A stretch of DNA of 13,094 bases, taken from assembly GCA_046583315.1 (NCBI GenBank), contig JAYGCN010000233.1, positions 1 to 13,094 on the forward strand. Reading direction: 5' to 3'. The translations under genes were made by a program, and so were the position numbers. Of this stretch, positions 1 to 13,094 are shown one piece after another. The DNA is from Candidatus Hydrogenedentota bacterium. Lineage in GTDB: Bacteria > Hydrogenedentota > Hydrogenedentia > Hydrogenedentales > GCA-2746185. How positions within the stretch are numbered: the stretch's first letter is position 1; each line of letters starts with the position of its first letter. Under the pieces are notes generated by a model. The model did not search any database. It was given only the letters and a program-made list of their open reading frames with translations, and was not told the origin of the DNA.

Positions 1-146
1 GAGCACGAGCTTTTCAAGAATCGTATCCAACAATAGAACCACCCCCTAACCATTATCCCCGATGATCAAAGCATTCGTCACGCTCAACCTGAACAGGATA
101 CCAGATCCGATTTTGTCGTGTCGAATGGATGGAGCGGACCAATTAA

Positions 147-728
147 CTACTTGGCGGGGAGCGTGGCGGAGAAGGTGATGGGGATATCTTCGGTGATGGA
201 CATGGGATTGAGCGTTTTGGGTTTGCCTATCTTGAAGTCTAATCGATTGAAGGTGAATTTGCCCTCGACTTTCACCGGATCCCTTTGCACTACGCGAAAC
301 TCCAATTTCGGAAAGGTCTTTTTTACACCGTGCAGATTGAAATCCAGTTTGGCCGTGTAGGTGTCACCAGATTTCGTCTTTTTGACCTCGTATATTTTCA
401 ACGTGGCCGCCGGGTACTTCTCCACATCGAAGAAGTCCGCTGTGCGCAGGTGATTGTCGCGTTTCGCTATTTTCGTGTCGATGCTGGCGACATCGACGGA
501 GATAACGATCACGGCTTCAGCGGGGTTTTCCAAATCGAAGGTCGATTCGGTGATGGACCATTTTTTGAATGTGCCGTTCGCCTTCGCAACAGTATTCTTG
601 GCGAAAAACGTGATGCTTCCCGGTGGCGGGGTTTCTTTTTTGGTTTCAGCGAGCTCGGCTAACGGGGCAAGCCCGAACAGTCCCAGGCTTAGCAGGATGA
701 TTGAGAGTAAGATGGGTTTTTTGAACAT
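147..728 (-). CDS. YceI family (lipid/polyisoprenoid-binding) secreted protein
   Basis: 193-aa ORF with a hydrophobic N-terminal signal (MFKKPILLSIILLSLGLFGLA). YceI motifs 'DVASIDT..AKRDNHLRTADFFDVEKYP', 'LHGVKK' and 'FNRLDFKIG'. RBS AAGGAG at 738-743. Confidence 0.93.
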   Translation of the reverse strand: MFKKPILLSIILLSLGLFGLAPLAELAETKKETPPPGSITFFAKNTVAKANGTFKKWSITESTFDLENPAEAVIVISVDVASIDTKIAKRDNHLRTADFFDVEKYPAATLKIYEVKKTKSGDTYTAKLDFNLHGVKKTFPKLEFRVVQRDPVKVEGKFTFNRLDFKIGKPKTLNPMSITEDIPITFSATLPAK

Positions 729-794
729 TTCAGCGGTCTCCTTGAATGTTTGCCGAAACGACGGATGAATAAATTAACACGAATTCGACCGCAA

Positions 795-2174
795 TTATTC
801 AAACGGTGTCGCGAGAAGAGAAATTTTGACGGGGTCTTCTTCGATGGTGGCGAGGTGGAGGAAGAAACTGCCCATTCCTGCTGCACCTTGCATGTATCCT
901 GTTTGCGTTTGGGTGAATTCGGGTTTGATGCGCATTTCGGCGGTGGTCCAGCTGAGTTTTCCGTCTTCTGAGTTGGCCTGAGAGAGGACGTAGCGCGCGA
1001 TTCTTCGACCGAGTTCCAGGTATTTTTCGTCTCCGGTCGCGCTGTAAAGATAGAGGGCGTAATCGCCCAGGCCGGAATCGCCGCAGCATTGACTGACGTT
1101 GTTCCAGAGTCCCTCGCTACGTTTTTCGGGCGCGCCGGTGGATTCCATGCCACGCAGGTTTGCATCAATCCATTCCATCCATTGGCCGTCTCCCGTAATC
1201 TGACTGAGCAGGTACATGAGTCGACCTGTGCCCGCGGGGCCGTGGCATCGTCCCAGATAATAGAGATCGGCCGGTTCGGGACGTTCGTGGTGTGTGACGA
1301 GAATGCCGTCGCCTTTCTTCACTGCGCGGGATTGTACATAGCGTGTGGCCAACAGAGCAGCATTCAGATATTTTTCGTCATTGGTTTCGACGTAGAGGTC
1401 GGCGAAAAAGTATCCGATTCCGGCGGGTCCATGCGCAAAGTTTGGCATGATATACGGTGCGGGCAGATTGTCCATCATGGGCCAGCGCAGTCCGCCTTTT
1501 GTTTTTTCAGCGACCTCCAACAAGCGATCGGCGATCTTGACAGCCCATGCAACCGCGTCGTCGTCCAATCCTTCGCGATGCGCATAGAGCAGCATAACGC
1601 CGACCCCTGCAGAGCCGATGGTCAAGTCATACATTTCGCCTATGTTGGTATTCGCGGCATTGTAGGCTGCGAAGGGATTCTGTTCGATCCATCCGACACC
1701 TGAGCCGAGTTCTTTCGCGTTCGCTTTAATGCGCGCGAGAGCTTTCAATGCACCACTGCGGAATGCGGGCTCCTTCGTGCGTTTGTATAACTCGTTCAGC
1801 ACGAAAACATCAGCCGTTAATCCCGAGTGCAAACTTATCGTGCCGTCCACATTCTTCGCCGACGCAGCAACGATTTCGTGGCCCGCGCGGGTTGCGGTGT
1901 CGAGAAAACGTTGTTCCCCGGTTGCGGCGTAGAGTTCCAGATAATAGAGTGCGATACCACCGCCGCCCTGGTAAAAAGTATGGTTTGACTCGTCGCCTGA
2001 CTCCAGACTTTTTCGCCAGGTCGCTTCATCGAGTTTCTGTGAGGCGATAAACTGCTCGGCATCGAGCGCATGTTTCAGGAACGCTTTGTCAGCGGCCTCC
2101 TGAGCCGTTGTGAACTGGCAATGAACGGTCGAAATGAGAAATGTGGCTAGCAGGAATATTCGATTCTTTTTCAT
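795..2174 (-). CDS. Lanthionine synthetase C-like (LanC-like) protein with predicted Sec signal peptide
   Basis: 459 aa with repeated GxxG helix-start motifs of the alpha/alpha barrel (YQGGGGIA, HSGLTA, IGSAGVG, FAHGPAGIG, RCHGPAG, QCCGDSG, YMQGAAG). N-terminus MKKNRIFLLATFLISTVHCQFTTA|QE looks like a signal peptide. TAAGGT upstream at 2183-2188. Confidence 0.88.
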   Translation of the reverse strand: MKKNRIFLLATFLISTVHCQFTTAQEAADKAFLKHALDAEQFIASQKLDEATWRKSLESGDESNHTFYQGGGGIALYYLELYAATGEQRFLDTATRAGHEIVAASAKNVDGTISLHSGLTADVFVLNELYKRTKEPAFRSGALKALARIKANAKELGSGVGWIEQNPFAAYNAANTNIGEMYDLTIGSAGVGVMLLYAHREGLDDDAVAWAVKIADRLLEVAEKTKGGLRWPMMDNLPAPYIMPNFAHGPAGIGYFFADLYVETNDEKYLNAALLATRYVQSRAVKKGDGILVTHHERPEPADLYYLGRCHGPAGTGRLMYLLSQITGDGQWMEWIDANLRGMESTGAPEKRSEGLWNNVSQCCGDSGLGDYALYLYSATGDEKYLELGRRIARYVLSQANSEDGKLSWTTAEMRIKPEFTQTQTGYMQGAAGMGSFFLHLATIEEDPVKISLLATPFE

Positions 2175-2207
2175 GGATCTAAACCTTATTTTGGGGAATG
2201 CTGTACG

Positions 2208-3497
2208 TCAGCTGAGCAAATCGTTCAGGTGGTCGTTCATGAATCGGCGTTCGGGATCGAGTTGCTCCCGGATTTTCAGAAATGATTCCCATTGCGGGTA
2301 TAACTCGGAGAGTTCTTTGGCTTTGAGTGTGTGCATTTTGCCCCAGTGGGGTCGCCCGTGGTGATTGCGAAAGATGGCTTCGACATCGTTGAAGAAGGCT
2401 TCGTGGGGCAATTCGGCGAGCTGGTGGGCGGAAATGGTTACGGTGTCGCGACCGTTCGCCATGCTGAGGTAAGCATCTTCCTTGCCAACGGTACGGTATT
2501 CCAATGGCATAACAACGTCGGAGTGTTTTCCCATCATGAGTTCGCGCAACTCGAGCAGACAGTCCGGGCCGTTTTCTTCGGGCACCGAGTATTCGATTTC
2601 GTTGAAGCGGCGTGAGCGAACGGTGGGGAAAATCACGTCGCTGTGTCCGATGCGTTCGTTTTCGTTGTCGGGCATCTCGTCGGGCTCGGCTTTGGTGATG
2701 TTCAGGGTCTTGTTCATGCATCCGTCGCGTTGGGACACCCAGAAAAACTCGAAATGACGATTTTCGTCTATTGATTGTTGGAGTGACGAGAAGGTTTCGT
2801 CGAAGGTGCTGATCCAGCCTTTTTCGTGCAGTCGATAGGTTTTCAGGAACTGCATGCGCACGTGGGTAACGATGCCGAGTGCTCCAAGAGATACTTGTGC
2901 CCCGCGAAAAATTTCGGGGCTGTCGTCCATGGAGCAATCGAGAATGTCTCCGGACGCGGTGAGCATACGTAATCCGATAACCTGACTGGAAATGCTCCGG
3001 AGTCCCTTGCCGGTTCCGTGGGTTGCAGTGGCGATGGCTCCCGCGATGGCCTGGCGATCGATGTCGCTGATGTTCTCCATGGCCATGCCGGCTTCTCGAA
3101 GGGGTACGTGCATGTGGCGCATCTTGGTGCCGCCGAGAATGGTGGCTTGCAGCGCGTCCTTGTCGATGTCGACGACGCCTTTCATGTCCGCCATGGATAT
3201 CGTCATGCCGTCGGTGGCGCACAGCGGCGTGAATGAGTGGCCGCTACCGGCGAGGCGCACGGTCCAGTCTTCTTTGTTTGCACGATGCACGAGATCAACG
3301 AGTTGAGATTCGTTTTGTGGTCGCCCGGAGGCAGCGGGGTTGCAGGTCACGGAGCCGGACCAGTTGCGCCATTTTATGGGAGCGTCGGTTGTCTGGGCGG
3401 TCGCGGTATTTGGTGATAGGGCCGAACCCAGCGCAACGCCCGCGACTCCTTTCATAAAAGCGCGGCGATTCAACGTATATGGTGATTCTTTTTTCAT
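2208..3497 (-). CDS. FAD-linked oxidoreductase, D-arabinono-1,4-lactone oxidase (ALO/VAO) family, Tat-exported; SphC-like
   Basis: Motifs 'WRNWSG', 'AGSGHSF' (His at the covalent-FAD position), 'IAGAIATATHGTG', 'SLGALGIV', 'EIEY' and 'GRPHWGK'. Start reassigned from 3572 to ATG 3497: AAAGGA at 3504-3509, no overlap with the upstream gene, and a twin-arginine signal NRRAFMKG...ATA|Q directly after. Confidence 0.92.
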   Translation of the reverse strand: MKKESPYTLNRRAFMKGVAGVALGSALSPNTATAQTTDAPIKWRNWSGSVTCNPAASGRPQNESQLVDLVHRANKEDWTVRLAGSGHSFTPLCATDGMTISMADMKGVVDIDKDALQATILGGTKMRHMHVPLREAGMAMENISDIDRQAIAGAIATATHGTGKGLRSISSQVIGLRMLTASGDILDCSMDDSPEIFRGAQVSLGALGIVTHVRMQFLKTYRLHEKGWISTFDETFSSLQQSIDENRHFEFFWVSQRDGCMNKTLNITKAEPDEMPDNENERIGHSDVIFPTVRSRRFNEIEYSVPEENGPDCLLELRELMMGKHSDVVMPLEYRTVGKEDAYLSMANGRDTVTISAHQLAELPHEAFFNDVEAIFRNHHGRPHWGKMHTLKAKELSELYPQWESFLKIREQLDPERRFMNDHLNDLLS

Positions 3498-3507
3498 GAA
3501 CAATCCT

Positions 3508-4737
3508 TTATTGTGATTTTCCGCGCGCGGCGACAGGCCATAGTTCGGTAACTTTTCCGTCCTCGACCACATGGTATACGTCGTAAAGGTTTACGGTCGG
3601 GTCGCAGTGGGATACCACGAGGCGCGCTTTGTCTCCGAGTTCAAAGGGACGCGACGGATTTTGCAGCTGAATCATACCGTGTTCGTCGCCGCCCCAATGG
3701 TAAATCAATCCGTCGATATCGGCGAACTCCGGTTTCACATCTTCGGCCGCGAAGGATTTGTATCCTGCATCCACGGTGATTAATTCGTCGACCGGTTTAC
3801 TGATTGCGGTTACCAACACGTGCAATGACGGCTGAAAATAATCGAATACGTCGCTGTCGGCATCGCCTATGGCACGGTATTGCACGTCCATGAATGGATA
3901 GGAACCGACCTGCAGATCGGTCACTCCGCTGATGCCGGAATCGATGTCGAAGGTGCCGGTGCCGCCGCCGCTGAATATGTCGATTGGGATTCCTGCGTCC
4001 TCAATGAGTGTTCGCGTTTCCAGGGCCGCGTTCATCGTTTTGACGGATCGTTCTTTGCGTTTGTCGTGGCCGGGGATGTGCATGAGGTGTCCGGCGTAGG
4101 ATTGAAGACCCGCGAGCTTTAAGGAAGAACAGTTGTTCACGATATGTTTGGCCAATTCGAGAGCGGGTTCGCCGAGGGCGATTCCGGTGCGCCGAGTTCC
4201 GGTATCGAGATCGATGAGAACCTGCAATTGCGCACCTGTCGCCTGTGCCGTAGCATTGAAGCGATCGGCGGTGGGAATGTTGTCGATGACCATGATGATG
4301 CCGGAATGTTTTTTGGCCATGGCGACGACGGGGTCGATTTTCTCCTTCGTAACCACTGGAGAGGTGATAAGAATGTTTGAAATTCCCGCGTCGGACATGA
4401 CTTGCGCTTCACCGACTTTGGCGCAACAGATTCCGACGGCGCCGAGTTCCAGTTGACGTTTTGCGATTACGGGGCACTTGTGCGTTTTCGAATGGGGGCG
4501 CACGCCGACACCTTGCGCTTTGGAGTGGTCCGCCATTTTCTTGAGGTTGGATTCAAAGGCCGCGCGGTCGAGCAACAAGGCGGGTGTCGGTACCTCTTCG
4601 AGTGGAATGGGCTCGTCCAGTCGCACCGCGTCAGTCATGATGGCGGCCTCCGCGACTCCTGAGGGACGTATGGCCGCGCCCAAGGTTCCTGCGGTCGCAG
4701 CTTGTATAAATGAGCGTCGTGAAATTGTCCATGCCAT
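3508..4737 (-). CDS. DSD1-family / D-threonine aldolase-like PLP-dependent enzyme (fold type III), Tat signal; SphD-like
   Basis: Motifs 'PTPALLLD', PLP-lysine 'RPHSKTHK', 'RRTG', 'GLQSYAGH', 'GGGTGTF', 'QVGSYPFMD', 'DAGYKS', 'GDEHG' and 'HCDPTVN'. N-terminal SRRSFIQ...AEA twin-arginine signal. RBS AGGAG at 4744-4748. Confidence 0.92.
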   Translation of the reverse strand: MAWTISRRSFIQAATAGTLGAAIRPSGVAEAAIMTDAVRLDEPIPLEEVPTPALLLDRAAFESNLKKMADHSKAQGVGVRPHSKTHKCPVIAKRQLELGAVGICCAKVGEAQVMSDAGISNILITSPVVTKEKIDPVVAMAKKHSGIIMVIDNIPTADRFNATAQATGAQLQVLIDLDTGTRRTGIALGEPALELAKHIVNNCSSLKLAGLQSYAGHLMHIPGHDKRKERSVKTMNAALETRTLIEDAGIPIDIFSGGGTGTFDIDSGISGVTDLQVGSYPFMDVQYRAIGDADSDVFDYFQPSLHVLVTAISKPVDELITVDAGYKSFAAEDVKPEFADIDGLIYHWGGDEHGMIQLQNPSRPFELGDKARLVVSHCDPTVNLYDVYHVVEDGKVTELWPVAARGKSQ

Positions 4738-4772
4738 ATCCTTCTCCTGAAAATGTTCTCGTCTGTTTCGTT

Positions 4773-5936
4773 TTAGGTGTCAAGGGATCGCGCGATCACC
4801 TCTTTCATGACCTCGTTGGCGCCGCCGTATATTTTCTGGCCGCGGCTATCAGCATACAACTGCGCGATGGGATATTCCAACATATATCCGTAGCCGCCGT
4901 GGAGCTGAACGCATTCGTCCACGACTTCGCATTGGGTCTGAGTGCTCCACCATTTCGCCATGGACGCCGTCGGGGCATCCAGAGTTCCGTCAATCAGGCG
5001 TCCAATGCAGTCATTAAGGAATGATCGCAGGACTTCGGTCTTTGTTTTGACCTCGGCGAGCTTGAATCGGGTATTTTGCATGTCCATGAGTCGTTTCCCG
5101 AAAGCTTCGCGCTGTTTTACGTAGGCCAGCGTTTCGCGCAGGGCAAAGTCGCAGGCGGCAAGGGCGGTGAGGCTGATGGATATGCGTTCGAAGGGAAGCT
5201 GGCCCATGAGCTGAAAGAATCCATGCCCCTCGTCACCACCTAACAGATTGTCCTGAGGAACGCGCACGTCTTCGAAGAAAAGTTCGGATGTATCCTGGCC
5301 TTTCATGCCGATTTTATCGAGATTGCGTCCGCGTCGAAAGCCCTCGAGGTCGTCGGTCTCGACAATTATAATTGAAATCCCTCGCGCTCGCGCATTTCGG
5401 TCGGTTTTGCAGACAACACAGATGAGGTCGGCCTGTTGCCCATTAGTGATGAATGTTTTCGAGCCGTTCAACAAGTAGTCGTCGCCGTCTTTTACGGCGG
5501 TCGATTGAATGGCTTGGAGATCGGAGCCGGCGTTGGGTTCGGTCATGGCGATGGCCCCGACTTTTTCGCCTGCGACCAGTGTGGGTATCCAGCGTTGCTT
5601 TTGTTCTTCCGTTCCGAATACGAGAATATAGTGAATGACGTACATGTGTACGCGGATGCCGAGCGCGTAGTCTCCTGTGGCTGCGTGTTCGAGGAAAATG
5701 ACGGCATCGAAAGAGTGGTCTCCGCCGGAGCCGCCATACGATTCCGGCACGGAAGCGCCGAGCAGATCCGCAGCACCGAGTTTCGGCCAAATTTCCCTGT
5801 CAACGACTCCCTGCTTTCGCCAATCATCGAGCTTTGGGGTGACTTCGGCGGCGAAGAATTTGCGAGCGGAATCACGCAACATCACATGCTCTTCAGTCAT
5901 CCACCGGGGCATCAGTTGTGGGTTGGAGGGCTCCAT
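4773..5936 (-). CDS. Acyl-CoA dehydrogenase (long-chain/LCAD-type active site)
   Basis: Signatures 'IAMTEPNAGSDL', 'LNGSKTFITNG', 'KIGMKGQDTSELFF', 'REAFGK', 'QLHGGYGYM' and 'IYGGANE'. RBS GAAGGAG at 5944-5950. No signal peptide. Confidence 0.96.
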   Translation of the reverse strand: MEPSNPQLMPRWMTEEHVMLRDSARKFFAAEVTPKLDDWRKQGVVDREIWPKLGAADLLGASVPESYGGSGGDHSFDAVIFLEHAATGDYALGIRVHMYVIHYILVFGTEEQKQRWIPTLVAGEKVGAIAMTEPNAGSDLQAIQSTAVKDGDDYLLNGSKTFITNGQQADLICVVCKTDRNARARGISIIIVETDDLEGFRRGRNLDKIGMKGQDTSELFFEDVRVPQDNLLGGDEGHGFFQLMGQLPFERISISLTALAACDFALRETLAYVKQREAFGKRLMDMQNTRFKLAEVKTKTEVLRSFLNDCIGRLIDGTLDAPTASMAKWWSTQTQCEVVDECVQLHGGYGYMLEYPIAQLYADSRGQKIYGGANEVMKEVIARSLDT

Positions 5937-5977
5937 CGAATCGCTCCTTCACGTAGGGTCTTATCACGAAAAGGCCT

Positions 5978-5986
5978 AGTATAGCA
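5978..5986 (-). promoter_or_regulatory. Putative extended -10 promoter element (TGnTATACT) for the five-gene operon
   Basis: Minus strand reads TGCTATACT about 41 nt upstream of the ATG at 5936. No recognisable -35 element. Confidence 0.55.
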
Positions 5987-6023
5987 TTCGGGTGGAGACT
6001 ACTGCGTGGCACGGAATGTGTAT

Positions 6024-6053
6024 TTGACACGGCCTGCCGGCTTTCATCACAAT
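6024..6053 (+). promoter_or_regulatory. Putative sigma70 promoter for the cNMP-domain gene
   Basis: TTGACA (6024-6029), 18-nt spacer, CACAAT (6048-6053). Followed by RBS AGGAG (6084-6088) and ATG 6095. Confidence 0.6.
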
Positions 6054-6094
6054 ACCTGACCTATAGATGGTGGTCACTAAAGCAGGAGTTTGGT

Positions 6095-6367
6095 ATGGAA
6101 TTGTCTATGTTACGTGGGCGTATTCTGGATACGCCGTTGGTAAGAAGCCTTCCAGAGGAAATGCGAAACAAGGTTGTAATGTTGCTTTTGTGGATCTCCA
6201 AGACGGAAGAAGTCACGCGTGAGCAGAAGCTGTTTGTTCAGGGCGATGTCGATATTGATCGGGGCTGTCTCATTCTTGAGGGCATGGTGCGCATCATCAC
6301 CGAAGGAAATGACAAGAACATGATTAATGCCCCCGATATCCTCGGCGAGGTTACAGCAGTCGAATGA
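6095..6367 (+). pseudogene. Cyclic nucleotide-binding (Crp/cNMP) domain protein, C-terminally truncated
   Basis: 90 aa with cNMP-domain strands 'KLFVQGD...GCLILEGMVRII...DILGEV'. It stops five codons after the conserved GE, and none of the three forward frames continues with an R-[ST]-A-[ST]-V-type segment. Good RBS and promoter. Confidence 0.65.
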
Positions 6368-6412
6368 TACTAAATGGATACAGACTTTACAAAACCGCCC
6401 CTGAACGTGAAA

Positions 6413-7819
6413 TCAGGAAAGAATCTCGGGAATGAGATGACCGTGGACATCGGTGAGCCGTCGGTGGATGCCGTTGTGCTTGAAGGTGAGTTTTTCGTGG
6501 TCAATTCCGAGCTGGTGCAGTATTGTGGCGTGTAAATCGTAACAATAGGTAGGGTTTTCCGCCGCTTTGTATCCAAATTCATCGCTGGCACCGTAGGTGG
6601 TTCCGCCTTTGAAACCTCCGCCGGCCACCCACGAAGTGAAGGCTTCCGGATTGTGATCACGCCCGATACCTCCCTGACGACACGGCATACGCCCGAACTC
6701 GGTGGTCCAGATGACGATGGTATCATCCAACATGCCGAGTGCCTTCAGGTCTTTTAGTAAGGCGGCGGCGGGTTTGTCCATGGACGTGCCCATTTCGCCG
6801 TGGTGCGTGGGAATATCTTCGTGCGAATCCCAGTTGCGACGTGGGAACCCGTTGTCAGCTCCGCTCCATACCTGGACGAATCGTACGTCACGCTCGAGTA
6901 ACCGGCGAGCAGTGAGACAGTTTCGCCCGAAGTCACGCGTGATTTCCTCGTCGAGACCATAAAGTTTTTTAGTCGCTTCGGATTCGTTGGAAATATCCAA
7001 GGCTTCCGGCGCGGAAAGCTGCAGACGCGCAGCCAACTCGTAGGATTCAATGCGTGCATCAAGTCTGGAGTCACCCTCCCGTTGGGCGCGGTGGCTTTCG
7101 TTAAGTGTTCGTAGAACCTCGCGCGTGTCTTCCTCGTTTTGTTCCGTAGTGAAGTCGGCGTCGCGTGGGTATAGGTCATAAATAGGGTCTTCACGATCCG
7201 GGCGAATCAGCGTGCCTTGGGTGGCAGCGGGCAAGAACCCGCCGGACCAATTTGCGGGTCCGTTGGGCGCGAATCCGCGGCTATCAGGCAACACCACGAA
7301 GGTCGGCAGTTCGTCGGTCATACTGCCAAGTCCATAAGTCACCCAGGAACCCATGCTGGGAAATCCGGGTAATACGAAGCCGGAGTTCTGCATGAAGGTG
7401 GCGGGGCCGTGAATGTTGGTGGTCGCTTTCATGGAATGGATGAAGGCGATGTTATCGACGCATTCAGCGAGATGTGGTACCAACCCGCTCATCCATTTTC
7501 CACTTTCTCCGTATTGTTTCCAGTCCCAGGGACTCTTGAAGAAGGTGCCGGGATCACTCTGAAACAATTCGATTTTGTCGTCGATATCGAAAGGATCGTC
7601 GTGCCGCTTGATAAGTTCGGGTTTGTAATCAAACATATCGATGTGGCTGGCGCCGCCGGACATAAACATCTGTACGACACGCTTTGCTTTGGGAGCGTGA
7701 TCGAGTTTCGTGGCGGCAAGTAATTGACCCTCGCGTCCGAGCAGATCGGCGAGCGCGATCCCCCCGATTCCTCCACCGAGTCCCCACAAAAAATCGCGTC
7801 GCGTCATTGGTTTTTTCAT
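6413..7819 (-). CDS. DUF1501 domain-containing protein (Tat signal)
   Basis: Motifs 'PKAKRVVQMFMSGGASHIDMFDYKP', 'PSMGSWVTYGLGS', 'ARRLLERDVRFVQ', 'WDSH', 'TTEFGRMP', 'GRDHNP' and 'DLHATILHQLGIDH..LT'. Start reassigned to ATG 7819 (MKKPMTRRDFLWG), 1 nt after the upstream stop codon. Confidence 0.93.
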   Translation of the reverse strand: MKKPMTRRDFLWGLGGGIGGIALADLLGREGQLLAATKLDHAPKAKRVVQMFMSGGASHIDMFDYKPELIKRHDDPFDIDDKIELFQSDPGTFFKSPWDWKQYGESGKWMSGLVPHLAECVDNIAFIHSMKATTNIHGPATFMQNSGFVLPGFPSMGSWVTYGLGSMTDELPTFVVLPDSRGFAPNGPANWSGGFLPAATQGTLIRPDREDPIYDLYPRDADFTTEQNEEDTREVLRTLNESHRAQREGDSRLDARIESYELAARLQLSAPEALDISNESEATKKLYGLDEEITRDFGRNCLTARRLLERDVRFVQVWSGADNGFPRRNWDSHEDIPTHHGEMGTSMDKPAAALLKDLKALGMLDDTIVIWTTEFGRMPCRQGGIGRDHNPEAFTSWVAGGGFKGGTTYGASDEFGYKAAENPTYCYDLHATILHQLGIDHEKLTFKHNGIHRRLTDVHGHLIPEILS

Positions 7820-7820
7820 A

Positions 7821-10800
7821 TCAATCCACAAACACAAATTCGTTGAGGTTAAACATCAGGCGCGCGAGACTGGGCAAGCCATGTTTCTCGGTAAATTCGG
7901 ACAGTGTGCCGATCTCGTCGGGTTCTGGATAACGCCCGAGCGCGCGCGCATGTAGAGCCCGGACTCGGTCATTCAAATTCTCGTACTCAGATACCAATCG
8001 TTCTGCCGTATATACAGCCTGCGTCAAAATAAACGCATCGTTGAGCATCGCCAGGGCCTGGGGCGCAGTGAGGGTTTCATTGCGAATCGGCGTATTCATA
8101 TTCGGGTCGGGACAATCGAGTGCTTCGAACAGCGGATCGGGCACGCTGCGCACGATGAATCGATATACGGAACGCCTCCACACGTCGGGTGAATCCTTGC
8201 CGAGAAAATCATACTTGGGCGAATGGTCATGGGTGTAATTGAAGGCTTCGTAGCTGGGCCCGCCCATCGTGAGGTCGAGTTTTCCGCTGATGGCAAGAAT
8301 ACTGTCGTGCACCGATTCCGCGTCGAGTTTGCGGGTATTCATACGCCAGAGAAAACGGTTGCTGGCATCGATCCCAGCGTTTGTGTCATCAATTTGGCTT
8401 GACTGTCGATACGTCGCGCTGGCCAGAATCACACGATGAAGATCTTTTACCGATCCGGTCTTTCGGAATTCTATCGCCAGCCAGTCGAGCAGCTCGGGGT
8501 GCGTTGGTAGATTGCCCGCGCGTCCGAAGTCGTTGGGCGTATCAACGAGGCCTCTGCCGAAATGATATTGCCAGATGCGGTTGGCCATGGTGCGCCACGT
8601 AAGCGGGTTGTCGTTGTCGGTAATCCATTCCGCCAGGTGACGTCGATTTGTGGCTTCGTCGTCTTGGGCGGCCGGGAATTTGGCGGATAGTTCCGAGATG
8701 AAAGACAGAGCTGCCGGAAACACCTGGTCGCCGGGAGTTCCTTCGTTTCCGCGGGGAAGATCGAAGATGGGGCGCGAATCGCGTGACGATACGCTGTATA
8801 CTTTTTTCGGTGAAGAAAGCGCCCCTAGCTGACTGCGATATTCGGCAAGACGTGATGTCAGTTCGGCCTGTTCACGAAGCGCAGATTTTTTCGCGCGACG
8901 GCGCAGGAGTTTGTCGCTCTGTTTCCGAATATCTTCCATCTCCGATTCGACTCGTGCAATCTCATCTTCGTTTTCAGGCTTGTTGGTTTCGAGTCGCGTC
9001 CGGCTGTCGTATCCGTCCACAAGAAAACGCGTGTGCCACCGTCCAAAGTCGATGCTGCTGGATGCGCGAACGGTCTTTCCCTGAGCAACGTTCCCGTCCT
9101 CGGTCATCGCCTCAACTTCTGCTAGCGCAAAGGCGTAGTCTTTGTTGCGTTCCCATAGTTCGTAGGCGTCGATACGTATTTTCCGCACCGGCTTACCACC
9201 GAGTTGCACGACAAACGCGGAGTTACCGGGATTGGGAAAAGCTTCTTGCGCGTAGTCCGCGACAATTTCACCTTCATTGGTCTCGGGGGCATCGAATACG
9301 CGTACCGTAAAACGCCTCGGAAAACCGAAGCCAGGAGTATCCTTGAAATCGGTCGGGCGCGCGGGTATCAGTCGCAATTCGTCGAGGTCAACGGACTCAC
9401 CGAGGTCGATTTCAACCCATTGATGTTCGTCGGGTGTGTTGGCCACAACGCCGTGGTAGCCGTTGGACGGGCTATTGTCTTCTAGTTTCGACTCCAACGA
9501 TCCACGTTTCCGGCCCAGTCGCTCCAGGTCCTTCTGCAAATCGTGGTAGTTCTGCGGAAGGCTGTCCTGGATTGCGTTGTTAACTTTTTCGAGCGACGCG
9601 GAGGTCTGCGAAATTCTGTCGTTGAGCATTCTACGTTCGCTTGCTTTTTGGGGAGATTCATAGTCGCGATCGGCACGTTCAATCCCGGAAAATACTGCTT
9701 GTGTACGGTAATAGTCGACGCGTGGAATCGGATCGAATTTGTGGTTGTGACATCGTGCGCATTGAACCGTGGTGCTTTGGAAAGTGTTGAATACGTTGGT
9801 AAGGATGTCATCGCGATCAAGATTACGCACACGCTTTTTTTCGATGGTGCCCTCGCGTACTTCTTGTTGGCCAACCAAATCCCATGGGCCTGCTGCCAGA
9901 AATCCAGTCGCAATCACGCCGTCAGGTTGTTCGGGTTTCAGAGCATCGCCCGCGATTTGCTCAGCGACGAATTCGGCGTAGGGTTTATCTTCGTTGAATG
10001 CACGAATCACGTAATCGCGATATGGCCACGCATTGTCGCGTCGTTGATCTTTATCGAAGCCGTGGGTCTCGCCGTAGTGCACGATATCCAGCCAGTGCCG
10101 GGCCCAGCGTTCGCCGTATCGTGGAGATTGCAGAAGGCGATCAATCAATTCCGAGTAGGCCTTATCGCCCACCTGATCGGCTCCACCCGTTTCTTGTTGG
10201 CAGGCATTGAGGAAGTTTTCGATTTCGCGCGGCGTGGGCGGCAGACCGTGCAGGTCATAGGTGACGCGACGAATGAGTGTAAGAGGGCTCGCCGAACGGG
10301 ATGGAGACAACCCTTCCGTCTCGAGTTTTTTCAGAATAAAACGATCAAGCGGTTGATCCTCTCCGCCTGGAAGCTCAACCTCAACCAAGGGCTGCAACGA
10401 CCACCAGTCATCTTTGGCGGGTGGCGGCCCAATTAGCGGATGATCCGGGTAGTATGCGCCATCGTCTATCCATTGGCGTAGCACTTCAACTTCTTCGTCG
10501 CTCAATGATTGCTTCGGCGGCATTTTCTCGTCATAGATCAGTTCATAGAGCTTGCTTTCGTCGGGATCACCGGGAATAAGTATTACGCCGTTCTCGCTTC
10601 CCTTAAGTGCGCCCGCCCGATTTGTGAGGTCCAACTCACCTTCACGTTTTTCAGCGTGGCATTCGAGGCACCGATTCACGAGGACATCCTGAACGTGGTC
10701 ATTGAAGTACTGCATTGCGACGGCGTCAGCGCGGGGCTGTTGGGCGTACGTATCGACCAGGGATGTCATTACCAACATCGCAAAGACGAGAGAAATATAA

Positions 10801-10823
10801 TGTTTTTGGAATCGGGGTCGCAC
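7821..10823 (-). CDS. Planctomycete-type cytochrome c + DUF1549 (PSCyt2) + DUF1553 (PSD1) protein with inserted discoidin/F5-8 type C-like module
   Basis: Signal peptide. Haem motifs CLECH (10656-10670) and CARCH (9747-9761). DUF1549 motifs 'LIRRVTYDLHGLPPT', 'YGERWARHWLD' and 'AWPYRDYVIRAFNEDKPY'. DUF1553 motifs 'NPLTWRTMANRIWQYHFGRGLV', 'PTHPELLDWLA', 'RRSVY' and 'PQALAMLND'. GTG start with weak RBS, so the exact start is uncertain. Confidence 0.93.
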   Translation of the reverse strand: MRPRFQKHYISLVFAMLVMTSLVDTYAQQPRADAVAMQYFNDHVQDVLVNRCLECHAEKREGELDLTNRAGALKGSENGVILIPGDPDESKLYELIYDEKMPPKQSLSDEEVEVLRQWIDDGAYYPDHPLIGPPPAKDDWWSLQPLVEVELPGGEDQPLDRFILKKLETEGLSPSRSASPLTLIRRVTYDLHGLPPTPREIENFLNACQQETGGADQVGDKAYSELIDRLLQSPRYGERWARHWLDIVHYGETHGFDKDQRRDNAWPYRDYVIRAFNEDKPYAEFVAEQIAGDALKPEQPDGVIATGFLAAGPWDLVGQQEVREGTIEKKRVRNLDRDDILTNVFNTFQSTTVQCARCHNHKFDPIPRVDYYRTQAVFSGIERADRDYESPQKASERRMLNDRISQTSASLEKVNNAIQDSLPQNYHDLQKDLERLGRKRGSLESKLEDNSPSNGYHGVVANTPDEHQWVEIDLGESVDLDELRLIPARPTDFKDTPGFGFPRRFTVRVFDAPETNEGEIVADYAQEAFPNPGNSAFVVQLGGKPVRKIRIDAYELWERNKDYAFALAEVEAMTEDGNVAQGKTVRASSSIDFGRWHTRFLVDGYDSRTRLETNKPENEDEIARVESEMEDIRKQSDKLLRRRAKKSALREQAELTSRLAEYRSQLGALSSPKKVYSVSSRDSRPIFDLPRGNEGTPGDQVFPAALSFISELSAKFPAAQDDEATNRRHLAEWITDNDNPLTWRTMANRIWQYHFGRGLVDTPNDFGRAGNLPTHPELLDWLAIEFRKTGSVKDLHRVILASATYRQSSQIDDTNAGIDASNRFLWRMNTRKLDAESVHDSILAISGKLDLTMGGPSYEAFNYTHDHSPKYDFLGKDSPDVWRRSVYRFIVRSVPDPLFEALDCPDPNMNTPIRNETLTAPQALAMLNDAFILTQAVYTAERLVSEYENLNDRVRALHARALGRYPEPDEIGTLSEFTEKHGLPSLARLMFNLNEFVFVD

Positions 10824-10914
10824 TGGTCACCGTCCAGTTCGATTTATAATTGAGTCAGTATCGTCATAGAAGTATACCCGAACAATCGAGGGGAAAAAAG
10901 GTGACGACTCATCG

Positions 10915-12792
10915 CTATGGCGATAGACCTATGGTGACGGTGCCGCCGGACGCTTGCAGCCTAACATTTTGGTTGATGGAGATCGTCTCGGATGTTTGAT
11001 CGGAAACTATATTCACGATCGCAGCGTCCGCGGCCGCAGCGATCCCTTCGGTGAGGGAATTGAAGGGGTTGTCTTGCGTTCCGCACTCATCGCCTGAATG
11101 ATCGAATTCAACCCACACGGGAGAAAGGGTCTTCTGCGTGAATCGAAATGCGTATGCGTTTATACCGGTCGCTGTTCCGGGAATTTCTTCGAGATAGTGA
11201 AACAGCCATGAGTCGGCATCAGCGCGTGCGAGATTGTACGAAGTCGAACTGAGTGTAGTGTACGAATTGCTCGCATCGGTTGATAGTTCGACCTGCATCA
11301 GGGATACCTCCGCGACATTGGTAATCAACACGGCAGGCGTCTGATAACCCGTTGCTAAACGTGTGCTTCCGTTCGTATCGAACTGTATGGCTGCCGTGCC
11401 ACTGGACGCCGCGAGTTCATAATGTCCGAAGCTCGTGTTAAAGCCATAGGAGGGTATCTCGCCTCCAGTAGCGAGGGTTCCAATAAGCGCTTGTGCGTAG
11501 GGATTGCCGTAGTCGTGTGAGAAGGGCAGCGAATCACTGACACTTTTGATGGTGGGCAACTCGGTCGATGAACTGCTGCCGAGTTGAAGAAGATACTGGC
11601 GATCATGCGTAACGATTGGCCGAAGACCTGTGCTGCGCCCCCATTGCGTATACGAAATATCGGTGAAGCCCTGATCGTTGAAGGCACCGTAGTTGGCTTC
11701 GCTCCAGAAATCGTATTGGGCGAGCAGCATTCCCGCGCCTCGGGAGCGGGTCCAGTGAGCGAGCACGTAATCCGAGCCCACCGCTGCACCTCCTGGCGAA
11801 TGTATTAGGGAGAAACATCCGCCGACAAGGGAATCCCACAGCGTATCACCGTTGCTACCGCCTTGCCAACGGGATAAGGCGGGATCGGAGCATTGATTGA
11901 TGATGGTTACGTCCCCATCGGCATGAAGGGAGACGGTTTCGTTGAATATGTTTTCGCGTCGGACGAGAAAATCGACATCGGAGGCACTACCGATCGATTG
12001 ATCGACGGTGAGCTGATTCGTACCCACTCTACTTGTGACCAGGACCGGGCCGAATCCACCAGCCGTACTCTCGATGGTGTCGCCTTCGAATACTCCCAAG
12101 GCAACGAAGTCGGTGCCTCCAGTCGCGGTGATGGTGGTACCAATGAAATCGATGCCTGCGCCTCCCGAACCCGGGCCCGAGGCCACCGTCTTCTCCGATT
12201 CATTGATAGTCGTTTCAAAATCGATGTGAATTTTGCCATTTGCGTAAATCGTCCAGTACGTCACGAATGAGACTAGTTCCAGTTCGGGAAATGGATTGCC
12301 CGCAGGCCCTCTTCCATTGTTGAGAAGGGGATGACCCGACTGTTTCAGCCTCACCCGAACGGGATTGGATTCCAGCACATCAAGCTGCGCGGCGCCCGGG
12401 GAAACATTTGGTCCCATGGTGGTCATAAATTCATTTTCCACGCCGCCGCCCGCGCCCAGGTAGATGTCGTAATCGAACAATACTCCGGAACTGTAACCCG
12501 TGTTTGCCCCGCCCGTTGCGAGGTTGTCTGATTCGCCCGGGTCGTATGCGAGGTCGTACCATTGCTGTACACCCCAGTTGTATTGCTCACTGAATACCAG
12601 CTTCCAGTCCGAGGTCTCCACCGTGAAAAGCCCCAATGACATGCGCTCGTCCGTTACGGACATGGGAAGGGCTATCGAAGAGGAATCGGCGAACGCAATT
12701 CGGGGGGCGCCGGATACGGCGAGACTTAGAATTCCATACAGAAAGACATTGGTCGTGCGTATCCAGCTATTTTTGAGTGTCAGATAAAGCAC
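10915..12792 (-). CDS. Hypothetical secreted protein with a C-terminal DUF1565-like tail
   Basis: 625-aa ORF rich in Gly/Ser/Thr/Asp with a beta-strand pattern. Signal-like N-terminus ending AFA|D. The C-terminal ~65 aa read 'PVWVEFDHSGDECGTQDNPFNSLTEG...SETISINQNVRLQASGGTVTIG'. GTG start uncertain. Confidence 0.8.
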   Translation of the reverse strand: MLYLTLKNSWIRTTNVFLYGILSLAVSGAPRIAFADSSSIALPMSVTDERMSLGLFTVETSDWKLVFSEQYNWGVQQWYDLAYDPGESDNLATGGANTGYSSGVLFDYDIYLGAGGGVENEFMTTMGPNVSPGAAQLDVLESNPVRVRLKQSGHPLLNNGRGPAGNPFPELELVSFVTYWTIYANGKIHIDFETTINESEKTVASGPGSGGAGIDFIGTTITATGGTDFVALGVFEGDTIESTAGGFGPVLVTSRVGTNQLTVDQSIGSASDVDFLVRRENIFNETVSLHADGDVTIINQCSDPALSRWQGGSNGDTLWDSLVGGCFSLIHSPGGAAVGSDYVLAHWTRSRGAGMLLAQYDFWSEANYGAFNDQGFTDISYTQWGRSTGLRPIVTHDRQYLLQLGSSSSTELPTIKSVSDSLPFSHDYGNPYAQALIGTLATGGEIPSYGFNTSFGHYELAASSGTAAIQFDTNGSTRLATGYQTPAVLITNVAEVSLMQVELSTDASNSYTTLSSTSYNLARADADSWLFHYLEEIPGTATGINAYAFRFTQKTLSPVWVEFDHSGDECGTQDNPFNSLTEGIAAAADAAIVNIVSDQTSETISINQNVRLQASGGTVTIGLSP

Positions 12793-12840
12793 CGTTGTAG
12801 TTTAGCTTATTTTCAGTTGACCTTCAAAACAGGGAGCGTT

Positions 12841-12873
12841 ATATCGATTGAATTTCGGTCATTCAAGTGATAT
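12841..12873. promoter_or_regulatory. Inverted repeat, candidate operator in a divergent intergenic region
   Basis: ATATCGATTGAAT-N7-ATTCAAGTGATAT: 13-bp arms with 11/13 complementarity and a perfect core TTGAAT-N7-ATTCAA, in the AT-rich gap between divergent genes. Confidence 0.45.
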
Positions 12874-12951
12874 TTTGAGTGGATTAGAGCGTTTACCATA
12901 AGCAAGCAAAGCCAGGCCCTGGTACGAAGGTAAGCAAAAGGAGATCTGATC

Positions 12952-13094
12952 ATGAAGTTGAGGAAGATGATACGCGACGGCATCTGTGTGACAGGGTGTA
13001 CGGTACTGTGTGCCATCGCGCTGCCCGACGCCGGGGCGCAGGACGCCAGTATCGAAAAGAAGACGAAGATACATCGGCTGGAGACCACAAAACG
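12952..13094 (+). CDS. 5' end of a secreted protein, running off the window (not in the ORF track)
   Basis: AGGAG at 12939-12943 lies 8 nt before the ATG. The frame is open to the window edge: MKLRKMIRDGICVTGCTVLCAIALPDAGA|QDASIEKKTKIHRLETTK, i.e. basic n-region, hydrophobic h-region and an AxA cleavage site. Confidence 0.75.
   Translation, partial: MKLRKMIRDGICVTGCTVLCAIALPDAGAQDASIEKKTKIHRLETTK

What the first reader, a model, noticed from the sequence alone, without database searches (positions are those of the whole stretch)
147..5936. Candidate periplasmic long-chain amino-alcohol (sphingoid base) breakdown operon that includes a secreted LanC-like protein
Seen: five co-oriented genes with gaps of 35, 10, 33 and 66 nt behind one putative promoter; four of the five carry export signals. 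Established: in Pseudomonas aeruginosa the sphingosine-induced sphBCD operon pairs a Tat-exported flavin oxidoreductase (SphC) with a predicted PLP threonine-aldolase-like enzyme (SphD) and a cytochrome c (SphB). YceI proteins bind long hydrophobic chains, and LanC/LanCL enzymes catalyse Zn-dependent thiol Michael additions. Inference: the oxidase could oxidise C1 of a 2-amino-1,3-diol lipid to a beta-hydroxy-alpha-amino acid, and the aldolase could cleave this to glycine plus a long-chain (possibly 2-enal) aldehyde. YceI could carry the lipid and the acyl-CoA dehydrogenase could feed beta-oxidation. The LanC-like protein could then act on the electrophilic enal or a thioether adduct instead of a peptide. 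I know of no described pathway with this combination. The substrate is a hypothesis.
Basis: partly seen in the sequence, partly recalled or inferred. Interest (0 to 1): 0.8.

Follow-up and report, generated by a model that had tools for sequence, protein, structure and literature searches.

The report
Exported amino-alcohol oxidase plus aldolase pair
Five tightly packed genes are real, but only two travel together across bacteria, a flavin oxidase and a D-threonine-aldolase-type enzyme that likely split an amino-alcohol (possibly a sphingolipid backbone) into glycine and an aldehyde outside the cytoplasm, while the secreted lantibiotic-cyclase-like gene appears to be a local neighbour and not part of that pathway.

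Summary
The five co-oriented genes, the gaps and the four export signals are confirmed. The conserved unit is only the Tat D-threonine-aldolase-like enzyme plus the Tat ALO-family oxidase. They are adjacent in 2 other genomes of the class and in 16 of 151 gammaproteobacterial genomes (28 within 4 kb). The oxidase matches P. aeruginosa SphC at 16 of 16 scored active-site positions but lies outside the cytochrome-linked SphC clade and lacks its 38-residue lid. The aldolase is not an SphD orthologue (35 bits) and keeps the full D-threonine aldolase catalytic set. So the pair works like the proposed SphC/SphD route without being sphCD. The C1-oxidation and retro-aldol mechanism was proposed in print in 2014 and is unproven. 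A long-chain substrate is plausible here (LCAD-type dehydrogenase, YceI, a ceramidase elsewhere in the genome) but not shown. The LanC-like link fails its test: 0 of 82 related loci carry the aldolase, and 1 has an oxidase, on the opposite strand. The LanC-like gene belongs to a large, often exported, partnerless family with an intact zinc site. This scan noted both elements before on other DNA.

The parts
4773..5936 (-). Cytoplasmic acyl-CoA dehydrogenase, long-chain (LCAD) type; local neighbour, not conserved beside the pair
   Evidence: Pfam; best PDB hit human LCAD 374 bits against 250 or less for butyryl/isovaleryl types; E250 in FERI and YGG motif (LCAD meaning of these motifs recalled); nearest class relatives 47-53% and on other contigs
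3508..4737 (-). Tat-signal fold-type III PLP enzyme of the D-threonine aldolase/BhcC group (conserved core gene 1)
   Evidence: PDB D-threonine aldolases 204-260 bits, dehydratases 103 or less; K84, R183, Y214, H220, Q276, H377, D379 kept in 120 of 120 homologues; Tat motif in 100 of 120 homologues
2208..3497 (-). Tat-signal ALO/VAO-family flavin oxidoreductase, short form without the SphC lid segment (conserved core gene 2)
   Evidence: TIGR01679 386 bits, over cut-off 292; 42% to SphC; His87 and HWGK kept in 48 of 48; model matches galactonolactone dehydrogenase Z 51.8, rmsd 2.1, 384 aligned, and alditol oxidase Z 49.5, rmsd 2.0, 375 aligned
795..2174 (-). Secreted stand-alone LanC-like protein with predicted Cys3 zinc site (C310, C363, C364) and H248; local neighbour
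   Evidence: PF05147; motifs invariant in 32 of 32; model closest to LanCL2, E 1.3e-11, TM 0.63; not next to the pair elsewhere
147..728 (-). Secreted YceI-family lipid/isoprenoid-binding protein; local neighbour
   Evidence: PF04264; E. coli YceI E 8.8e-14; 0 of 80 LanC loci carry a hit
5978..5986 (-). Possible extended -10 element (TGnTATACT) upstream of the first gene
   Evidence: Seen by eye; not reported by the consensus scan; untested

Best explanation
The conserved core is a two-enzyme module, a flavin oxidase and a PLP/metal D-aldolase, that likely oxidises the primary alcohol of a 2-amino-1,3-diol to the acid and then cleaves it to glycine plus an aldehyde, here predicted to happen in the periplasm because both carry twin-arginine signals. 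Shown: the pairing, the motifs and the catalytic residues. Inferred: the chemistry, covalent FAD, O2 as acceptor and the substrate. Oxidising C1 of a natural (2S,3R) sphingoid base would give a D-configured beta-hydroxy amino acid, which suits a D-aldolase. In this genome the substrate may be a long-chain base (about 0.3 overall), with YceI and the LCAD-type enzyme recruited to carry and burn the lipid tail. The LanC-like gene is most likely an independent exported thiol/thioether enzyme that sits here only in this lineage.
For: Pairing: aldolase directly followed by oxidase in G033 and G109, both cut by a contig end. 16 contig lengths are shared between the two top-120 hit lists against 1.2 by chance, maximum 6. 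In 151 gammaproteobacterial genomes both occur in 76 of 101 aldolase carriers, 16 are adjacent on one strand and 28 lie within 4 kb. An ALO oxidase sits beside a fold-type III PLP enzyme in three separate subfamilies: sphCD, Tsukamurella with an AraC 34% like SphR and gcvT, and this one. Aldolase signature: His/Asp metal site plus the His193 equivalent, which PMC4401734 says dehydratases lack. Oxidase: 16 of 16 scored positions equal SphC against 7 of 16 for an alditol-oxidase-like outgroup. Alditol oxidase over-oxidises primary alcohols to acids (PMC4513209). The position aligned to the A113 oxygen gatekeeper is Gly 27, Pro 12, Ser 9 and never Ala in 48, fitting the lack of a cytochrome. Lipid context: LCAD type; a full-length neutral ceramidase in this genome and in G109, the only carrier among 54 genomes of its family.
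Against: No activity was measured, and even for SphC no product is known and sphD is dispensable. The shared active-site residues are not specific to SphC: unpaired long ALOs of the class score 13-15 of 16. The oxidase lacks the amphipathic segment that SphC has (14 against 52 residues), which may mean a less greasy substrate. 6 of 8 other class genomes with the Tat aldolase have no oxidase match (one is cut by a contig end), and 25 of 101 gammaproteobacterial carriers lack the short oxidase. There the neighbours are often an Rv0216-like hydratase and a mesaconyl-CoA-transferase-like gene, which hints at small acids. A ceramidase was found in only 5 of those 151 genomes and not in G033. Gln81 of the reference aldolase is Ala in 120 of 120. 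The reference enzyme prefers the syn diastereomer in docking, whereas a sphingoid product would be anti (my stereochemical inference). Identities of paired proteins to the query did not correlate (rho 0.22, p 0.44, n 15).
Confidence: 0.55

Rival explanations
1. All five genes form one sphingoid-base pathway, and the LanC-like enzyme adds a thiol to (or removes it from) the 2-enal released by the aldolase.
For: Tight co-orientation confirmed in a public run. Four exported products. Intact predicted zinc site, with H248 and H311 in the motif positions of LanCL1 His219 and His277 (mapping by motif). LCAD-type dehydrogenase, YceI and a ceramidase in the genome. One 3.25-Mb contig appears to hold all three of LanC, aldolase and oxidase relatives (shared length). 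24 of 28 LanC carriers have the aldolase against 77 of 123 non-carriers (p 0.025; genomes are kin and the carriers are mostly the larger ones).
Against: 0 of 80 genome loci of LanC relatives hold the aldolase or YceI, and 1 has an oxidase on the opposite strand. 0 of 2 loci of the closest signal-peptide clade hold any partner. LanC is in 0 of 132 other class genomes, including both that have the pair. None of 28 LanC genes lies at the aldolase locus. A 9,188-base contig with an about 80% similar oxidase has some 6.6 kb downstream with no LanC piece laid (the table was cut, and a LanC under 80% alike would be missed).
Confidence: 0.1
2. The pair acts on a small polar substrate (a short amino-polyol, an amino-sugar derivative or a hydroxy-amino dicarboxylate precursor), and the lipid-related neighbours are incidental.
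For: The closest solved folds are a sugar-lactone dehydrogenase and alditol oxidase. No amphipathic lid. The aldolase is nearest to D-threonine and hydroxyaspartate aldolases. Gammaproteobacterial copies have no Tat signal and often flank a hydratase and a mesaconyl-CoA-transferase-like gene, TIGR04253 585 bits, under cut-off 725. No ceramidase link there. One Tat aldolase sits beside a Gfo/Idh/MocA dehydrogenase.
Against: The oxidase differs from the alditol-oxidase-like outgroup at 9 of 16 scored positions and from SphC at none. The data do not reject a sister relation to the SphC clade (AU p 0.255). Here the operon opens with an LCAD-type gene and ends with YceI.
Confidence: 0.27
3. The PLP enzyme is a beta-eliminating dehydratase or lyase, and the oxidase supplies it or works on something else.
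For: Pfam calls the C-terminal domain D-serine dehydratase; Gln81 is replaced by Ala throughout; the aldolase often occurs without the oxidase.
Against: His-x-Asp metal site and His220 in 120 of 120, whereas the dehydratase uses His/Cys and lacks that His; scores against dehydratases are under half those against aldolases.
Confidence: 0.08

Closest known systems
Pseudomonas aeruginosa sphBCD (PA5328-PA5326, SphR regulon)
   Same: Tat-exported TIGR01679 flavoprotein next to a fold-type III PLP enzyme; 42% identity and 16 of 16 scored active-site positions shared with SphC; same proposed chemistry.
   Different: Aldolase from another subfamily (35 bits to SphD; SphD has Gln-Ser-Glu where this one has His-Cys-Asp) and itself Tat-tagged; gene order reversed; no cytochrome, SphA or SphR hit in the genome; oxidase outside the cytochrome-linked clade and 38 residues shorter.
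Low-specificity D-threonine aldolases (PDB 4V15, 7DIB) and hydroxyaspartate aldolase BhcC (6QKB)
   Same: PLP lysine, Arg, Tyr, catalytic His and His/Asp metal site all kept.
   Different: 36-40% identity to the BhcC-like and DTA-like references used; BhcC model 289 bits against cut-off 690; Gln81 is Ala; Tat signal; fixed oxidase partner.
Alditol oxidase (2VFR) and aldonolactone oxidoreductases (GULO, GalDH)
   Same: Fold (Z 48-52, rmsd 2.0-2.4, 375-391 aligned), flavinylation His, Glu-x-Arg and HWxK motifs.
   Different: About 26% identity; different residues at 9 of 16 scored positions relative to an alditol-oxidase-like sequence; below the sugar-lactone oxidase cut-off, 200 against 397.
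LanCL1/LanCL2 and the cyclase domain of class IV synthetase CuvL (8CAR)
   Same: Alpha/alpha toroid, top structural hits; HG, CHG and CCG motifs align to CuvL.
   Different: 16-19% identity; third zinc ligand predicted Cys, not His as in LanCL1; signal peptide; no dehydratase or kinase domain and no second LanC-domain gene in the genome.

Membership tests
sphBCD-type sphingosine module | Oxidase inside the SphC clade | tested here: inconclusive
   Outside the four-member cytochrome-linked clade (SH-aLRT 96-100), but a sister relation is not rejected (AU p 0.255); quick trees, sampling biased to top hits
sphBCD-type sphingosine module | SphD-type PLP enzyme | tested here: not met
   35 bits, 32% over 75 residues only; separate branch, different metal-site residues
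sphBCD-type sphingosine module | Cytochrome c SphB beside the oxidase | tested here: not met
   No cytochrome gene in the operon; no tblastn hit of SphB in the genome at E 1e-4 (genome 96.7% complete)
sphBCD-type sphingosine module | SphR regulator and induction by sphingosine | not testable with these tools
   No SphR hit at E 1e-4; induction needs an experiment
D-threonine aldolase group (fold type III) | Lys59, Arg157, Tyr187, His193, Gln249, His347 and Asp349 equivalents | tested here: met
   K84, R183, Y214, H220, Q276, H377, D379; 120 of 120 homologues (numbering read from the alignment)
D-threonine aldolase group (fold type III) | Gln81 contact to the PLP hydroxyl | tested here: not met
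   Ala106 in the query and 120 of 120 homologues
BhcC hydroxyaspartate aldolase | NCBIfam cut-off and bhcABCD context | tested here: not met
   289 bits against 690; no bhc genes among the neighbours
TIGR01679 bacterial FAD-linked oxidoreductase | Model cut-off, flavinylation His, HWxK | tested here: met
   386 bits against 292; H87, H384, K387 in 48 of 48
Lanthipeptide cyclase (LanC/LanM/LanL pathway) | Zinc ligands and catalytic His | tested here: met
   C310 130, C363 130, C364 129 and H248 120 of 131 aligned relatives; zinc binding itself predicted
Lanthipeptide cyclase (LanC/LanM/LanL pathway) | Fused or adjacent dehydratase and precursor peptide | tested here: not met
   459-aa single domain, flanking gaps 33 and 66 nt, neighbours of other families; the only PF05147 hit in the genome
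Lanthipeptide cyclase (LanC/LanM/LanL pathway) | LanB elsewhere in the genome | tested here: inconclusive
   No PF04738 or PF14028 hit, but no control genome rang either
LanCL glutathione-adding enzymes | Glutathione-binding residues listed in PMC9934072 | not tested
   Residues read; no residue-level superposition was available

The most novel reading that the evidence does not exclude
This is a complete periplasmic, cytochrome-free route for sphingoid bases built from a non-orthologous D-aldolase, and the exported LanC-like enzyme is the first of its large partnerless family caught beside its substrate source: it would trap or release the electrophilic 2-enal by zinc-dependent thia-Michael chemistry on a lipid, not a peptide.
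Probability: 0.1. Interest if true: 0.8.

Novelty: new variant of a known kind. Interest (0 to 1): 0.42.

Why it matters
How bacteria break down free sphingoid bases and other amino-diols is open: the SphC/SphD route is still a proposal. This pair offers a cleaner test case, since its aldolase has a textbook catalytic site and its oxidase likely needs no cytochrome, and relatives occur in 76 of 151 sampled genomes of one gammaproteobacterial family. It would also give a physiological role to a D-threonine aldolase clade, which PMC4401734 calls largely unknown for these enzymes. The exported stand-alone LanC-like family (537 clusters at E 1e-30 or better) has no description in the two literature searches made for it (listings only), but this locus does not reveal its function.

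Tried and rejected
Orthology to sphCD: rejected for the aldolase, unresolved for the oxidase. LanC as a conserved partner: rejected by five surveys. Conserved neighbours of the cytoplasmic LanC relatives: none recurs in more than 9 of 80 loci. Lanthipeptide biosynthesis: no partner found. Ceramidase as a substrate marker: suggestive in the class (2 of 3 pair carriers against 8 of 130 others), absent in the gammaproteobacterial family (5 of 151), where long SphC-type oxidases are also common, so it is a poor marker either way. Expression: no RNA holder listed, which is no evidence. Viral contigs: no relative. The metagenome scan returned only 2 loci, and their records could not be searched further, so the aldolase and oxidase positions on the 3.25-Mb contig are unknown. 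Cluster look-up gave no useful names. The protein atlas returned only unnamed LanC-family clusters. The careful tree did not finish; quick trees were used (one search left out 13 of 48 rows for speed). My recollection that alditol oxidase accepts a 2-amino alcohol was not confirmed by the passages read, and a recalled aldolase-like neighbour of M. tuberculosis Rv1771 was not confirmed; neither is used. No complex prediction was run. No supplements were read; those of PMC11893366 may list further SphC homologues.
Full report
Observation. The region holds five minus-strand genes with gaps of 35, 10, 33 and 66 nt: acyl-CoA dehydrogenase, a fold-type III PLP enzyme, an ALO-family flavoprotein, a LanC-like protein and YceI. 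Two have twin-arginine motifs and two have hydrophobic Sec-type N-termini, judged by eye and a crude script. Contigs from public run X2 bridge all four junctions with 11 or fewer differing letters each. The holders listed are marine, seawater and vent metagenomes. A promoter is supported only by an extended -10-like motif, and co-transcription is untested.

Relation to sphBCD. The real locus was fetched from a P. aeruginosa record (cytochrome c5, oxidase, PLP enzyme, then sphA and sphR beside argB), matching the arrangement in PMC3900636 (passages). The window's oxidase is 42% identical to SphC. Its PLP enzyme aligns to SphD over only 75 residues at 35 bits. The genome has no tblastn hit to SphB, SphA, SphR or SphD. 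A true sphBCD-like operon exists in strain HTCC2143, whose oxidase is 48% to SphC and 34% to the window's. In three quick trees the cytochrome-linked oxidases form a strong clade that excludes the query, but a sister relation is not rejected (AU p 0.255). The query lacks a segment that SphC has (14 against 52 residues) and that contains an amphipathic stretch. At 16 polar positions, chosen from the conserved columns of the query clade, SphC is identical at all, an alditol-oxidase-like outgroup at 7, and unpaired long oxidases at 13-15. The site is therefore SphC-like but not SphC-specific. [quoted passage not shown] PMC11893366 (passages and section 20) found sphD dispensable, identified no product and warned that orthology is hard to judge.

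The aldolase. Its best solved relatives are D-threonine aldolases and BhcC (204-260 bits), far above dehydratases. All catalytic residues described in PMC4401734 (passages) are kept in 120 of 120 homologues except Gln81, which is Ala. That paper notes that the dehydratase uses His/Cys and lacks His193, so the retro-aldol reading is preferred. PMC4761611 (passages) says natural D-enzymes are low-specificity at the beta carbon. My own stereochemical inference is that C1 oxidation of a (2S,3R) sphingoid base yields a D-allo-type beta-hydroxy amino acid, the right alpha-configuration for this enzyme.

What is conserved. The aldolase is directly followed by the oxidase in 2 of 8 other class genomes that have this aldolase clade. 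The top-120 hit lists of the two proteins share 16 contig lengths against 1.2 expected (indirect evidence). In 151 genomes sampled from one gammaproteobacterial family, 101 have the aldolase, 81 a short oxidase and 76 both; 16 are adjacent on one strand and 28 lie within 4 kb (genomes are kin, so the p-value overstates). The copies inspected there have no Tat signal and often enclose an Rv0216-like hydratase and a mesaconyl-CoA-transferase-like gene. A third pairing of an ALO oxidase with a different fold-type III enzyme, beside an SphR-like AraC gene and gcvT, occurs in Tsukamurella. Repeated pairing with different PLP subfamilies suggests shared chemistry (inference).

What is not conserved. 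LanC relatives in 80 genome loci have no aldolase or YceI nearby, one oxidase on the opposite strand and only generic dehydrogenases in 9. The 2 loci of the closest signal-peptide clade have none of the partners. The gene is missing from 132 other class genomes. In the gammaproteobacterial sample it occurs in 28 of 151, never at the aldolase locus. A close sister contig shows no LanC piece downstream of the oxidase (with the limits stated above). In G033 the YceI and dehydrogenase matches are on other contigs, and in G033 and G109 other genes precede the aldolase.

The LanC-like protein. The model is a confident alpha/alpha toroid closest to LanCL2 and CuvL. The family has 537 clusters at E 1e-30 or better; of the best 150, 21 have a Tat motif and 68 more a hydrophobic N-terminus, and the three cysteines and H248 are nearly invariant. 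By the mechanism in PMC9934072 (passages) it is predicted to activate a thiol at zinc. Nothing here ties it to an enal.

Substrate. For a lipid: the LCAD-type dehydrogenase, YceI and a full-length neutral ceramidase in this genome and in G109. Against: the missing lid, the small-acid neighbours elsewhere and the lack of a ceramidase link in the larger sample. I put the amino-diol-to-glycine chemistry at about 0.55 and a long-chain base as the substrate here at about 0.3.

Novelty and verdict. Searches for sphC/sphD and for D-threonine aldolase with sphingoid terms (listings) showed no description of this aldolase-oxidase clade, and two searches showed none of exported stand-alone LanC proteins; the library omits most subscription papers. 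Earlier notes of this scan report both elements in other genomes. Verdict: a real operon whose core is a new variant of a proposed, unproven pathway, with an interesting but unlinked LanC-like neighbour. Interest 0.42.

Noticed in passing
window 6095-6367 (+): Divergent 90-aa ORF with a weak cyclic-nucleotide-binding match (E 0.02); looks like a short or truncated sensor domain facing away from the operon.
   Followed up: partly
window 6413-10823 (-): DUF1501 plus PSCyt1/PSCyt2/PSD1 gene pair; similar genes flank the aldolase in G033, G069 and G079 and the LanC gene in L091, probably because they are abundant in these genomes.
   Followed up: no
window 10915-12792 (-): 625-aa protein with a hydrophobic N-terminus and no Pfam match even at E 1.
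   Followed up: no
G000:C155:1665-1940: Second YceI, 90% identical over 91 residues and 84% at DNA level, cut by the contig end and followed by an ORF that looks like a sterol desaturase/fatty-acid hydroxylase (by eye, recalled).
   Followed up: partly
G000:C129:6201-8195: Full-length neutral ceramidase with a signal-like N-terminus (511 bits); such genes were found in 10 of 133 class genomes.
   Followed up: partly
L152:536-6693 (Tsukamurella tyrosinosolvens): AraC 34% like SphR, alanine-racemase-like enzyme, ALO oxidase, permease and gcvT in a row: a possible actinobacterial analogue of sphRCD.
   Followed up: partly
L209, L211-L213, L165: Conserved string in a gammaproteobacterial family: hydroxyglutarate-oxidase-like gene, cation efflux, aldolase, Rv0216-like hydratase, mesaconyl-CoA-transferase-like gene, short oxidase, exbB; pathway unexplained.
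   Followed up: partly
L086 (NZ_CP070468.1): Record labelled a P. aeruginosa plasmid carries spoT, rpoZ, gmk, argB and sphBCD, so it is probably a chromosomal fragment.
   Followed up: no
L037: Record titled Klebsiella pneumoniae MAG shares neighbours with two environmental gammaproteobacterial loci (L041, L043); the label may be wrong.
   Followed up: no
P0330, P0338, P0352; P0418, P0481, P0505: Fusions: three oxidase relatives carry a PF07110 domain; LanC relatives are fused to a hydrazine-synthase-alpha-like domain or CARDB.
   Followed up: no
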